From: a virus
Virus record (IMG/VR): IMGVR_UViG_3300029906_000002
Location: 76,507 to 140,506 of that record
Strand: one strand, 5' to 3'
Length of the DNA: 64,000 bases
Shown: in pieces, positions 1 to 64,000 of the stretch
Layout: the number at the start of each line of letters is the position of its first letter
Numbering within the stretch: the stretch's first letter is position 1
Made by a program: the position numbers and the translations under genes
The notes under the pieces: model-generated
Database searches by the model: none
Seen by the model: the letters and a program-made list of their open reading frames with translations, nothing else
Told to the model about the DNA's origin: nothing

Positions 1-402
1 CTCGACATACAACTCGGCAATGCCATAGTGCTTATCATTACCGTCAATGACATAATCGCCGTTCTCATCCTTTTCCCAACGCGAAGAAGCGATACCGGGA
101 CAATTCTCGATGCACTCCCAGATAGCTTTGTCGCGAGGCTTGGACAAGTCCAGTTCTTGCCCAGGCTTAATCTCAATCATCATGTCCATAGGAATGAACA
201 CTTTACCTTTTGATTGAAGCGTCTTATCTTCCTCGGAAAGAATCATGTCGCCATTCTTATCCACGGAACGCACGCATTCGGGGTAAGTACCGTCCGGTCT
301 ACGGCAAGGTTGGATAACATAGATTTGACCTACATCACTGAACGTGCTACGCAGTCTGATGAAATTTTTCTTTTTCTCTCGTCTTGAATCAAAACTGTTC
401 AT
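1..402 (-). CDS. Conserved crAss-like protein downstream of MCP (runs off window start)
   Basis: ATG at 402, open frame MNSFDSRREKKNFIRLRSTFSDVGQIYVIQPCRRPDG...YGIAELYVE to base 1; absent from the ORF track because truncated. Confidence 0.8.
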   Translation of the reverse strand, partial: MNSFDSRREKKKNFIRLRSTFSDVGQIYVIQPCRRPDGTYPECVRSVDKNGDMILSEEDKTLQSKGKVFIPMDMMIEIKPGQELDLSKPRDKAIWECIENCPGIASSRWEKDENGDYVIDGNDKHYGIAELYVE

Positions 403-463
403 ATCTTAATAATGATTAGTATCCTGTTTTCAGGATTGGTTAGTTTCTTTATCATCATTTGTT

Positions 464-503
464 AATAAGAAGGGACGGCTTGGTTGCGGCCTTACCGTCC
501 CTT
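464..503 (-). terminator. Intrinsic terminator after MCP
   Basis: Stem AAGGGACGG (470-478)/CCGTCCCTT (495-503) then T-rich tail on minus strand. Confidence 0.65.
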
Positions 504-521
504 GGAAGTATATAAGGGAAA

Positions 522-1961
522 TCAGACTTCCCTCATGATTGCGCTGCGGTAGGGCGAGAAAGCAGCGATGGAGCTGTAACCCCAGATAACCGCCTTGCTT
601 GCTGCAACGGGAGAGCTTACGTCGCCACTGGTCAGGCCGTTCTGTCCGCCCACACCTGTGATGGTGTTCGTGATGAAGTCGCCACCTTTCAGCGTGAAGC
701 CTGCAATGGCGGGATTACCTGTGGACTTGTCGGCAGTCAGGTCGATGAACATAGCATAACCCTTGTCCATACCCCATTCACGAGAGAACGTACGGTCAAC
801 CTTGAAGGACAAGATATTGCCTGCTACCTCGTAAGACATGAACGTGGCACCTACGCCAACCTTGCTGACCTGCATATATTCATGCTTAGCCATCGTGTAC
901 AAGAACGTACCACAAGTTTTGAACTGTGCCAACCAGCTGAACAAGGCATCTTGGGCATCAACCCAGAACTTCTCGTTGCAGACAACGGTGATGATGTTAC
1001 CAGTCGGCTTGTCGGCCTTGTGGATAACTTGCTGGAGCATACGGTTGAACACGCTCACACTCAGATTGGTGTAGAACGTCTTGGAAGCGAAACGCTCAAC
1101 CTGCGGAACCAGACCTTCACCGATGTAGATGGGACGGTTGTCAACAGGGTCGTAGATAGTCGGCTTGCCCGTCTTGCCATCCACATTGGTCTTGCTCAGC
1201 AACAGGCCGTTGTTACGAACTTCAAGGAAGCTCTCCATCAGCTGCTTCTTGGCAGTGTTCATGATGAAGATCTTCTCGGATGCGGCACCATTGCCTTCAC
1301 CCTTGGCAATCTTCACAAACACATCCTCCTGGGCTGCATACAGTGCTGTCCAAGAGATGTCACAACGATGCGTGGAGATGTAATTACGATGCTTCTCGAC
1401 GTTGCTCTGAGCCTTCGTGTAACCTTCCTGGTGTGCTTCGGGATGATAGTTGGACAGGAAACGGGTGTAGTCGCCAATCTGGCAAGCATTGACATCCAAA
1501 ATGGACTTGTAGTCGTTGTCAATCAAACGGACCATGACAGCCCATTTCTTATCGCCCTTACGATACGGACGCTCGATAACGAAACATTGCTGACGGCTCT
1601 TCTCGATGCGGAAGGTATCGTACTTCTCGAAATAGCGTTCCTTGAATACCATTTCGATAGGCGTGCCGTTCTCGCCGGTTTCCGTGGGAACCTCTGCGAA
1701 TTCCACACGTTTGATAAAGTTTACGTCAACATACCATTCATACATCATGGAGTTGATGGAGCGGAATTTCTCCTTGGAATCGCGGTTCAGGTAGAACGTA
1801 TTACGGAGCGATTCAGTCAGGAAAGAACCAGTCAGGTCGGAGTACATTCTCGACATGACACCCAGACGTTCAGGGCGTGCGCCTACATACGAGAAGTAAT
1901 CCTGGTATGTACGGGTATCGCCCATGGTCTCGTGGTGGTTTACATACTTTGCTACTAACAT
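522..1961 (-). CDS. Major capsid protein, crAss-like
   Basis: 479 aa; EGYTKAQSNVEKHRNYISTHR segment resembles crAss-like MCPs; same strand and module as portal/TerL. Confidence 0.85.
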   Translation of the reverse strand: MLVAKYVNHHETMGDTRTYQDYFSYVGARPERLGVMSRMYSDLTGSFLTESLRNTFYLNRDSKEKFRSINSMMYEWYVDVNFIKRVEFAEVPTETGENGTPIEMVFKERYFEKYDTFRIEKSRQQCFVIERPYRKGDKKWAVMVRLIDNDYKSILDVNACQIGDYTRFLSNYHPEAHQEGYTKAQSNVEKHRNYISTHRCDISWTALYAAQEDVFVKIAKGEGNGAASEKIFIMNTAKKQLMESFLEVRNNGLLLSKTNVDGKTGKPTIYDPVDNRPIYIGEGLVPQVERFASKTFYTNLSVSVFNRMLQQVIHKADKPTGNIITVVCNEKFWVDAQDALFSWLAQFKTCGTFLYTMAKHEYMQVSKVGVGATFMSYEVAGNILSFKVDRTFSREWGMDKGYAMFIDLTADKSTGNPAIAGFTLKGGDFITNTITGVGGQNGLTSGDVSSPVAASKAVIWGYSSIAAFSPYRSAIMREV

Positions 1962-1991
1962 GTTAAGTCGTTTTTAATGTGCTTTCTATCT

Positions 1992-3176
1992 TTAATCAAG
2001 ACCGGCATCAAGGTCATCAAGCGTGGGGATGTCCTTGAACTGCCCGCGAGAAGGTTTGGATACCGGCTTTTTCACGACGTATGACATGCCTTTGCCGTTC
2101 TTTGCATCCTCAAAACCTTTCTGGTATGCGGCCTGCTGGCGGTTATTGATTTCATTTTTGTAATATCTCTGCATCTGATTGATGGCTTCATCGCCTTTCA
2201 AGGCATACCATACCATCTTAGATAGCGTTTCAGGATCGTTGATAAGACCAACCAGATAACGTGTGCCTGTAGCATCGGAATCCAAGATAGCGGAAGCGAT
2301 GTCTTCCTTATCCTCATCGGAGAGCTGCGCATCAAGGTCACCGAGCTTCATGTTACTCATACCATTTAATGTGTCAACAATCAAGCCTTCGTATTCCTGC
2401 TGTTGGCGTTTGGTACGGTCTTCGGATTCTTGCAGGCGTTGCTGGTAGATAGCTTCCTCCTGCTTCTTGTAGGTGTCGCGCAACCCGTCCATCATGCGCT
2501 CGTAGGACTGCGGATTGGTCTTTGCTGCATTCAGCGCAGCAACAACCTCATCCTCCGTAGCATCGGGAACACGATTCTTGTAATCTGAGATGAACAGGTC
2601 GTCATCAGTAAGTTGGTCGATATCGTAGTATTGCTGGCCTCCACCGGAGTTCACATAGTTCTGTACGGCTCGATTCTGGATAGTGGTTACGAAATCCTCA
2701 ATGCTCATCTTGGAACGGCGGATGGAATTGATGAGGTCAATCTCGTCATCGTCAAGATCGTAGTCATTGTTGCTTTCACCACTTCCACCGGAAAGGCTTT
2801 GCAACAGATCAAGCTGCTCCGTTCTGCTTAAGCTATTGAACGACGAATAGGACGGATTACCGTTCTCATCGTCAACCTGGATATTGTTCGGATCAATACC
2901 CATGGAGCGCAGATAAGAAGAAAGAACATCTTCGTCTCCGTCTCCATCATTGCCTTTGAACGTAGCAACAGCGTTGTCGTTAAGACGATTAAGCAGTTCA
3001 TTGTCATCGCTTCTTCCACCCGTTTGAACGGCATTCGGGTTGGCTGCGGTAACGGCGTTCTGCCCGACCATTTGGCCGGGATTGTTGTTTGGATTCACTT
3101 GCTGCTGTACTCCAGATGGAGTGACGTCATCAAACAGATCGTCATCAATGTTTGAAGAAAACAAATCATCATTCAT
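1992..3176 (-). CDS. Acidic low-complexity protein, probable scaffold/head assembly protein
   Basis: 394 aa, D/E/N/Q-rich, C-terminal coiled coil, directly upstream of MCP. Confidence 0.6.
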   Translation of the reverse strand: MNDDLFSSNIDDDLFDDVTPSGVQQQVNPNNNPGQMVGQNAVTAANPNAVQTGGRSDDNELLNRLNDNAVATFKGNDGDGDEDVLSSYLRSMGIDPNNIQVDDENGNPSYSSFNSLSRTEQLDLLQSLSGGSGESNNDYDLDDDEIDLINSIRRSKMSIEDFVTTIQNRAVQNYVNSGGGQQYYDIDQLTDDDLFISDYKNRVPDATEDEVVAALNAAKTNPQSYERMMDGLRDTYKKQEEAIYQQRLQESEDRTKRQQQEYEGLIVDTLNGMSNMKLGDLDAQLSDEDKEDIASAILDSDATGTRYLVGLINDPETLSKMVWYALKGDEAINQMQRYYKNEINNRQQAAYQKGFEDAKNGKGMSYVVKKPVSKPSRGQFKDIPTLDDLDAGLD

Positions 3177-3203
3177 ATTACATTCACATAATTAGTTACT
3201 TGA

Positions 3204-3211
3204 CAAAACTA
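3204..3211 (-). promoter_or_regulatory. Bacteroidetes -7 promoter element (TAnnTTTG)
   Basis: TAGTTTTG on minus strand just upstream of 3176 start. Confidence 0.5.
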
Positions 3212-3221
3212 ATCAGAAAAG

Positions 3222-5498
3222 TCAATAATAATTTTCAGAATAACCTATGTACATGATGAATATGAGCGTATAGTACTGAGGTTCTATGTTTACGGGCTGT
3301 CCACCACCTGTCTCGCCTGTTGTGACACTTGCGCGTGCCACACTCTGTGTAACAGCTTGTGTTCCTTCGCCTCCTTCCGAACCTGTGCCACTTTCCGGTA
3401 TATCCACGGTATGTGAGTGAGCTGGCATCTGATCCACAGTGAGCGTGACTTCATTGTTTTCATTGCCTCCTTCAAGTCCCGCTTTAGTGCTTGCTTTGAT
3501 ATACTTGTCTATTAGATTAGGTGTTCCGTTTCCTCCATCACAGATAGCCCATCCTGTAGGTACAGGCTTTCTACCATCATACATCACAATCATGCCAGGA
3601 AAGATGGTATCGGGCATACGAATAGTCCTCAACTCGCCATCCCATACATACACATCGGTAGGTTGCCCGTCTGTGAATATCCCCGAACCTTCACCAGTCA
3701 AGTCTTGATTCTGTACATCTCCACGGAAATAGCAACGGATGATATTCTCTGGGAGCATATTTCCTTCTAATCTGCCTGAAGCATAGCAATAGGTCATGCC
3801 GTTTATTTCTTGCGCCAACAAGAAACCTTGTAGTTTATTGTAGCTGAATTTACCTTCAACCTTTAAGCTGTTAATTATATCGTAAACCACATCGCATCCA
3901 ACCACGCTACAGTTTACTTCGCAACCATTGATTTCTCCAGCTACTATTTTACTGTTGTTTGAAGCACCGTTATCAGTTCCTATTATTGCGCTCTCTGTAA
4001 ATGTCTTGAAAATACAGTCGCTGAACGTGCCTTTCATCTGCATGGTCATATTGCCGCCAAGCGTGTATTCCCTGTTTGGGAAAGCCATGCGTTGCAGGTT
4101 ATCCGGATTGACTTCTATAACCGTGTTTCGTATCTCTCCCGTACACGAACCATCTCCAGCAACAACCAACTCTTCAACATTTTCTTCCTCGCTGACATCC
4201 ATCTGGTTTCTCTCATTGAAGAACTGGAACAAATACTTCCATTCACCGTCTATGTAGAACCTTAGATGCTTGAAATCAAAGTTTGCACTATTGCCGTATT
4301 CATCAGTAAGCCGCGTGATACGTCCAAATGTTTGTAATGTTTCTCCTTCTGCATCCGTCACGTTGTCTGGAGTAGGATCATACTCAAGTTGCCATTGTGG
4401 ATATTCATAGAAGTAAGCGTATTTACTGAGAGTAGTATGTGAAGTGGCGGTAACGACAAGTTTATAGACATTCTTGTTTAGGAATAGATCACCCTCAAAA
4501 GAATCCTCTTCACGTTCCTCAAGCATATCCCACTCGTTCATGAAGTCAAACCTGTACTTCACTCCAGGTTCAAGCGAGCCTTCTTCCATCTTGGTTAGTA
4601 TTTCGCTATATTCTGTATCTATAAATGAATTCGGATCGTTACGGACCACGATATTGTCCACGTACAACCACGATTCACCACCATCCATCTCCATCAAAAA
4701 GCCATTATCTTCACTTCCTCCATCATTGCGAATAGTGTCTGTAACAATTTCTTTGTCACTACCCATGACAAGATTGCTATCCAGCTTTGTTTCATCATTG
4801 GATATGGTTAATGTATCCTTATCATTGATGCTAATTATGATGTCGGTACTGGAATCAATATGCTTCTCGTTACGTTCCGCATAGATTTCTATGCCGTCTG
4901 TTTCGTTGCCTATGATGAGCTTGTTCCCGCTTTCCGAGAAGTAGCCTTCAAGCAACAAAGAGTAGTTTGCTTGGTCGACAAGCACATGCAATGGATCATT
5001 AATAGGATCGGGTATCTTGAATTCGAGTTTGGTAGCAACGCCTCCGGATATGGTATAAATAGCACTTTCCGAGGAGATAAAGGCAATACCGGATTGTATG
5101 CCGTAAGAGTTCAGTTCATCCACTGTTTCGGCAAGTATGCCGATATTCTTCTGGGCAAACATCTTTTCCTCGCCAGTCTTACCTTCCTGTAACTCAAAGG
5201 CTACGAAATTGCTGCTTGACGCATCCTGCACGATAGGAATGATAGTGTCGCCATCTTTGATGAACACTTGTCCATCTTCCGTGATAAAGATGCCACTACC
5301 AGGAGCAGACGCTATGTCGTCTTCCGAAGTCACTTTCTTGAATAACTTGACGTCAGCATTAATCTTACCATCTTTAATAAGATCAATGTATTTGTTTCCC
5401 CACTTAATCTTAACCTTACCCTTTGTCTTTATCAGAAAGTCAGCACTACTCTTGCCGATACTCTCATAATTTCTTCCGAACAATCCTTCCATTGCCAC
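3222..5498 (-). CDS. Tail protein with C-terminal tail-collar/short-fibre domain
   Basis: 758 aa; C-terminal PGMIVMY..VPTGWAICDG.NGTPNL...QMPAHSH...NIEPQYYTLIFIM is a typical collar/tip motif. Confidence 0.75.
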   Translation of the reverse strand: MAMEGLFGRNYESIGKSSADFLIKTKGKVKIKWGNKYIDLIKDGKINADVKLFKKVTSEDDIASAPGSGIFITEDGQVFIKDGDTIIPIVQDASSSNFVAFELQEGKTGEEKMFAQKNIGILAETVDELNSYGIQSGIAFISSESAIYTISGGVATKLEFKIPDPINDPLHVLVDQANYSLLLEGYFSESGNKLIIGNETDGIEIYAERNEKHIDSSTDIIISINDKDTLTISNDETKLDSNLVMGSDKEIVTDTIRNDGGSEDNGFLMEMDGGESWLYVDNIVVRNDPNSFIDTEYSEILTKMEEGSLEPGVKYRFDFMNEWDMLEEREEDSFEGDLFLNKNVYKLVVTATSHTTLSKYAYFYEYPQWQLEYDPTPDNVTDAEGETLQTFGRITRLTDEYGNSANFDFKHLRFYIDGEWKYLFQFFNERNQMDVSEEENVEELVVAGDGSCTGEIRNTVIEVNPDNLQRMAFPNREYTLGGNMTMQMKGTFSDCIFKTFTESAIIGTDNGASNNSKIVAGEINGCEVNCSVVGCDVVYDIINSLKVEGKFSYNKLQGFLLAQEINGMTYCYASGRLEGNMLPENIIRCYFRGDVQNQDLTGEGSGIFTDGQPTDVYVWDGELRTIRMPDTIFPGMIVMYDGRKPVPTGWAICDGGNGTPNLIDKYIKASTKAGLEGGNENNEVTLTVDQMPAHSHTVDIPESGTGSEGGEGTQAVTQSVARASVTTGETGGGQPVNIEPQYYTLIFIMYIGYSENYY

Positions 5499-5510
5499 AT
5501 TACTTTATGG

Positions 5511-5518
5511 CAAAATTA
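5511..5518 (-). promoter_or_regulatory. Bacteroidetes -7 promoter element
   Basis: TAATTTTG on minus strand just upstream of 5498 start. Confidence 0.5.
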
Positions 5519-5552
5519 AAGGCGGCCAGAAACGTGTTCCAACCGCCTCAAA

Positions 5553-5819
5553 TTACAACATGACCCTTGAAAATCTATCTGAATGCCTGTTGTGTTTCCA
5601 GCCTGCAAAACAAACATCCTTATCGTATTCCCATTCGATGATTCCTGTGTCATAGTTGAAGCTATACGGAATAGTGGATTCAATCTTGAAGTTGAATGCA
5701 GGCTTCTTCACCGCGCTTATCCAAATGCTGAAATCCACCGAAGCAATCATCAACCCTAACTTGTCTATCGTATGCTTGCTATTGAAATCATCGAATATCT
5801 TTTTTAAATACAGTTTCAT
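5553..5819 (-). CDS. Hypothetical protein
   Basis: 88 aa, start overlaps stop of upstream gene. Confidence 0.6.
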   Translation of the reverse strand: MKLYLKKIFDDFNSKHTIDKLGLMIASVDFSIWISAVKKPAFNFKIESTIPYSFNYDTGIIEWEYDKDVCFAGWKHNRHSDRFSRVML

Positions 5820-6049
5820 CAGAATAACTTGCCTACATATAAACCTATCTTATTCAGAAACTCATCCTTCTTATCAATATAGTAGAAGTGTTTCTTTTTG
5901 TTCTCGTCATAAATCAAATAAGGCTTATAGGCATCCCTGACGCGCGTGCCACCCTTACTTAGGGCCTCAAGATGTTTCAGTAGACTAATCATCTCTCGCT
6001 CATCCATTGGTATGCCAAGCTCCTTGAACTCTACAAGACGTTCACTCAT
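5819..6049 (-). CDS. Hypothetical protein
   Basis: 76 aa, overlapping stop/start with neighbours. Confidence 0.65.
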   Translation of the reverse strand: MSERLVEFKELGIPMDEREMISLLKHLEALSKGGTRVRDAYKPYLIYDENKKKHFYYIDKKDEFLNKIGLYVGKLF

Positions 6050-6414
6050 TTCAATACCTCCAATACTTTGTCGATGATTTCGGGTTTGCCAAGGTTCTTC
6101 TGAATCTCCAGTAGGCGCATGTAAGAACGGATATAACCGGGTTGGATATACTTGCCATTGCTAACGATATACTTCATATTATAGGTGATATCCTCAATAT
6201 CAGCCAATCTCTTGCCGTTATACCGATAGTTACGCACGGGTCTGTCACGTACCCAGTCTGGCAATAAATCCTCCTCATCAATAGGAACAAGTACTTGTAT
6301 CAAGTTGGTGTACACACGTGAAGCCGACTTGCCTTTGATCCCATTGTAGGCAAATCCCATCTCGACCATAGTGATTATGGTCTTTTCGTTAAATTCTACC
6401 TCGACCTTTCTCAT
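6046..6414 (-). CDS. Hypothetical protein
   Basis: 122 aa in tightly packed minus-strand run. Confidence 0.65.
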   Translation of the reverse strand: MRKVEVEFNEKTIITMVEMGFAYNGIKGKSASRVYTNLIQVLVPIDEEDLLPDWVRDRPVRNYRYNGKRLADIEDITYNMKYIVSNGKYIQPGYIRSYMRLLEIQKNLGKPEIIDKVLEVLK

Positions 6415-6781
6415 AAGTTACTTTATATCTGTTTACTCTTGTTTTTCTGATAATGGCTATGATGTCATTAAGGAACTTCTTTCTTAGTTCATTGTTTCGG
6501 CAGTAAAACTTGCTCATGCCTCCGTTGATTAAGTTGTCCAGCTTTATCAACTTTGAGCCAGTCTCTTCAACTTTGAATTCAAACTCGCATTTACTGCGTC
6601 CTGTCATCACATAGTAGCTGGTTGCCGAGATATAATAGGTGGCGTTATTGAAGAATATGTCTGGTATGATATCGGATTCCATGTGGTTCTTCTCTTCCAC
6701 GTCGAGCTTGACGAAATACATGGTTATCACACCTCTTTTCTTCATCCCTATCCTCTTGGCATTACATCGGATTATTTGCAT
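6389..6781 (-). CDS. Hypothetical protein
   Basis: 130 aa in tightly packed run. Confidence 0.6.
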   Translation of the reverse strand: MQIIRCNAKRIGMKKRGVITMYFVKLDVEEKNHMESDIIPDIFFNNATYYISATSYYVMTGRSKCEFEFKVEETGSKLIKLDNLINGGMSKFYCRNNELRKKFLNDIIAIIRKTRVNRYKVTYEKGRGRI

Positions 6782-6783
6782 AA

Positions 6784-7128
6784 CTATGAGTTTCTATATC
6801 GGTTTCGTAATTCGGTTACCTTCTCTTCAATGGTTTCAATGAAGGAATGATGGGATTCGGATTTGCTTTTCATGAACATCCTCTTGGCAATACTTATTGA
6901 GACAAACGGATGATTGTTGTACATCGTGTAGGCATCACTGTACTTCATCACATCCAACCCAGATATTCTGAACATATCCTCAGTACTCAAGAATGCATTT
7001 GTCTTAGTAAGACAGACAGCGACATAATCCACTTCCATCTTTGATATACGATAAGCGAGGTCGATTTCGGTAGCATCAACCTTCTTTCCTTCTGCTTTTC
7101 CTCTTATCTTTAAAACCACCTGTTTCAT
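6784..7128 (-). CDS. Hypothetical protein
   Basis: 114 aa, first gene of small operon; promoter-like TAACTTGC upstream (7146-7153). Confidence 0.65.
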   Translation of the reverse strand: MKQVVLKIRGKAEGKKVDATEIDLAYRISKMEVDYVAVCLTKTNAFLSTEDMFRISGLDVMKYSDAYTMYNNHPFVSISIAKRMFMKSKSESHHSFIETIEEKVTELRNRYRNS

Positions 7129-7228
7129 AATTCTTGTTTAGGGCCGCAAGTTAGCCATAAAAAATCAAATAACCTAATCTTAATCTTGTGCTGTAAAGCA
7201 GAAGAATGAAGTTTTTCGTGAGAATGAC

Positions 7229-7236
7229 TATATTTG
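7229..7236 (+). promoter_or_regulatory. Bacteroidetes -7 promoter element
   Basis: TATATTTG about 20 nt upstream of 7256 start. Confidence 0.55.
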
Positions 7237-7255
7237 TCGTCTAACCAATAAATGA

Positions 7256-7726
7256 TTGACTATGGAATTGAGAATTGACAGACAATATAAAGGGCTTGAC
7301 TACGTGATAAGCAACCTGTATGTGAACGGTGAGAAGTTTGGTTATGTGCTCGAAGATGCAGACAGAGGATTGCGACAAGAGATGCAGGAAGCTACTATAA
7401 GACGTGAAAAGATTTACGGCAAGACTGCTATTCCATACGGGCGATACAAAATCACATTGTCCGTGAAAAGCCCAAGATTCGGTGAACAGAAGTTCTATAA
7501 GGAAGTATGCGATGGTTATCTGCCGAGGCTTGAAAAAGTCCCTGGTTTCGATGGGGTGCTCGCTCACGTTGGTAACTACCCCAAAGACACCGAAGGATGT
7601 CTGCTTGTCGGGCTTGAAAAGAGTGATGGCATGATACTAAAATCAAGAGATGCTTTCAAAAAACTCTATCCATTGCTCAAAAAAGCTGATGAGAACGGTG
7701 AAGAGATCTGGATTCAAGTAGGTTGA
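7256..7726 (+). CDS. DUF5675-like putative endolysin/peptidoglycan peptidase
   Basis: MELRIDRQYK..YVISNLYVNGEKFGYVLED.DRGL...KIYGKTAIPYGRY...PRLEKVPGFDGVLAHVGN..KDTEGCLLVG matches this Bacteroidetes-phage family. Confidence 0.75.
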   Translation: MTMELRIDRQYKGLDYVISNLYVNGEKFGYVLEDADRGLRQEMQEATIRREKIYGKTAIPYGRYKITLSVKSPRFGEQKFYKEVCDGYLPRLEKVPGFDGVLAHVGNYPKDTEGCLLVGLEKSDGMILKSRDAFKKLYPLLKKADENGEEIWIQVG

Positions 7727-7727
7727 T

Positions 7728-7759
7728 TAAAACAGCTTGCCATCTCGACAAGCTGTTTT
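7728..7759 (+). terminator. Intrinsic terminator after putative endolysin
   Basis: AAACAGCTTG...CAAGCTGTTT then T-run. Confidence 0.6.
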
Positions 7760-7957
7760 ACGATAGAAAATGAAAGAAATTCAAAAACCAGAACATTATT
7801 AACCCTAAAAAACAAAGTAAAAAAAGGCGAGGGATTAATCACTTCCCCCGCCTCAAAGTGTGCCTCAGTGTGCGCCTTGTGACTTTGTGTGCTATGACAA
7901 AAATAAAGGCAGGCTTATGGTAGCCCGCCTCAATAATTCATTTATGTAGTTATGGAA

Positions 7958-8347
7958 TCACAAATCCGTTTCTTCTTTCTTAAACAGGTTGATAATACCC
8001 TTTACAATATCATAAATACCGCATGACATGGATCCTGTGGCTACACCTGCGAGTACGCACATACCCCAACTCAAATCAGTAACAGGGCTTGGAATACTTA
8101 CGGCTTTTACGATAACTGCAATGGCAATACCGATTACCAACGAGCAGCCAATCTTAGCCCACTTGTTGTCAGCGATAACGGGTACCAACTTACCGAGTTG
8201 AGTAATAAGCATACCGACAATACCAGCCAATCCTGCGTATGTCGTAAAGTCAAGAACGATGCCTGTAGCATCACTTGCGCCGTCTTGCGCCAGCAGAACC
8301 ATAGGACACGCCAGCAACAACATCAAAAAACAAATCCAATTCTTCAT
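7958..8347 (-). CDS. Holin-like membrane protein
   Basis: 129 aa, signal-like N-terminus plus three hydrophobic segments, charged tail (KKEETDL); converges on the endolysin gene. Confidence 0.6.
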   Translation of the reverse strand: MKNWICFLMLLLACPMVLLAQDGASDATGIVLDFTTYAGLAGIVGMLITQLGKLVPVIADNKWAKIGCSLVIGIAIAVIVKAVSIPSPVTDLSWGMCVLAGVATGSMSCGIYDIVKGIINLFKKEETDL

Positions 8348-8377
8348 AATTATATGTACATTTGGTTTGAGTGTAAG

Positions 8378-8907
8378 TTAGCTGTATGGTAAAAACGATA
8401 GGATCATTATATATCTTTCTTCCCGTGGTTCAAAATAGGTATCTTCTATAAATGAAGGATATAATGTCTGATTATTTATAATTGTGAATGTACTTCCAGA
8501 TGGCATTTCAAGAGAGTAACCAGTACCTTGTGTATATGATTCATTGTTAGTTATGGTATCAAGGTTTAAATCAAGTTGAAAATTAATAACAAACTCTGCA
8601 TCAGCAAAAGGAAATCCATGAGTATAATAGGATATTGAAGTCTGTATAATATTATCATCACGTAATTCAATAATATCATTAGTCTGTACTGATTTTGTTG
8701 CTTCATAAACATACCCTAATTCATCACGCAGAATTTCGGTCATCATTGTACCAACCTGTAAGTCGGTTTCTTTTAAGTTGTACAAAACATTACACCCTTT
8801 GTATATATCAAAAGCAGGCGTAAATATTATATACTTTATTCCGTTTTTAAGGTTAGCGTACTGCCCCCCCCCATTACCATATCGTTGTATATTAATCTTT
8901 TACGCAT
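8378..8907 (-). pseudogene. Poly-G frameshifted gene (OFF state; 176 aa if G10)
   Basis: ATG 8907 MRKRLIYNDMVM then G9 (8864-8872) gives a 23-aa peptide ending at TAA; one extra G reads GGGQYANLKNGIKYIIFTPAFDIYKGCNVLYNLKETDL straight into ORF 8378-8785. Confidence 0.8.
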
Positions 8908-8914
8908 ATAGATT

Positions 8915-9865
8915 TTACTTTACACGAATAAATGCACGAACATAATTGTTTTTGTCCTTATTGTAGTTATAGACGAAGCCACCGTACGTGCCAACAAAAC
9001 AAGCTTCTGTATTATTGTACTCCGTAGAAGACCAATAGCTGTCGCGCAACTCTACTCCAACGGACGAACCATACGCTGTACGCATTTTGTTTATTGCCTC
9101 ATTTATTTTATTGAAAGGAGGCATTATGTAACCTAATTCACCACAAGCAGGCAAATACCAATCACCTTGTTGAGTACCTTCGGTATGAAACATATCACAG
9201 CATGAAGCAGCAGGATAATCAGCTTCGGTTGTCGCATCAGGTTTCCATGAATTATAATCCTTAGTTCCTCTTTGCGTTATTATTTTTGCTGTATTTCCGA
9301 TTCCATCAAAGTCAGCTAACACATTTCTTGATGAAGAAGGTGAGGAGGTTTGATAATACCCAGGATTTCTACTTCCGTCAGTCAAATATGGCGATGGAAT
9401 ATAAGGCGATGAATGATAAAATGCATCCGTATCATGAGTGCATTGTGTACCGTTAAATCTATCACTGGGTAAATAACCAATAGTATCTTCACCTGTTGGA
9501 ATACCATTTGATGTGTTACCAGTAGGTACTCGGTCTAAATTAGGTAATCCTGAGATATCAGTACCATATCTTCCCCAATACATATATTGTTTAGATATAC
9601 TGCCTATTGAAGGTGTATCACAACTCATAGTCTTCAAACTCATCACCCCGCAAGAACCGTCACCATAAACATCGTGATAACCAGGCACAACTGCAATACC
9701 AATAGGTGTATATCTGTCAACTGGATAGGTTCCTACACTCCATGTATCACCATTAGCAATTATCAGACTATCATTTGTCTTATCATAAAAACATATATCA
9801 CAAGCTTTTGATTCACTTGGATTTATACTACCTCCGCTTGTTACTTGCAAAATCCTTCTTCTCAT
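8915..9865 (-). CDS. Putative receptor-binding protein with CLec/DUF1566-like DGR-target C-terminus
   Basis: 316 aa; DFDGIGNTAKII, GDWYLPACGEL and terminal YWSSTEY...YNYNKDKNNYVRAFIRV motifs typical of DGR targets; MRRRIL..GG leader. Confidence 0.75.
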   Translation of the reverse strand: MRRRILQVTSGGSINPSESKACDICFYDKTNDSLIIANGDTWSVGTYPVDRYTPIGIAVVPGYHDVYGDGSCGVMSLKTMSCDTPSIGSISKQYMYWGRYGTDISGLPNLDRVPTGNTSNGIPTGEDTIGYLPSDRFNGTQCTHDTDAFYHSSPYIPSPYLTDGSRNPGYYQTSSPSSSRNVLADFDGIGNTAKIITQRGTKDYNSWKPDATTEADYPAASCCDMFHTEGTQQGDWYLPACGELGYIMPPFNKINEAINKMRTAYGSSVGVELRDSYWSSTEYNNTEACFVGTYGGFVYNYNKDKNNYVRAFIRVK

Positions 9866-9942
9866 AAAAAAAGAGCTTTATAGTTTCCTACAAAGCTCAT
9901 TACAAATTATCAAATCAAATCAAGCATGAAGAATAATTTCTA

Positions 9943-10992
9943 TTAAACAGCCTCAACGTAGCTACCTCCTCCAACAGTTGCAAGCGTTGCCAAGTCGTCA
10001 TAAACAGGGATTACTGTATCACGGATGCACTTGTACGTCACGCCGTTTTGCGAGTAGTATTTACCCAATTCAAGACGCATGTTTCCATTGTAAGGAATCG
10101 GGTCTTCAAGCGTTCCAGCGTGCGTTTCATCTATTTCTTCGTACAAAGAAGCTGTAGCGATTCCTGGAGCCCAATTTTCCTGCAACTGATGCTGTTGCCT
10201 TACCTTGAACAGTTTGTTCTCATGACGCAGCTTGAAGCCGACAGCAACACTCTTTCCGAACTCTGCACCCCTCTTTCCCCATACGGGATAGAGCATCTTC
10301 ATAGATAAGGCTGTGCTATCGTCATCAGAAGCTGTAAACTCATTAATATGAAGAGCTATGTAGGACGCCACTTGACGATTGAAGGAAGTCTTTTCTTCTT
10401 CGTTATCGAGCTTTTGCAGAGATTCTGTAGTCATGGCAGCTTGCACAGGCAAACCTTCATTGACTACTATAGCTTGGATATCCTCAACTTCGGTAGCCGT
10501 GTTGATTTCAAGTTGTTTCTGGGTAAGCCAAGATTGACAATCGGATTCTTGCTTGGCAATAAGGTCGATGACATGGTTGACCAGATTAGGGTCGATATCC
10601 TGCGTGCCAATCTTTACGGTGCTCTTGCCAATAGCCAATGCGCGGTTTACTTCGTCGCGCTTCTGCAAACGCTGCGTGCTGTTCAACCAAACCTGTTCGT
10701 CGTTTACCGTGAACTTGTTGTAGTTGTCGTAGTAATACGTGCTCAGCTCGCTGTTCTTTGAGCGTCTTGCTTGCGCGGGCGTGATAGGATTGATAGCTTT
10801 GTTGATGATTTCTTCAATCGTAGCTGTAGGATGCTCAGACTTGAATGCAAGCTGCTCCTCATCAAGCAAAACCCACTTGTTATTCTTATAGTCTTCGTAT
10901 GTGGTGCCAATATTGTCGTAGAGTTCAGGATCCAACATCTCTTCAAACTCTACATAATGGCCAGCGATATCTTTCTTTAAATATGTAAACAT
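9943..10992 (-). CDS. Tail-fibre assembly-like protein with C-terminal carbohydrate-binding-like module
   Basis: 349 aa; central FTVNDEQVWL region resembles DUF4376; C-terminal WAPG..SLYEEIDETHAGTLEDPIPY...YYSQNGVTYKCIRD. Confidence 0.6.
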   Translation of the reverse strand: MFTYLKKDIAGHYVEFEEMLDPELYDNIGTTYEDYKNNKWVLLDEEQLAFKSEHPTATIEEIINKAINPITPAQARRSKNSELSTYYYDNYNKFTVNDEQVWLNSTQRLQKRDEVNRALAIGKSTVKIGTQDIDPNLVNHVIDLIAKQESDCQSWLTQKQLEINTATEVEDIQAIVVNEGLPVQAAMTTESLQKLDNEEEKTSFNRQVASYIALHINEFTASDDDSTALSMKMLYPVWGKRGAEFGKSVAVGFKLRHENKLFKVRQQHQLQENWAPGIATASLYEEIDETHAGTLEDPIPYNGNMRLELGKYYSQNGVTYKCIRDTVIPVYDDLATLATVGGGSYVEAV

Positions 10993-11009
10993 GATTTATC
11001 CTCCTTACT

Positions 11010-11708
11010 TTAAGATTGTGCTGCGAATCTGATATAACGCTTAGAGTTGTCGAACACAACATTGATTTCGGCGTAACCGTTTGCAGGAACAGTAAGCGAA
11101 TCGCCAGACATGTTCACATAAGAAGAAGTGGTCGGCATGGATACTGTTCTGTCAGAGCCTGAAGAGTTACGCACAATAATGTGCAATTCCTTACCATCAC
11201 CAGGATTGTTAGCTACAGTGAAGCTCTGGTTCGACGAGATGGTAGCAATGACCAATCGCTTGCTGGTTGCCACGTTAGACAGACTTGTTGTCGTGTTGTG
11301 ACCCGTGTTACGATTGTAGTCAGCAACCGCATTAGAAGTACCGGATGGAACAGTGGGAATGCTCGGCTTGTTAGACAAGTCGTTGTAACTTCCCGATGTA
11401 GCTACTGTAGCCAATCCGCTTACTTGTGCAGCAGTATGGGTATGACTGGCAGCGGCCTTACCATCCAACTGGTCCTGCAAATTAGTAACGTCAGAAATAG
11501 CATGGGTATGTACTGTATCAGCCTTACCAGCCAATCCTTGTGTCAACTCTTCTTGGGTAGCGAAATCTCCGCTTGCTCCATTCGAGTTGTGGTTTAAGAC
11601 ACCAAAAACATAGGTGTCGCCTGTGTCTGTACATTGATAAACCCCTCCCTGGTGGGTTTCAGCAACGTAAGAAGCCGCAGGTCCTTTGTAAAAATTCACG
11701 TATGCCAT
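11010..11708 (-). CDS. Short tail fibre with HxH phage tail repeats
   Basis: KADTVHTHAISDVTNLQDQLDGKAAASHTHTAAQV and ATVATSGSYNDLSNKP motifs. Confidence 0.75.
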   Translation of the reverse strand: MAYVNFYKGPAASYVAETHQGGVYQCTDTGDTYVFGVLNHNSNGASGDFATQEELTQGLAGKADTVHTHAISDVTNLQDQLDGKAAASHTHTAAQVSGLATVATSGSYNDLSNKPSIPTVPSGTSNAVADYNRNTGHNTTTSLSNVATSKRLVIATISSNQSFTVANNPGDGKELHIIVRNSSGSDRTVSMPTTSSYVNMSGDSLTVPANGYAEINVVFDNSKRYIRFAAQS

Positions 11709-11827
11709 AGAACTAAAAAATGTTAGTTATCAGTTACAAAGTTCGTAAGAAAAGAGAATAATAAAGCTGTATGATTAATTGATTATGTTATTCAAATCTG
11801 TTTATATCCAAATCGAGACATCCACAA

Positions 11828-11968
11828 TTATCGATACCCACCATCCTCTTCTACACTTCCCTTATCAACAGTACCTACATCAGCCGACAAACACCCTCTT
11901 TCAGATTTTTCAATAAACAGATAATCAGGAAGTCCGTAGTGTTCAGGATTCAAAAGAACATGCTTCAT
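11828..11968 (-). CDS. Small hypothetical protein
   Basis: MKHVLLNPEHYG..., 46 aa, after AT-rich leader. Confidence 0.35.
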   Translation of the reverse strand: MKHVLLNPEHYGLPDYLFIEKSERGCLSADVGTVDKGSVEEDGGYR

Positions 11969-12052
11969 AATAGTTGAATTTAAATGATTTATAAACAACA
12001 AAAGAGAGCAATACAACATTGCCCTCTTTCATCAATAGTTATGTATCAATTT

Positions 12053-12904
12053 TTATTGAACGGTTTGAAGTGTAAGTGCCGTTTCGAGGGCTTCTACGCG
12101 GGAAGTCAAATCATTGATTGTTGCAGCTTGGTCGGCTACAGTCTTGATAGCAGCATCAAGAGCCTTCAAAGCGGCAACAAATTGCGTTTGACCATTTAAG
12201 TAATTCGTATCGGACAAGTCGGGCATTACCTGATTCGGATTCTCCACACCGAGAACGGTCTGAAGGTTTACGAATGTCTGTGAGGTAACTTCCTCGTTAT
12301 CCAGAATTGCCTTGTGAAGTTTTCCGATAGCAGTCTCGAACGTATCTCCGGCAGCTGGTTCAAGTTGTGCATTGGCCAACTCCGAAGGAGCGTAATCAGC
12401 AGACAACTCAGTAGGTACTTCCTTGTAGGAACCATCATTAGCTAAGAATGATGCACCGTCACCATCAGTCAAAATCCCGTCAACCTTCTGCTTGTCAGCG
12501 GCTGGCATAAGACCGTTGGATGAAGTTGTGGCATCAGGAATAGTGACTACGCCAGTTTGCGGAGCCAGGTTCTCAGCTGCACCAGCGAGCTTCACGCCTT
12601 TAAGGGAAGCTGCGTTAAGAATGGCCAGATTGTCATTCGTAGCTTTGATTTCCTCGTCAAGCTGCATAGCTGCATCAGTCAGGTTAGTTTCCTTGCTGAT
12701 GTAGTTTGCGCCATCGTAAGTGTTCGTACCGATCTGTGAAGACCAGTCCGTACCAGCTGAACAGTTATAGAACTGTCCATGAGTGTAAATCTGCTGCGTT
12801 TCCTTAATCCAGACGATGCTGGTGTCAAGGATGTTACCTGCTTCCAATTCTTTGTTGAAAGCTTGGTAGGTTTTGAAGTGAATCAATTTCTTATTGATTG
12901 CCAT
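12053..12904 (-). CDS. Tail/collar fibre protein
   Basis: N-terminus KLIHFKT..F......LDTSIVWIKETQQIYTHGQFYNCS shared with 13069-14733; IPDATTSSNGLMPAADKQK fibre repeat. Confidence 0.75.
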   Translation of the reverse strand: MAINKKLIHFKTYQAFNKELEAGNILDTSIVWIKETQQIYTHGQFYNCSAGTDWSSQIGTNTYDGANYISKETNLTDAAMQLDEEIKATNDNLAILNAASLKGVKLAGAAENLAPQTGVVTIPDATTSSNGLMPAADKQKVDGILTDGDGASFLANDGSYKEVPTELSADYAPSELANAQLEPAAGDTFETAIGKLHKAILDNEEVTSQTFVNLQTVLGVENPNQVMPDLSDTNYLNGQTQFVAALKALDAAIKTVADQAATINDLTSRVEALETALTLQTVQ

Positions 12905-13068
12905 ATCACAAATAGTTTAATAGGTTGGCGAACGGCTTATGCCGAGCTTTATTGTAAAATAGTGTAGTTAAACGAATTTATAAATCGGTATTACAAAAAA
13001 AGAAGAGGTGACGAAGTTAATCGCCGCCTCTTCAATGTTACCCTAAATATCTAAATCTCAAAACCTTA

Positions 13069-14733
13069 TCAATCGCCTTCGTACCATTCCAGAGAAGCCT
13101 CCAGAGCATCCAGGGCAGTCTTCAAAGCCTTACCTTGTTCGGCAGACAGAACCTTGTCAGTGCCACCCGTAGTCAGGTCGTTAACGATATCGGCATCTTG
13201 CAAAGCGGCTGCGGCGGCGGCAGCAGCTTCTTTTGCACGGGCCTCAACCTTAGCGATAGCCTGGTTCAGATTGTCGGTTGCGGCAACATCTGCGGCAGTA
13301 CCGGCAGCATAACCAGTAGCCAAGATATCAGCACCGTTCAGTACGGGGTTCGTATTGATAGCCTTGCCGTTTACAGTGTAAGCTTTGATAGCCGCGATTT
13401 CAGTGGCGTTGTCGTCAGCCTTCTTCTCAACCTTACCGATAGCTTCAGCGATAGTATCACCGGGCTGTACATCGGGATTTTCAGGAGCGGACGGCTTTTC
13501 GTAATCGGTAATACTACCAGCACCTGCATCAGGCTTGGGAGCTTCACCCGGCTCAGAAGGATCAATACCGGCAGCAGTTGCCAGAGCGTTCAATACCTTC
13601 TTATCCTTCAACGACATTACACCGTCAGCAGTTTCCGTAGCAACGGGAATGGTCACATTGCCAGCAGTGGGGCTGATAGCGGAACCAGTGCCCGGAGTAA
13701 CGGTCTTGACAACTTCTGCATCCAGAGCTGCGATAGCGTCAGCATTCGTCTTAACCTGTGTGTCGATAGCTGCAACGGCACCAGCCAAAGAACCGGCTTC
13801 GCTGCCATAGTTCAAACCAGGCAGAGTAGCATCAACATCACCCAGGTCCTCGCTCAATTCAGGAACGGAAGGAGTATCACCACCTGCGCCAGTCAAACCA
13901 GCCAAAGCAGCCTTATCAGCAGCCGACATCAAACCTGCGGCAGAATCCGTAGCAGCAGGAATGATAACCGTACCACCGTCGCCAGTAGAGAAAATGTTTG
14001 TAGCACCTGCCTTATCAGAATCCGTAAAGGCAATAGTGATGTTCGTTGCAGACGGAGTAACCGCGCCAAAACCTGTTACAACAGTCGTTGGAACGCTGTT
14101 CAAGGCATCGCGGTTGGCCTTACCCTTGGAGCCTTCGTAAGCAGTACCAGCTACTTCACCGAGAACGATAGAGGGAGAAACCTCTGCCATGTTGGCACCA
14201 TCCCAACGGTACAGCACGTTCGTGCGGCCTTGGTCGTCGGCACCACGACGGTTGTACAGAACCTGAGTTTGCGGGTCAGTCTCAACCCATACGCCTTCTG
14301 CGCCTTCGATGATCTTCTTAGATGTACTGTTGAAATAGAACTTGCCTTCCTCAACAGGATCGGGGTTAGCATCAACGAAGTTCTCCAAGCCGAGCACGTG
14401 GCCGATAACGCCGGAAACCAGATCGCTATTGATCTTGCCGTTTTCATCGAACAGCTTCGTGTTCAGAGCTTCAATCAGACCGTTCAGCGTCTTACCCTGC
14501 TCAGCGGACAAAGCCTTGTCTGCGCCGCCAGTCGTCAAATCATTGACGATAGCTGCCTGGATCAGCTCGCCGATGCTTTCAGCGTCTTGGCTGCAATCGA
14601 AATAAATTCCGTGAGTGTAAATCTGCTTGGTATCCTGAATAAACACGATGGTGGTTTGGGGGATACCAGGAGTGGTCAAGGCAGTTTGGAAAGCTGCCAG
14701 TGTCTTAAAATAAGCAAAGCGATTACTAATCAT
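13069..14733 (-). CDS. Tail fibre protein
   Basis: 554 aa Ala/Gly-rich; IVNDLTTGG.DK.LSAEQGK at both ends; IPAATDSAAGLMSAADK repeats. Confidence 0.8.
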   Translation of the reverse strand: MISNRFAYFKTLAAFQTALTTPGIPQTTIVFIQDTKQIYTHGIYFDCSQDAESIGELIQAAIVNDLTTGGADKALSAEQGKTLNGLIEALNTKLFDENGKINSDLVSGVIGHVLGLENFVDANPDPVEEGKFYFNSTSKKIIEGAEGVWVETDPQTQVLYNRRGADDQGRTNVLYRWDGANMAEVSPSIVLGEVAGTAYEGSKGKANRDALNSVPTTVVTGFGAVTPSATNITIAFTDSDKAGATNIFSTGDGGTVIIPAATDSAAGLMSAADKAALAGLTGAGGDTPSVPELSEDLGDVDATLPGLNYGSEAGSLAGAVAAIDTQVKTNADAIAALDAEVVKTVTPGTGSAISPTAGNVTIPVATETADGVMSLKDKKVLNALATAAGIDPSEPGEAPKPDAGAGSITDYEKPSAPENPDVQPGDTIAEAIGKVEKKADDNATEIAAIKAYTVNGKAINTNPVLNGADILATGYAAGTAADVAATDNLNQAIAKVEARAKEAAAAAAAALQDADIVNDLTTGGTDKVLSAEQGKALKTALDALEASLEWYEGD

Positions 14734-14763
14734 AATTATTCAAATAATTAAGTGTTAATGTTT

Positions 14764-15195
14764 TTAGCCTTCATACCAATAATAGAGGTCGTTTACCTTT
14801 TCGAGGATATAGCCGGAAACACCATTTTTGTTGGCATTGACCAGCTTTGTTCCATCCCAATACACAAGGACGTTCTTGTTGGAGCCGTAAGTAGCTACGT
14901 TAGCAAATTCGCCTTCCTTAAGCTCTTTGCGGTGCCAACTGTTTTCCGTCCATTCATATACGGTATGGTTTTCCGTACACAGGTAAACCTTCTTTTCGGT
15001 GGGTTGTTCAGCAGTTATCTCTGCTTCTGTGGCTTTGAGTTCGTCCACGTTTACGACAAGACCGTTCCCGTCCATGCTCACGCCATTCAGGTATATGACC
15101 CGTTTGTCCAAGGCAAAGAATACCATGTCGAGATGGATACCTGCGGGCTGGTAATCGCGGAAGTAACCTCTTGCTAATTTGTATGTTTTATTCAT
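14764..15195 (-). CDS. Small structural/fibre-associated protein
   Basis: 143 aa; VFFALDKRVIYLNG resembles the N-terminal module of neighbouring fibres; ends WYEG like 13069-14733. Confidence 0.7.
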   Translation of the reverse strand: MNKTYKLARGYFRDYQPAGIHLDMVFFALDKRVIYLNGVSMDGNGLVVNVDELKATEAEITAEQPTEKKVYLCTENHTVYEWTENSWHRKELKEGEFANVATYGSNKNVLVYWDGTKLVNANKNGVSGYILEKVNDLYYWYEG

Positions 15196-15221
15196 TGTTG
15201 AAATTACTTTTTGCGTTATGA

Positions 15222-15251
15222 TGGGGGAGCGGAATTGTCCCGCTCTCCCGT
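15222..15251 (-). terminator. Hairpin/terminator between fibre genes
   Basis: GGGGAGCGG...CCGCTCTCCC stem. Confidence 0.45.
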
Positions 15252-15260
15252 AAAATAATA

Positions 15261-18200
15261 TCAGTTGCCTTGTGATTCAAGGGCGGATAAGCGCTCCTCA
15301 ATCTTGCTGATCTTGATGTCGTATCCGTCAAGCGTAACTTTCATGATGCGAGCTATCTGACCAACCATACCCATGTTGTACGTGTTCAATCCGTACAGGT
15401 CGTATGAGAAGACATTCTCGATGCTGCCTACTACCAGATAAGGCTGTCCTACTAAGTAAGGATTAGAGGAAGCGTCATACGGCTTGCCATTCACATTGGC
15501 AGGATTGCCAAGGTCGTCAACGTAGGATTGTTCGAGCTTGCTCAACAACTGGATGGTATATCCGCCGGAGAAGATTGCCGGGTCGAAGTCACCGAACATC
15601 TCAGCCTTGCTGTACATAGCATTAACATCATCCATCAATGCAAGCAACTTGTCGTCATTATAGGTAGGACGCTCTTCGCTACCATTCATATTGAACGGAA
15701 GCTGAGCGGAACCCATATCTACCTTATCCCATTTGGATACCATAGCAATGTTTACAGCAGTGCCATTCGTTGTATTTCCAAGGATGGTGTCGTGATTGGC
15801 TAAGACGATAGACTTGCGTCCGGGATTATCCTCGGTAGCTACATCGGTCCATTCTACCTTCTTACCCAAAGATTCTTCCAGTTCAGCATCCTTGCTTGTT
15901 CTTGCTTCTGCTTCTGCCTGCAAATTGTTTTGCAAGTTGGTATCGGCAAGAGAACGGGCATTCGTTTCTTCGGCAAGATCTGTTATGGAAGCCTTCTCAG
16001 CAATCTGCGTAGTGATGGCAGCAACGACATCATCATTATCAGCCAACTTATTCGCAATCTCTTCAAGCGTATCAAGAGCTTCGGGAGCTGCGCCAACAAT
16101 TTGATTGATACGGTCGTCCACATCGGAAGCTGTTTGATAATCCGAATCGTTTTCAAGCTCGCTGACCTTTGTAGGAACAACGATGGCATCAATCTTCTCA
16201 TTCAATGCGTTGACTTGGAAATCGACATCGGATTGGTTGGCTTTCAATGCAACCTCATCCTTGGTAGCGTAGTTATCCGTTGAAGGAATATCGCTTACGA
16301 ATGCCAGATCGCTGCTCGCAACCTTGATATTGGAATTGCCTTCGATAACAGTGCCGTCAAGATTGATAACAATCTCATACTTGGTCGGCATATCGTTTCT
16401 CGTATCAAGTCCAATGACAACCATCTTAAGTTGGTTGGCGGATTCAAATGCGACATACTGAATCGGCATCTTATAGTAATAAGGATTACCGCTCAGCTGT
16501 ATGCCGTATCTCAAATAGAACTGACCTTCTCTTACGATGAGGTTTTTCAATTCAACCGCATCGGCAACACCAAACCAACCGAAGATTTCCTCCTGCGTGT
16601 ACACCTTGTCTTGCAAAGTGCGAAGCGGGAAGCTGAACTCGACAGGAAGCTTGATATTCTCAATATCCTCCATCAAGGCAAGCTCTTCGTCATCGTTGTA
16701 TGTCGGTCTTTTCTTGGAGCCGTTAAGATTGATGGGAACGGATACTGAACCATAATCAGCCACGTTCCACTTGGACAACATAGCCAGGTTGAATGTCGAG
16801 CCGTTGGTGTCCGTACCAAGCAGGATATCATGATTCTTCAATATGATAGCCTTACGGTTCGGATTGTCGTCAGTAGTCACGTCATCCCATTTGACAGCCT
16901 TCTCAACTTCCTCTTGAATAGCCTTGATAGCGGGACGTATCTCGTTCTCAATAGCACCATTAATAGTATTTACAGCATTATTGATAGCCGTGTTAATGGT
17001 GTTGATTGAGGATACGAGATTGTTATTGATGGTTACATCCGTCTCTTGCAGCTTCTTGATGGCAGGACGAAGCTCGTTGTCGATAGCACCGTTGATAGTG
17101 TTTACCGAATTTTCCCAAGCCGTCTTGAGTTGTGCGATACCGTTTGCCGCATTCGTATTGACCGTATTGATGGTGTCATGGATAACCTGAATGGCACGAT
17201 CATTCGTCGTCTTGTAGTTGGTGAACGCCGTATTCAAATCGGTAGTGACGGTTTTCAGATTCTCGATGGACGGTCTGATCTCGTCATTGATGGCACCATT
17301 GATGGTGTTTACTGAGTTCGTGATGAACGTGTTGATTTGCTCAATGGAACCGTTGACATTCTCATTAAGCTGATTAATCATGTTATCCACACGCTTCTTT
17401 TCGGCATTAAGTTCATCTACAGTAGACAGACTTTCTCCATTGTAAGAGAGGTGCTGGGTAGAACCGAAGATGTTATAAGGAACATCAGACTGTCCAGCCA
17501 TAATGGAACCCGCATCGCCAACCTTAACAAGATTGATTCTCTTGTCTCCAGATTGCTGCATCAACGCAGATTTCTCAGGCAGAACAAGTGCGGATTGTCC
17601 TGTTTCTTCATCAAGGATTGTAAGCTGGATAACGGTATCTGGAATTTCTCCGTATCGTACACCGTTAAGCACGATGAACTTTTTATCCTTGACGAAATAA
17701 ACAACACCTTTACGATTGCCTTCGTCAACGGAATACTTGGCCCAGTTCATCTCGCGCATCTGCACGTCCGAACCATCAGCCCATTTGAATTCAACAACAA
17801 GACCGTTCTCGTTCTTCGACAATTCAATCTGCCCGTGCTTTTGCGACAGACGAAGCGTCACGTACAATCCGTTCTGCGAATCCGTGCAGGTGATCGCCGT
17901 ATCGTTATTGGGAGCAATAACAAGTTCACTGTAGATAACGCCGCTCTGAACAAGCACCTCAATGGTCTTTGTCTTTGAGCCAGTCAAAATCAAACCTTCA
18001 AGCGACAAGCCGAGCTTCTTGCCAGACAACATCTCAAAATCAACAAACGGCTTGCCGATATGCTCGGCATAACCGTTGTCGATATCAAGCTGTGTGGATT
18101 CTCGGCGTGTGATCTTGATGAGATGGTCTTCGGCTTCCAGGTCGAACGCCTTCTCTTCCACACCGTTGGCCCGAATGACATACACAGGTATCAATCCCGT

Positions 18201-18392
18201 GTTGCAATCCACATCGCCAAGACGGAGAGAAGCGAGGAGGCGTTTCGTCTGGTCCAGGATGAGCTGCGCGACACCTTCCTTAGTTAGGAAGCCATCGTTA
18301 AGCACCTCATCGGGATTGCCCGAAACAACCTTGTCGCCGTATGTTTCCCAAAGCCAGTCAAGCTGGCTCTGGTCTATTCTCCTCTTAGTCAT
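15261..18392 (-). CDS. Long tail fibre-like protein with duplicated domains and coiled coils
   Basis: 1043 aa; two copies of KWDDV..DNP.RK.I.L.NHD..LG...RPTYNDD and three NTINGAI..E.RP.I repeats. Confidence 0.75.
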   Translation of the reverse strand: MTKRRIDQSQLDWLWETYGDKVVSGNPDEVLNDGFLTKEGVAQLILDQTKRLLASLRLGDVDCNTGLIPVYVIRANGVEEKAFDLEAEDHLIKITRRESTQLDIDNGYAEHIGKPFVDFEMLSGKKLGLSLEGLILTGSKTKTIEVLVQSGVIYSELVIAPNNDTAITCTDSQNGLYVTLRLSQKHGQIELSKNENGLVVEFKWADGSDVQMREMNWAKYSVDEGNRKGVVYFVKDKKFIVLNGVRYGEIPDTVIQLTILDEETGQSALVLPEKSALMQQSGDKRINLVKVGDAGSIMAGQSDVPYNIFGSTQHLSYNGESLSTVDELNAEKKRVDNMINQLNENVNGSIEQINTFITNSVNTINGAINDEIRPSIENLKTVTTDLNTAFTNYKTTNDRAIQVIHDTINTVNTNAANGIAQLKTAWENSVNTINGAIDNELRPAIKKLQETDVTINNNLVSSINTINTAINNAVNTINGAIENEIRPAIKAIQEEVEKAVKWDDVTTDDNPNRKAIILKNHDILLGTDTNGSTFNLAMLSKWNVADYGSVSVPINLNGSKKRPTYNDDEELALMEDIENIKLPVEFSFPLRTLQDKVYTQEEIFGWFGVADAVELKNLIVREGQFYLRYGIQLSGNPYYYKMPIQYVAFESANQLKMVVIGLDTRNDMPTKYEIVINLDGTVIEGNSNIKVASSDLAFVSDIPSTDNYATKDEVALKANQSDVDFQVNALNEKIDAIVVPTKVSELENDSDYQTASDVDDRINQIVGAAPEALDTLEEIANKLADNDDVVAAITTQIAEKASITDLAEETNARSLADTNLQNNLQAEAEARTSKDAELEESLGKKVEWTDVATEDNPGRKSIVLANHDTILGNTTNGTAVNIAMVSKWDKVDMGSAQLPFNMNGSEERPTYNDDKLLALMDDVNAMYSKAEMFGDFDPAIFSGGYTIQLLSKLEQSYVDDLGNPANVNGKPYDASSNPYLVGQPYLVVGSIENVFSYDLYGLNTYNMGMVGQIARIMKVTLDGYDIKISKIEERLSALESQGN

Positions 18393-18394
18393 GG

Positions 18395-20512
18395 TTAGTC
18401 CTCCGTAGCTTCAACGAATGTGTGGTATTCTTGTACGTGTGCCTCATTATTAGAAGCAATGGCAGCATTGATAGCATCAAGCAACTCCTGCTTCATGGCG
18501 GACATCTCACTGCGAAGAGTAGCAGTAGCCTCATCCACATAACTTCTAAGCGATGCTATAGCATTATTGGTTTCCTGCTTCAATGCGGAGATTTCTCCAC
18601 GAACAGTAGCTGTACCTTCATCGACGTATGTTCTCAGCTCATCAATCTTTCCAGACAGCTGCGTGTCGGCTTCCTGGTAAGCCTTATTCGTATCGCTGAT
18701 TAAGCCTTCAATGCGACCAGCTTCCTCGGTAATCTTGTTCTGTAAGTCAGCAGAGAGATCGGCAACCGTCTTGTTGGTAGCATTAATCTTCTCTTCCAGA
18801 CCAGTAACGGCATCAGTCACAGCAGTGGTAGCATTGTTGGCTACAGCCTCAATCTTCTCGTTGAGGTTCGCATGTGCCTTGTCGCTCTCTTCCTTGTTGG
18901 CTGCGATGACTTGTTCAAGCTCGGTCTTTGTAATGTTGATCTTGTTGTCCAAGGCAGCAAGATTGTCGGCATCAGCCTTTACCAGCTTCTCTTCCAAAGC
19001 AACGATGGAAGCGTCAACGGCGGAACGATTATCGCGAATGGCCTGGTTAACCGTTTCGATGTCGGCATCGTGAGCAGCCTTCTCGTCTTTGAACTTTTGG
19101 TCAACAGCAGCGAACTTGTCATCCGTGTTATGTTCAAGCGTTGAGATGGTATTGTTGACAATGGCGATATTGTCAGCCAACTCGTGTTGCAAGTCAGCCT
19201 TGGTATCGGCAACCAGTTGCTTGACTTCCTCAATCTTCTTGTCAACCTCACCCGGACCTTCACCGATGGCGGCCTTCAACACATCAAGCTGATGGGCTAC
19301 AGATACATTGCCGTAGGTGATATTATTGGAATCTCTGGAGACGTACAAGCCGTTTGAACGCTTTTGGATACCATTGTTGCTGTCAGGGCTTACGACCACC
19401 TCGCCAGAAAGCATATCCTTGCCTTCACCGACAGAACGTGCGAGCGCGAGCTTTAAGCCCGTACCGTCAGTATTAGTTACATCCCAGTCGCGGATAATCA
19501 CGCTGAACGGAATAACCAGCTTCTCGCCGTTCTTAAACTTGATGATGATGGATTCCGTAGCCTGGTCGTATGTCGTGTTGTCAATACCATATTCAGCCTT
19601 AATAGCATCCACATACTCGAAAATATGGATGATGCTGCCATTGACAACAAAGCGGAGTGCCTTGCCCGTGTCCTTGACTTGGATGTTATGGAACAGACCA
19701 CCGTTCTTAACAATGATCTGGTTGTCATTGCGGACATTCAGGTCGGTATCGTCAACACCAGTACCGAGCTTGACGAAATGCTTAATGACTGTGCCGTCTT
19801 TCAGTTCGAGACGTTCAACGGAAACCGTGTCCGTATTCTCAAACTTGAGCGTTCCACCAGTGATCTCGTCAATAACATCCTTGAGCGGCTTGTTGTTCTT
19901 GTAACCCGTCAAGAAGTTGCGCAAGTCTTCCCAAGTCAGGATATCGCTGCCTTCGGGAGAAGAGGTGTGCAGGAAATCATTCAAGGCATTGTTGAGAAGC
20001 GTGATGGAACCATACTTGAGCGTAGCCAGGTATTCAATCACGTCGTCGCCCGCGTAACCGGCAAGGGCCTTGTCGGTCTGATGCAGGATCTTCAACTTGC
20101 CAATCTGGTCATTGAGATAACCAACCTTCTCTGCCAGCTTCTTGATGGAGTTGAGTGTCTCGTCAATATTGGACGGATCTTCGACACCCCAGATAGCGAT
20201 AATCTGGTCGATGATGTCTTGGATATCATTCTCGGCATCCTCGATCTGTCCAAGTGATACCAACTTGACAAGCTCGTAATTCTTTACGTCAATAACAGTG
20301 GACGAAGAGTTGGCTACCTCGCGGAACGTGTAGAAGTCGAGATCCTTGGTGTCAGGATTCTCGACGATCTTCAGAAGACCGGCATGAAGGATAGCCGCGT
20401 TTTCCGAAGCCCATTGCTTCAGTTCCTGTTCGGAAGCGAACTTGTAGTCCAATTCGATAGGTTCGCCCGTCACTCTCTTGAACGGGACGATAATTTGGCT
20501 GTACTGTTTCAT
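18395..20512 (-). CDS. Structural protein with long C-terminal coiled coil
   Basis: 705 aa; heptad-rich C-terminal third; in tail operon. Confidence 0.7.
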   Translation of the reverse strand: MKQYSQIIVPFKRVTGEPIELDYKFASEQELKQWASENAAILHAGLLKIVENPDTKDLDFYTFREVANSSSTVIDVKNYELVKLVSLGQIEDAENDIQDIIDQIIAIWGVEDPSNIDETLNSIKKLAEKVGYLNDQIGKLKILHQTDKALAGYAGDDVIEYLATLKYGSITLLNNALNDFLHTSSPEGSDILTWEDLRNFLTGYKNNKPLKDVIDEITGGTLKFENTDTVSVERLELKDGTVIKHFVKLGTGVDDTDLNVRNDNQIIVKNGGLFHNIQVKDTGKALRFVVNGSIIHIFEYVDAIKAEYGIDNTTYDQATESIIIKFKNGEKLVIPFSVIIRDWDVTNTDGTGLKLALARSVGEGKDMLSGEVVVSPDSNNGIQKRSNGLYVSRDSNNITYGNVSVAHQLDVLKAAIGEGPGEVDKKIEEVKQLVADTKADLQHELADNIAIVNNTISTLEHNTDDKFAAVDQKFKDEKAAHDADIETVNQAIRDNRSAVDASIVALEEKLVKADADNLAALDNKINITKTELEQVIAANKEESDKAHANLNEKIEAVANNATTAVTDAVTGLEEKINATNKTVADLSADLQNKITEEAGRIEGLISDTNKAYQEADTQLSGKIDELRTYVDEGTATVRGEISALKQETNNAIASLRSYVDEATATLRSEMSAMKQELLDAINAAIASNNEAHVQEYHTFVEATED

Positions 20513-20515
20513 TGC

Positions 20516-22306
20516 TTACTTCTGAAGTTTATAAGTGACATCCATATTCAATTCACACATGCCCACACGCAGGATATACAGCTTGTACATCACGATGCGT
20601 CCGTCATTCAACGTCAGCGGGATGTTGTTCACACACTCGAACTGGTTTACATTAATCTGCTGCGTGGCTGTCTCAACGCTGATCAGGTTCGGGTAGTTTA
20701 CGGGCAATGCCAGATACAAGCTCTTGAGTTCCGTAGGAGAAGTGAAGTTGTAGGAAACAGTAACTTCATTCACATCCTCGCTGGTAAAGAACTTGTTGTT
20801 GTTCGTAGGATCATTAGCAACGCTTGTTTCCATCCAGTTGATAGTAACTTGCGTGCCGTTCATCCACTTAGGCATGATACCTGCATATACGGCAAAGGCG
20901 ATCTTCGTCTGTGCGGTAACCGTCTTGATGTTGCCGTTCGTATAAGTAACTTCCATGCGGAAGACAGTAGGATTGTTCGTAATGGGATTGGACTTCACGG
21001 AATATTCACCGTCATCCTCGAAGTCAACCTTCTGGAACGTGCCGATAAGCACATCATCCTGATAGAGCTTGACCACATCAATAAGTGTGATGGGGCGGAT
21101 ATTCATGGATACGTCCACGATAGCGTTGTACTCTGCATAAGGCGGAACTTCCAGATAAACGCCGTCTCCGTAGAAGATGCTGTCCATAATTTCTTGGAAC
21201 GTAACCTTAGCGGGAAGCTCAGTATTGTCCTCTACATAACCTACCGTAGTCTGTACAGGACCGGACGTATTCCAAATCATGTTGTCGGCTTGTTCCTGCA
21301 CAACATTATTCAGGAGCTTCACGCGATAATCCACATCGCCAATAGTAGCCAGGTCGTTCTGCTTGATACCAGGCACACCTTGTTGCGGGTTGGTGAAAGG
21401 AACAGAACCGTCAGCCTTGACATAGTTCATTGCCTTCACGGTCTCCATCGTGTGATGCGGGTCGTCCTCCAACAAGTGACGATTGATAGCAGCCTCAACA
21501 ACGGGCGTCATCAGCTCCTCTATTTTGGAGTTGAGCTGGGCGCGGCTATAAGTCTCGTCCTTGGTGTAAACCTGATCCTTAGTGTAGTAGTTTTTCAAAC
21601 GATCTTCCAACATGGACACCAGACCATGAGGATCAGTTTCCAGCTTGTGTTGGGAAAGCATGTCGTCCACATAACCTTTCGTGGACAGGTCGAGTGAAGA
21701 CTTCGGATAAACGCCTTGCTGCGGAACAAGGAACGGAGTGGTACCGTCATTACGAACCATGTTCTTGATGAGCGTATCCACCTGCACCTGCGTATAGGTT
21801 TCCGCCTTGCCATAAACATGGTCAATGGGAGCATAGTTGGCAAGTTCTTCCTTAACCTTGATCATCGTCTTATGCGGATCATTCGTGCTGCTTGCGTGAG
21901 CATACAGCGCATTGTCCACATATTCCTTCGTGGTCAAATCAGTAGGTGCCACAGGATTCTTGCCGCCAAGCGGGGCCTGCATGGATACCGTGCCGTCCGT
22001 TTTTACATAACCCTCCAGTTTCTTGTCCACGCGGGCAAGGATCTTGTGAGGATCATCGGCGGCCAGATGCGTGTTGATAGCGTCAGACATAGCCTGTGCC
22101 ACATAGTTCTCAATCTCAATGGTGCGCATGGTATCCGTAGATGCAAGCACGCCAAGATTGGTACGGGCAAGGGCTTTCTCGCGCTCATCGACAAACTCGC
22201 TGAGGAAATTGTCGTGCAACAGGGCACCAGTCTCAGACTGCGTTACAGGGTCGCTGCAAACGGACGTTCCCGGATTCAGTATTGTTTGGTTGCTGTTGTT
22301 AGCCAT
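20516..22306 (-). CDS. Structural fibre protein with His-containing repeats
   Basis: 596 aa; four H-x4/5-DPH and three (Y/M)V(K/R)xDG repeats. Confidence 0.7.
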   Translation of the reverse strand: MANNSNQTILNPGTSVCSDPVTQSETGALLHDNFLSEFVDEREKALARTNLGVLASTDTMRTIEIENYVAQAMSDAINTHLAADDPHKILARVDKKLEGYVKTDGTVSMQAPLGGKNPVAPTDLTTKEYVDNALYAHASSTNDPHKTMIKVKEELANYAPIDHVYGKAETYTQVQVDTLIKNMVRNDGTTPFLVPQQGVYPKSSLDLSTKGYVDDMLSQHKLETDPHGLVSMLEDRLKNYYTKDQVYTKDETYSRAQLNSKIEELMTPVVEAAINRHLLEDDPHHTMETVKAMNYVKADGSVPFTNPQQGVPGIKQNDLATIGDVDYRVKLLNNVVQEQADNMIWNTSGPVQTTVGYVEDNTELPAKVTFQEIMDSIFYGDGVYLEVPPYAEYNAIVDVSMNIRPITLIDVVKLYQDDVLIGTFQKVDFEDDGEYSVKSNPITNNPTVFRMEVTYTNGNIKTVTAQTKIAFAVYAGIMPKWMNGTQVTINWMETSVANDPTNNNKFFTSEDVNEVTVSYNFTSPTELKSLYLALPVNYPNLISVETATQQINVNQFECVNNIPLTLNDGRIVMYKLYILRVGMCELNMDVTYKLQK

Positions 22307-22527
22307 ATCAGTTTGTTATAATATGTTACATAATAATCTAATTTGTTCATACCTCCAAGATTCTCAGCGATATCCACGAGGCTTATCTTTTCAAGGATCT
22401 GCTCGTAATCCAGATATCGCCCTCTTTGCGCTTTATGCAGTAAATCCTGAAAGTCGCAGATAATCTGTTCTTTCAGTCTTTTTACTTCTTCGCATTCGTT
22501 GAACCTTACTCCGCAAATCTGTGCCAT
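22276..22527 (-). CDS. Hypothetical protein
   Basis: 83 aa, overlaps start of next gene. Confidence 0.65.
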   Translation of the reverse strand: MAQICGVRFNECEEVKRLKEQIICDFQDLLHKAQRGRYLDYEQILEKISLVDIAENLGGMNKLDYYVTYYNKLIWLTTATKQY

Positions 22528-22533
22528 AGTCGA

Positions 22534-23379
22534 TTAGTTTGAACAGTTGCATCCTCTTTTCGGCAATCCGCCGCATCCGCAATCAGGCTTCAACCCTTCA
22601 TGCTCATACCATCCTTTGCAGAGACCGTTGCAGCCGCCTATCAGTTCGATGATCCGTTGGACTTCCTGCAATCGGTTGAATTCGGTCAGATAACGTATCA
22701 CGTTAAGTGCCATCCAGGCCACATCGCGTCTCCAGACAAGGTTTGAATCAATCTCTCCACGACTGAAGCATTCCGAAAATCCTTGGTCCTCGAAGATAGC
22801 TTGACATAAAGATAGGTAGCAATGAAGCAGGTAGCATATCGAAACAAATGTGCCGCAAGATACCGAGATACTTGTTCCTTCGGGATTACGTTCGATAAGC
22901 TCCAAGGATTCCACACCCGACTTGTCGAAGTCGTCAATAGTCAGGTCTGCCATGTCAGCGTCTTCGTGCTTGATATACTTGTAAATGGCTTTTGCTTCGG
23001 GGTCAACCGTGTACAAGGCATCATAGACAAGCAAAGCTTCAGGATGCTCAATGAGCATGCGTTGGAACCAATCCTCGGTGGGCAACACGATATTGTAAAC
23101 GGTAAACACGCCGTCAAAGTCAATGTTTATCAGGTGTCCTTCGTTCTTCTTCTCGTAATCGTGCTTGTTGAACACGGTCTTAACAACCTTCTTATCCTTG
23201 TCGTTATAGCGTTCAAGGTAGACAATGCTGATAAGTCCAGTATCGCTGAACTTGAATCGTCCTTTGGTAACGGAATCGGATGATTCGGGAAGGTATCCTT
23301 TTGACGCGTCCTCAATGGTATTGTCTTTGACAACTACCCTGCATCTCTCGTTAGTACATATATCAAAACACAAATCCAT
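22534..23379 (-). CDS. Portal-adjacent structural (neck/ring-like) protein
   Basis: 281 aa, Cys-rich C-terminus (CNGLC...CGC...CNC); directly after portal. Confidence 0.6.
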   Translation of the reverse strand: MDLCFDICTNERCRVVVKDNTIEDASKGYLPESSDSVTKGRFKFSDTGLISIVYLERYNDKDKKVVKTVFNKHDYEKKNEGHLINIDFDGVFTVYNIVLPTEDWFQRMLIEHPEALLVYDALYTVDPEAKAIYKYIKHEDADMADLTIDDFDKSGVESLELIERNPEGTSISVSCGTFVSICYLLHCYLSLCQAIFEDQGFSECFSRGEIDSNLVWRRDVAWMALNVIRYLTEFNRLQEVQRIIELIGGCNGLCKGWYEHEGLKPDCGCGGLPKRGCNCSN

Positions 23380-23381
23380 GG

Positions 23382-25559
23382 TTACACATCTTTTATATGA
23401 TCGTTATACGGATTGCCGTCATGCTGCTGTGCAAGCTCGGCATCCAGTTGTTTATTCTTGACTTCTATGAGGTCGTCGTTATACCTGCGTTCATTTTCCA
23501 GCTTCATCAGACCCAGGCGAGAATCAAGCTGCAACTTCTGCTGCTCAAGCTGGAGCTTAGCCTCATCAAGCTGCTCGATCTTCTGCTGTGCCTTTTGCAG
23601 TTCGGCCTGTGCTTGTTGTAGTTGACCGGAAAGTTCCTCAATCTTTTGGTTCAACCTACCAATGACATTCTCTTTCTTCTCCTTCTCGGCATACGCCCGA
23701 CTGATATTCGTTTTCAGTTCAGTCATGGATGTTGCCGTCATACACTCCATAATAACATCAGGCTCGTAGTTACCCGCCTTGATAAACTCGCTTACCACGC
23801 CTTTCATGGTTTCCATATCTCGTATGGTCTGTGAAGAAGACGGGATATGCACATCGTAATCGGTAGTAGTGAAGTGTTGTGGTAAAGCGGTGAATATGCG
23901 TCTACGATTCGGGCCAAGAATAATCTCGCCTTGCAAACCATCCTTGTAAGCAATTTTGGCTTGGTCGAGCATATCCATCAGTATGTCACGTTCCAAAGAA
24001 TCCATCTGTTGATAGATCCATTTGGTAACGGTATAGCTGTTTCTGGCACCAGCTTGTACATTGCGTACGGCATCGTATTGCTGGATGCCGTCAAGACGTT
24101 GTTGGAACACACCTGTAATACTGGATACAACCTTCTCAATGGATTGCAGAGCCATCTCGTAAGCCTGTATGGTAGGTACCTTGATGCTGTTGTCGAAGCC
24201 ATTGAAGAAAGTGTTCACCATCGGCGTACCATCCTGTGAGGAATCAAAGACGCCGATACCCTGCTTCATATAGCCAAGGAAGCGTTCAAGACGGTCTATC
24301 ATATTACCGCCAAGGAACGTAGGCAGTTTGCTCACATCCACGTACGTGCCAGTTGTGCCACTATTGGCGAGGGCATTATCACGCAAATAATGGATGATGT
24401 TATACTTGTCTTGCAGGTCTCCACATTGCAACACAAGCGAGAATGGCTTATTGTTTCGGTTGGTAAAGAACAAACCGTTCACAGACAGCTTACAATCAGT
24501 AGGATTGTCTATAGTACGTATAGCACTCTTATCCTTGCCATACGTGATATAGATGGTTTCGCCGATACGGACAGTATGGTATCTATTCTTTACCCAAATG
24601 CCGTTTTCCTTCTCCGTCTCAATCCATTCCACCTCATAAACGGGAATAAAGTAGTTTAACCTGTGATTACCTTCTTCGGGAAGACCAGGAGTGATATTAA
24701 TATCGTCTCCTACATGTTGGCTTACCGGGAACGGTTGTGCATCGGGAATACGCGAACGGATGATGTAGCTGTTATTGTACAGATTTCCATCACGCCAGAT
24801 ATCGTTTAATTCCTTTATGGTATCTCCATTCAATTCACTACCATACGCATTCAACACATCTTGTCTTGTCATCCAACGACGAATTACGATACGGCTTGCG
24901 TCACGCACATAGTTGCTTTCGGGATTCTTGTCGGGAAAGACATTCATCGGATTATACGTGGAAAGTGCAATGTTCTTTCCATCGGGCGTGATGTAACTAC
25001 GATAGTAACATTGCCCCGCCGTAAGCATATCTACCAGAAGCTCTCTTCGCTTGTTGTAGATATCTATGGGCCGCGCCTGCAATACCCATGCAAGGATGTC
25101 GTTGGCAGCAAGCTCGAACTCGGAGATATAGTTCAGATTGGTATCTTGAATCAATCGGTATTGCTCGGCTCGTATGGTTTCGTCGTCCATGCGTCCGGTG
25201 ATACCAAGCAGCACTTCCTTTCTGAAAAGATTGCGATAGAACTGGGCAAGGACGGCTTTGATACGAAGCTGCCTGTTCCGTGCTATTTGGTTGAGCGTAC
25301 CGCTGTCCTTACAGGATACAGTGGGTGTCAACGGCACCTCCAAATGCTCGCCTACAAGCGCGTCCACATGCTTCTTGATAAGCGGTATGAACGTGACAGT
25401 GGTAGGATTGTTGATGCCGTAATTCTCCTCCAGATAGCGGAACTGTTCCGTATCTATGATGCAGTTGATATAGTTATACGCCTTCTGTACCCTCACCTTG
25501 GGTATAACAAGCTCGGTGATATGCTTGTCCGTAAGCTCTATTAGTTTATCGCGATTCAT
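23382..25559 (-). CDS. Portal protein
   Basis: 725 aa; FRYLEENYGI..PT.V.FIPLIKKHVDALVGE start, C-terminal coiled coil, next to TerL. Confidence 0.85.
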   Translation of the reverse strand: MNRDKLIELTDKHITELVIPKVRVQKAYNYINCIIDTEQFRYLEENYGINNPTTVTFIPLIKKHVDALVGEHLEVPLTPTVSCKDSGTLNQIARNRQLRIKAVLAQFYRNLFRKEVLLGITGRMDDETIRAEQYRLIQDTNLNYISEFELAANDILAWVLQARPIDIYNKRRELLVDMLTAGQCYYRSYITPDGKNIALSTYNPMNVFPDKNPESNYVRDASRIVIRRWMTRQDVLNAYGSELNGDTIKELNDIWRDGNLYNNSYIIRSRIPDAQPFPVSQHVGDDINITPGLPEEGNHRLNYFIPVYEVEWIETEKENGIWVKNRYHTVRIGETIYITYGKDKSAIRTIDNPTDCKLSVNGLFFTNRNNKPFSLVLQCGDLQDKYNIIHYLRDNALANSGTTGTYVDVSKLPTFLGGNMIDRLERFLGYMKQGIGVFDSSQDGTPMVNTFFNGFDNSIKVPTIQAYEMALQSIEKVVSSITGVFQQRLDGIQQYDAVRNVQAGARNSYTVTKWIYQQMDSLERDILMDMLDQAKIAYKDGLQGEIILGPNRRRIFTALPQHFTTTDYDVHIPSSSQTIRDMETMKGVVSEFIKAGNYEPDVIMECMTATSMTELKTNISRAYAEKEKKENVIGRLNQKIEELSGQLQQAQAELQKAQQKIEQLDEAKLQLEQQKLQLDSRLGLMKLENERRYNDDLIEVKNKQLDAELAQQHDGNPYNDHIKDV

Positions 25560-25560
25560 C

Positions 25561-25881
25561 TCAGCAAGAAGGTGTTGGGTCTATATATTGTCCGTAGGTA
25601 TACATCACCCTGCTGGGGATGTTATCCTCTCTAAGTTGGATTCTGACGAGATTGAAAAAAGTCTCTATGTCATTTCCAACGTAGGTAATATAATAAGGTT
25701 TGTCAAGGTTGTTCAGGGACATTTCGAGCTGGTATCCATCAGGTTCCTTTGTGTATTTGTCGTACGTTCGGCGTACCCATAGGTTGCCTACATACTTAAC
25801 ACCAAGCTCCTCCTCAATGATAGCCAACACCCTTTCCTCCTCTGGAGTAAATTCCCGTTTATCAAATTCTCTATTTACCAT
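25561..25881 (-). CDS. Hypothetical protein between TerL and portal
   Basis: 106 aa overlapping TerL stop. Confidence 0.7.
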   Translation of the reverse strand: MVNREFDKREFTPEEERVLAIIEEELGVKYVGNLWVRRTYDKYTKEPDGYQLEMSLNNLDKPYYITYVGNDIETFFNLVRIQLREDNIPSRVMYTYGQYIDPTPSC

Positions 25882-28127
25882 ATCTCTTCCTCCTCCATCA
25901 TTCCGTTATATATCGGATTGGAAGAATACAGTCTCCCGTCCCTTCCAATAAAGTCATTTTCCAAATCAGGATCGTAAGTTCCTTTGTCATTCTTTTTGTC
26001 CTTCAGTTTGATAATACCTCTTCTTCTATATCCTCTATCATCCGTATAATAGCCGTACACGTATGTGATATCCGTGTTTCTTGTCTTTAGGTCGTCGTCA
26101 GTAGTTTTGATAGAAGATGTAGAAGTAAGCTCTTCGTCAGCAAGCTCAGCCATCTGCATGGCAGCTACCATGTCGAACTTACGCTTGTTCTCGTAGCTGT
26201 ATGTGATGAGCTGATCAATCATCTCTGTAATCCAGATGGTATGGCAGTACTCCTCGACAAACTCAGCCACAAGTGTCAAACCATGCTGGATAGCTTGCTC
26301 GGAAGCAGGAGCACCAAAGTTGGATTGCAACGACCTGGAGTTCTTGTCTGATTCGGTAGCTTTCGGACGTTTCATCATGTAGCGGTACTTAAGCTTCTTG
26401 CCGTCCATGAATGACAGGAAGTTGATTCTTGTTTTCTCAATCATAGCTTTGGCATTATACCACTGAATGAGACGAAGTGCTTGCATGTAGTCGTCTTTCA
26501 CATTATCATGCCTGCCCATATAGTAAGCCACGTACATAGGTTCTTTCATACCCTGCATGCGTTTCTTGATAACAATGCAGAACTTTGAACGCTCCGTGGT
26601 GGTGGCCGATGTATCGTCATTACCAAAGTCGATACCGTCTATACCTGCTACATAAAGATTGGTATATACCTGGTCTTTCTCTTCAGGACGCTGAGGAGGT
26701 TCAATAATGCAAACGCCATTCATAGGACCGCATTTGTTGCTCTCTACAAACTCAATACCAGTAATGCTATCCTTATCTACTTTACCATCAGCAAACGTGT
26801 ATTCCAATAATCCATATCTTGGTGTGAACTCGTTGGGACGTTTGTTGAACAAGGTAATACGCGACTTCTGGTCAGTAAGCATGGCTGTGTTAAATCGCTC
26901 GTCACCTTCAAGAGCAAGGGCTTCTTCGGGATACCAGCATTGTTCTGCGCATTTGATAAGCAGCTGTTTCGGGTTGTTCTGTAACGGGTCGCGGTCAACA
27001 GCCTGTCTGTAAGCTTTGCCTTCCTGCTCGTTCACATAACCACGTTCATCCATCAAGTCACGAATGATAGACCATGCAGGAACAAAGAAACCAGTAATAC
27101 AGTACTCGCCAGACTTGGTATGGTTGTGTCTATAACCAAGCACGCCAAATTCCTTTGGCTTCTTGAATATCTCGGAAAGCCCTTCAAGATTCGGGCCTGA
27201 ATCTCCACCAGTACCAAAGAACAGAATGTTACCGATTCGTTTACCTTGCAAAGTAACAAGCTCTTTGGCTTGAGTAAATGCTTTCTGCGATTCAGGCCAG
27301 GACCCCCCTTCATCCATCAATAGAATCTCGACACGCTTACCACGAATCTTATTAGGCTTATCGGCAACAAGACCATACACCTCAGACTTCATGCCTTTCT
27401 CTACGCTCTGCTTGTCTATATATTCGATGTGTGAGGAACGTCTACGAAGAGCGGCATCCTTAACCTGTCGCAAACGACGCATACCGCCTTCACTGTTGGA
27501 GTTGTTCTCGTCCATTTGGTCGAAGATTTTTTTGATAGTATCCTCGACATATTTTTGGTCGTAGCAGACGACAAGCGAAGTAGAGTTCTGTCGCCACGTG
27601 TACATGTTCGCGCACATGGAAGCATTAATCTCCGACCAACCTATACCACGGGATTTGAGCGTGCAGCCATCAAAGTTGTAGAACCTGCAAAGCTGTACAT
27701 AGTGAAAATATTTGTACTGCTCCACATAGAAGCTGGGTGTGACAAACGAACGTCCCTCACCTGCATAATCCACATCAATGGATAATAGATGATAGAAATT
27801 CAAGAAGTAGTAGTTGTCACCAGTTATCGTATAACCGTTCGATGTGTAGCCTTCTCTACAACGCCAACCTTGTTCTGTCCAGAAATCCCTGAATGGTTTG
27901 GTACCGAATTTCCACGGGCAATACTTACCTGTTTCTTTCTTGACAACGGCAGCTTCTGTGAACCATGCCGGATTAAACTCAAGGCCATGAGTATCATCTA
28001 TTGGACGATAACCCGTGGCCTCATAGCTTAGTGTAGGGTCGAAGTATTCTATCGGGCCGTCCGATATGCGGACATCCCAATCAACCAATCGCTCTACATT
28101 TTTAAAATGTCTTTGATAACTTCCCAT
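25875..28127 (-). CDS. terL: Terminase large subunit
   Basis: 750 aa; LKSRGIGWSE (Walker A-like), LLMDEGG (Walker B), FFGTGG, YVAGIDGID nuclease motif. Confidence 0.92.
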   Translation of the reverse strand: MGSYQRHFKNVERLVDWDVRISDGPIEYFDPTLSYEATGYRPIDDTHGLEFNPAWFTEAAVVKKETGKYCPWKFGTKPFRDFWTEQGWRCREGYTSNGYTITGDNYYFLNFYHLLSIDVDYAGEGRSFVTPSFYVEQYKYFHYVQLCRFYNFDGCTLKSRGIGWSEINASMCANMYTWRQNSTSLVVCYDQKYVEDTIKKIFDQMDENNSNSEGGMRRLRQVKDAALRRRSSHIEYIDKQSVEKGMKSEVYGLVADKPNKIRGKRVEILLMDEGGSWPESQKAFTQAKELVTLQGKRIGNILFFGTGGDSGPNLEGLSEIFKKPKEFGVLGYRHNHTKSGEYCITGFFVPAWSIIRDLMDERGYVNEQEGKAYRQAVDRDPLQNNPKQLLIKCAEQCWYPEEALALEGDERFNTAMLTDQKSRITLFNKRPNEFTPRYGLLEYTFADGKVDKDSITGIEFVESNKCGPMNGVCIIEPPQRPEEKDQVYTNLYVAGIDGIDFGNDDTSATTTERSKFCIVIKKRMQGMKEPMYVAYYMGRHDNVKDDYMQALRLIQWYNAKAMIEKTRINFLSFMDGKKLKYRYMMKRPKATESDKNSRSLQSNFGAPASEQAIQHGLTLVAEFVEEYCHTIWITEMIDQLITYSYENKRKFDMVAAMQMAELADEELTSTSSIKTTDDDLKTRNTDITYVYGYYTDDRGYRRRGIIKLKDKKNDKGTYDPDLENDFIGRDGRLYSSNPIYNGMMEEEEIW

Positions 28128-28900
28128 TCCTTATCTTCAGTAACATCTTCTGCGTCTTTCTTTCGCGGTTTGCCGCGCTTCTCCTTTGGTACATCAACAG
28201 ATTCCACAACATCCTTAAACTCGACAACACGCTTGCGTTTGTTCATCTCAATGCGTTTGTCCTCAGCATTTAGCTTACCCATGCGTATCATCTTCTCTTT
28301 CTCGAAGTCGATGAGTATGCCTTCTACGGCATCGGAACGAATAGAAGATTGTGTGGATTCTCCAACACGTATCCTATCCTCGAACCTATCCAGCATATCG
28401 GAAGCGTTACCAAGCTCATCAAGGGCTTTAATGGAATCGTTGATTTCTTTGATACCGTAAGTCTTACCGGGTTCTTTAGGCTTGGAGAAATAGTTGATCA
28501 TCTCATCTACTTTAAACTGGGCGGAACGAAGCAAGCGAATGTTTCTGTCTTGCTCTTGAATCTCAGACCATTTCTTGCAGGCCCTTTTCAGTTCCTCCAT
28601 GCCAACTTCTTCACCAGTCAGCATGGCATCAAATCCGGCGCTATTAATCTTCTCGGTATCTGTGAAATCTCTATATGGTGAAGCAGCATCGGAAACCAGA
28701 TAGACGAACTTGCAATAGTTGACATACTTACCTATGGCTTCGGGATTACCAATAAGGACGCCGTTCTCGTTGCGTTCACACCCGCAACGCTTTTTGGCTT
28801 CCACCCATAAATCAGCAAACTCATTAACCAACTTGATTTCTTGCTCATTGACAAAGAACTCGCCAGTCAGTTCGTCATATACAAAAATCCTTTGCTGCAT
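28094..28900 (-). CDS. Possible terminase small subunit
   Basis: 268 aa helical protein directly upstream of and overlapping TerL; positional inference only. Confidence 0.45.
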   Translation of the reverse strand: MQQRIFVYDELTGEFFVNEQEIKLVNEFADLWVEAKKRCGCERNENGVLIGNPEAIGKYVNYCKFVYLVSDAASPYRDFTDTEKINSAGFDAMLTGEEVGMEELKRACKKWSEIQEQDRNIRLLRSAQFKVDEMINYFSKPKEPGKTYGIKEINDSIKALDELGNASDMLDRFEDRIRVGESTQSSIRSDAVEGILIDFEKEKMIRMGKLNAEDKRIEMNKRKRVVEFKDVVESVDVPKEKRGKPRKKDAEDVTEDKEWEVIKDILKM

Positions 28901-28903
28901 AGC

Positions 28904-30634
28904 TTACTTTCTTTTCTTCACCAGTTTCTTTTTGGTCTTACCACCGCATTTGTATTCCGTGCCTTTTGGGCGGCCTACAAACTTGTCAATGATGCTCGGC
29001 TTACCAATACCATCTTTGAGTTCGCTGTTGAACTTACCTCCTTCCTTGAACGGAGTAGCTTTACCGCCACCACAGAAACGCGCTTTAGTCTTACCGCCAC
29101 CACAGAATCTCTTTTTGGGAGATGCTCCAGCACCGGATACGGCTTCACCGCGAGCTTCCGATTTCAAATCGTGACGCACCTTCTCATCGTATGACATTCC
29201 TTGGTATTGATCTTTGGTCACCTTACCCATTCTGAGTGTGCCATACTTCTTTGTATTGATTGTATCATTCGGATTGACATCCTTCTTTTTCAGCTGTTTC
29301 TTGTTGCCGAATCGCGATATCTTGGTGCCGTTTTCAGCCTTTTGACACATGCAACCGCCATTCTTAAAAACAAGCCGCTGTCCTTCGGGGCAAATCATAA
29401 CTCCTCCTTTTTTATATTGTTTATTACCGTTTAGTCTACTTTTTACTTCTTCAGGATCCATGCCTTGTTTAAAGGCTACCTGAAGCTGTTTTAATCCTTC
29501 CTCACCAAGTTCCTGCAAAACTTGTCTGAACTGGTTCTCGTCTTGAATGTCGAAAATCTGTGCAATGAATTGCAAGAACTGTGTCTGCTCGTCATTGATG
29601 GTTCCGCCCTGTTGCATAGCAGCAAGGTTACGAGGTTTCTCGTTATTGCCATAGTTGGCTACAGAAGCGTCAAATAACATGTGGCCACCCACGCGTGGTA
29701 TCTGCATGGATGGTTTCACATTAGAGACATACTGGTTGAGCGAATTATCCTTAATCATCCAGTTGTCCGTTCTTGGCAGCTTCTCCGTGATAGTGCCGCC
29801 ATATTGGTGTTTACTAATCATACCTCCACGTTTTTTGAATCCTATGAAATTGAAAGCATCGGACGACCATTTGTTGTACGCATTGCGGTCTATCCCCATA
29901 GCTTCTTGTTCTGTTATCTCCGTATAAGCGTTCGGGTCATTGCGATCCATTGACGGGTCTACGCGATAGTACTTGCCATCGCGAAGAGCAAGCTGCCCGT
30001 TACGATTAATTTTCAATCCTCCGCGTTGAATGGGATTACCATTGGCATCAAAGGTCTTGAATCCTTCCTGATAGCCTATTATATTGCCATCCTGATAAAT
30101 CATCCGTCTGCCTGTATCGCCTTCCTTAAACTCGATATTGCCAACTCGACCAAGACCATACTGTCCTAACTTACCTTCGTTGCTTTGTATGGGTTTGCTT
30201 CCTGCGCCATACGTCTGCATCAGAGCTTGATCCTCAAGTTGTCTTTCAAGTTCTGAACCAGGACTTATAAGCTGCGGAACCTGCTGTGTTGCCTTTTCTT
30301 GTGCAGCGGCACCAATAGGATTATCGTTGTCGGTAGGAGAGCTTGCTCCTTGTATATCTTGATTGGGTATGGTTTGTTGCAGTTGGGTAGGCTTGGTTTG
30401 TAATCCTCCAACAGGTGATGTATTCAGTGATGGGAATTTGGGTGTTTGTTTCTGGGTAGTAGGTGTGATTTTCTTTGCAGCAGTAGAACTTGCGGAGACA
30501 TCGGTAGTGGCAGCTGTTCCTCCTCCAAATACGGGAGCTTGACTAAGACCGAGATCTTTGAATACACTATCCAAGAATCCATTGGCGAATCCTTGGACTT
30601 TCTCATTGCCGAATATCTTATCTAACAATCCCAT
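28904..30634 (-). CDS. Probable internal virion (cargo) protein with repeated basic-xxGG motifs
   Basis: 576 aa low-complexity; KHQYGG, AMQQGG, QYKKGG, FKNGG, RFCGGG x2, FKEGG, YKCGG. Confidence 0.65.
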   Translation of the reverse strand: MGLLDKIFGNEKVQGFANGFLDSVFKDLGLSQAPVFGGGTAATTDVSASSTAAKKITPTTQKQTPKFPSLNTSPVGGLQTKPTQLQQTIPNQDIQGASSPTDNDNPIGAAAQEKATQQVPQLISPGSELERQLEDQALMQTYGAGSKPIQSNEGKLGQYGLGRVGNIEFKEGDTGRRMIYQDGNIIGYQEGFKTFDANGNPIQRGGLKINRNGQLALRDGKYYRVDPSMDRNDPNAYTEITEQEAMGIDRNAYNKWSSDAFNFIGFKKRGGMISKHQYGGTITEKLPRTDNWMIKDNSLNQYVSNVKPSMQIPRVGGHMLFDASVANYGNNEKPRNLAAMQQGGTINDEQTQFLQFIAQIFDIQDENQFRQVLQELGEEGLKQLQVAFKQGMDPEEVKSRLNGNKQYKKGGVMICPEGQRLVFKNGGCMCQKAENGTKISRFGNKKQLKKKDVNPNDTINTKKYGTLRMGKVTKDQYQGMSYDEKVRHDLKSEARGEAVSGAGASPKKRFCGGGKTKARFCGGGKATPFKEGGKFNSELKDGIGKPSIIDKFVGRPKGTEYKCGGKTKKKLVKKRK

Positions 30635-30636
30635 TT

Positions 30637-31548
30637 CTATTTATCGTATAATGACATATCATTAAATACTCTCCTCACGTCTTCTGGAACTTCGTTTGGT
30701 TGTATTCTTTGATTGTTGTAGTAATAATATCCTTGTCCAAATCCTGCATATTCAGGAGCGTAGTATCTGTAATTATTCATCTCGTAATTCCATCTTCCTC
30801 TTCTTACTCCTCCTTTGCTTTTTATCTCATCAGGAGATAACGCTTTGTATGCACTATGCGATTTAAACGCTCCAGATATATCAAGAGGAAGTGTTCTTGG
30901 GTCTACTGATGTTTCACGTACTTGCCCCCCCCCACGATCTATTTCGTGGGTGTAAGGTTTCCCTACGTGACCAAATCCTCCGTTGTTATACATATCGCGC
31001 ATAGCCTGATATGTATTTTTACCAAACTTGCCATCGGTAGCTACGCCAAGGTATTTCTGTATGGCAGTCACATCATCAATGCTATCGACTTTTCCAAGAT
31101 CATAACCAAGTTCTTTTGACAAATTAGCAAGCCTGCTATTTGCTTCATTGAGCCACCACTTTCTATCGCTTGCAACTTTAGCGGCTTTCTGACCGAATCT
31201 CTGTATTTCAGCATTGATATTACCCATTACTGGAGACGGAGCATTGTCAATCGTTGCGGCATCATCCAGTCTTTGTGTAACAGCTTGACCAGGTAGCGGT
31301 ACATTAGGAGAAGTAGGTTCGGGACGATTGGCTTCTGCTCGCTTAGCAGCTTCTTGAAGAAACAAATTCTTATTGGCAGCAAACTGTTGACGCATCCTAT
31401 CGTTGTTGATCTGTGCGTTACCTCTCCAATCCTTGCCATACAAACTCGACATCGTATTGTCGAACAAAGCATTTTGTGCAAATACCTCTCTCCCCTTCTC
31501 CGCTCTTCTTGCTGCCCTTCTGGCCCGTATATTGTCAAACAAACCCAT
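30637..31548 (-). CDS. Protein with peptidoglycan-binding-like motif and in-frame G9 tract
   Basis: DVTAIQKYLGVATDGKFGKNTYQAM resembles PG_binding_1; G9 at 30925-30933. Confidence 0.65.
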   Translation of the reverse strand: MGLFDNIRARRAARRAEKGREVFAQNALFDNTMSSLYGKDWRGNAQINNDRMRQQFAANKNLFLQEAAKRAEANRPEPTSPNVPLPGQAVTQRLDDAATIDNAPSPVMGNINAEIQRFGQKAAKVASDRKWWLNEANSRLANLSKELGYDLGKVDSIDDVTAIQKYLGVATDGKFGKNTYQAMRDMYNNGGFGHVGKPYTHEIDRGGGQVRETSVDPRTLPLDISGAFKSHSAYKALSPDEIKSKGGVRRGRWNYEMNNYRYYAPEYAGFGQGYYYYNNQRIQPNEVPEDVRRVFNDMSLYDK

Positions 31549-31549
31549 A

Positions 31550-31828
31550 TCAATCCTGATTATAAGTCTTTACCAATTCAAGATCTTTTGTACTAAAAGT
31601 AGCCTCCTGCAACTGACCTTGCGAGGTAAACCATCTGCAACGGACACCTTTCAATGTGTCCTTTGATTCGGTAACGAATCGTCTGTTATCGTTACCTACT
31701 ATTATCATCATGGGGGCGTTGATAAGATCCTTTTGTTTCAGAATCACAACGTCCCCAGGTTTTAAATACTGCTTGCTCACTTTATTGCTTGTCTTTGGAA
31801 AGCTCCAGCCATCTTGCGGAAAGGTCAT
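31550..31828 (-). CDS. YodC/DUF2158-like small protein
   Basis: KPGDVVILK...PMMII...VRCRWF...LQEATF.TKDL pattern. Confidence 0.6.
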   Translation of the reverse strand: MTFPQDGWSFPKTSNKVSKQYLKPGDVVILKQKDLINAPMMIIVGNDNRRFVTESKDTLKGVRCRWFTSQGQLQEATFSTKDLELVKTYNQD

Positions 31829-32423
31829 CTACGTTGCCTATCACGCATTTGATATGCGTCTGTGCGACAACCTCGAAGCCTTGTCCATAGAACGGAATTG
31901 GAACACTTTCAAATTGGTTATACATCACGATGTCGCCTGACTTTATGCCTCTTGTGTCAGGCGAAATCTCTACTACACAAGCAAATATAGAAGTACGTCT
32001 CATTTCTTCGTATTCACCCGTATCTTGCGATTTGTAGTGTGGATCGAATTCGGGGATGATAAGACCGTCTTCAGTACGTGTCATACGGGAGAAAGGATTG
32101 ACATCAAACGGCTTGACAAGGACGTAGATACCCCAAGGGCGAATGTCGAGATTTCCTATATTCTCCTTAATTTGCTTGCCTACTTCCTCAATATAAGCAG
32201 CCTTTCTCTTCCATTCATCTTCCTGCAAATTGAAGTTCTCTTCCGTTTCCGACATAATGCGCTCTTCGTACTCGTCGAATTTGTCGTCGGATACGGCACG
32301 CACCGTTCCATCAGATACAGTAGACATCATGCCATTATTCACGATACCTTCGCTTGAAATCTGCTGCATCACATCAGCCGCCTTTTGGCTACCCATTGTT
32401 TTCTTTACGTTGTTTTTCCTCAT
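31782..32423 (-). CDS. groES: GroES-like co-chaperonin with acidic N-terminal extension
   Basis: IRPWGIYVLVKP...RTEDGLIIP...VVEISP...IKSGDIVMY...HIKCVI follows the cpn10 pattern. Confidence 0.7.
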   Translation of the reverse strand: MRKNNVKKTMGSQKAADVMQQISSEGIVNNGMMSTVSDGTVRAVSDDKFDEYEERIMSETEENFNLQEDEWKRKAAYIEEVGKQIKENIGNLDIRPWGIYVLVKPFDVNPFSRMTRTEDGLIIPEFDPHYKSQDTGEYEEMRRTSIFACVVEISPDTRGIKSGDIVMYNQFESVPIPFYGQGFEVVAQTHIKCVIGNVDDLSARWLELSKDKQ

Positions 32424-32446
32424 CGTTGATAATTTTGATTATCCCG

Positions 32447-32454
32447 CAAAGCTA
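32447..32454 (-). promoter_or_regulatory. Bacteroidetes -7 promoter element
   Basis: TAGCTTTG on minus strand upstream of 32423 start. Confidence 0.5.
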
Positions 32455-32518
32455 TGATAAAAAAGGCAAGATTCAAAAATCCCGCCTCAAATTCACACAG
32501 TGTTGAACAGAAAATCAT

Positions 32519-32743
32519 TCACCATTTCTCTATCGGGCAGTTTTCGTTAACCACCCTTGTCTTTGCTTTAAGAAAACATCCGCACATGGCGCATATTTCC
32601 AAAACAAAGAATTTCTTCCTGTAATGTGGACAGCCTTTACAGATGTTCATACGGAACTTCGAGAGGCTGTGTTTTCTTCCGGTAGCCAGATTGTAGAAGC
32701 CATTCGTTATATGTTTAAGATTTAGTCTCATAATGATTACCAT
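32519..32743 (-). CDS. Small Cys-rich (Zn-binding) protein
   Basis: CKGCP...CAMCGC...CPIEKW. Confidence 0.7.
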   Translation of the reverse strand: MVIIMRLNLKHITNGFYNLATGRKHSLSKFRMNICKGCPHYRKKFFVLEICAMCGCFLKAKTRVVNENCPIEKW

Positions 32744-33003
32744 TTACCGCATACACAATGTAATGTCGGGTTGTGAACACGATATTCGATGTTGCAACCA
32801 CATCCTTGACGATAACCTTCCTTTGGCGTGATAGACACATCGCCGTTTGTCTTGTTTAAGTATAGCTTGCTGTTGCATATAGCAATGACGCCGTACTTCA
32901 TCTTGTACAATGGGCATCTCTTGCAGATAGACAATCTCGTATCGGCAAGTTCTTCGATACTATCAGGCGTTCCTGGAAATGAAAAATCTTCCTTCATGTT
33001 CAA
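32737..33003 (-). CDS. Small Cys-rich (Zn-binding) protein, paralog of neighbour
   Basis: CKRCP...C...GCGC...CVCGKW. Confidence 0.7.
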   Translation of the reverse strand: MNMKEDFSFPGTPDSIEELADTRLSICKRCPLYKMKYGVIAICNSKLYLNKTNGDVSITPKEGYRQGCGCNIEYRVHNPTLHCVCGKW

Positions 33004-33922
33004 TTACCTTTTTATAATTATAGTGTATGTGGTCCCTAAAATAGCGGAACATTAATATGACTGCGCTTGGGATGTACTCAAGTTCGTATATCTTCCTTTC
33101 CTCGGTATTCTCCTTATTATATAGGTGTATTATCTTAGGATTGGCAGTATCAAACAATCTGTATTTTCTTTTCAGTATCCACGTGTAGATGGATGTCTGC
33201 AACTGGTAGTGTATAGCATTGCAGTCCATCAGTTCATTGAGTGGATATTTCATCATTTGATACTTACCATACGGATCTCTATATGATTGAAAATCAATAG
33301 ATGCGTTCGTTTTGTAGTCTAAGATTTGTATGGTATTTCTATTCTTTAGGCATAAGTCTACCTGTCCTGCTATACGAACGCCGGATTCTGTCTTCATGCT
33401 AATTAGCATCTCTGGAAAGACTTGTCTGTCGAGTTTCTCGGAGAATTGATAGAAGCCTGGTATGTAAGCGAACCATTCCGTAGGTTTGAATCCTAACCAA
33501 TCCAACTGGTACCAATCCTTTTCTTTGAATCGGTTTTCGTATCTGGCATGAGCTTTAGTACCAAACTCGCAAGCCTTTTTCCCACTCTCATTCCACTTGT
33601 CCGAATACTCTTTCTTTTTGCTCTCAAACTCTTCGGCAGTAAACGAACCTGGATAGATGGAGAGAACCTCATCTATGTCTATGGCTTTTAGTCTACGAAG
33701 ATTGAACAGGAATTTCTTTATGCCAGGCTTATCTGCAAGAATCTCCTGTAAGGCTTTGTAGCCAAGCCAGAAATCCCTGTCGTAGTTCTCAAACATGCCG
33801 ATAAGAGTGGTTACCGAGATATAGGTGAACATATCTTTCCTATCCCAGTACACATGATGCTTGTCGTTATAACAAACCACACCATCAGTCTTGTCTATCG
33901 TCAGTTCAATAAAATCCTTCAT
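32963..33922 (-). CDS. PD-(D/E)XK family exonuclease
   Basis: FGTKAH..YE, IAGQVDL, ILDYKTN, HYQLQTSIY; start set at ATG 33922 because a terminator lies at 33971-34006. Confidence 0.8.
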   Translation of the reverse strand: MKDFIELTIDKTDGVVCYNDKHHVYWDRKDMFTYISVTTLIGMFENYDRDFWLGYKALQEILADKPGIKKFLFNLRRLKAIDIDEVLSIYPGSFTAEEFESKKKEYSDKWNESGKKACEFGTKAHARYENRFKEKDWYQLDWLGFKPTEWFAYIPGFYQFSEKLDRQVFPEMLISMKTESGVRIAGQVDLCLKNRNTIQILDYKTNASIDFQSYRDPYGKYQMMKYPLNELMDCNAIHYQLQTSIYTWILKRKYRLFDTANPKIIHLYNKENTEERKIYELEYIPSAVILMFRYFRDHIHYNYKKVIEHEGRFFISRNA

Positions 33923-34054
33923 GGAGCGCAAAGATACGGAAAAATATGCAATACACAACTTATACTGCATAAAAAAGGCTGCCGAAATGACTAAGGCAGC
34001 CTCAAAATGAGTAGTCAATAAGTAGTAAAAGAACCTAAAAAAACAAACCCTGAT

Positions 34055-34753
34055 CTATTTGCGTTTTTTCTTTAAGTTGTTAATATGTCGTCTATAGTCT
34101 ATAAGTATAGCAAGTTGCTCTATTTCGTCTGAGATGTTGTAAATATATTGCGCCCGGTCGGTTATCTCGACATCATCCTTGTACAGTATCACTATCATGC
34201 CAATAGGTTTTGATATGCCATTGATAGGAATAAAGAAGCCAGTCCTTGCTTTGCTTTCGTCAATGAGTTTGGAGAGTTTCGGGAACTCTTTGGTATCTTC
34301 GTAGCAGTTGAGATTGATAACAGCCGTCTTGTTGGTATGGATATATTTCAATTCTGGCTGGTAGTTGATATAGCTTTTCTCACGCCACACATCAAAACAC
34401 TGGTTAGTAGTATTGCCTATCTGCTCCGATAATGATGTGAAGTGGTAATAGGAGAAGTTGGCATCAGATGCTATACCGTTGTGATAATTGCACAGAATGA
34501 CGTTTGATATGCGCGAATCACCGCGCACAATATCTTGCAGAATATCGTTTATCTTCTGCGCTGATTCTATGGAGTATTCTTCGGCATACTTGGTTTTCGC
34601 ATCGTTCATGTCATCCATCTTGCCAATTACTTTGCGCAATATCGTCTTCCAATAGAAGATGAGTATTGCTATTGCTGCCCCTATGATAATACTGGCTATA
34701 TCAAATCCACTCTCTGATAGCGTCTTTAAAAGACTGAAAATATCCTCAACCAC
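34055..34753 (-). CDS. Single-TM membrane protein, T4 T-holin-like architecture
   Basis: One N-terminal TM then ~180-aa soluble domain ending FFIPING..KPIGMIVILY (GAF-like). Confidence 0.55.
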   Translation of the reverse strand: MVEDIFSLLKTLSESGFDIASIIIGAAIAILIFYWKTILRKVIGKMDDMNDAKTKYAEEYSIESAQKINDILQDIVRGDSRISNVILCNYHNGIASDANFSYYHFTSLSEQIGNTTNQCFDVWREKSYINYQPELKYIHTNKTAVINLNCYEDTKEFPKLSKLIDESKARTGFFIPINGISKPIGMIVILYKDDVEITDRAQYIYNISDEIEQLAILIDYRRHINNLKKKRK

Positions 34754-34778
34754 TTGCTTATATATAAATATGTTTGTT

Positions 34779-34786
34779 TATCTTTG
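34779..34786 (+). promoter_or_regulatory. Bacteroidetes -7 promoter element
   Basis: TATCTTTG upstream of 34804. Confidence 0.55.
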
Positions 34787-34803
34787 TACTTGTAAGTTAA
34801 GTT

Positions 34804-35061
34804 TTGAAGGCTATGAAACTAACTATTAAGAACAATAACGGAACAAGTTTCCGATGTGCGAAGAAAAGATTCGGCGGTACGGTTGAGGTTAATAAGGAAG
34901 GTAATAAGATCCGGATAAAACCGAGCCGGGTCGGTAGTTTTACCCGGTGGTGTGGAGGAAAAGTTACTGACAAATGTATCCAGCGTGGTAAGGCAAGCAG
35001 CGACCCCAGAATACGTCGTAAGGCCACTTTTGCCGCAAATGCCCGCAAGTGGTCTAAGTAA
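34804..35061 (+). CDS. Small basic protein, probable internal virion protein
   Basis: IRIKP...GSFTRWCGGKVTDKCI..GK.S.DP.IRRKATFAANARKW resembles a motif I recall from crAss-like virion proteins. Confidence 0.6.
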   Translation: MKAMKLTIKNNNGTSFRCAKKRFGGTVEVNKEGNKIRIKPSRVGSFTRWCGGKVTDKCIQRGKASSDPRIRRKATFAANARKWSK

Positions 35062-35081
35062 TAATACTCAACATATATTTT

Positions 35082-35867
35082 ATGGATAGAATCAAACTAA
35101 ATCTCGCTACTTACGAACCTGTGGACTTCCATATTCCAGAATCCACACCTGATGGATTGGATTATGAAGTTAGTCCACGTATGTTTGACTATGAACCATC
35201 GGAATACGAAGCAACGATAGATGAGCTTACCGATAGCGATGACGACCTGCCGGAAAGACAATCCGAATCATCGGATTCCCGTAACATCTATTCACAAATC
35301 AATCCTCAACTTGCTGAGGCTCTTCGCATACGACCCAAGCAAAAAGCAGCTGAATCAAGCGGACATGCTACGCCCGATTGGTTGTCGTCTACATCGCAGG
35401 TGTCCAAATGGAACAACCCTGTTTACTCTGGCGAATCATCCTGGGTAGCTATGATGAAGCAAGCTTACCGTAATGCGGGTATCACCAATAATGATACCTT
35501 ATCCATGCTTGTTTCACAAGATGCAATAGAATCAAGTTGGGGCAAGTCTGCGCAAGGATCGTTTAACTATGGTAACATCACTACCGGGCGCGGATACAAA
35601 GGCAAGTATGTAGTAGGTAGAGATAAGGATAAAAGTGGCAAGCCTATCACGCAATACTTCCGTGCATACGATTCTGTTGACGAGTATGTGAAGGATAAGG
35701 TTGCATTACTCAAGAGAAGCTATGACTTTACGGGCAACGAAACGCCTGATGAACTTATAAGCAAGCTGAATGGCAATAACCACAAGAAATACAGATACGC
35801 TGAATCCCCGGAATATTCACGACTATTAAAAGATGTATACCAGTCCTACAAAAGAAAGAAATACTAA
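35082..35867 (+). CDS. GH73-family glucosaminidase/muramidase with acidic N-terminal extension
   Basis: AIESSWG...FNYGNI...FRAYDSVDEY...YAESPEY. Confidence 0.8.
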   Translation: MDRIKLNLATYEPVDFHIPESTPDGLDYEVSPRMFDYEPSEYEATIDELTDSDDDLPERQSESSDSRNIYSQINPQLAEALRIRPKQKAAESSGHATPDWLSSTSQVSKWNNPVYSGESSWVAMMKQAYRNAGITNNDTLSMLVSQDAIESSWGKSAQGSFNYGNITTGRGYKGKYVVGRDKDKSGKPITQYFRAYDSVDEYVKDKVALLKRSYDFTGNETPDELISKLNGNNHKKYRYAESPEYSRLLKDVYQSYKRKKY

Positions 35868-35898
35868 ATAATGGTTCATAAATGTGAGATTTTGATTC

Positions 35899-35930
35899 TT
35901 TGAGGCAGGTTAACTCCTGCCTTTTTGTTT
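35899..35930 (+). terminator. Intrinsic terminator
   Basis: TTTGAGGCAGG-TTAACT-CCTGCC then T-run. Confidence 0.7.
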
Positions 35931-35951
35931 TGTTTACAAGGAAGCTATGAT

Positions 35952-35959
35952 TACCTTTG
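35952..35959 (+). promoter_or_regulatory. Bacteroidetes -7 promoter element for groEL operon
   Basis: TACCTTTG upstream of 35984. Confidence 0.55.
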
Positions 35960-35983
35960 TAGGCACCTAAAACAAGAAATACA

Positions 35984-36328
35984 ATGATTAAGAGATTTGT
36001 ACCCATAAAAACCCATTCTATATTGGCTGTAAAATGGGATGGAAACATTGATACGCTTGAAGACATCGAAGCAATAACGGGTAAGTGTACCGTCGAGATG
36101 AAACAGGAAAGTTTTAATACTAAAGGATTCAGATTTGCTGATGATGTCAACTATCTGGTTGAATATGATAATAAGAAGATGTTGTATGTAGCTACCAGTT
36201 ATGGATTGTTCTGTTGCAACGTCGGTGACTATGTAGCCAGTATATATAATAAGGATAAAGACGACATGTTGTCGTCAGTAATTCGTGAACATGTATTTGA
36301 GAAAACTTATAAATTATACGAACAATGA
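35984..36328 (+). CDS. Conserved phage hypothetical protein
   Basis: AVKWDGN...VGDYV...FEKTY pattern; stop overlaps groEL start. Confidence 0.7.
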
Positions 36329-37875
36329 GTAAGATTATTAAGGAAGGAAAAGAGTGTCGCAACAAGGTTGCTGAAGGTATGAAAGTGCTATACGACATGG
36401 TATCCATGACGCTTGGACCAGGCGGAAAGAACGTGGCTATCGTGGATGGATTCGGCGGATTGAAGGTTACCAAGGATGGTGTCACCGTCGCCAAGTCCGT
36501 GAAGATTGACGATGAGGCTATGAATATCGGTGCCATGTTGCTCAAGGAAGCCGCACAAAAGACTTGTGATGAATCAGGTGATGGTACCACTACTACCACG
36601 GTGCTCGCCTACAATCTTATCAAGGAATGCGAGAGCTATATTGACCAAGGCGGTATTACTGTGACCCAGTTACGCAACAGTCTTGCTGAGGCTTGCAAAC
36701 AGGCTGTGGATGCCATCAGAAAGATTGTTATTGAGTGTAAGGATGCCGAGGATATTCACAATGTAGCCCTCATCTCTTCCAATGGCGACAAGATGGTAGC
36801 CGACCTGGTTACTGAGGCTATCGTGAAGGCGACCAAGGATGGCGCGGTATCTATTGAAAACTCCCAAAGCACGGAAAGCTATGTGGATGTTGTTACAGGC
36901 ATGAGATTCGAGAAAGGTTACGAATCGCCGTATTTTATCAATGACGAGAATATGAAGACCTGTACATTTGATGCCCCGAACATTCTCGTCATTAGAGGCA
37001 AGGTAGACAACGTGAACAATCTCGTTACCATCCTCGGCAAGACCATTAAGGAAGGTAACGGTAGACCGGTACTTATCATGGCAGACGAATTCGAGCACGA
37101 CATCATCAACATGCTTGCCGTGAACAAGGTACAGGAAGGTGTGAAGGTTTGTGCGGTCAAATTACCGTCTTTCGGCGAGCAACGTGATGCCATGACGGAT
37201 GATATCTGTAAGCTCATCGGTTGCCAACCTATCACATACGCCTTGTCTGGCGGTTATGACTTCGACATTGAAAAGCATGTAGGCAGTTGCGATAAGATTA
37301 TCGTAGACCTGCACAATACAACTATAGCAGGAGGAGATGGAGACCCTGATGTGATTACGGCAACCATTGAGCAGCTTCGTGAAGAAATCAATCATGAGAC
37401 AGATAGCTCTACAATAGCCCGATTGAAGGAGCGTCTTGTCAAGCTGTCCGGCGGAGTGGCGGTCATTCATATCGGTGCCAATTCGGATACTGAGGTGAAC
37501 GAAATCAAGGACCGTGTAGACGATGCGGTATGCGCCGTTCGGTCGGCCCTGCAAGAGGGTATTGTACCCGGTAGCGGGTTTGCTTACTGCTATGCTATGC
37601 ATGAACTTGCAAAGATGGGCGGGTATGGTAGCGAAGGACGTGAAATACTCATCAAGACGCTGCCGGTCATCCGAAAGATGGTTTACGACAATATGGAGAT
37701 AAGCCATCATAACCAGAGCGAATGGTACGATGCTTCCAATGCTGAAGGCAATGAACTTATGAACAAGGGTATCATGGATCCATTCAAATCTATCCATACC
37801 GCACTTGAGAATGCTGTATCAGTTGCTTGCATGTTCTTGATTATGAACGGCTGCGTAATTGAGAAGCATGAATAA
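36325..37875 (+). CDS. groEL: Phage-encoded chaperonin GroEL
   Basis: [55 protein letters not shown]; no GGM tail. Confidence 0.97.
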
Positions 37876-37932
37876 TAAAAAAGCCAGCTAAAATCGCTGG
37901 CTCAAAGCAAAGATTAGAAAGAAAAAAGAAAT

Positions 37933-38559
37933 CTAAATTCTTCTGTTGATTAGTATGTGGTATTTATCCGTAGTTCGATACAAGTATAATTTTCTGTCAA
38001 GCAACTGTATTACATGCTCCGGCATCATGTTTACAATAAAGCCAAGTAACTTGCCTGCTCTATCATCTTCGCTTAATGCCACTCTAACCATTGTGCCATA
38101 GACAGGGACATCCATCCATACTTCGTCTAAGTCTATAGTTATTGTATTTATATAGTTTTTTCCAAGTGCTACTCTCTTTTGGCTAAGCAATTCATTGGCG
38201 AAAATTCTTATTTCGTTGAAGCAGTAATAATATGGCTTTATACCAAACATGTAATTGTTCGGGTGATCACCGAATTGCTGGTAAAGAAATCTAAAGAACT
38301 CGTATGTTCCTCCAAAATATTTTTGGATAAGCTTATAATTATTATCTCTGTTCACGAAATCGCTAAACTTCTTTCTTGCTATGTTTGCGCTTTCAATCTT
38401 ATATCTGTTTTTCTCTTCGCACACAGCAAGAATGATGGTTATTTTTAAGGCGTCAAGTTCATACTTGTCGTTATACTCGTCCTGGATTCTTTTTACAAAA
38501 TCCAAGAACTCATTGTTTTTACGTTCTTTTTCAGACGCATTGAATTTGAATATTCCCAT
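37933..38559 (-). CDS. Hypothetical protein
   Basis: 208 aa AT-rich ORF. Confidence 0.65.
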   Translation of the reverse strand: MGIFKFNASEKERKNNEFLDFVKRIQDEYNDKYELDALKITIILAVCEEKNRYKIESANIARKKFSDFVNRDNNYKLIQKYFGGTYEFFRFLYQQFGDHPNNYMFGIKPYYYCFNEIRIFANELLSQKRVALGKNYINTITIDLDEVWMDVPVYGTMVRVALSEDDRAGKLLGFIVNMMPEHVIQLLDRKLYLYRTTDKYHILINRRI

Positions 38560-39248
38560 TACTTCTCAATCATTATAGTTCCACCTTCTAATAGTCTTAT
38601 TTTCTCTCCTTCATTATCCACGAACCTTGCAAGCGAATTACCTTTCTTGATTAGGTTCATAATCTGATAAGCCGTATAGTTTATTGTGTCAGCAACCGTA
38701 AATGGTTTATCCAATCCATCTTTGATGATATACACATGTCTATAATTATACGATTCTTCAATCTTGTTTATAAATTCTATATCAGGTATTCCTGGATCTT
38801 GCATGGATTTAATATAGTCCGCATTGCGCAATAAATCTCTTGCGTTTACCATGATCGACAAGCAGTCTTTCTTTACAGCGTTGATACTACTAAAGAATTT
38901 GCTGATATCAACCGATGGAAGAGATTTCATTAACTCTTTCATCCATCTCGGTTTTTCTTGAATACCGATTGTAACAACAATAAAGTTGAGTGAATCTTCA
39001 TTATCAACAGCATCACGAACGAAGCAGTTATTGTCGTACAGGAAATCAATTACGTTATTCAGCATGATTGATTCAATCCATCTGGCATTCTCTTGGCGTT
39101 CGTATGGAATCTGGTAGGTCCTTCCATATTTGAATGAGGTTAGACATCCACTTCTTGATTCGTTTATAAACGCATACGTTCCATCATTTTTATCATCGAA
39201 ATACTTTTCGAGATCGCGAGGCCATGTGTGTCCGTATTCTGACCTCAT
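38559..39248 (-). CDS. Hypothetical protein (start uncertain)
   Basis: Frame open to 39512, but promoter-like TAACTTGC (39303-39310) and a hairpin lie in the extension; ATG 39248 or 39278 more likely. Confidence 0.55.
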   Translation of the reverse strand: MRSEYGHTWPRDLEKYFDDKNDGTYAFINESRSGCLTSFKYGRTYQIPYERQENARWIESIMLNNVIDFLYDNNCFVRDAVDNEDSLNFIVVTIGIQEKPRWMKELMKSLPSVDISKFFSSINAVKKDCLSIMVNARDLLRNADYIKSMQDPGIPDIEFINKIEESYNYRHVYIIKDGLDKPFTVADTINYTAYQIMNLIKKGNSLARFVDNEGEKIRLLEGGTIMIEK

Positions 39249-39524
39249 CTGTTTAATACTAAATAGGTATATGTACATAAATGATTTTGTTTGATTCGTG
39301 GCGCAAGTTATGGATTTTATTTGATATACGCAACACATTGGTACATATAAATTTTTCTCGTAAAAAACATGAGGAAATATTTGGAGGATAGGAAACTTAA
39401 CCGTACATTTGCATACCCCCTTAAATGAAGGGACAATGCAGATCCCTTCTCCCTCTCCCTCCGAACTGAATAACAGTAAGTGTCGGAGGGCTTTTTTATG
39501 TGTGCTTATCAAAACCTAAATGAG

Positions 39525-39788
39525 ATGAATAAAAGAACAAGAAGATTGGCGAGATTCATAGACAACGACCTGAATATGATACTGTTCATCTGCATAGTCA
39601 TATCCATTGTGTCCATGTTTGTTTATTTGATGATTTACAGTTACTATAACCTGTTTACATCTGGCTATACGCCAGAATGGTGCAATATCCTTCCTGCCGC
39701 ATCAGTATGCCTCGGATTCTCGTCCATAATCATGAAGACCATAGCTTGTACAGTTCGGGAAATCATCAAAAGTGTTTATCATTTCTGA
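39525..39788 (+). CDS. Small two-TM membrane protein
   Basis: MNKRTRR... basic start then two hydrophobic stretches. Confidence 0.55.
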   Translation: MNKRTRRLARFIDNDLNMILFICIVISIVSMFVYLMIYSYYNLFTSGYTPEWCNILPAASVCLGFSSIIMKTIACTVREIIKSVYHF

Positions 39789-40606
39789 CCTCTACCTTGC
39801 GATACAAACCGTTTTCTTTCAGGATTCCAAGTGTTCGCATAGATATCATACGAAGCAACCTTCTCTCGTCTGTCCTTGGCCCGTTGAGGTGTATGCTCCA
39901 GTATGGCTTCCTTCTGGGCATCCGCATCACCGGCAACTACCGCTCGTGCCCATTTGTCGAATATCGGCCTGATATTGCCTCTATTGTATCTTGCTTGGGC
40001 ACCCATCAATCTTACTCCCTGACTGATGGTATCAGGTCTATCAGTATAGCCGCTATCCACCAGTTGCTTCATCAGCATACGGTCGTTGTCGCGCATTAGA
40101 GTAACCGCCAAGTCGTGAGCCTCACTCACGGGTATGCCTTCCTTCTCAGCACGTTTTCTTAGCTTGATACCGTCATCATTGGTACGAACATCAATGCCCG
40201 GACCAAAAGCCCGTGAACCGTCAGAATAAGGGAAATAACGGCCATTGCGAAGTCCTACGCTGTGTGGATTCTCAAGATTCTTGATAACCCGCAAAGTCTG
40301 TACATACTCAAGCGGCTTGACCTTGCTTAGGTTCTCACGACCTTTTTCTTTGTCAACAGTTTTCTTTTCAGTAGATGGGTTTATCCAATTATTAGCCATG
40401 TCTTTCAAGTCGTTTACATGGCTTATTAATGAAGGTAAGGAAGCCATTCCAGGGAGCATAGGGAGTATTTTGGCTGCTATGTCGTATAACTCGCCATTAG
40501 CCTTTCCTCCATTGTCAAAACGTCTGGGTTTCTTGTTTAACCGTTGAGAGAAGTAAGCACTACCAATCCAATCAATTAATTTATTTGCTTCCTTATTTTG
40601 TTTCAT
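39779..40606 (-). CDS. Putative lysozyme-like (muramidase) protein
   Basis: LENP...YFPYSDGSRAFGPGID resembles the T4-lysozyme/pesticin catalytic loop; N-terminal RFDNGG motif. Confidence 0.5.
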   Translation of the reverse strand: MKQNKEANKLIDWIGSAYFSQRLNKKPRRFDNGGKANGELYDIAAKILPMLPGMASLPSLISHVNDLKDMANNWINPSTEKKTVDKEKGRENLSKVKPLEYVQTLRVIKNLENPHSVGLRNGRYFPYSDGSRAFGPGIDVRTNDDGIKLRKRAEKEGIPVSEAHDLAVTLMRDNDRMLMKQLVDSGYTDRPDTISQGVRLMGAQARYNRGNIRPIFDKWARAVVAGDADAQKEAILEHTPQRAKDRREKVASYDIYANTWNPERKRFVSQGRGQK

Positions 40607-40683
40607 TTGAAATCAATCTTATTGAAACAAAATTAATTCTGAGTTATTGTTAGTTGGGCATATTAAATAGAATAAAGCTATGT

Positions 40684-41178
40684 TTATGGATTTGGAGGAA
40701 GATTGCTTTTAGAGAAATTGAATATTAATGTGGCTAAACTACCCATCCAACACCACACATAAGGGCATTTACCAGGTAGAATATACATACCAGTTATTTT
40801 TATATTTGAATCATTAGAACTAAGTTCATTGTCATTATTTTGCATTGTATTATTTGATTCAACTGGTTGCGGAATATACGAAAAGACAAGATCAGCTGTA
40901 TTTCCCATAATATCTTCACAGCGTATAGTTAATCCATAATCAAGTACGCTTTGAAATGTCAACGTACTTCCCTGATTATAGACATAGCTGTAATAATCAT
41001 TTTTGTATATAAATGTTGATGATGGGCCGTTTGAAAAAATATTTATTTTATTGATTATAGAATCATCCTGTGATTCAAATCGACCATACACAAAAATCAT
41101 TTGAATATTACTATCGAAACTCGGATATCCAGCTAACCCCCCCCCATTTTCAACAGTTTCAAGTAAGCGTCTACGCAT
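40684..41178 (-). CDS. Poly-G leader protein, ON state (164 aa)
   Basis: MRRRLLETVENGGG; G9 at 41137-41145 in frame. Confidence 0.85.
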   Translation of the reverse strand: MRRRLLETVENGGGLAGYPSFDSNIQMIFVYGRFESQDDSIINKINIFSNGPSSTFIYKNDYYSYVYNQGSTLTFQSVLDYGLTIRCEDIMGNTADLVFSYIPQPVESNNTMQNNDNELSSNDSNIKITGMYILPGKCPYVWCWMGSLATLIFNFSKSNLPPNP

Positions 41179-41206
41179 GAATAAACTTGTATTAAATAGG
41201 ATAAAA

Positions 41207-41695
41207 TTAGAAAATTAAGCCTGTTATATAAACCAGATTCTTGTTATCGTTATTCACAAGTAAAACTATACTAAATGAGACATTTGATTGCTCAATGCCA
41301 GGATTATTTACTGAAAAATTCAATTCATGGTTCGGAACCATAGAATCGGAATGATCTACTACTTCCAGTGACATGACACTGCTATTATAAGTTTTGTCAA
41401 TTATTTCAAGTTGGTCGGCATCATTATGGAAAATAACTATTTGCATAAGCGGAGATAAGCCTGTTAGTTGCTTATCGTATTGTTCTATCGTTACCAGAAA
41501 TCTGTTACTTTCTTGAAATGCGTAGATTTGGCCGGTTCTCGTATAATCTTCCGTGAATATCCGATGCGAATAATCTTGTATACTGTAATTCCAATACACT
41601 CTTTCGTATCCTTCCGATGAGAATTGCAGGGTTATACTACTTATTATCTGGTCGATATTTGCCCCCCCCCCATTTCCAAAGAGACGCTTGCGCAT
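41207..41695 (-). CDS. Poly-G leader protein, ON state (162 aa, beta-rich)
   Basis: MRKRLFGNGGGA; G10 at 41662-41671 in frame. Confidence 0.85.
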   Translation of the reverse strand: MRKRLFGNGGGANIDQIISSITLQFSSEGYERVYWNYSIQDYSHRIFTEDYTRTGQIYAFQESNRFLVTIEQYDKQLTGLSPLMQIVIFHNDADQLEIIDKTYNSSVMSLEVVDHSDSMVPNHELNFSVNNPGIEQSNVSFSIVLLVNNDNKNLVYITGLIF

Positions 41696-41725
41696 AAGAA
41701 ATGAAGTGTTGGAAACAAAATTAAA

Positions 41726-42081
41726 TTATTGAACTGTATTTGGGAAAAACGAATGATAAGCTTCTACTACTTGATTTGATAAGCTTGACATACTATTAAC
41801 ATTTAACATAAACATCATAGATCCGGTACCCGTATAAGCAATCATGTATGAGCTATCAAGTAAATACATTATATTATTCAATAAAAGCACGTACGCAACC
41901 AATATTACATTATGATCGGTTTCATATACTAAGCATCTTGTAATACAACCTTCCGTACAATTAGTGGGAGTGATATTTCGTAATGGTCCTTCAATAGAAT
42001 TTACAATAGGATAACCCATGAATTCAGTATCATTAGGACCAATTACCTCCCCCCCCCTATCATTGTTCTTCTTTCAAACAT
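41726..42081 (-). pseudogene. Poly-G frameshifted gene (OFF state; 118 aa if G10)
   Basis: ATG 42081 MFERRTMI then G9 (42049-42057) gives MFERRTMIGGGR*; one extra G reads GGGEVIGPNDTEF into MGYPIV ORF 41726-42019. Confidence 0.8.
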
Positions 42082-42334
42082 TATCTTGCTTCGTTTCGTT
42101 ATACTTCTTATTTCCCTTGAAAGCATCAATGCTTTTGGGTATCGTATCCAGACCGAGCATCGAGAACACGCAGATAGTAAACACCTCTGCAATATCTGGA
42201 ATACTTCGATCTATCACTACCACATACGTTATCCAGATGATGATGGCAACCATCCCCATCAATCCTCCCACACGCTTAGTCGATATGCCAGATTGTGCGG
42301 TGAACATCTGCCGTATGAATGAAGTGAATTTCAT
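42074..42334 (-). CDS. Small two-TM holin-like membrane protein
   Basis: ISTKRVGGLMG plus two hydrophobic helices and charged tail. Confidence 0.65.
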   Translation of the reverse strand: MKFTSFIRQMFTAQSGISTKRVGGLMGMVAIIIWITYVVVIDRSIPDIAEVFTICVFSMLGLDTIPKSIDAFKGNKKYNETKQDNV

Positions 42335-42349
42335 GGTATGTAAGATAAA

Positions 42350-42754
42350 TCATTTGAATCTATTATAGACAAAATGAAAAGCCTTAAACCTTTCACTATC
42401 TTTCCATACGCAATCGTAATACGATAGCACCATAGATCTTATTTTCAAGAACAAACAATCGTTTGCCTTTAAATAATCAAACAGCTTCTCTACGTCCTTT
42501 ATGTCATATACGCATTCATCTACAAATGGTATCATTTCCATAACTTCATCTTTATATATGATAAATCCGAGGAATCTTATATGGTCTGTAAATAGCGTAC
42601 ATTTTCTATAATCTTCTGGCCCTAATCCCATATAAGTCTGTTTTATAGATTTGATAATCTTCTTATTTCTTTCGTATAGAATACGAACTAATTTTCTTAT
42701 TTCTTTTTCAGTCCTTCTCATGATTATAAAGCTCTGTACTAATCTCAATACCAA
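42350..42754 (-). CDS. Hypothetical protein
   Basis: AT-rich ORF; start may be MRRTEK at 42721. Confidence 0.55.
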   Translation of the reverse strand: MVLRLVQSFIIMRRTEKEIRKLVRILYERNKKIIKSIKQTYMGLGPEDYRKCTLFTDHIRFLGFIIYKDEVMEMIPFVDECVYDIKDVEKLFDYLKANDCLFLKIRSMVLSYYDCVWKDSERFKAFHFVYNRFK

Positions 42755-42907
42755 TAAATAGATATTTGTTGAAAAAATAAAGGCTGTACCTAATGCAGTA
42801 GGTACAGCCTCAAATTAATTGTATAATGAATGAATATAATTATCTTAACAAAAGCAGCCCATAGCAGAGAACTGCTTCAATGTATCCTTAAAGAGTTGTT
42901 CAGTAGT

Positions 42908-43099
42908 TTACTTCGTAGCTATCGCCTTTTTGTCTTCCTCAATGGAAGCACGACGGAACTGCTTGAGCATCTTTTCGAGCTTCAACGAGTTACGTCTTAC
43001 TCTTGCCGAAGCAGCCTTGATTCTCTTACCTTCATACAGCAGGATGTCGGATTCGATAGCCTGCATAGTCTCCTTGATGTCACTAATCAGTTGTTTCAT
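42908..43099 (-). CDS. Histone H1-like (Hc1-family) basic protein
   Basis: 63 aa; KAASARVRRNSLKLEKMLKQFRRAS parallels Bacteroidetes Hc1-like KAAGTRARK..LE..K..K.FRK.S. Confidence 0.7.
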   Translation of the reverse strand: MKQLISDIKETMQAIESDILLYEGKRIKAASARVRRNSLKLEKMLKQFRRASIEEDKKAIATK

Positions 43100-43667
43100 C
43101 TTTCTTCTTTTTTAAGCTGTTAATAATCTTATTACGCATTCTCGTATTCTTATTCTTTTGGTTCAGTCTTTCTCGTTCAGTAAGCATCACATCCCTTGCC
43201 ACACCGCTCGACATGATAGGCAGCTTCTTCTTCTCCATCTGCCATTCCCTACGCATAGCCTTGACCGTACTCTTCGTATTCTTATACTCCTGCTGTTTCT
43301 TCTCGCGTTGCTTGACCACGAACGGGTTAGTTTCTCTTACTACCTCATAGTCATTCCACAACAGCGTCCAATACAGTCTCATCAGGGAGATATAGATTCT
43401 CAGCGATGCCTTGATAGTTCTTATATCCTGGTAATTATTGGATCGCTTGGCTTCGTACTTCGACATCAAATCCAGGAAAGCTTTGCTTTGCGATTCTATC
43501 ATGGTAGCCAGCTCGAATCGGGAACCTATCTTGGATAACAACCTCCTGATTTGAACGGTAGCTTGACAAGGTTTAATGAGTACCTTCTTGCCATTTTCAG
43601 CCTCCTTCACCATGAAGGATATCATCTCAGGAGTAAGGTCATCCGTTGACTTCTTCTTGAATTGCAT
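43083..43667 (-). CDS. Hypothetical basic protein
   Basis: 194 aa, overlaps both neighbours. Confidence 0.65.
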   Translation of the reverse strand: MQFKKKSTDDLTPEMISFMVKEAENGKKVLIKPCQATVQIRRLLSKIGSRFELATMIESQSKAFLDLMSKYEAKRSNNYQDIRTIKASLRIYISLMRLYWTLLWNDYEVVRETNPFVVKQREKKQQEYKNTKSTVKAMRREWQMEKKKLPIMSSGVARDVMLTERERLNQKNKNTRMRNKIINSLKKKKDETTD

Positions 43668-44112
43668 AATCCTTGGATTTGAATTGTTCGACAGTCATGT
43701 AATTCTCAATACCGCAGTTCTCAGCAAACTCCTTGAACAAGTCACCGCCTACTACCGCGTTATCCTGCTCCTCGATTTTCACTCCAGCATTCACGATACC
43801 CTTCTCGAAGGTCTCCTTAATGAATGTATTGGGCAGCGATTTGTTTTCATCCACATTGTCTATGGCATAGCAACCGAAGCAGGCCACCTTGCATTTTCTC
43901 TTTACCGCATCCACGGACATGGCCATCAGTGTATCCAATTCCTCGGTATCCTTAACCGGAGTATTGCATATCAGCAGCACGCATACGGGATTGGTATTCA
44001 TGATAGCTTTGATGATATCTACATCAGGTTTCAAGGATACCACGCCACCATTAGTCATGTCTACCATGCCCAATGCCTCCACATCCATATAAATGACCTT
44101 GTATTTACTCAT
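43639..44112 (-). CDS. Degenerate HAD-like (polynucleotide 3'-phosphatase-like) protein
   Basis: KVIYMDVEAL start and FAENCGIENYMTVEQF end follow the PNK3P pattern, but DxD is altered. Confidence 0.45.
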   Translation of the reverse strand: MSKYKVIYMDVEALGMVDMTNGGVVSLKPDVDIIKAIMNTNPVCVLLICNTPVKDTEELDTLMAMSVDAVKRKCKVACFGCYAIDNVDENKSLPNTFIKETFEKGIVNAGVKIEEQDNAVVGGDLFKEFAENCGIENYMTVEQFKSKDYAIQEEVNG

Positions 44113-44490
44113 AACCTTGTTTTGACCGCGAAGATAAGCCTTGTCCACTATAAAACAAAATACAGGCCCCTGTTTAACACAACAGAAGCCTGCCAGAACG
44201 AATAAGTATCTTATGTCTATATCAGAATATTGCCGTGACAAAGGTATGAATTATCCTTTTAACAGCCAAATTAAAGAAAGAAAAAGGCAAAATCAAATGT
44301 TACACGATACCGTAATTGCAAGGGTAACATGCGAGCCGGATACACCAGTGGGTTCTGCTCCAATGCTGTTCCAAGTCTGAGGTTTGATACCGAGTTGGCA
44401 AGGAGGTTAGTAAACGAATTGGTAGTTGGTTGGAATGATATTTTTGAAATATATGTTCTTAGATATATATATAAAGGGTAACCACAAGAT

Positions 44491-44628
44491 GCTAATTATT
44501 TGATTATCAATGTTTGTTTGTGAACCAAAAGTTCACTACAGAGGGGGTAAAAATGTACTTTTGGTTCATAAAATAAGGGATTATCATATAATTGAAATAT
44601 AAACACTATTGATAATCAGATAGTTAGC
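44491..44628. repeat. Nested inverted repeats (21-bp outer, 17-bp inner)
   Basis: GCTAATTATTTGATTATCAAT 44491-44511 vs ATTGATAATCAGATAGTTAGC 44608-44628; GTGAACCAAAAGTTCAC 44520-44536 vs ATGTACTTTTGGTTCAT 44553-44569. Confidence 0.8.
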
Positions 44629-44717
44629 TCCATTTATATTTTTCTGAGTATCATAATATATGGCTTATTATCGATAAAAAATATGGCTAAATATTTGGTA
44701 ATCAGATATATTATTCA

Positions 44718-44725
44718 TATTTTTG
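44718..44725 (+). promoter_or_regulatory. Bacteroidetes -7 promoter element
   Basis: TATTTTTG upstream of 44750. Confidence 0.5.
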
Positions 44726-44749
44726 TATTGTCAAATAATATATTGATTT

Positions 44750-45697
44750 ATGGAGCTTAGAAAAGACTTGATGCTATATGAGGTACTTCGTTCAATCGAA
44801 GTAAAGAACAAGAGAAAGGAATTTAGTGTTGAAGGTATAAAACATATATCCATGCGGAAGAGTGTCTATAAATACAGAACATCCGGTGTCGTTATAGAAC
44901 CTATACAGCATTCACGATATATATCATACATACCGCCATGCACATTAGAATCCTTACTGTATACAAGCAGCTCGACAATTATGTTTATTGCAGCATACGT
45001 TTATTTTCAAATCATTGCTACAAAGAAGATCCTCAAAACAAAGGGCATCTATGATTATTATAATCACAATGTGAGAATAAACAAAGAGATTATAGCAGAT
45101 TCCATAGGTGTTTCCAAAAGAAGAGTTTATAAGGCTCTTGAGGAAACTACCGAGAAGTTCGACGAAGCAATACGCAAAAGCGACAACGGATTCATGAGAG
45201 TTGATATTAACGCCATACCACTTATCTTTCTTGAAGAAGATGGAAGCGTGACATTGAACTATGCTCTATGTCCGTTCGAGAATGAAATTGGAGTTCTCGC
45301 TTCCGAGGAGAGACTGGCGATAAAAAGGTATAGAGAAAGCGGAACCTATATTGAAAAGAAGAAATGGGAAAATGCTTCCCTCCAACCACCAACCATTCAT
45401 CTTAGCGATATAAGGAATGGAAACATATATACTGAAGAAGGAGCCATTCTGAAGTATATTTCCGAAGAGATAGATAGAATGAATAACGGCAGAATGATAA
45501 TCGAGGATATCAAAGTCCCGATGGATTTTAATAGAATAGCTGAGATATTCAAGAAAGAAGCTGGAGTTGAAGCAAGCGAGCAGGTGATACGAAAAGCGTT
45601 GAGGCTTATGTCCAGCACGGAGATGCTTATTGAATGCGGCAGAAACTCGAAACGACAAAAACTATACGCGATAAATACGAATAGAATTATCATATAA
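44750..45697 (+). CDS. Tandem winged-HTH DNA-binding protein (Rep-like)
   Basis: INKEIIADSIGVSKRRVYKALEE HTH and C-terminal FNRIAE...SEQVIRKALRLM...LIE wHTH. Confidence 0.65.
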   Translation: MELRKDLMLYEVLRSIEVKNKRKEFSVEGIKHISMRKSVYKYRTSGVVIEPIQHSRYISYIPPCTLESLLYTSSSTIMFIAAYVYFQIIATKKILKTKGIYDYYNHNVRINKEIIADSIGVSKRRVYKALEETTEKFDEAIRKSDNGFMRVDINAIPLIFLEEDGSVTLNYALCPFENEIGVLASEERLAIKRYRESGTYIEKKKWENASLQPPTIHLSDIRNGNIYTEEGAILKYISEEIDRMNNGRMIIEDIKVPMDFNRIAEIFKKEAGVEASEQVIRKALRLMSSTEMLIECGRNSKRQKLYAINTNRIII

Positions 45698-45724
45698 CAT
45701 TAATTCTTTTTTAGTTCCATGCGA

Positions 45725-45759
45725 GGCAGCTTCGTTGTGATAACGAGGCTGTCTTTTTT
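45725..45759 (+). terminator. Intrinsic terminator
   Basis: GGCAGCTTCGTT/AACGAGGCTGTC stem then T6. Confidence 0.75.
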
Positions 45760-46269
45760 ATGTAGGTACGGGCGCGATAAAAGGATAGGGTAGTTTATAT
45801 GCCCCCCCTATACCAAATGGACGGGCAAGGATATAATGAGGCTAAACAAGGCTGTAGGAAATGAGATTTTATTGCGAGGTAATAGTTGGTATATCTGAAA
45901 TGAGAAAGTCTCGGAAATAAAAGGAATTGTAGGGAATTGAGGCGATTAGTAGTTTTGAGGCAGATAGGTTGGTATTCTTGCGATAGAGTATGTCTGCTTA
46001 GTAAGCGGAAGTGGTAGACGTAGTAAGCATGACAATACAAGATGCATGGTTACTTTACTGTTGGTTATACCGGCTTTTCAAAACTGACTGATATAGCTAC
46101 TTGTCTTGTCCTATTCCGCTCCACCTACATTCTAATCTCATTCCCCTTCTAAGTAGACAGTCATAGTCAAATAAGCGACAAGACTAAGTGATATTGATTA
46201 GAAAAAAAATATAGGTTCTTTCCGAGCGGGCTGGTACTATATATTTTCACACCCCCTCCGGGTGTGCCG

Positions 46270-46287
46270 TTTCGATTTAAATCGAAA
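46270..46287. repeat. Perfect 18-bp palindrome
   Basis: TTTCGATTTAAATCGAAA. Confidence 0.9.
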
Positions 46288-46484
46288 TCGGATGCTACGC
46301 AGCCCAGCCAAGTTACCAACTCGAATCACGTTACAGCGAGCTGTAACGCTGTTACGTTTGCTACGCTTTCACGTCCTGTCGGCTTTGCGCGGCTGGCTGG
46401 AGTGTGAGCGGTTTTCAACAACAACCAATTTGCAAAACCGGGCGAAGGTTCACAGCCTTAGCGCACGCCCACAAACAAAACAAA

Positions 46485-47192
46485 ATGGAAAATACAAACA
46501 GTTTCCAGCTTCTGAACGCCCGTAGCGGGCAGAGTGTAAACCTTGCACAGTACGCTGAAGCTGTGCAAAGCGGAAGCCGCGAGGCAGTCGAAAACGCGGA
46601 GAGCTTCGGGCTTGTAAGCGTCAACCGTGAGAACGGTGTCGCAAGTGACGAGGCCATCCAAGCAGCGGCCGCGACCATGCAAACCGCTTTGAACGGCTAT
46701 CTGAACAAACCCGTAGCAGGTCAGGGTGCAATACCTGACGGGGCTTTATTGCGCGTGCTTCCTTGCAATGAAGGCGAGGAGGACCGTGCCGTCTTCCTTA
46801 GACCGTTCACGGGCAGACGGCAGAATGGGCAGTCGTACACCGCCATTGCCGTAACTGTCCGCTTTAATCTCTTGGACGAGGCGGGCAACGCGCTTGCATC
46901 TAACGTGGACATCCCGTTAGGCATGCTCACGTGGGACACCTCACGCAGAACAGACGCAAACGGCGCAGTGCATGCCTATGCCGAAGGGCACATCGGTGCC
47001 CAGATTGAGGCGCAAAACCTCACTTTGCAGGAAGCTGTGCGCTTCTTGCAAGGTAGAGTTTTGCGGACAAGTGTGGAAACCTACACGCGTCCGGGTAGAG
47101 TGAACGCAACGCGGCTTGTTAGCCTTGTAGAGGAGGCTCCAGCGGCTCCAGCACCGACTGCAACACGCGGACGCGGCAGACGAAACGCATAA
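46485..47192 (+). CDS. GC-rich early protein, 235 aa, nearly lysine-free
   Basis: ATG 46485 after A-rich leader; strong terminator follows. Confidence 0.8.
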   Translation: MENTNSFQLLNARSGQSVNLAQYAEAVQSGSREAVENAESFGLVSVNRENGVASDEAIQAAAATMQTALNGYLNKPVAGQGAIPDGALLRVLPCNEGEEDRAVFLRPFTGRRQNGQSYTAIAVTVRFNLLDEAGNALASNVDIPLGMLTWDTSRRTDANGAVHAYAEGHIGAQIEAQNLTLQEAVRFLQGRVLRTSVETYTRPGRVNATRLVSLVEEAPAAPAPTATRGRGRRNA

Positions 47193-47207
47193 CGGCGCAC
47201 ACTGATT

Positions 47208-47255
47208 AATAAGGCGGGCAGCTCCTTTCGGGGAGTTGTCCGCCTTATTTTTTTT
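47208..47255 (+). terminator. Strong intrinsic terminator
   Basis: AATAAGGCGGGCAGCTCC-TTTC-GGGAGTTGTCCGCCTTATT then T-run. Confidence 0.9.
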
Positions 47256-47627
47256 GGAATGCCGAGCCGTGACGAGAAAAAATACCGCAACCGCATCGCC
47301 TGCAAACCATCCGAACCACAACAAAGAATACCGCAGTCAAGCGAGGCAAGAACGAAAGCCGAACCACCGCCAACCATCTGAACCAGCCGCCAACCATCTA
47401 AGCGGAAGCAAACCACATACAAACCATCTAAACCATCTAAGTAAATTACATTTACAAAGGGGAGCTACGCAGCCCAGCCACGTTACATACATGGCTACGC
47501 AGCCCAGCCATGTATAAACTCCAATCCTATCCCAGCGGACGGAAAGACAACTCATGTATAAATCTTTCTATGAACTAATCCGTGGCAATATTCCCGCTAA
47601 GTATTGTCACACAACAACTGGTAACAA

Positions 47628-47900
47628 ATGAAAGCAACGAGAAGAACAATCAGACAGACGGTGCTGTTCGCCGTCGTGGGTGCTCTGGGAGTGCCCTTCA
47701 TGGGAGCCAAGGCAGAGTGCATGGACTACATCAAGGAGCATGCGAACGATGACCTGTTCCACGTGGAACCCGCACACGGTGTTGGTATTTCTGAGCGTAA
47801 GAGCTGGGAACAAAGCAAGGTTGTGGTGTACACCAACGCCAAGCTCCCGAAGACCTGGGAAGAGTATAAACAGTTCGTCAAGAAAGGAGGCATGCTATGA
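47628..47900 (+). CDS. Early hypothetical protein
   Basis: 90 aa; ATGA overlap with next gene. Confidence 0.7.
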   Translation: MKATRRTIRQTVLFAVVGALGVPFMGAKAECMDYIKEHANDDLFHVEPAHGVGISERKSWEQSKVVVYTNAKLPKTWEEYKQFVKKGGML

Positions 47901-48415
47901 AGGAGTTTATCTTGACAATCCTACGGCAATACGCGGAACAAGAGATAGGGTTGATAAAGGGAGCAAAGGTAAGGGAAGTATGGAAAGGCAGAGATAGCCT
48001 CGTCCTCGGCCCAGCAGGCAACCACACAACCATCTCCCTTTCCATCCTTCACCAGGCACTGGAAACAACTTCCACCTCCGACCTCGGCTATATCTCAACC
48101 CGTCTACAGCTTATCATAGGCGACGTGCTCACAACCCTCAGACGTGCCTATTCCTTCGACCGTTTCACGACGGTTCCCGAACTGGTACGTTGGTTCAGAT
48201 ACCCAACCTCGAAGGGACGCCTCAGCAGGATAATTGTACAATCCTGCAACGGTGACATACAGCTTATCAATCAGCTCTACGAGTATCTCAAGGAAATTCC
48301 GTTCTATTGGGACAATCTGATAAACGTGGATAACGCCTTGTATATGATCAACGAGCAAATCAAATTGACAAGCTCGCCTGTCATCTACGAACTCAAGCAA
48401 CTCCGTGTGGCGTAA
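47897..48415 (+). CDS. Early hypothetical protein
   Basis: 172 aa. Confidence 0.7.
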   Translation: MKEFILTILRQYAEQEIGLIKGAKVREVWKGRDSLVLGPAGNHTTISLSILHQALETTSTSDLGYISTRLQLIIGDVLTTLRRAYSFDRFTTVPELVRWFRYPTSKGRLSRIIVQSCNGDIQLINQLYEYLKEIPFYWDNLINVDNALYMINEQIKLTSSPVIYELKQLRVA

Positions 48416-48484
48416 AGTCACGGACACCTGGGCAAGTGTATAAACTACCCAAACCATTACTAATCCAATTAAACAGAAACAACA

Positions 48485-48934
48485 ATGAAAGCAATAAATA
48501 AAGACGCAGCAAAGGCTATAGCGCACCTTATAGAGGAAGCCGATAAGCAAAATACGATCACATCCGAATTCAAACACAACATCGCAACCGTGGTTGTGTC
48601 CATCAATGGTGAGATTGCCTCTCCTATGGATCTTGCCGTGTTGGGTGAAGACGCGGATGCGTTACGTCTGACGACAATTTTATCTAATTCTGTGTCTGGT
48701 TTCTATCAGACTAACGAGTTGGATAACGCGAGCCGCGACATCGCTAAAGAAATATTCGGTGAGCAGGTGAAGCGCGTAACCATCTGGTCGCGCGTACAGG
48801 CGAAAAATGCCATCATCCTTAGCGTGATAGATGCCAGAAACTTTGAAGAGAGCGTAAACAAGACACGTAACCTCTTCAACCTGATTGACGAGCTGTACGA
48901 CAATAACGGATTCATTGTTACCGGCATATATTGA
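48485..48934 (+). CDS. Early hypothetical protein
   Basis: 149 aa after A-rich leader. Confidence 0.75.
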   Translation: MKAINKDAAKAIAHLIEEADKQNTITSEFKHNIATVVVSINGEIASPMDLAVLGEDADALRLTTILSNSVSGFYQTNELDNASRDIAKEIFGEQVKRVTIWSRVQAKNAIILSVIDARNFEESVNKTRNLFNLIDELYDNNGFIVTGIY

Positions 48935-49009
48935 GTGATGGGCTTTCGCGGGGTTGTGCCTTAAACAATCCTGCATCTTTAATTACTAACGAATAAAACA
49001 TCAAACATC

Positions 49010-49540
49010 ATGAAGAAGGAATTTATGAGAATCCTGCTGGATTCTTGCGATAAGAAGAGGTTAGTCAATAGTTTGGTAGAAATGATCCGTGATGAGGACC
49101 AACTGGCATGGATCATGGGTATGGTGCCACACATGGACAAGAAGTTCGTGGCTAATCACTACTCGGATCTATTGGCTACGGCTGAATCCAAGTTTAACAA
49201 GCAGAAAGAGAGTGACAACATGGAGCGGATTGTCGGTAAGGTGTTTGCTGCAAACTATCCATGGGATTTTCCTTACGTGAAGTTTGCGGTAAAGAAAAAG
49301 ATGTTCGTGCTTGCTTCTGTCAAAGAACAGTGTGATGCTGTTTCTGCTGAAATAGAAGAGTATCTGGCTGGTAATAACAACCCATCATTCGACGAACTGG
49401 ACAAGTTAATGGACAAGTATCCATACTTCCAGAAACGAAATACGAGTGACGAGAACTACTGTAGCCAGATAACCTACTATATGTTCAATACAGTATATCT
49501 GTATTCAGATGATATAACGCACATTGTCGAAGAAGAGTGA
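49010..49540 (+). CDS. Early hypothetical protein
   Basis: 176 aa. Confidence 0.75.
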   Translation: MKKEFMRILLDSCDKKRLVNSLVEMIRDEDQLAWIMGMVPHMDKKFVANHYSDLLATAESKFNKQKESDNMERIVGKVFAANYPWDFPYVKFAVKKKMFVLASVKEQCDAVSAEIEEYLAGNNNPSFDELDKLMDKYPYFQKRNTSDENYCSQITYYMFNTVYLYSDDITHIVEEE

Positions 49541-49750
49541 TGGAACGTGCCTGGCTTGTCCTACAATGGAATGAGCCAGGCTTTCGTTGAACTATAGCGA
49601 TTCATTTACAATACGAAACCGTGAGAGGAAGGGATCTGTGGCAACACGGAAAGTCGTTAAGACAGCTTGCGTGCAGTTATGCGGGGTCTGCGTTAAACCT
49701 GCAACCGACGCCTGTACGGGTTTTTACGGGCAAACTAAAACAAATTAATT

Positions 49751-50389
49751 ATGGAGAACAATGTAAAAGTTGCATGGGATCTGAGTGAAAACGAAATCAA
49801 GTTTGCAAAGATCAATGACCAGAGAAACAAGGTTGAAGAGGATCCGGAAGCCGGTGACCGCTCATCGTTGGTGAATACGGAGATGAACACGCTGGTGAAG
49901 GGCGACATCTTCCGCTTTGACGAATCTGTAGGTTCACAGACCTGCTTGCGTCAGAAGGTGCGTAACAGCGATGCGTATGCACGGTTCGTTCATGTCAACT
50001 GCGTGGGCAAGGTTCGTAACTTCTATTTCAGCAGCATCACGCGTGTGGCAGCCGAGGTGGTTCGTCCGACTATGGAAGGCATGGTATGCGTGCCTACTGG
50101 CAAGACGTTTGCTGCGAATAGAAAGAACTTCGACATCGACGGCGAGCAGACTGACTTCGCTAAGGTGGCTAACCAGTTCGTGAGCGACAAGGCTTTGGCT
50201 GAGGCTCTGACTGCCGAGAAGGTGGTATTAAAGGTGCTGGACAAGAAGCAGGTTGTGGTAGCGAGATTTACCGACAACACGCGCACGAGCAACCAGAACC
50301 TGATGATGGTAGACTTCAACGAGCAAGATGAGGAGAAGCGTGCCGCTATCATCGAGGCGTTGATGAAGCGTGCCGCTGAGGCTATCTAA
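49751..50389 (+). CDS. Early protein, 212 aa, possible nucleic-acid-binding beta fold
   Basis: Biased codon use, structured leader upstream, hairpin downstream. Confidence 0.75.
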   Translation: MENNVKVAWDLSENEIKFAKINDQRNKVEEDPEAGDRSSLVNTEMNTLVKGDIFRFDESVGSQTCLRQKVRNSDAYARFVHVNCVGKVRNFYFSSITRVAAEVVRPTMEGMVCVPTGKTFAANRKNFDIDGEQTDFAKVANQFVSDKALAEALTAEKVVLKVLDKKQVVVARFTDNTRTSNQNLMMVDFNEQDEEKRAAIIEALMKRAAEAI

Positions 50390-50417
50390 AAAAAAGGCTT
50401 GAATAAGTCGTAATGTG

Positions 50418-50449
50418 GTAGGCCATTCTATGTGAATAGGGTGGCCTAC
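50418..50449 (+). terminator. Hairpin/terminator with GUGA tetraloop
   Basis: 14-bp stem with two G-U pairs, loop GTGA 50432-50435. Confidence 0.65.
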
Positions 50450-50461
50450 TTGCCATGTTTA

Positions 50462-50493
50462 TTTGCTTAAATGGGAGGATTTCCATATTTTTG
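50462..50493 (+). promoter_or_regulatory. Complete Bacteroidetes promoter TTTG-N20-TAnnTTTG
   Basis: TTTG 50462-50465, TATTTTTG 50486-50493, no convincing ORF downstream. Confidence 0.65.
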
Positions 50494-50499
50494 CCTCCC

Positions 50500-50780
50500 T
50501 ATTTGTGCCGCTGCATATTACGGCATTGAATTTAGCATTTGTGGCGGGGTTTGTGCGTTTCCCTGTTCTTGCACGTTTCCTGCCATTAGTTTAACATTTT
50601 ATTTGTGGCGTCCCCTGCGGATGACTATTATTCCCATAGTTGCGGGGTTGCCATTTGAGCGCGTCTTGTTGTGACAGGACTGAGGAGTTTAGCCCTGTCA
50701 TTTAGGTTGATACACTGTTTGTGCTTTCCAAGGCGCGTGAAGGGAAGGGGTTTTATTGATTTTGCTCCCCTTCCCTTTTT
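50500..50780 (+). ncRNA. Candidate structured ncRNA 1 (~280 nt)
   Basis: Promoter upstream; stems 50541-50586, 50606-50653, 50659-50667/50730-50738 enclosing 50673-50699; terminator 50740-50780. Confidence 0.6.
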
Positions 50781-50844
50781 AAAGAGATACAGGTTTGTCC
50801 GTTGTCCTGCGAACAATGGGCTTTGTTTTGTAATTTTGGTTGTT

Positions 50845-51284
50845 GGCCGTTCTGGCTTGGGAGAAGTCGGGACGGTTTTGAATTGGATTGTAACCGGCCT
50901 GTCTGAGGACGGGCTGTCAAGATATACAAGTTCTCTGTGTGGCGATGTGAATCGTTATACGGGGAATCGGCGGCGGAATTTCCATGATTTTAAATTGTGT
51001 TGGACAGATTCTTTTTGTAACTCGTATAATTCTAGCTTGTTCCGCCGCTTTTTAGGATATTGGTCCTGGTTGACGCCAGGGCCATGCCTGCTACCGGGCA
51101 GCTGTGAAGCCATACCGGTTGCGGCTTTGTTTACTTATTCAAGCTAATTGTTTTGCGGCATTTTGATTTGTGTTCACTTGAAATAGGTGGATTTGTTGCG
51201 ATAATTTCTATATTGTGCCGCTTGGTTTTTTAATGTCTATCTAATAGTTTTTCCTTTCTTACCTGTGAAGGTAGGGAAGGTTTT
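50845..51284 (+). ncRNA. Candidate structured ncRNA 2 (~440 nt)
   Basis: TAATTTTG at 50831-50838; many G-U-rich hairpins, three U-GUGA-A loops, long-range helix 50970-50979/51039-51048; terminal hairpin 51253-51280 then T4. Confidence 0.62.
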
Positions 51285-51308
51285 ATTGTGAACTTGGGTG
51301 TGATTCTA

Positions 51309-51316
51309 TATATTTG
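51309..51316 (+). promoter_or_regulatory. Bacteroidetes -7 promoter element
   Basis: TATATTTG right after the ncRNA terminator. Confidence 0.45.
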
Positions 51317-51508
51317 GCACGACAAGACTATAACCAGTTGTTGAGGAAGAGTTTCATCGTGTATGGAAGAGAAAGTGTGGGAACTTTATATCTTCATAAT
51401 AATGATGAAATGATGTTTTGTTGCGGGACATGGTGCGTGAGCATAGTGTCCCTTTCTTTTTGAACGAACTTGGCTTTGATTGGCCGATTAAAATAAAAGG
51501 AGGAAACA

Positions 51509-51718
51509 TTGATGATGAGAAGTGTGAAACTGATGCGGCCTGCTTTCATGAAATGCGGGTTATGCGTATATTCGCTCGATGGTTCGTTCGTAGTGGATGG
51601 ACTGCGGGGGAGGAGTAGTGCGTTTGTTGGCAAGTCCGGAGCCTGCTATGTGCAGTACGTGAAGCAGGGGAAGAATGTGGCCATTGAAAGTATTGTATGG
51701 ATAGGAAAGGAGGCTTAG
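51509..51718 (+). CDS. Small hypothetical protein
   Basis: 69 aa, GGAGG upstream, stop abuts next start. Confidence 0.45.
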   Translation: MMMRSVKLMRPAFMKCGLCVYSLDGSFVVDGLRGRSSAFVGKSGACYVQYVKQGKNVAIESIVWIGKEA

Positions 51719-51719
51719 T

Positions 51720-52553
51720 ATGACTGACAGAGGAGGAAAGAAACTATACGATAGGGACAGGCGGGAAAGGTATAGGGTGAACGGGCTGAACCTGGTTGCT
51801 GATGTAAACAAGAACCTTGAGGGGTTGTTGGGTATTGACGGCAAAGAAAAGGAGGCTTGGCTACTAAAAAAGATGGCTGTAAACCCTATGGAATGCTTGG
51901 TTGTGACTAAATATCCTACGCCTGTGGCCTATTTTGTGCCCTGGATGTTCGGCAAAGAGTATTCGAGTTCCTTGTTCCTACGTAACGAACGTAACGATTT
52001 TTCGTTGAGTTTGAGGGGTAAGGACGTATGCAAGCTCTTTCACGCGGGAAATATCAAGGTTGAGGACCGTCATATCTGGGATGGATTGTCTTGGAGATGG
52101 ACGACAATGGCCTACTGCGCATGGCAGGACTGGGTTCCTGTGCTTTTTGGAGAGCTTCCTTGGCTGGTGGTGGACTTGATTACTTCGAGCCGATTACTGA
52201 TAGGGGGTATAGCTTTTGAGGGCGTATATGGCTGGAAATACCCCGTAAAACGCAGGAAAACCGGAGCACCTGTCGCGGATATTTTCGGTCAAGTAGGAGC
52301 AAATGGCTTGTCCGATTTGAGCGTGAGTACTATCCCTTGCTATCCCGTTGAACCCGTGTTGGAGTGGCTTTGCATGGCTTACGGATACAAATGGTTGCCT
52401 TCGTATGGCAAAGGGTTGTATGGGGTGGATTTGTACGTGGAGAGTGGCAAGGTAGCGAGCTTCGGGGGTACGGTGAAGAGAGATTGCTATTTAGATGCAA
52501 TCAACTGGTTGTTAGACCGTTTGGGTGTGCAGGAATTGGTTGAGGGGATGTAG
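51720..52553 (+). CDS. Hypothetical protein (Trp-rich)
   Basis: 277 aa. Confidence 0.7.
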   Translation: MTDRGGKKLYDRDRRERYRVNGLNLVADVNKNLEGLLGIDGKEKEAWLLKKMAVNPMECLVVTKYPTPVAYFVPWMFGKEYSSSLFLRNERNDFSLSLRGKDVCKLFHAGNIKVEDRHIWDGLSWRWTTMAYCAWQDWVPVLFGELPWLVVDLITSSRLLIGGIAFEGVYGWKYPVKRRKTGAPVADIFGQVGANGLSDLSVSTIPCYPVEPVLEWLCMAYGYKWLPSYGKGLYGVDLYVESGKVASFGGTVKRDCYLDAINWLLDRLGVQELVEGM

Positions 52554-52626
52554 AAAAAAAGAAACTTTTTTACCACCGCTGTGATAAAAAAGTTGCTTAG
52601 ATTTTGGTTGGTAATGAAAAATTTAT

Positions 52627-52634
52627 TACCTTTG
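52627..52634 (+). promoter_or_regulatory. Bacteroidetes -7 promoter element
   Basis: TACCTTTG with TTTG 21 nt upstream; followed by GATGGCAAGA/TCTTGCCATC leader hairpin. Confidence 0.6.
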
Positions 52635-52741
52635 CCCTCAATGACGAAAACGATGGCAAGAGCAAAGGTACGGATAAAGTATCAATCTACCAACTTCCAA
52701 GCTACTTTTCTTCTTGCCATCACAAAAAAAGTCTAAAGTGA

Positions 52742-53902
52742 ATGGCAAATCTGACGACTGACATACGGAAATACGAGGTTTATCTGGGAGAAACTTTCCT
52801 GGATAGATTGATTATTCCACTTACGGGCCTTAAGGACAAAGAGCGTAACGACGCTGTCCGTGAGAATCGTGAGCGGGCAAAGTGTGTCGCGTTTGCCATC
52901 CTGCTTACTAAGGAACACACCAACCATATCGTCGTGTCGAAAGGCATTGGCGACATGATTAGGAAATCCGGCATGACCTGCACATTAAAGACAGGTAGGA
53001 AGTATTTGCGAAAGATGATGGAGCTTGGTCTGATAGAATATATGTTCGAGAAAGACGGCATGAGCTATTGGAAAGTGGCGAGCTTTATTGATGCGAATGT
53101 GGATGGCCGGAGAGTGAAATCCAAACAAAAGAGAAAAGTCTGTTTCACTGAGTTTACAAAGCTGCTGGTATTGGCAAAGAAAGTATTTGACTGCGCGGTG
53201 AGCATTTACTTCTATAGGACTTCCAAGGCTGAGAAGCGTTTGAAAAAAGGGTGCCTGACCATGATTAACAGGGAGAAGCCTTATAAAGAAGGCAGTATCA
53301 AAGATCCTGTATTGGATCGTGCGATGGTAGCGTTGTCTCATGAAGTCTGGGATATTATAGAGGACAGATACCGGGAAGTACCGAAGTGGCTTTGGGTAAC
53401 AGACATGAAGAAGAAGCACGAGGCGTGGAAGTTTGCTTTGGTGAACTGGCTGCGTAGGCGCATCAACGAGATGGTTGCATCAAGAAGTTGGGAGTGGTTG
53501 ATGGATCACTTCGGCTTATCTCGTAATGCGCTTGCCAAAACGCTGCGTGCTTTGAAAGCCACTGAATTGAGAGTGCAGCACAACCATAGGGACATCTCGG
53601 AAGATGAGGAGTTCTGTCTGCGTGCGATGGGAGCGAAGGTTTACATCTTCACTACACCGTGGGGACTGGCTGTAAGAACAAGAAATTCGTACAGCCACTA
53701 TGGTATGGGTTGGACTGAAATTAAAAAGTGGAAGAAAGACACGAAGATTCGTGCGGAAGTTGAGTTGGAGGTGGATTCGACTGCTTCCAAAGTGAAAGAG
53801 ATAAAGAGTGATCGTTGGTATTACCTCGCTGCTCACCCAGAGGTAAGACGGGCGATTGCTGTTGCAAAAAGAAGAAGGGAGGCAATTTATGAAAGGAAGT
53901 AA
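52742..53902 (+). CDS. Basic wHTH-containing protein (Rep-like)
   Basis: GMTCTLKTGRKYLRKMMELGLIE wHTH and WLMDHFGLSRNALAKTLRAL second HTH. Confidence 0.6.
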   Translation: MANLTTDIRKYEVYLGETFLDRLIIPLTGLKDKERNDAVRENRERAKCVAFAILLTKEHTNHIVVSKGIGDMIRKSGMTCTLKTGRKYLRKMMELGLIEYMFEKDGMSYWKVASFIDANVDGRRVKSKQKRKVCFTEFTKLLVLAKKVFDCAVSIYFYRTSKAEKRLKKGCLTMINREKPYKEGSIKDPVLDRAMVALSHEVWDIIEDRYREVPKWLWVTDMKKKHEAWKFALVNWLRRRINEMVASRSWEWLMDHFGLSRNALAKTLRALKATELRVQHNHRDISEDEEFCLRAMGAKVYIFTTPWGLAVRTRNSYSHYGMGWTEIKKWKKDTKIRAEVELEVDSTASKVKEIKSDRWYYLAAHPEVRRAIAVAKRRREAIYERK

Positions 53903-54140
53903 TGTGATTCTTTTCGTAAGGCAGCTGTTTTTGCTAAATGGTAAAAACGGTACTATAGAAACAAAAGGGTTTGTGGGACGATCGAAAATCGCGTGGTTCC
54001 GCTTCAATCCCCGTGTATGCCTCATACCGCATCGCTCGGATGCTATTCTCTCCGCGAATCCTGATATGCGGCATGATTGCCTATACCTTATTCTATTGCA
54101 TCAATATTACCTCTTGCTGCGATTACCTAATCCTTTCTAA
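53889..54140 (+). CDS. Hypothetical protein
   Basis: ATG overlaps end of upstream gene. Confidence 0.35.
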   Translation: MKGSNVILFVRQLFLLNGKNGTIETKGFVGRSKIAWFRFNPRVCLIPHRSDAILSANPDMRHDCLYLILLHQYYLLLRLPNPF

Positions 54141-54480
54141 GTCTTCGGCACAACTAAGGTGAGAAGATTGGTAGGATCAGCTGAGGCTGCGATGAACATT
54201 GCAAGTTGCAGATAAAGCTGAGATTGCTTGAAAGATTAGACAATATCACAAAGACTTGGATTGTCTCTCATGATAGATCGTGAGGCAATTCAAGTCTTTC
54301 TTATTATCGTCTAATCTGTAAACCCTGACCCAATCAATGTTTCTTTCTGACAACGTCTGAGAATTTACGAGTTAATTGTTATAGCTTGTTGTCTCAGACG
54401 TTTGCCTTTTGTGTAATTTTGAGCGTTCGTCTTTCGTGAAATCTTATTGCTGTTTTATGTGCGTAAGATTTCATGGGAGA
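54130..54480 (+). ncRNA. Structured intergenic RNA/leader with long hairpins
   Basis: Hairpins 54233-54317, 54352-54402, 54435-54475 with G-U pairs. Confidence 0.45.
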
Positions 54481-54508
54481 TTGCGATAACTAAAACCGAT
54501 TATCAATC

Positions 54509-54940
54509 ATGGAGGAAAGAAGAGAAAGAGCCGAGATCACTCAACGTGATGGAGAAAATGGGCAATGCTTGCTTGAGATGCACGGCATTGCCGCATGGTC
54601 CGTTGGCATAGGTCTGAAACCGAAGAAGGATTGGGATTTGAGAATTCCTAAGGTGAAGTGCAAGCATTGTGGCAGGAAGATCAAAGACTACGAGACTTGC
54701 TGGTACGACGGAAAAACGTGGGGCGTATATTGCAACGATTGCGTTGACAACTACTACTACATGGATGAGTTTGGTGATGAAAGGCTCAAACCGTTGACGA
54801 AGGAAGAGCTTGCTTCAATCCTTGAGAAACAAGATGGCAAGGTGAACTGGTATGAGAATGAAGTGTTACCGCTACTGAAAAGACAGCAGGAATACAAATC
54901 GCCTCATGAGAAACTGTTGATTGGACTAAAACAAAAATGA
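54509..54940 (+). CDS. Zn-finger protein
   Basis: CKHC...CNDC. Confidence 0.7.
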   Translation: MEERRERAEITQRDGENGQCLLEMHGIAAWSVGIGLKPKKDWDLRIPKVKCKHCGRKIKDYETCWYDGKTWGVYCNDCVDNYYYMDEFGDERLKPLTKEELASILEKQDGKVNWYENEVLPLLKRQQEYKSPHEKLLIGLKQK

Positions 54941-54943
54941 ACT

Positions 54944-55444
54944 ATGGAGAAAATCAAATTGGATAAGAAAGAATTCGAGTTGCTCAAAAGGAAACTTGAA
55001 TTGTTCGGCAACGAGAACGACAAGACTATCATGAACAACCTGTTCGAGGAAGAGAGGGACGAAGTGGATTACAAGATCGTTCCTTTCGACTTGAAGCTGG
55101 TTAATGATTTTGGTTGCCGTGTTGCAACAAAGAGCGGCAGAGAAGTCAGGATAGTCTGCCAGGACAGAAAAGGCAATTCGCCTATTGTTGGCCTCATCGT
55201 AGGCGATAATGACGACGAGTTGCTGATGCCTTACAACAAAGACGGTGTAGCCATGGGTCCTTATTTTTGTGATGAGAATATGGATTTAGTTTGTCTCATC
55301 AAGAAAAAGACCATTGCCGCTTACGTCTATGAAGATGAATACCGTATTCCGCATGTTGTCTCTGTGAATGATTCGGCAAGGATTATAGCATCAAAAGCCA
55401 ATATTGTGAATACGGTGCAAGTAAGTTATTTCCCAAAACATTAA
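54944..55444 (+). CDS. Hypothetical protein, tandem paralog 1
   Basis: PFD...TKSGREVRIVCQDRKGNSPIVGL. Confidence 0.8.
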   Translation: MEKIKLDKKEFELLKRKLELFGNENDKTIMNNLFEEERDEVDYKIVPFDLKLVNDFGCRVATKSGREVRIVCQDRKGNSPIVGLIVGDNDDELLMPYNKDGVAMGPYFCDENMDLVCLIKKKTIAAYVYEDEYRIPHVVSVNDSARIIASKANIVNTVQVSYFPKH

Positions 55445-55458
55445 ACATTTCAACAACT

Positions 55459-55938
55459 ATGGAAGAGAAGAAAATCAGATTGAGTAAGGAGGATTACGAG
55501 TTGCTCAAGGAAAAGTTGCGTGACCTGTCGAATACCGAGGCTATGGTCAAACTGAAGGATCTGTTTGAAGAAGAGAAGGACTATATGGAGATTCCTTTCG
55601 ACTTCGACAAAGCTAAAAGTGGCGATTTACCTATAAAGACGAAAAGCGGGTATGATGTTCGTATCATCTGCTGGGATAGGCTGGGTGAGTATCCGATAGT
55701 CGGCTTGGTTAAGCGCAACGAAGAGACGGAGAACGTGATGCTGTTCGACAGGTTCGGTCTTCCTATGGCCGCTCCCGTAGAAACGGAATGCCTGGTTTGC
55801 CTGGTTAAGAAACGGAAGATCTGGGTGAGCGTCTATTTGGATGAAAATGGCTATGTTCAAGCAGCTGTTCCCAGTGAGGTGAATCCAACCTATAAGGTAT
55901 TGGCTACTGTGGAGATGTATTATTTCCCTAATCCCTGA
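55459..55938 (+). CDS. Hypothetical protein, tandem paralog 2
   Basis: PFD...TKSGYDVRIICWDRLGEYPIVGL. Confidence 0.8.
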   Translation: MEEKKIRLSKEDYELLKEKLRDLSNTEAMVKLKDLFEEEKDYMEIPFDFDKAKSGDLPIKTKSGYDVRIICWDRLGEYPIVGLVKRNEETENVMLFDRFGLPMAAPVETECLVCLVKKRKIWVSVYLDENGYVQAAVPSEVNPTYKVLATVEMYYFPNP

Positions 55939-55943
55939 TAGAT

Positions 55944-56360
55944 ATGATAGAAAACAAATTCGACTTATTTATACTGATTGAAGATTCCTCGGCTGAAAAG
56001 CTGAGGTATATCGAAGGAAGAGTAGATGGGGCTAAGTTGCCTTTTCAAGCCAAAGAAGGAGAAGGGTGGCTGAGCCTCATCGGCGAAGGAATGGAATTGG
56101 ATGAGTGCGTGTCTTACTTGGACATGATTACCCAATTCAGCATTATCATGAGCGATAATTCCAATATCAGCTATGCGATATGCAGCGAAAAAATTGTATT
56201 TACCGACACGCAAAAAGATGGCAAACTGGATATCAATGCTTTTCCCGAAGCAGAGAAGTATAAGGATGTTCCTGCTATCGAACTATTCTATGACGAGATG
56301 AATGATTTCTTTAAATTATTCAAAGCAATAAGCAGATTAACACATGATAAAAGGGATTAA
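55944..56360 (+). CDS. Hypothetical protein
   Basis: 138 aa in operon. Confidence 0.7.
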   Translation: MIENKFDLFILIEDSSAEKLRYIEGRVDGAKLPFQAKEGEGWLSLIGEGMELDECVSYLDMITQFSIIMSDNSNISYAICSEKIVFTDTQKDGKLDINAFPEAEKYKDVPAIELFYDEMNDFFKLFKAISRLTHDKRD

Positions 56361-57021
56361 CATCAGACGAATCTTTATAGTCTACGATGAGGTGCACCTC
56401 GTATTTGGCGCAGGCATCAAGCCTTGTTTGGAGATAAGCGACCGTGTAGCCAGGAAATTTGGTTATAATCTGGAAACTGAGGAAGACCGAAAGAGTGTAA
56501 TACTTGACATGTACAAGAACGGTTGCTTGCCCAAGTACATCTACACTGAATTGACAGCTTGCATGAACGGAAAGGATCGGGAATTTAGTATCAAGAAAGA
56601 TATTGAATTCTTGTATACTGTCGCCAAGAAAGTTTATGACATCGCTAATATCAGAGTAGATAACTTCATTGAGAAGTACATAGACTTCAGATTTAGATAT
56701 GATTCCTTGGAAAGAAGTTGGATATCTGTGAATGATGCGTTTACCATACAACGAAAAGGTAAAGAAACAGACAATAAATTTTACAGAATTATTTGTCATG
56801 TTTCAAGCGAACATATTATGGATAGCGACAAAAAGCTGTTCAAGTATGTGTATGACATGCTTGATAACCATTATGACATGATAACCAACGGCTTTCCTGA
56901 TGGTAATGACAATATCGAGATTGGTTGTCCATGGGAATTCGAGGAAGCTTTCAAGATGTTGTCTACAAACGATCCGCTTTATTGGAACATAGAACTTTGC
57001 GTATCCTTTCAATTTAAATAG
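56344..57021 (+). CDS. Hypothetical protein
   Basis: 225 aa, overlaps upstream stop. Confidence 0.7.
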   Translation: MIKGINIRRIFIVYDEVHLVFGAGIKPCLEISDRVARKFGYNLETEEDRKSVILDMYKNGCLPKYIYTELTACMNGKDREFSIKKDIEFLYTVAKKVYDIANIRVDNFIEKYIDFRFRYDSLERSWISVNDAFTIQRKGKETDNKFYRIICHVSSEHIMDSDKKLFKYVYDMLDNHYDMITNGFPDGNDNIEIGCPWEFEEAFKMLSTNDPLYWNIELCVSFQFK

Positions 57022-57081
57022 TAACCCTTAAAACCGAAAGAAAGTATGGAACAAATAAGCGTTGTCTATAACGATGTTGAA

Positions 57082-58347
57082 TACACATTGTATTTATATA
57101 AACAATTAAATTATATAGTAAAGTATTTGATATATATAGAATATTTTCTATTTTTGTAAAAAGAATTAGAAAATGAATAAGGCTTTCAAATACAGGATAT
57201 ATCCGAATAAGTCTCAGAAAGAACTTCTTTCTAAGACGTTCGGATGTGTGCGTGCAATTTGGAATGTCAATGTCGAATCATTCAATTCTTATGATAAAGA
57301 AAGTAATTATAAACCTAAAATTATTACCAAATCCGATTTAGTAGCCGATAAGCCCTGGTTAGACGAAGTATCGGCTGCTGCCATACAACAGAAGATAAGA
57401 GATTTTCAAGAAGCTACAAAACAGTTCTTTTCAAAAACAAGAAAGAAGAAAATAAATAGACCGACATTTAAGAAGAAGTCCAATAATCAGTCTTACAGAT
57501 TGCCCAATCAGAAGTTTTCATTAAAAGGTAATAAAATAAGATTGGAAAAAATTGGATGGATAAATATGTCTATTGATAGAAATATTCCTGACAATTCAAA
57601 AATGTTGTCTTGTACAATATCAATGAATTGTTGCGGTCAGTATTTCGTTTCAGTATTGGTTGATACGGAAATTAGCCATAAGGCAAAAACGAATAAATCG
57701 GTTGGAATAGATTTAGGATTAAAATCGTTTGCTACGTTATCTGATGGTATAATTATTGATAACATAAAGTTTTTCAAAGAGAAACAATTTGAAATAGCTA
57801 AAATACAGAGACATTTAAGTAGAAAAATAAAAGGTAGTAATAGATATAAAAAGAACAAACTTAGAATAGCAAGATTACATAACAAGATTGCTAATAAGAG
57901 AAATTACTTCCTTCATAATATAACTACATCATTAGTAAATAATTATGACATTATTTGCATAGAAGACTTAAATGTTTCTGGTATGTTATCTAACCATAAA
58001 CTATCAAAAGCTATATCTGATACAAGTTTTTATCAATTCAGGTCCATGTTAGAATACAAGTGTAAATGGTACGGGAAAGAACTTGTTGCGATAGATAGGT
58101 TTTATCCTTCATCAAAAACATGTTCTAATTGTGGATGGAAGAAAGATGACTTAACTTTATCTGATAGAGTTTTTAGATGCGATAATTGTCATATTCAGAT
58201 TGATAGAGATTTGAATGCTGCAATAAACATAAAGAGGGTGGGAGTTGATACCCTCTATAATCGGATACAGAGGGATGAGGTTGCGAATCTCGTTGAAGTG
58301 TCTAAAATTGAATAGTAATTTCTATATTTTACTATAAAATTTACAAC
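57082..58347 (+). mobile_element. Non-autonomous tnpB-only IS (IS200/IS605 or IS607 type)
   Basis: AT-rich; ends inferred from restored ORF (2-nt TA ambiguity); TTGAA at left junction; imperfect subterminal inverted similarity TAAATTATATAGTAAAGTAT vs rc TAAATTTTATAGTAAAATAT; no tnpA in window. Confidence 0.75.
57173..58315 (+). CDS. tnpB: RNA-guided endonuclease TnpB
   Basis: KAFKYRIYP HTH start; RuvC GIDLG, IEDLNV, DRDLNAAINI; Zn finger CSNCG...CDNC. Confidence 0.95.
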   Translation: MNKAFKYRIYPNKSQKELLSKTFGCVRAIWNVNVESFNSYDKESNYKPKIITKSDLVADKPWLDEVSAAAIQQKIRDFQEATKQFFSKTRKKKINRPTFKKKSNNQSYRLPNQKFSLKGNKIRLEKIGWINMSIDRNIPDNSKMLSCTISMNCCGQYFVSVLVDTEISHKAKTNKSVGIDLGLKSFATLSDGIIIDNIKFFKEKQFEIAKIQRHLSRKIKGSNRYKKNKLRIARLHNKIANKRNYFLHNITTSLVNNYDIICIEDLNVSGMLSNHKLSKAISDTSFYQFRSMLEYKCKWYGKELVAIDRFYPSSKTCSNCGWKKDDLTLSDRVFRCDNCHIQIDRDLNAAINIKRVGVDTLYNRIQRDEVANLVEVSKIE

Positions 58348-58613
58348 TATAATGTGTTTATCAACGGCAAGATTACTCCTTGCGCGATAGCTGTACTGAA
58401 TGAAAATGAATCTTCAGTCAAAGTCAAGCAAATAGCGAGTACTACCATCAAGGAGCTGTCAAATGCAGTAAAGAAGGAAGCCAAGCAGGCAAGAATAAAG
58501 TATCTAATGCTTAACGACAAAACGACAGAAGAAGCCTCATCGTTGCTAAGCAAGGAGAGCAAACTGAAAGAAGTTATTGATTCATTGTCTTACTGTAAAA
58601 CGGTTATTGTGGT

Positions 58614-58961
58614 ATGATAGACTTATTTAGCGATTTGACATCCATCAGCAACTTTGCCAACGACAGGAGCAAAAGCAACAACTTAATAGCCAACTGGTTG
58701 TTCGTATTGAATATCATCATGTTGATTGTCTATGTTCTTGTTGCTGTCTTTAATGATGGTACACATATTATTGTTACTGTTTCATCTATTTGCGTGTCCC
58801 TGTGCGGTATCTTGTTTGGCTTCTACATGAAAGCCGAAGCAAAGAGTTATAAGTTCATCAGGGATGCTGCAAATGAATTATTGTTTAACATTTTAAGAAA
58901 AGAAAATGAAGAAAGAGAAAACAAAGAAAGGGAATCTGTTCTTCACGCTGAAAGGCGTTGA
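58614..58961 (+). CDS. Two-TM membrane protein
   Basis: Two hydrophobic helices then charged tail. Confidence 0.7.
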   Translation: MIDLFSDLTSISNFANDRSKSNNLIANWLFVLNIIMLIVYVLVAVFNDGTHIIVTVSSICVSLCGILFGFYMKAEAKSYKFIRDAANELLFNILRKENEERENKERESVLHAERR

Positions 58962-59253
58962 GTTGAAACGGATGGGCATGGGAGCCTGCATGAATGACGG
59001 AGGTCCCCATGAATTGATTTGTGCGGATTGCAATGGCCTCATCCAAGACGATGAGGACTGCTATTTCGTGCCGGTTATGAATGAGGTGTACTGCAAGGAC
59101 TGCAAGGAGGAGATTGAGAGTTTCAACCATTACAAAGAAGATGAAGAGTATGAAGCCAGATCTGCCGAACGCTTCCAGGAAGCCTACGAGTGTACAATCG
59201 AGAATGGTATTGATTTAACCAATAAAAAGAACATCTTTATTACTGAGTTTTGA
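58906..59253 (+). CDS. Zn-finger protein
   Basis: CADC...CKDC. Confidence 0.7.
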   Translation: MKKEKTKKGNLFFTLKGVELKRMGMGACMNDGGPHELICADCNGLIQDDEDCYFVPVMNEVYCKDCKEEIESFNHYKEDEEYEARSAERFQEAYECTIENGIDLTNKKNIFITEF

Positions 59254-59882
59254 TGAAAAGGCTTGAAAGAAGGTTGTGCGCGTTTAGTCGTAGCGTGTAC
59301 ATGAGTATGAATTTTCACGAACCTAAGATTGTTATTCCTAAAATTTCTGTTCTACCCAAAGAGGCTGATAACAACGGTAGTATTGAGGAAAGGAAGAAGA
59401 TCATCATGGATATCTATGAGGATTCTGAACTTCCTTTTACCAAGGATGCCATCGAGAATGGTAATGTGGTTGGGAAAAAGGAATACATCCGTATACTTGG
59501 TCACATGGTTGCAAACGCCTACAAGAAAGGCAATGTAGAAATTGTAGACGGAGCATCGGATAAGGAAGTGAACTACAAGTATGGAAGCTTCGTGATTCAT
59601 TTTGGGAAAAAGAAAAGAAAGAAGATGGATGTGGATATCTTCTTCGACACCAAGAGCATGACCTGTAGTATTTTCATTTCTGTGAACGTCAAGTGCATGA
59701 TGAAGAGCGACGAATGGTTCATGAACAAACTTATCAAGGGTATTGGACGGAGTGCGGACATCTTCCGCAACGGTGATGTGTATGGCCGGTTCAAAGACGA
59801 TGAAGCCTCCGTATTGCTCCACATGGCAAGCAATGCCCTGTGTAACGGGGATTGTACGCCTATCATAGAATTCAAGTTTTGA
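59250..59882 (+). CDS. Hypothetical protein
   Basis: 210 aa, overlaps upstream stop. Confidence 0.7.
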   Translation: MMKRLERRLCAFSRSVYMSMNFHEPKIVIPKISVLPKEADNNGSIEERKKIIMDIYEDSELPFTKDAIENGNVVGKKEYIRILGHMVANAYKKGNVEIVDGASDKEVNYKYGSFVIHFGKKKRKKMDVDIFFDTKSMTCSIFISVNVKCMMKSDEWFMNKLIKGIGRSADIFRNGDVYGRFKDDEASVLLHMASNALCNGDCTPIIEFKF

Positions 59883-59917
59883 TCAATTATTAATCAATTA
59901 ATTAAATCGTCAACAAC

Positions 59918-60220
59918 ATGGAAAAGAAGTTTTTTGTACGTGGTGCCGATAGTGGCATTTACTATGGTGAGATCGTAAGACGCGACGACCGTGAAACCGA
60001 GATGGAGAATGCGTATTATGTCAAATCCCTGACAAGTGTGGATATGCTGTACCACCTTGCCATGAAGGGTTTTCCCGAACCCAGCTTTGACAAGCCCGTT
60101 GAGGACATTAGGCTGACGGATACGCCATTCAGAACAATCATCACCGATACCTGCGAGATCCTTTGCGTGACCGATGAGGCCAGGGAAAGTATCGAGAAGG
60201 AAATGCCCTGGCTGAAATGA
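59918..60220 (+). CDS. DUF6948-like conserved phage protein
   Basis: FFVRGADSGIYYGEI...ENA...LA..G pattern. Confidence 0.55.
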   Translation: MEKKFFVRGADSGIYYGEIVRRDDRETEMENAYYVKSLTSVDMLYHLAMKGFPEPSFDKPVEDIRLTDTPFRTIITDTCEILCVTDEARESIEKEMPWLK

Positions 60221-60954
60221 GAATGTACGACATGGATTTCAAGGAGTTCCGCAAAGCGGCCCTTGAATGGAGTAGCAATGGAAGCGATGAGTATTTCAAG
60301 AATGGTTTTCGCAAGTATAGATCTAAGTATTATCCAAACTGGGTTTACTATTGGAGTTACTTGAAAGCAGGCGTGAAAACTGCGTTCATTCCAAAATGTG
60401 AGATAAGGTGCTTCTCAAGGTCAAAGGATATTGTTGCGCCAATAAGGACAGAATTGGATTATTGTCCTAAGTTTCTTAACGGAGGCACACGTGTGTCTAT
60501 AGATTATATAACAACCTATATCACAGAGATACACGGTGACTTTGCCAAGGGGTTCACTACCCAGATGGGTCTTGATTCCAATATGGAGTGCTGGGTATGC
60601 AGAAGGAAAATTCCCGGCTCCGACAAGTACCTGTACGCTCACGGAAGTACGATACGTGAAGCTTTCAAAAGTCTTGCCGAGAAGTTTGACAGGCATAGTC
60701 CTCTTGAGGAAAGAATCAAAAAGTTCAAGGCTACCTTTCCTGACCTTAATATCAAATACAAGGCTTCTGACCTGTATTACTGGCACGGTGTTGTGACGGG
60801 CAGCTGCAAGTTTGGACGGAATCACTTTTGTGAGGAAAACGGCATAGACGTGTCCAAGGATGAGTTCACGTTGAGGGAGTTCTTTGACCTTGTGTTGAAG
60901 AATTACAACTACGGGAACGATAGTATCAAGGAGCTGAGGGATACATACCGTTAA
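60217..60954 (+). CDS. Conserved Bacteroidetes-phage hypothetical protein
   Basis: YAHGSTIREAFKSL.EK...WH..VTGSCKFGR..F...GID motif. Confidence 0.7.
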   Translation: MRMYDMDFKEFRKAALEWSSNGSDEYFKNGFRKYRSKYYPNWVYYWSYLKAGVKTAFIPKCEIRCFSRSKDIVAPIRTELDYCPKFLNGGTRVSIDYITTYITEIHGDFAKGFTTQMGLDSNMECWVCRRKIPGSDKYLYAHGSTIREAFKSLAEKFDRHSPLEERIKKFKATFPDLNIKYKASDLYYWHGVVTGSCKFGRNHFCEENGIDVSKDEFTLREFFDLVLKNYNYGNDSIKELRDTYR

Positions 60955-61025
60955 GAACGGAAATGCCTTGTTGGTTTTTGACGGTTTTTAGTTAACTTCG
61001 CTGCCATTAACAATATGACAACGCA

Positions 61026-61883
61026 ATGGGGCTGAGACCGTTAAAGATCAACAAGGAGTTGACCATCAGGGATTCAAGGGCGGTGGATTTGTATTTCCAG
61101 GAGATCAATAAGATACCGGTGCTTACACCGGATGAGGAAGCTGAGCTTTGCCAAGACCTGCATTCCGAGGATGAAACCAGGAGGCTGCACGCACGTGACG
61201 AGCTTGTAAGACACAACCTTAAGTTCGTTATCAGTGTAGCCAAGAGGTACCAGTCCCTCGGTTACAGGCTTGGCGATCTGATAGCCATTGGCAATATCGG
61301 CCTCATACGGGCTGCTGAGAAGTTCGACCCTACCAAGGGTTTCAAGTTTATCAGTTACGCCGTATGGTGGATACGCCAACAGATTATGAGCGAAGTTGGC
61401 TTTCGTGTGAATGGCGTGAAGCTGCCCAGCAACCGCGTTACCATTATGTACAAGATCTCTAAGTTCAGGGAAAAATTCTACAAGGAAAACGACCGTGAAC
61501 CCTTCCTTGCTGAGATTGCCGACGAGTTCGGTATCACAGAAGACCTTGCGTCTGACATCATAGGAGCCTCAACGGACATGTCCAGTCTCAATGAGCTTGC
61601 CTTTGATGACAACGACGGCAAAGAGATTGTCGACAACCTTGCCGACAACTCGGATTTTGGAGAGGACATAGCCAACTTGGATTCCGTATCCAAGGAGGTG
61701 AAGAAGATCCTCTCGGTGCTCACACCCAAGCAACGCCTTGTTGTAGGGTACTATTTCGGACTTGGTGGGAAAACGCTTGACGCCCATCAAATAGCCGAAG
61801 CCACAGGATTGCGCCTGCAAGATGTCAAGAAGAGCTTGCAGGAAGCTATCGACAAAATGAAAAAGGTCGGGCAAAAACTTTAA
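61026..61883 (+). CDS. rpoD: Sigma-70 factor resembling the Bacteroidetes primary sigma
   Basis: LYFQEI..IPVL, NLKFVISVAKRY, GNIGLIRAAEKFDPTKGFKFISYAVWWIRQ, region-4 HTH; no region 1.1. Confidence 0.92.
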   Translation: MGLRPLKINKELTIRDSRAVDLYFQEINKIPVLTPDEEAELCQDLHSEDETRRLHARDELVRHNLKFVISVAKRYQSLGYRLGDLIAIGNIGLIRAAEKFDPTKGFKFISYAVWWIRQQIMSEVGFRVNGVKLPSNRVTIMYKISKFREKFYKENDREPFLAEIADEFGITEDLASDIIGASTDMSSLNELAFDDNDGKEIVDNLADNSDFGEDIANLDSVSKEVKKILSVLTPKQRLVVGYYFGLGGKTLDAHQIAEATGLRLQDVKKSLQEAIDKMKKVGQKL

Positions 61884-61895
61884 TAACAAACTATT

Positions 61896-62417
61896 ATGTA
61901 CGTTTTAGCAACAACTGACATTACATTTGATTGTGCCGTAGAATTCCTCAAAAATCTCGACAAGTCCATCAAATTCAACTACAACAAAAGCGAGAAGCTG
62001 CGTGTGAACATCTCCAGCAGCAAGGAGTGGATCATGAATATGTGCGATGCCGTGAATGCTTCCAATGAGGCTATTCATAATCGTGCCGTGCTTGAAGAGA
62101 ACAAGAGATATGAATATGTCAAGTCGCTCTGTAGCAAGGTATCCAAGAACGTAAGCGTGGCAAGCGACACGCGCGAGAAGATGGAAAATATGGTTCGCCA
62201 GATTCGCACGCTTGACACCAGTGACGCCATCAACCTGCTGCTTGCCCATGGTTTCAATATCGGCAAGGACGGCAAGCTCGTTGGCAATGGAGAGAATGTG
62301 GCGAGCGAGATGCTTGGCATTGAAAAGCCTGAGAAAAAGGACGATACACAGGTCTGCATTGAGAGCGACCTTTCAGCCCCTTCAGTTGACAGCGAAGATA
62401 TAAAGGTGCTTGGATAG
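61896..62417 (+). CDS. Hypothetical protein
   Basis: 173 aa. Confidence 0.7.
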   Translation: MYVLATTDITFDCAVEFLKNLDKSIKFNYNKSEKLRVNISSSKEWIMNMCDAVNASNEAIHNRAVLEENKRYEYVKSLCSKVSKNVSVASDTREKMENMVRQIRTLDTSDAINLLLAHGFNIGKDGKLVGNGENVASEMLGIEKPEKKDDTQVCIESDLSAPSVDSEDIKVLG

Positions 62418-62495
62418 CGGATAAAATGTGAAAATAGCGGAGAAGTCTGTGTTATAACGGATTTTTCCGCTATATTCGCCCGAAAAACAATACCA

Positions 62496-63368
62496 ATGAG
62501 ATTACCTTATAGTAATAAGGAGATAGCCACTATTCTCCAGAAGAACAAATGGCGGTTGCCCGACCATTGCATATACTATTTCTCCACGTCGTCAGTAGTA
62601 GGTTTGAAAAAGAACCTGTTTCCTGATGATGCGGTCACTCCGTTCCATGCCTGCGAGTTCACCTTCCGTTCGGCAAGGCATTGCCGTGCTTTGTTGTCCT
62701 ACGCGCAAGCCAAACATATCGAGCGTAAAGGATGGGGCGATGGCGGGCTGACTTTGGACATGATTGAGAACGATCGCATCATGAAGAGTATCATGCAAGA
62801 GGACCGTCCCAATGGCGCGATGTCCATTGCTCGTCCGTTCATCACGGGATTACCTGAATGCTGGGTGGATATCATCCGACTGATTACTTACCGTTACAAG
62901 TTCTCAAACCGGGAGATGTCCAAGCTGCTGCTTTCTACAGAAGGGTCGTTCCTGTGCTATGCGCATATCAACGACAAGGTGGAAGGCATCTATCGCACGC
63001 CCGCCCAAATGGCCGGAGTGACGAATGTAGGTGAATGGCGTGGCGAGAACCGTGCCGGGAGGACATTGATGATGGTGCGTGACGAGTTATCAAACATTCC
63101 CTTCCATAATGTCATCCCTTCGGACGGAAGACCAGTAAAAATCCTTATCCGCCTGTTTGACGACATGTTGTTCACTTTGTTCTTGGATACAGTGATGAAC
63201 ATGATGCGTATTAGCGAGGGTTGTATCGACTTCAATGAGAAGGAGGACGACCTTATCACCATGCTCTATTTCATCGATCGTGACAAGCGTAAACAGCATA
63301 GGGTTACTTCGCTCATCAAGGCGTTGTCGCTGTATCCCGGACTTGAGGTTATTCATTGGGAAGACTAA
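62496..63368 (+). CDS. Hypothetical protein
   Basis: 290 aa, promoter-like TATATTCG upstream. Confidence 0.7.
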   Translation: MRLPYSNKEIATILQKNKWRLPDHCIYYFSTSSVVGLKKNLFPDDAVTPFHACEFTFRSARHCRALLSYAQAKHIERKGWGDGGLTLDMIENDRIMKSIMQEDRPNGAMSIARPFITGLPECWVDIIRLITYRYKFSNREMSKLLLSTEGSFLCYAHINDKVEGIYRTPAQMAGVTNVGEWRGENRAGRTLMMVRDELSNIPFHNVIPSDGRPVKILIRLFDDMLFTLFLDTVMNMMRISEGCIDFNEKEDDLITMLYFIDRDKRKQHRVTSLIKALSLYPGLEVIHWED

Positions 63369-63383
63369 AATTATTTTGAAGCT

Positions 63384-64000
63384 ATGGATAGAAGAAACAT
63401 CAAAATTGAAAGCCTGAAAGACATGCTTTACAAGGCTGTGTTGGTCAAGAACGATAAGACCTGCACAAATAGCTTCTTGGACGAACTGTATGACAAGGAC
63501 CCCGACGACTTCCTGAAAGCTGCTCTTGTCATGTGTTCCTATTCCAAGCGCAACGTGGGCTACCGAACGAAAGAAGGCACCGAGCTGAACGACGTGAAAG
63601 GCTTGCGCTGCTTGTCATACGGCTTACCCATGCTGCATTGCGTGCTCCGCAAGAATCCCGAAAAGATCTACAAGAACCTGTCGCTCATCGGCGTGATGTT
63701 CGGTGGATGGAGCACGGTGTTCAAGCTGTGGGAGTATTGCATCATCAGTGCTAAGTTCAACATGGACAAGCTGGATATCAGTCAGAGACAAGTGGCTATT
63801 GCCATCCAGCCCGCTTGTTCGGACATGATCACAGGACCCGACTTCTGCAAGGCTCTGCCCATCATACGCAACCTGAACAAGGTACGGACAAAGCATAACA
63901 GAGCCTGGAGAATGGTAGGCATGTACATGCGTTACACACTCATCCCCGGCGATAAGTTTAAGAAACGCCGCATGAGGATGTATCAGGACATCAGAAAGAT
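63384..64000 (+). CDS. Partial ORF, weakly DUF2828/TROVE-like (runs off window end)
   Basis: Open from ATG 63384 to end; DKDPDDFLKAAL and LRKNPEKIYKNLSLIGVMFGGW resemble that family's N-terminus. Confidence 0.55.
   Translation, partial: MDRRNIKIESLKDMLYKAVLVKNDKTCTNSFLDELYDKDPDDFLKAALVMCSYSKRNVGYRTKEGTELNDVKGLRCLSYGLPMLHCVLRKNPEKIYKNLSLIGVMFGGWSTVFKLWEYCIISAKFNMDKLDISQRQVAIAIQPACSDMITGPDFCKALPIIRNLNKVRTKHNRAWRMVGMYMRYTLIPGDKFKKRRMRMYQDIRK

What the first reader, a model, noticed from the sequence alone, without database searches (positions are those of the whole stretch)
50831..51284. Candidate ncRNA 2 with repeated U-GUGA-A tetraloop hairpins
Seen: TAATTTTG just before the first stem (50845-50877); hairpins 50895-50916, 50931-50966 (GUGA), 51061-51084, 51085-51100, 51101-51110 (GUGA), 51253-51280 (GUGA, then T4); long-range helices 50970-50979/51039-51048 and 51155-51161/51215-51221. 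A fourth GUGA loop is at 50432. Established: GNRA loops mark folded RNAs and boxB-like protein sites; some phages carry large structured RNAs. Inference: a novel ~440-nt RNA, possibly a multivalent protein sponge, tandem with ncRNA 1.
Basis: partly seen in the sequence, partly recalled or inferred. Interest (0 to 1): 0.8.

Follow-up and report, generated by a model that had tools for sequence, protein, structure and literature searches.

The report
Conserved hairpin-array RNA in phage gap
A 1.1-kb gene-free stretch of a large gut phage folds, on one strand only, into a row of RNA hairpins that related phages keep through compensating mutations; it matches no known RNA family, and its function and expression are still untested.

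Summary
Window 50831-51284 folds far better than shuffles on the + strand (z -7.3) than on the - strand (z -2.5). Seven other versions of the gap, from related phages, keep hairpins H1-H4 and H8 with 98-100% pairing and 20 pairs changed on both sides. H5-H7 hold within each clade. About 22% of pair cells are G-U, so the structure is RNA of the + strand. No Rfam family matches and no ORF is conserved.

The interval is not clearly one 440-nt RNA. It is the middle of a 1.12-kb non-coding gap (50390-51508) built from separate hairpin modules. The TAATTTTG promoter motif is missing even in an 80%-identical relative. H1, H6 and H8 are terminator-like. In one clade H1 and H8 belong to a hairpin family, apex GGU(G/C)C-GUGA-G(C/G)AUAG, which also caps the gap's last terminator (51425-51452). 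That apex recurs in more than 200 viral contigs and in Bacteroidales genomes, at gene ends and in front of tRNA-like RNAs. Distant relatives carry a hammerhead-like core in the same gap.

Best reading (0.45): a terminator-punctuated cluster of small structured RNAs that doubles as the leader of the downstream genes.

The parts
50390..51508 (+). Whole ORF-free gap between the 212-aa gene (49751-50389) and the 68-aa ORF (51512-51718); the finding is its middle part
   Evidence: No credible ORF under code 11, TAG=Q or code 4. Gene callers found no conserved gene in the relatives' gaps. The gap is 84.9% identical to L110, against 66-69% at third codon positions of the flanking genes; to L002 it is 70.9% against 54-65%.
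50417..50450 (+). Hairpin T0: 15-bp stem and GUGA loop, just after the stop codon of the upstream gene
   Evidence: (I3). L110 keeps it with compensating changes. Clade B has a different hairpin in this place.
50740..50777 (+). Hairpin followed by U5; ends the upstream structured stretch
   Evidence: (I6). The hairpin plus U-run is kept in both clades.
50797..50821 (+). Hairpin HB with an invariant loop CCUGCGA, followed by a U-rich run
   Evidence: 100% paired; 3 of 9 pairs changed on both sides. The motif GUCCUGCGA is also kept in the distant relative L006. Flagged as terminator-like.
50831..50838 (+). TAATTTTG (matches the TAnnTTTG motif); present in this genome only
   Evidence: Absent at the aligned place in L110 and in clade B.
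50845..50877 (+). H1, followed by U4. In clade B it is a member of the GUCC-GUGA-GGAUAG hairpin family
   Evidence: 100% paired, 2 pairs with changes on both sides. Model R1 hits clade-B H1 at 25-27 bits, E about 1e-5. L110's H1 is flagged as terminator-like.
50894..50917 (+). H2 hairpin
   Evidence: 97% paired; 3 of 10 pairs changed on both sides.
50918..50929 (+). Conserved unpaired block (CAAGAUAUAYAAG) between H2 and H3
   Evidence: Nearly invariant across the 8 versions of the gap (the window's and 7 relatives').
50930..50967 (+). H3: long hairpin with a GNRA loop (GUGA; GGGA in L110, GCGA in L122)
   Evidence: 96.7% paired; 6 of 15 pairs changed on both sides.
50969..51049 (+). H4: long-range helix 50969-50979 / 51039-51049 closing a variable A/U-rich insert
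   Evidence: 100% paired; 2 pairs changed on both sides.
51061..51084 (+). H5 hairpin
   Evidence: Kept in L110 with changes. Clade B has an unrelated hairpin at the same place.
51089..51121 (+). H6: composite hairpin with a GUGA apex (51100-51109), followed by a U-rich run. In clade B it is a near-perfect GNRA hairpin followed by U4-6
51155..51221 (+). H7: helix GCGGCAU / GUGCCGC closing a 53-nt insert
   Evidence: Both arms are nearly invariant in all 8 gap versions, so there is no covariation.
51253..51284 (+). H8: 12-bp hairpin with a GUGA loop, then U4; terminator-like
   Evidence: 100% paired; 4 of 12 pairs changed on both sides. Flagged as a terminator in all lineages. The apex is identical in L006, where the hairpin sits 22 nt before the ribosome-binding site of the small ORF. 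Clade-B H8 hits model R1.
51296..51461 (+). Next unit, outside the finding: the most conserved part of the gap. It holds TATATTTG (51309), hairpin 51320-51343, a long hairpin at about 51346-51420, and the terminator 51425-51452 with apex 51432-51446 and a U-rich tail
   Evidence: 6 pairs changed on both sides.

Best explanation
The interval is the central part of a 1.12-kb non-coding RNA island, read on the + strand like the genes on both sides. The island is a row of independently folding hairpin modules, not one large fold.

Some modules are GNRA-capped hairpins followed by U-runs: the hairpins at 50740 and 50797, H1, H6, H8, and the last one at 51425. I read these as punctuation. They stop or pause RNA polymerase, and they leave stable 3' hairpins. 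This cuts the transcript into three or four small structured RNAs. The finding covers two of them, roughly H2-H6 and H7-H8.

Polymerase that reads through the last hairpin supplies the downstream 68-aa and 277-aa genes. In this genome those genes have no other host-type promoter motif (TAnnTTTG) nearer than 51309. The island would therefore also act as their leader or attenuator.

Shown:
- strand-specific structure;
- selection on pairing and on sequence;
- modular gain and loss of hairpins between relatives;
- membership of some hairpins in a widespread hairpin-apex family.

Inferred:
- that the region is transcribed;
- that the U-tailed hairpins terminate transcription;
- what the core RNAs (H2-H5, H7) do. 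My guess is that they bind, in cis or in trans, the same unknown factor that recognises the conserved apex.
For: Structure and strand:
- Fold z is -7.33 on the + strand and -2.47 on the - strand.
- 107 of 494 pair cells are G-U.

Covariation across the 8 versions of the gap (this window's and 7 relatives'):
- HB, H1 and H2 are 99% paired with 8 pairs changed on both sides. Controls with the partner slid sideways pair at 43-57%.
- H3 and H4 are 98.1% paired with 8 such pairs.
- H8 is 100% paired with 4 such pairs.
- H5-H7 hold within each clade.

Selection on sequence:
- The gap is more conserved than third codon positions of the flanking genes.

Modularity:
- The homologous gap is 362 nt in L006, 425 nt in L123 and 248 nt in L124, with subsets of the same hairpin types.

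Punctuation hairpins:
- The U-runs after the 50740 hairpin, HB, H1, H6, H8 and the 51425 hairpin are kept in both clades.
- The simple terminator scan flags H8, HB and H1.
- Model R1 finds the final terminator in all relatives (44-45 bits). It also finds clade-B H1 and H8.
- In other phages the same apex sits between co-directional genes and in front of tRNA or tRNA-like genes. This is the expected behaviour of a boundary element for small transcription units.

Leader role:
- In L006 the H8-type terminator is 22 nt from the ribosome-binding site of the small ORF.
- In this window, + strand TAnnTTTG motifs occur at 46353, then only at 50486, 50831 and 51309, then at 52627.

RNA processing at this locus:
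- Distant relatives carry a complete hammerhead core on the + strand in the same gap.
Against: - There are no expression data of any kind.
- Promoter motifs for the separate units are not conserved. 50831 is unique to this genome, 50486 and 51309 are shared only with L110, and clade B has none on the + strand.
- Three TAnnTTTG motifs in 1.1 kb of T-rich sequence are only about three times the number I estimate by hand from base composition, so they are weak evidence.
- Several U-runs are short (3-4 U), so real termination efficiency is unknown.
- The phage encodes its own sigma factor. It may use promoters, or a polymerase, that I cannot recognise.
- In this genome (clade A) H1 and H8 are not detected by the family model R1.
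- Covariation rests on 8 sequences in two clades, so many of the changes are inherited together rather than independent.
Confidence: 0.45

Rival explanations
1. Purely cis-acting leader. The whole gap is a long 5' leader or inter-cistronic spacer whose stacked terminators gate the switch from the upstream gene block to the downstream one. A phage or host antiterminator that recognises the GNRA hairpin apex (boxB/N-like or RAT-like logic) lets the polymerase through. No stable trans-acting RNA is made.
For: - A family-type terminator sits directly in front of the small ORF in every lineage.
- Three terminator-like hairpins sit back to back within 140 nt (50740-50877), with no room for promoters between them.
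- In other phages the apex lies inside replication and recombination gene blocks, between co-directional genes.
- The apex sequence is conserved while the base stem varies freely. This is typical of a protein-binding hairpin.
Against: - No antiterminator candidate was found. The flanking proteins have no Pfam or PHROG family.
- No boxA-like element was identified.
- The conserved non-terminator modules (H2-H5, H7) and the 1-kb size are more than a gate needs. L006 manages with 362 nt.
Confidence: 0.25
2. One reading: one discrete RNA of about 440 nt (50845-51284), with its own promoter at 50831 and its terminator at H8, acting in trans as a multivalent sponge or decoy through its repeated GUGA hairpins.
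For: - In this genome TAATTTTG precedes H1, and H8 plus U4 closes the unit.
- In clade B, family hairpins H1 and H8 bracket the same core.
- Several GNRA loops are kept across clades.
Against: - The promoter motif is absent in L110 (80% identical) and in clade B.
- A transcript starting at about 50845 would meet the terminator-like H1 at once, and H6 midway.
- The number of modules varies between relatives.
- No partner protein is known.
Confidence: 0.15
3. Selfish or neutral hairpin debris. The gap is a permissive spot where small hairpin elements, which may be mobile (the apex family occurs in many unrelated genomes), pile up and decay, with no function for this phage.
For: - The same 15-nt apex turns up in unrelated phages and in host genomes with unrelated neighbouring genes.
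- Hairpin content differs between relatives.
- H1 and H8 look like copies of each other.
Against: - The gap is more conserved than third codon positions.
- Pairing is kept by compensating changes in hairpins that are not family members (H2, H3, H4, HB).
- Unpaired blocks are invariant.
- The family has a conserved centre and variable ends, the opposite of inverted-repeat mobile elements.
Confidence: 0.1
4. A DNA-level element: a replication origin, packaging site or recombination site whose hairpins form in single-stranded or cruciform DNA.
For: - It is a long non-coding region rich in inverted repeats, inside a phage early region.
- GCGGC/GCCGC words recur.
Against: - 22% of conserved pairs are G-U, which would be A-C mismatches on the other strand.
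- Folding is strongly asymmetric between the strands.
- U-runs follow the hairpins on one strand only.
- There is no turn in cumulative GC skew here.
- Relatives have a + strand hammerhead core in the same gap.
Confidence: 0.03

Closest known systems
Intrinsic (Rho-independent) terminators with GNRA tetraloops
   Same: H8, the 50740 and 50797 hairpins, H1, H6 and the 51425 hairpin are G+C-rich stems. Most are capped by GUGA, are followed by a U-run, and point the same way as the genes.
   Different: - Six such hairpins lie in 1.1 kb with no genes between them.
- The apex sequence, which includes a G.A mismatch, is conserved across unrelated phages. A control apex of the same composition is about 7-fold rarer. 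Ordinary terminators show no such sequence constraint.
- Part of the family has no U-run at all.
Phage lambda/P22 nut sites (boxB hairpin bound by N) and HK022 put RNA: cis-acting antitermination RNAs
   Same: They are short hairpins with GNRA-type loops in early-operon leaders. They lie upstream of genes whose expression needs read-through of terminators.
   Different: - No boxA element, no N-like protein and no put-like two-hairpin fold was found.
- Here the hairpins are themselves terminator-like and repeated.
- This comparison comes from my own knowledge of those systems. It was not tested beyond the negative Rfam searches.
Large or clustered phage-associated structured RNAs and ribozyme neighbourhoods (GOLLD, ROOL, RAGATH motifs, hammerhead clusters)
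   Same: - It is a long, conserved, structured non-coding stretch in a phage.
- Distant relatives carry a hammerhead-like core at the homologous locus, with sub-threshold matches to Hammerhead_HH9 and RAGATH-1-hammerhead.
   Different: - No Rfam model matches the window or the clade-B gaps, even at E up to 10 for the window and up to 5 for the clade-B gap.
- The architecture is a variable row of hairpins rather than a fixed multi-domain fold.
- The window itself has no hammerhead core.
Phage tRNA gene arrays with spacer hairpins
   Same: In other gut-phage contigs the same hairpin apex precedes or separates tRNA and tRNA-like genes. A terminator-punctuated small-RNA cluster is the same layout that I propose here.
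   Different: ARAGORN finds no tRNA in the window. I saw no T-loop motif on reading the gap; it was not scanned for one.

Membership tests
Any Rfam 15 family (ROOL, GOLLD, tmRNA, RNase P, group I/II introns, hammerhead, twister, pistol, hatchet, riboswitches and others) | Covariance-model score at or above the family's gathering threshold | tested here: not met
   The whole window has 0 hits at gathering threshold. Over 50300-51750 at E up to 10 there are only chance-level hits of 21 bits or less, and none to a ribozyme or large RNA. The clade-B gap is likewise negative.
Intrinsic terminator | G+C-rich hairpin immediately followed by a U-run, on the transcribed strand | tested here: met
   H8 (51253-51280 plus U4) and the hairpin at 50797-50821 are flagged. 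H8, HB and H1 are flagged in relatives. The U-runs are kept in both clades.
Intrinsic terminator | RNA 3' ends map to the U-run in vivo or in vitro | not testable with these tools
Hammerhead ribozyme | Core CUGANGA ... GAAA ... UH flanked by three helices | tested here: not met
   No hammerhead hit in the window gap at E up to 10. The core is present only in the distant relatives L123 and L124, below the gathering score: 24.2 bits against 52, and 26.2 bits against 56.3.
Hairpin family defined here: apex GGU(G/C)C-GUGA-G(C/G)AUAG | A 4-bp apex closed by GUGA, a G.A mismatch below it, then a free-sequence base stem (model R1) | tested here: met
   Met for 51425-51452, just outside the finding (44 bits, E 1e-10), and for clade-B H1 and H8, the homologues of 50845-50877 and 51253-51280 (18-27 bits). 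Flank covariation is 93.4% paired against 24-48% in the slid controls (those sequences were pre-selected for pairing, but 30 of 47 unselected contexts also pair).
Hairpin family defined here: apex GGU(G/C)C-GUGA-G(C/G)AUAG | The same features, in this genome's own H1, H3, H6 and H8 | tested here: not met
   R1 gives no further hit in the window or in the 168.6-kb genome at E up to 10. The window's H8 keeps only GUGA and the 3' UAG.
boxB/nut-type antitermination site | GNRA-like hairpin plus a boxA element plus a cognate arginine-rich antiterminator protein | tested here: inconclusive
   The hairpins are present. No boxA was recognised. The flanking proteins have no Pfam or PHROG family. The atlas leads for them are weak.
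tRNA / tRNA-like | Cloverleaf, or an acceptor stem with a T-arm | tested here: not met
   ARAGORN finds 0 genes in the window.
Protein-coding gene | An ORF conserved in relatives | tested here: not met
   The 158-aa ORF 50671-51147 has no Pfam or PHROG hit. No gene was called in 7 of the 8 gap versions; L121 has a 50-aa call on the opposite strand. Indels between the clades are not multiples of three.

The most novel reading that the evidence does not exclude
The apex GGU(G/C)C-GUGA-G(C/G)AUAG is a sequence-specific recognition element for an unknown RNA-binding, processing or antitermination factor shared by Bacteroidales and their phages. This phage's gap would encode new small RNAs (the H2-H6 and H7-H8 cores). 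These RNAs would use repeated copies of the element to capture or exploit that factor, as a decoy/sponge or a programmable terminator switch. This is a regulatory layer not described for gut phages.
Probability: 0.2. Interest if true: 0.75.

Novelty: new variant of a known kind. Interest (0 to 1): 0.5.

Why it matters
Gut phages of Bacteroidales are abundant, yet I know of almost no non-coding RNAs described for them. Here a phage lineage keeps a kilobase of structured RNA under selection.

One of its building blocks is a hairpin apex with a fixed sequence. That apex recurs in hundreds of viral contigs and in host genomes, at gene ends and in front of tRNA-like RNAs. If the apex is read by a specific factor, it marks a shared control point for transcription termination or RNA processing in this host-phage world. 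It would also give a handle for finding small RNA genes in such phages.

If instead these are ordinary terminators, the result is a well-documented multi-terminator spacer of modest interest.

Tried and rejected
- **Known RNA families.** Nothing reached threshold.
- **Alternative genetic codes.** TAG=Q and code 4 open no convincing frame in the gap.
- **Direct DNA similarity.** The phage collection gave no match for the gap or for two other phage loci.
- **Single-protein locus searches.** Searches of viral contigs with the flanking proteins found nothing.
- **RNase III idea for the 277-aa downstream protein.** The atlas structural rows have TM of only 0.24-0.40 on a low-confidence model, and I saw no RNase III signature motif on reading the translated sequence. 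I dropped it.
- **RegA-like lead for the 68-aa ORF.** The feature score is 0.88, below the level the tool calls meaningful. I kept it only as a weak lead.
- **Pairing partner for the invariant HB loop.** Many G/U-rich candidates exist. The 9/9 match to 51421-51429 is confined to clade A. I dropped it.
- **Shared neighbouring gene for the hairpin apex.** BLAST clustering of ORFs around the apex in other phages links none of them to this window's genes.
- **Literature.** Searches for the motif, for crAss-like non-coding regions, for Bacteroides terminators and for RAGATH or hammerhead in phages gave nothing relevant.
- **Relatives' whole contigs.** Searching them with R1 was not possible because those records are not held.

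Full report
**Setting.** The window is bases 76507-140506 of a 168.6-kb viral contig that CheckV rates 93% complete. The contig encodes a terminase, a portal protein, a major head protein, tail fibres, a GroEL-like chaperonin and a sigma factor. Earlier notes call it a crAss-like phage from chicken gut. I confirmed only that it is a large tailed phage.

The finding lies in an ORF-free gap, 50390-51508. The gap sits between + strand genes for a 212-aa protein (49751-50389) and a 68-aa protein (51512-51718), which is followed by a 277-aa protein. None of these proteins has a Pfam or PHROG family. Reading TAG as Gln or TGA as Trp opens no convincing frame.

**Observation.**
- The + strand of 50831-51284 folds to -164.3 kcal/mol, against -125.5 +/- 5.3 for dinucleotide shuffles (z -7.33). 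The - strand gives z -2.47.
- The upstream part of the gap, 50390-50830, is structured as well (z -6.09).
- Of the five GNRA hairpins with a perfect stem of 11 bp or more in the whole genome, three lie in this gap, all with GUGA loops.

**Relatives.** The flanking proteins led to metagenomic contigs with the same gene order. These gave eight distinct versions of the gap.
- Clade A is the window plus L110 (about 80-85% identical in the gap).
- Clade B is L002, L003, L005, L113, L121 and L122. They are 82-99% identical to each other, and 54% identical to the window in the multiple alignment or about 71% over pairwise aligned columns.
- L006 is a more distant relative with a condensed gap of 362 nt.
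- Through 29-40%-identical homologues of the 212-aa protein I reached L123 (gap 425 nt) and L124 (gap 248 nt).

**Covariation.** RNAalifold and explicit pair counts agree.
- The hairpin at 50797-50821, H1 and H2 are 99% paired, with 8 pairs changed on both sides. Controls with the partner slid by 1-3 columns pair at 43-57%.
- H3 and H4 are 98.1% paired with 8 such pairs.
- H8 is 100% paired with 4 such pairs.
- H5, H6 and H7 hold within each clade. H5 and H6 cannot be aligned between the clades, and H7 is invariant, so it is uninformative.
- 107 of 494 pair cells are G-U, which would be A-C mismatches on the other strand.
- The gap is more conserved than third codon positions of its flanking genes: 84.9% against 66-69% for L110, and 70.9% against 54-65% for L002.

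I conclude that a + strand RNA structure is under selection. The caveat is that there are only eight sequences in two clades, so many of the changes are inherited together.

**Is it one RNA?** Probably not.
- TAATTTTG at 50831 is absent from L110 and from clade B.
- The hairpins at 50740-50777 and 50797-50821, and H1, follow each other within 140 nt. Each has a conserved U-run, and there is no room for promoters between them.
- H6 and H8 are U-tailed too.
- Relatives differ in how many modules they carry.
- The stretch after H8 (51296-51461) is the best conserved part of the gap. It ends in a strong terminator at 51425-51452, about 55 nt before the ribosome-binding site of the small ORF.
- In L006 an H8-type terminator sits 22 nt before that site.
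- In this window, + strand TAnnTTTG motifs occur at 46353, then only at 50486, 50831 and 51309, then at 52627. The downstream genes may therefore depend on read-through of the island.

**A hairpin family.**
- The 15-nt apex of the 51425 terminator (GGUGC-GUGA-GCAUAG) occurs in 102 viral contigs. In 30 of 47 distinct contexts the flanks are complementary but different in sequence, where I estimate about 3-4 by chance. Most are followed by a T-run and lie between co-directional ORFs.
- The variant with the second apex pair swapped (GGUCC-GUGA-GGAUAG), which is the apex of clade-B H1 (clade-B H8 has a near-variant, UGUCC-GUGA-GGAUAG), occurs in at least 117 contigs, and that scan was cut short. 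There, 46 of 65 contexts are hairpins.
- A control apex with the same composition and one U-A pair flipped gives 15 contigs and about three hairpin contexts.
- A covariance model of the family (R1) finds the final terminator in every relative, clade-B H1 and H8, and one hairpin in L123. It finds only one site in this whole 168.6-kb genome.
- Complete genomes of other phages carry 1-5 copies.
- The apex followed by a T-run is also in 16 species genomes, 13 of them Bacteroidales. Some copies lie at the 3' ends of ordinary host genes.
- In other phages it lies in replication and recombination gene blocks.
- About half of the copies without a U-run directly precede tRNA-like mini-RNAs, sometimes in tandem. 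ARAGORN predicted nothing at any of these sites except one doubtful tRNA-Ala in L191.
- No neighbouring gene is shared with this window.

**Ribozyme context.** The gaps of L123 and L124 contain a complete hammerhead core on the + strand: CUGANGAG, CGAAAC and GUC with the three helices. Their Rfam scores are below threshold: HH9 at 24 bits (E 0.001) and RAGATH-1-hammerhead at 26 bits (E 0.02). The window and clade B have none. This supports the view that the locus is transcribed and processed as RNA in this group of phages.

**Interpretation.** My best reading (0.45) is a terminator-punctuated cluster of small structured RNAs that also serves as the leader of the downstream genes. The finding covers two of its units, plus H1, which closes the preceding one. 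The rivals are:
- a purely cis-acting antitermination gate (0.25);
- accumulated hairpin debris (0.10);
- a DNA-level element (0.03).

What the core modules do, and what reads the conserved apex, are unknown.

**Novelty.** There is no Rfam family, and my literature searches found no paper describing the motif or such a gap. I rate it a new variant of a known kind: phage structured RNAs and terminator hairpins, here with a sequence-constrained apex that recurs widely. The phage lineage is narrow and the function is unproven, so I score interest at 0.5.

Noticed in passing
window 51425-51452 (apex 51432-51446); e.g. L011, L034, L070, L107, L164, L135: A hairpin apex, GGU(G/C)C-GUGA-G(C/G)AUAG, with a G.A mismatch and a free-sequence base stem recurs in more than 200 viral contigs and in 13 Bacteroidales species genomes. 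A composition-matched control apex is about 7-fold rarer. It has no Rfam family, and I found no paper on it.
   Followed up: partly
L187, L152, L164, L151, L213, L154, L191 (around the GGTCCGTGAGGATAG sites): Many copies of the hairpin that lack a U-run are followed within a few bases by tRNA-like mini-RNAs, sometimes in tandem arrays. Each has an acceptor-like stem, a short hairpin with a 7-nt loop and a canonical T-arm. ARAGORN predicted nothing at these sites, apart from one doubtful tRNA-Ala in L191.
   Followed up: partly
L123:4961-5043 and L124:4669-4774: Hammerhead-like elements with a complete catalytic core sit in the gap homologous to the finding in distant relatives. They score below Rfam gathering thresholds (24 and 26 bits).
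   Followed up: partly
window 51296-51461: This is the most conserved part of the gap. It holds TATATTTG at 51309, an invariant hairpin at 51320-51343, a long hairpin and the family terminator, about 55 nt before the small ORF. The layout resembles an attenuator-type leader.
   Followed up: partly
window 50797-50821: A hairpin with an invariant loop motif, GUCCUGCGA, is kept even in L006, where the flanking protein is only 58% identical. Three stem pairs are changed on both sides. Its partner or ligand is unknown.
   Followed up: partly
L114:4058-5284 and L116:4058-5284: Some clade-B relatives carry a TnpB (OrfB_IS605) gene inserted right after the 277-aa gene. Other relatives and this window have a 385/386-aa gene there instead. 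This looks like a polymorphic insertion.
   Followed up: no
L125-L127: A 37%-identical homologue of the 212-aa upstream protein lies in contigs whose neighbouring genes look bacterial (an LPG-synthase-domain gene, an rRNA adenine dimethylase gene and an MgtE gene).
   Followed up: no
window 36325-37875: The phage encodes a GroEL-type chaperonin (Cpn60_TCP1, E 1e-52).
   Followed up: no
G000:C1:73968-74001 (- strand; about 2.5 kb before the window starts): This is the only other very long GNRA hairpin in the genome: a 15-bp stem with a GUAA loop.
   Followed up: no

Follow-up and report, generated by a model that had tools for sequence, protein, structure and literature searches.

The closest described systems belong to the IS607 family, for which CboIStron (10.1101/2023.11.20.567912), ISXfa1 (PMC10711439) and the IS607, IS1535 and ISC1926 elements (PMC6188088) serve as references. 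[quoted passage not shown] An imperfect subterminal inverted repeat was described for IS607 ends (PMC6188088), IS607 scaffolds include the core (PMC10711439), and a model for the cycle of transposase and TnpB is available for CboIStron (10.1101/2023.11.20.567912). The exchange of TnpB between Y1 and serine partners was already reported (PMC10691335). In ISDra2, the last canonical pair of the pseudoknot is at −3; −2A forms a non-canonical pair with a G and is followed by −1 (PMC10097598). Phage homing endonucleases of the SegF type have also been reviewed (PMC13565253).

In this work, a tnpB-carrying insertion in a phage gene was analyzed within a stretch of 64,000 nucleotides, called the window here; related loci are given by L numbers. 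The source record is a 168.6-kb phage, estimated to be 93% complete, that carries genes for terminase, portal, tail, chaperonin, and sigma-70 proteins, and the phage harboring the element is of the gut type. The phage-encoded sigma-70 factor and a GroEL-like chaperonin lie at 61026-61883 and 36325-37875 of the window, respectively. With a probability of roughly 0.8, we regard the insertion as a non-autonomous IS607 derivative with an internally deleted tnpA, a GTAT target, and a predicted cycle of cutting and repair by TnpB.

Borders of the Element and the Interrupted Gene

57046..57093, + strand: 5' part of the host gene, 16 codons (from homologs and empty alleles; the intact gene encodes 104 aa)
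57094..58350, + strand: whole element, 1,257 bp (from empty alleles and siblings)
58351..58617, + strand: 3' part of the host gene, with an in-frame GTG at 58354

The interruption of a phage gene, claimed in an earlier note on this DNA, was borne out by homologs and empty alleles. A search of a protein collection gave 14 homologs of the host gene (104-119 aa); all 11 that were retrieved read EY(T/I)L(Y/C)NVF, most of them DVEY-TL-YNVF. Each of eight empty alleles encodes a 104-aa protein, the closest with DVEY-TL-YNVF, and syntenic contigs without the insert read TAC ACA TTG TAT AAT GTG. Removal of 1,257 bp from the window restores the 104-aa ORF. The insertion site is GTAT|AATGTG, and the insertion is precise, without loss of target DNA in the window. 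TAT is found at both edges of the insert (57091-57093 and 58348-58350) and in a single copy in the empty allele, a pattern read here as a shared short core, although the sequence fits a 2-3 bp duplication equally well.

The junction predicted in the earlier note (DVE|YNVF, giving 101 aa) is contradicted by the empty alleles in relatives, which place the true left border 9 bp to the right; the 101-aa excision ORF is in frame because nine extra bases are also removed. An exact search of viral contigs for that junction gave no match. Likewise, no related loci were found with the 87-aa fragment as query, and the empty alleles came from the protein collection. Once the border is corrected, the proposed TAM TTGAA does not adjoin the element and therefore cannot be the TAM under the logic by which it was chosen; GTAT is predicted instead.

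The 5' part of the host gene runs into the element up to a stop at 57157-57159, which would give a 37-aa peptide. According to an automatic gene call, an 87-aa truncated product could start at GTG 58354; it would miss the first 18 residues, which all homologs have. Neither the 3' part in Pfam nor the intact homolog in PHROG matched a family. It is most likely that the interrupted gene, cut after codon 16, is knocked out and dispensable.

An IS607 Element With an Internal tnpA Deletion

57094..57159, + strand: left end, in which motifs containing ATAG are spaced by 21 bp (alignable with the left ends of the autonomous L258 and L261)
57107..57126, no strand: left arm of the subterminal inverted repeat, 20 bp (90% complementary to 58324-58343)
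57126..57156, + strand: predicted promoter, TTTG at 57126-57129, a 19-bp spacer, and TAnnTTTG at 57149-57156 (from the sequence)
57160..57180, + strand: 3' remnant of tnpA, K-E-L-E-N-E-stop (6 codons), which runs into the tnpB start (as tnpA and tnpB overlap in L258, L256, and L018)
57173..58315, + strand: tnpB, 380 aa (Pfam HTH_OrfB_IS605, OrfB_IS605, and Cas12f1-like_TNB)
58324..58343, no strand: right arm of the subterminal inverted repeat (partner of 57107-57126)

The element has a GC content of 29% compared with 42% for the genome and is present as a single copy in the record. Two relatives from gut phages whose TnpB is 78-81% identical to that of the window (L256 and L258) carry an upstream serine transposase scoring above the NF033518 cut-off, and the more distant L070 also has an IS607 transposase above it. 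Because the left end of the window element aligns with those of the autonomous relatives and the last tnpA codons are kept, the element is read as an internal tnpA deletion, which removed tnpA between the promoter and its last codons and left both ends, tnpB, and the omega RNA in place. The ends have the imperfect 20-bp subterminal repeat and short ATAG motifs of IS607, without terminal inverted repeats, and the arms of the repeat are probable TnpA-binding motifs.

A search of the whole 168.6-kb, 93%-complete record for Y1 and serine transposases found none. The earlier observation that the window lacks a transposase thus extends to this record, in which neither a tnpA nor a serine recombinase for the element was found. 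TnpA was also not found in two distant related phages. In the TnpB tree, the window falls into a 33-row clade (SH-aLRT 100) in which each member has either a serine transposase or no transposase, Y1 being confined to the rest of the tree; this quick IQ-TREE was midpoint-rooted and omitted loci without a full motif-bearing ORF, and its labels came from one Y1 query and can count remnants as serine. With that one query, no Y1 transposase was found upstream of the members of the window clade. The family is thus IS607, with a serine transposase, and not IS200/IS605, despite the IS605-like profile of TnpB.

The element was also said to have its own promoter motif, and TATTTTTG is indeed found at 57149-57156; this −7 box is kept in the left ends of L258, L261, and L070. 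We take the predicted promoter at 57126-57156 to be of the Bacteroidota type, going by the consensus. It is predicted to be the former tnpA promoter, now placed ahead of tnpB. A sigma-70 promoter scan scored below chance, and no terminator was found.

Other loci show further arrangements. The left end is gone in L270 (2490-2560), where host sequence enters tnpA in frame with the end of an upstream phage ORF, and in L334 (2420-2500), where it enters a longer tnpA remnant. L257 and L259 are phage IS607 serine transposases with a very different TnpB type and without the AACTAT end, so two IS607 lineages occur side by side in gut phages.

TnpB Protein

The TnpB was described earlier as intact with the RuvC D-E-D residues, and this was confirmed by the Pfam domains and by D180, E264, and D346, which are invariant among relatives together with the zinc-finger cysteines C317, C320, C336, and C339. 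It scored 380 bits against the IS200_TnpB model (cut-off 425) and 205 bits against the IS607_TnpB model NF038280 (cut-off 350), which it did not pass; the TnpBs of the autonomous L258 and L070 have the same score pattern. The nearest natural solved structure is that of ISDra2 TnpB (PDB 8bf8/8h1j; E 7e-68). Between tnpB of the window and its siblings, about 50 synonymous against 28-40 non-synonymous codon differences were counted. Judging from its sequence, the TnpB is apparently functional. No close TnpB was found in 185,579 species genomes (best full-length match 42%) or in annotated phages (best 45%); the close relatives come from phage-like contigs and not from bacterial species genomes.

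Predicted Omega RNA and Guide

58233..58350, + strand: scaffold of the predicted omega RNA, with an approximate 5' boundary; it includes the final codons of tnpB (from the fold, covariation, and analogy with ISDra2)
58344..58350, + strand: conserved right end CAACTAT (from comparison of right ends)
58351..58366, + strand: predicted 16-nt guide from the host gene, starting AATGTG (from the register; length by analogy with ISDra2)

The 3' region of the element folds much better than its shuffles (z −4.35), and 15 pairs changed on both sides across 13 relatives. In all 13 relatives, pairing is possible between the loop AGUUG (58243-58247) and CAACU (58344-58348). These five pairs are nearly invariant, four of them never varying, so they are compatible with an ISDra2-type pseudoknot rather than proof of one. 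Past AACTAY, conservation drops sharply, as expected at the passage into a variable 3' guide. In the ISDra2 register, A58349 is −2 and faces the loop G, and T58350 is −1; the guide is therefore predicted to start at 58351. By this analogy, the register favors a core AT and a TAM GTAT, with a core TA possible. The earlier proposal of a right-end RNA whose guide matches the empty allele stands, whereas the guide itself most likely starts three bases later than proposed, at 58351 (AATGTG). A search against Rfam gave a chance scaRNA match only. In the single-sequence fold, the guide (58351-58361) pairs with 58224-58232 just 5' of the scaffold, which could sequester the guide if the RNA starts that far 5'.

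Target Motif and Sibling Copies

57090..57093, + strand: target motif GTAT, the predicted TAM, its last AT probably serving as the left-hand recombination core (from empty alleles L052 and L053 and 12/12 left junctions)

Three siblings (L335, L339, and L340) have the same tnpA-deleted form of 1,256-1,257 bp, with 90-92% nucleotide identity in tnpB. Their sites lie in the same phage family, and the flanks are unrelated save for GTAT before the shared left end. The L335 site is empty in six relatives, which read AAGTAT|TTTG. The window itself has AAGTTT at 59918-59935, where these six relatives have the AAGTAT taken by L335. The distance from the end of GTAT to the first ATG is exactly 66 bp in five more elements. 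GTAT stands at all 12 scored left junctions, compared with 0.006 per position as its frequency in the genome; this set was aligned on the motif itself and is partly circular, and the final AT or TAT may be donor-derived. What counts as independent evidence is the G(T), the constant spacing, and the three sites checked on empty alleles (window, L335, and L267). The right ends have the sequence AACTAT, except for three with AACTAC (L001, L024, and L335); no empty allele was found for L024. A GTAT at −43 in L001 and L003 was considered as a junction and rejected, since comparison with the empty allele L330 revealed that the left end is truncated; it is outside the 12 sites.

The GG core and G-rich target typical of most IS607 members are absent in the lineage of the window, which has GTAT and AACTAY. 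The core of this lineage is probably AT rather than GG, and by analogy the TAM is predicted to be the transposase target GTAT. No IS607 element with a GTAT target was found in the open-access papers that were searched. We lean toward the view that an IS607 serine transposase and an IS605-type TnpB with its omega RNA became co-adapted to an AT-ending target (GTAT, core AT) in a phage-borne chimeric lineage, against the published GG and G-rich rule.

Loss of Target DNA in Related Insertions

In most filled relatives, unlike in the window, target DNA on the right side of the insertion is missing. Three sites have lost 11, 15, and 28 bp, L335 about 1 kb, and others still more; the loss was seen in L006, L019, L267, L260, L008, and L335 by comparison with the empty alleles L225-L250, L282-L305, and L052-L055. 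In these relatives, the right end abuts a second site, which ends in TAT or TAC. The lineage seems to remodel phage genomes, its right ends often being fused to a downstream xTAT and frequently rebuilding the ATG of the gene that follows. Each of three processes could account for the loss: an adjacent deletion made by the transposase, recombination of neighboring copies, or microhomology repair.

At the right ends of L003, L018, L019, L222, and L267, the terminal AT together with a host G rebuilds a downstream ATG. In L267, the promoter box of the downstream gene is among the lost 28 bp, and this gene may rely on read-through from the element. An element-free allele in L226 (1460-1540) joins the left flank of the L019 site to the right flank of the L006 site; the joint resembles the scar that excision of a hybrid element like L064 would leave.

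Proposed Cycle and Homing

We propose the following cycle on the basis of published models (10.1101/2023.11.20.567912, PMC10711439, PMC6188088). A serine transposase acting in trans would excise the element and insert its circular form at GTAT by recombination through a 2-bp core, probably AT and with lower probability TA; this recombination would leave TAT at both junctions. TnpB with the right-end RNA would then cut GTAT followed by the guide match, which is the empty allele left by excision or brought by a co-infecting relative, and recombinational repair of the cut allele would copy the element back. The filled allele would escape cutting, because its guide match is preceded by CTAT; we infer that this right end, CTAT and not GTAT, protects it from its own nuclease. 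No GTAT followed by a guide match within five mismatches was found in the own genome.

Copies of the tnpA-deleted form are present at four sites that are unrelated to each other but lie in one phage family, each copy directly after GTAT; the form has therefore relocated after the loss of tnpA. Homing between co-infecting phages is a plausible hypothesis. Among the eight empty alleles, GTAT is present in only two (L052 and L053, probably one phage), where the guide matches at 15 of 16 positions. The other six are without GTAT through synonymous TTA codons; escape selection was considered, and we make no such claim for these plain synonymous codons. The filled site of the window was found on no other phage background and is seen in this genome only.

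Alternative Readings

One alternative is a solo tnpB of the IS200/IS605 type (IS1341-like), moved by Y1, with TAM TTGAA, borders at 57081/58348, and guide TATAATG. The model scores of TnpB (380 bits for IS200/IS605 vs. 205 for IS607), ISDra2 TnpB as its nearest natural solved structure, and the in-frame 101-aa excision all speak for it. On the other hand, the homologs have the extra TL or IL, the empty DNA alleles keep the nine bases, and the exact junction is absent from viral contigs; moreover, the closest full elements have a serine transposase, the window keeps the last tnpA codons, and the one Y1 query found no Y1 in the clade. This makes the IS200/IS605 origin highly improbable. A self-splicing IStron that keeps the host gene functional at the RNA level would agree with an insert within a gene and with a length that is a multiple of three, but the element has no more than 79 bp ahead of tnpB and 35 bp behind it, there is no Rfam intron match, and an in-frame stop stands at 57157-57159; its probability is close to negligible.

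The remaining alternatives keep the same element. If the crossover core were TA, the nuclease would need only GTA or GTAY and the guide would start at 58350. The right junctions AACTA|C in L001, L024, and L335, two of which map to TAC-ending targets, and the GTAC of the empty alleles of the L006 site where the filled allele has GTAT, are in line with this. However, the other right junctions, about 19, read AACTAT, none having A or G at that position; mismatch-tolerant cores giving products with a donor-type left and a target-type right junction have been published (10.1101/2023.11.20.567912), and the ISDra2 register places the scaffold end after AT. A TA core is thus unlikely. Somewhat less doubtful, yet still not the expected case, is that the element transposed in and is now stranded, drifting in a dispensable gene with no practical homing because TAM targets are rare or a helper is missing. 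The six of eight empty alleles without GTAT, the filled site restricted to this genome, and the end branch of the window TnpB (0.11, longer than those of its neighbors) point this way, against which stand the intact catalytic residues, promoter, RNA stems and both ends, the synonymous excess in tnpB, and the four sites reached by the deleted form. Moreover, stranding concerns current activity and is compatible with origin as an IS607 derivative, which is the reading we prefer.

Significance of the Lineage

The window element alone would be an ordinary transposase-less TnpB insertion, and the lineage is more useful. If the chimeric view is correct, it would offer a compact nuclease that uses a short GTAT TAM, along with a serine transposase whose core differs. 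The target of the transposase and the TAM are believed to evolve together, and a serine transposase with an IS605-like TnpB at GTAT is a natural test of this idea following a partner swap. The test is direct, as the autonomous copies are complete, the empty alleles are matched, and the guide register is defined. If active, a 380-aa nuclease whose TAM has only 4 nt could also broaden the targeting range of TnpB editors.

Comparison With Known Systems

With the IS607 group (CboIStron, ISXfa1, and IS607/IS1535/ISC1926), the lineage shares a serine transposase in full-length relatives with tnpA overlapping tnpB, an imperfect subterminal inverted repeat with short motifs, a short core at both junctions, a target motif predicted to be the TAM, and a core within the RNA scaffold. 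Unlike the published members, it has a GTAT target and an AT (or TA) core instead of GG or TGGG/GGG, and the window element has a deleted tnpA, a TnpB closer to the IS200/IS605 model, and no group I intron. The IStron trait of a group I intron core in the left end is absent: the left end has 79 bp, and Rfam gave no match. The canonical D-E-D, a predicted AT-ending TAM, a predicted pseudoknot between 5' stem-loop and 3' end, and the same apparent register are shared with ISDra2 TnpB, whereas the partner is a serine recombinase and not Y1, there are no IS605-type GC-rich terminal hairpins, and the predicted TAM is GTAT compared with TTGAT. The RAGATH-18-associated IS607 TnpBs (ISFba1, PDB 8iaz; PMC11061315) have the same IS607 context and a similar size, but the window element has no RAGATH-18 match in Rfam and the protein match is weaker (E 5e-49). 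Free-standing phage homing endonucleases of the SegF type resemble it in that spread is proposed to occur through cleavage of the empty allele in a co-infecting phage. In contrast to them, the window element is predicted to be RNA-guided, has discrete transposon ends, and moves to new sites.
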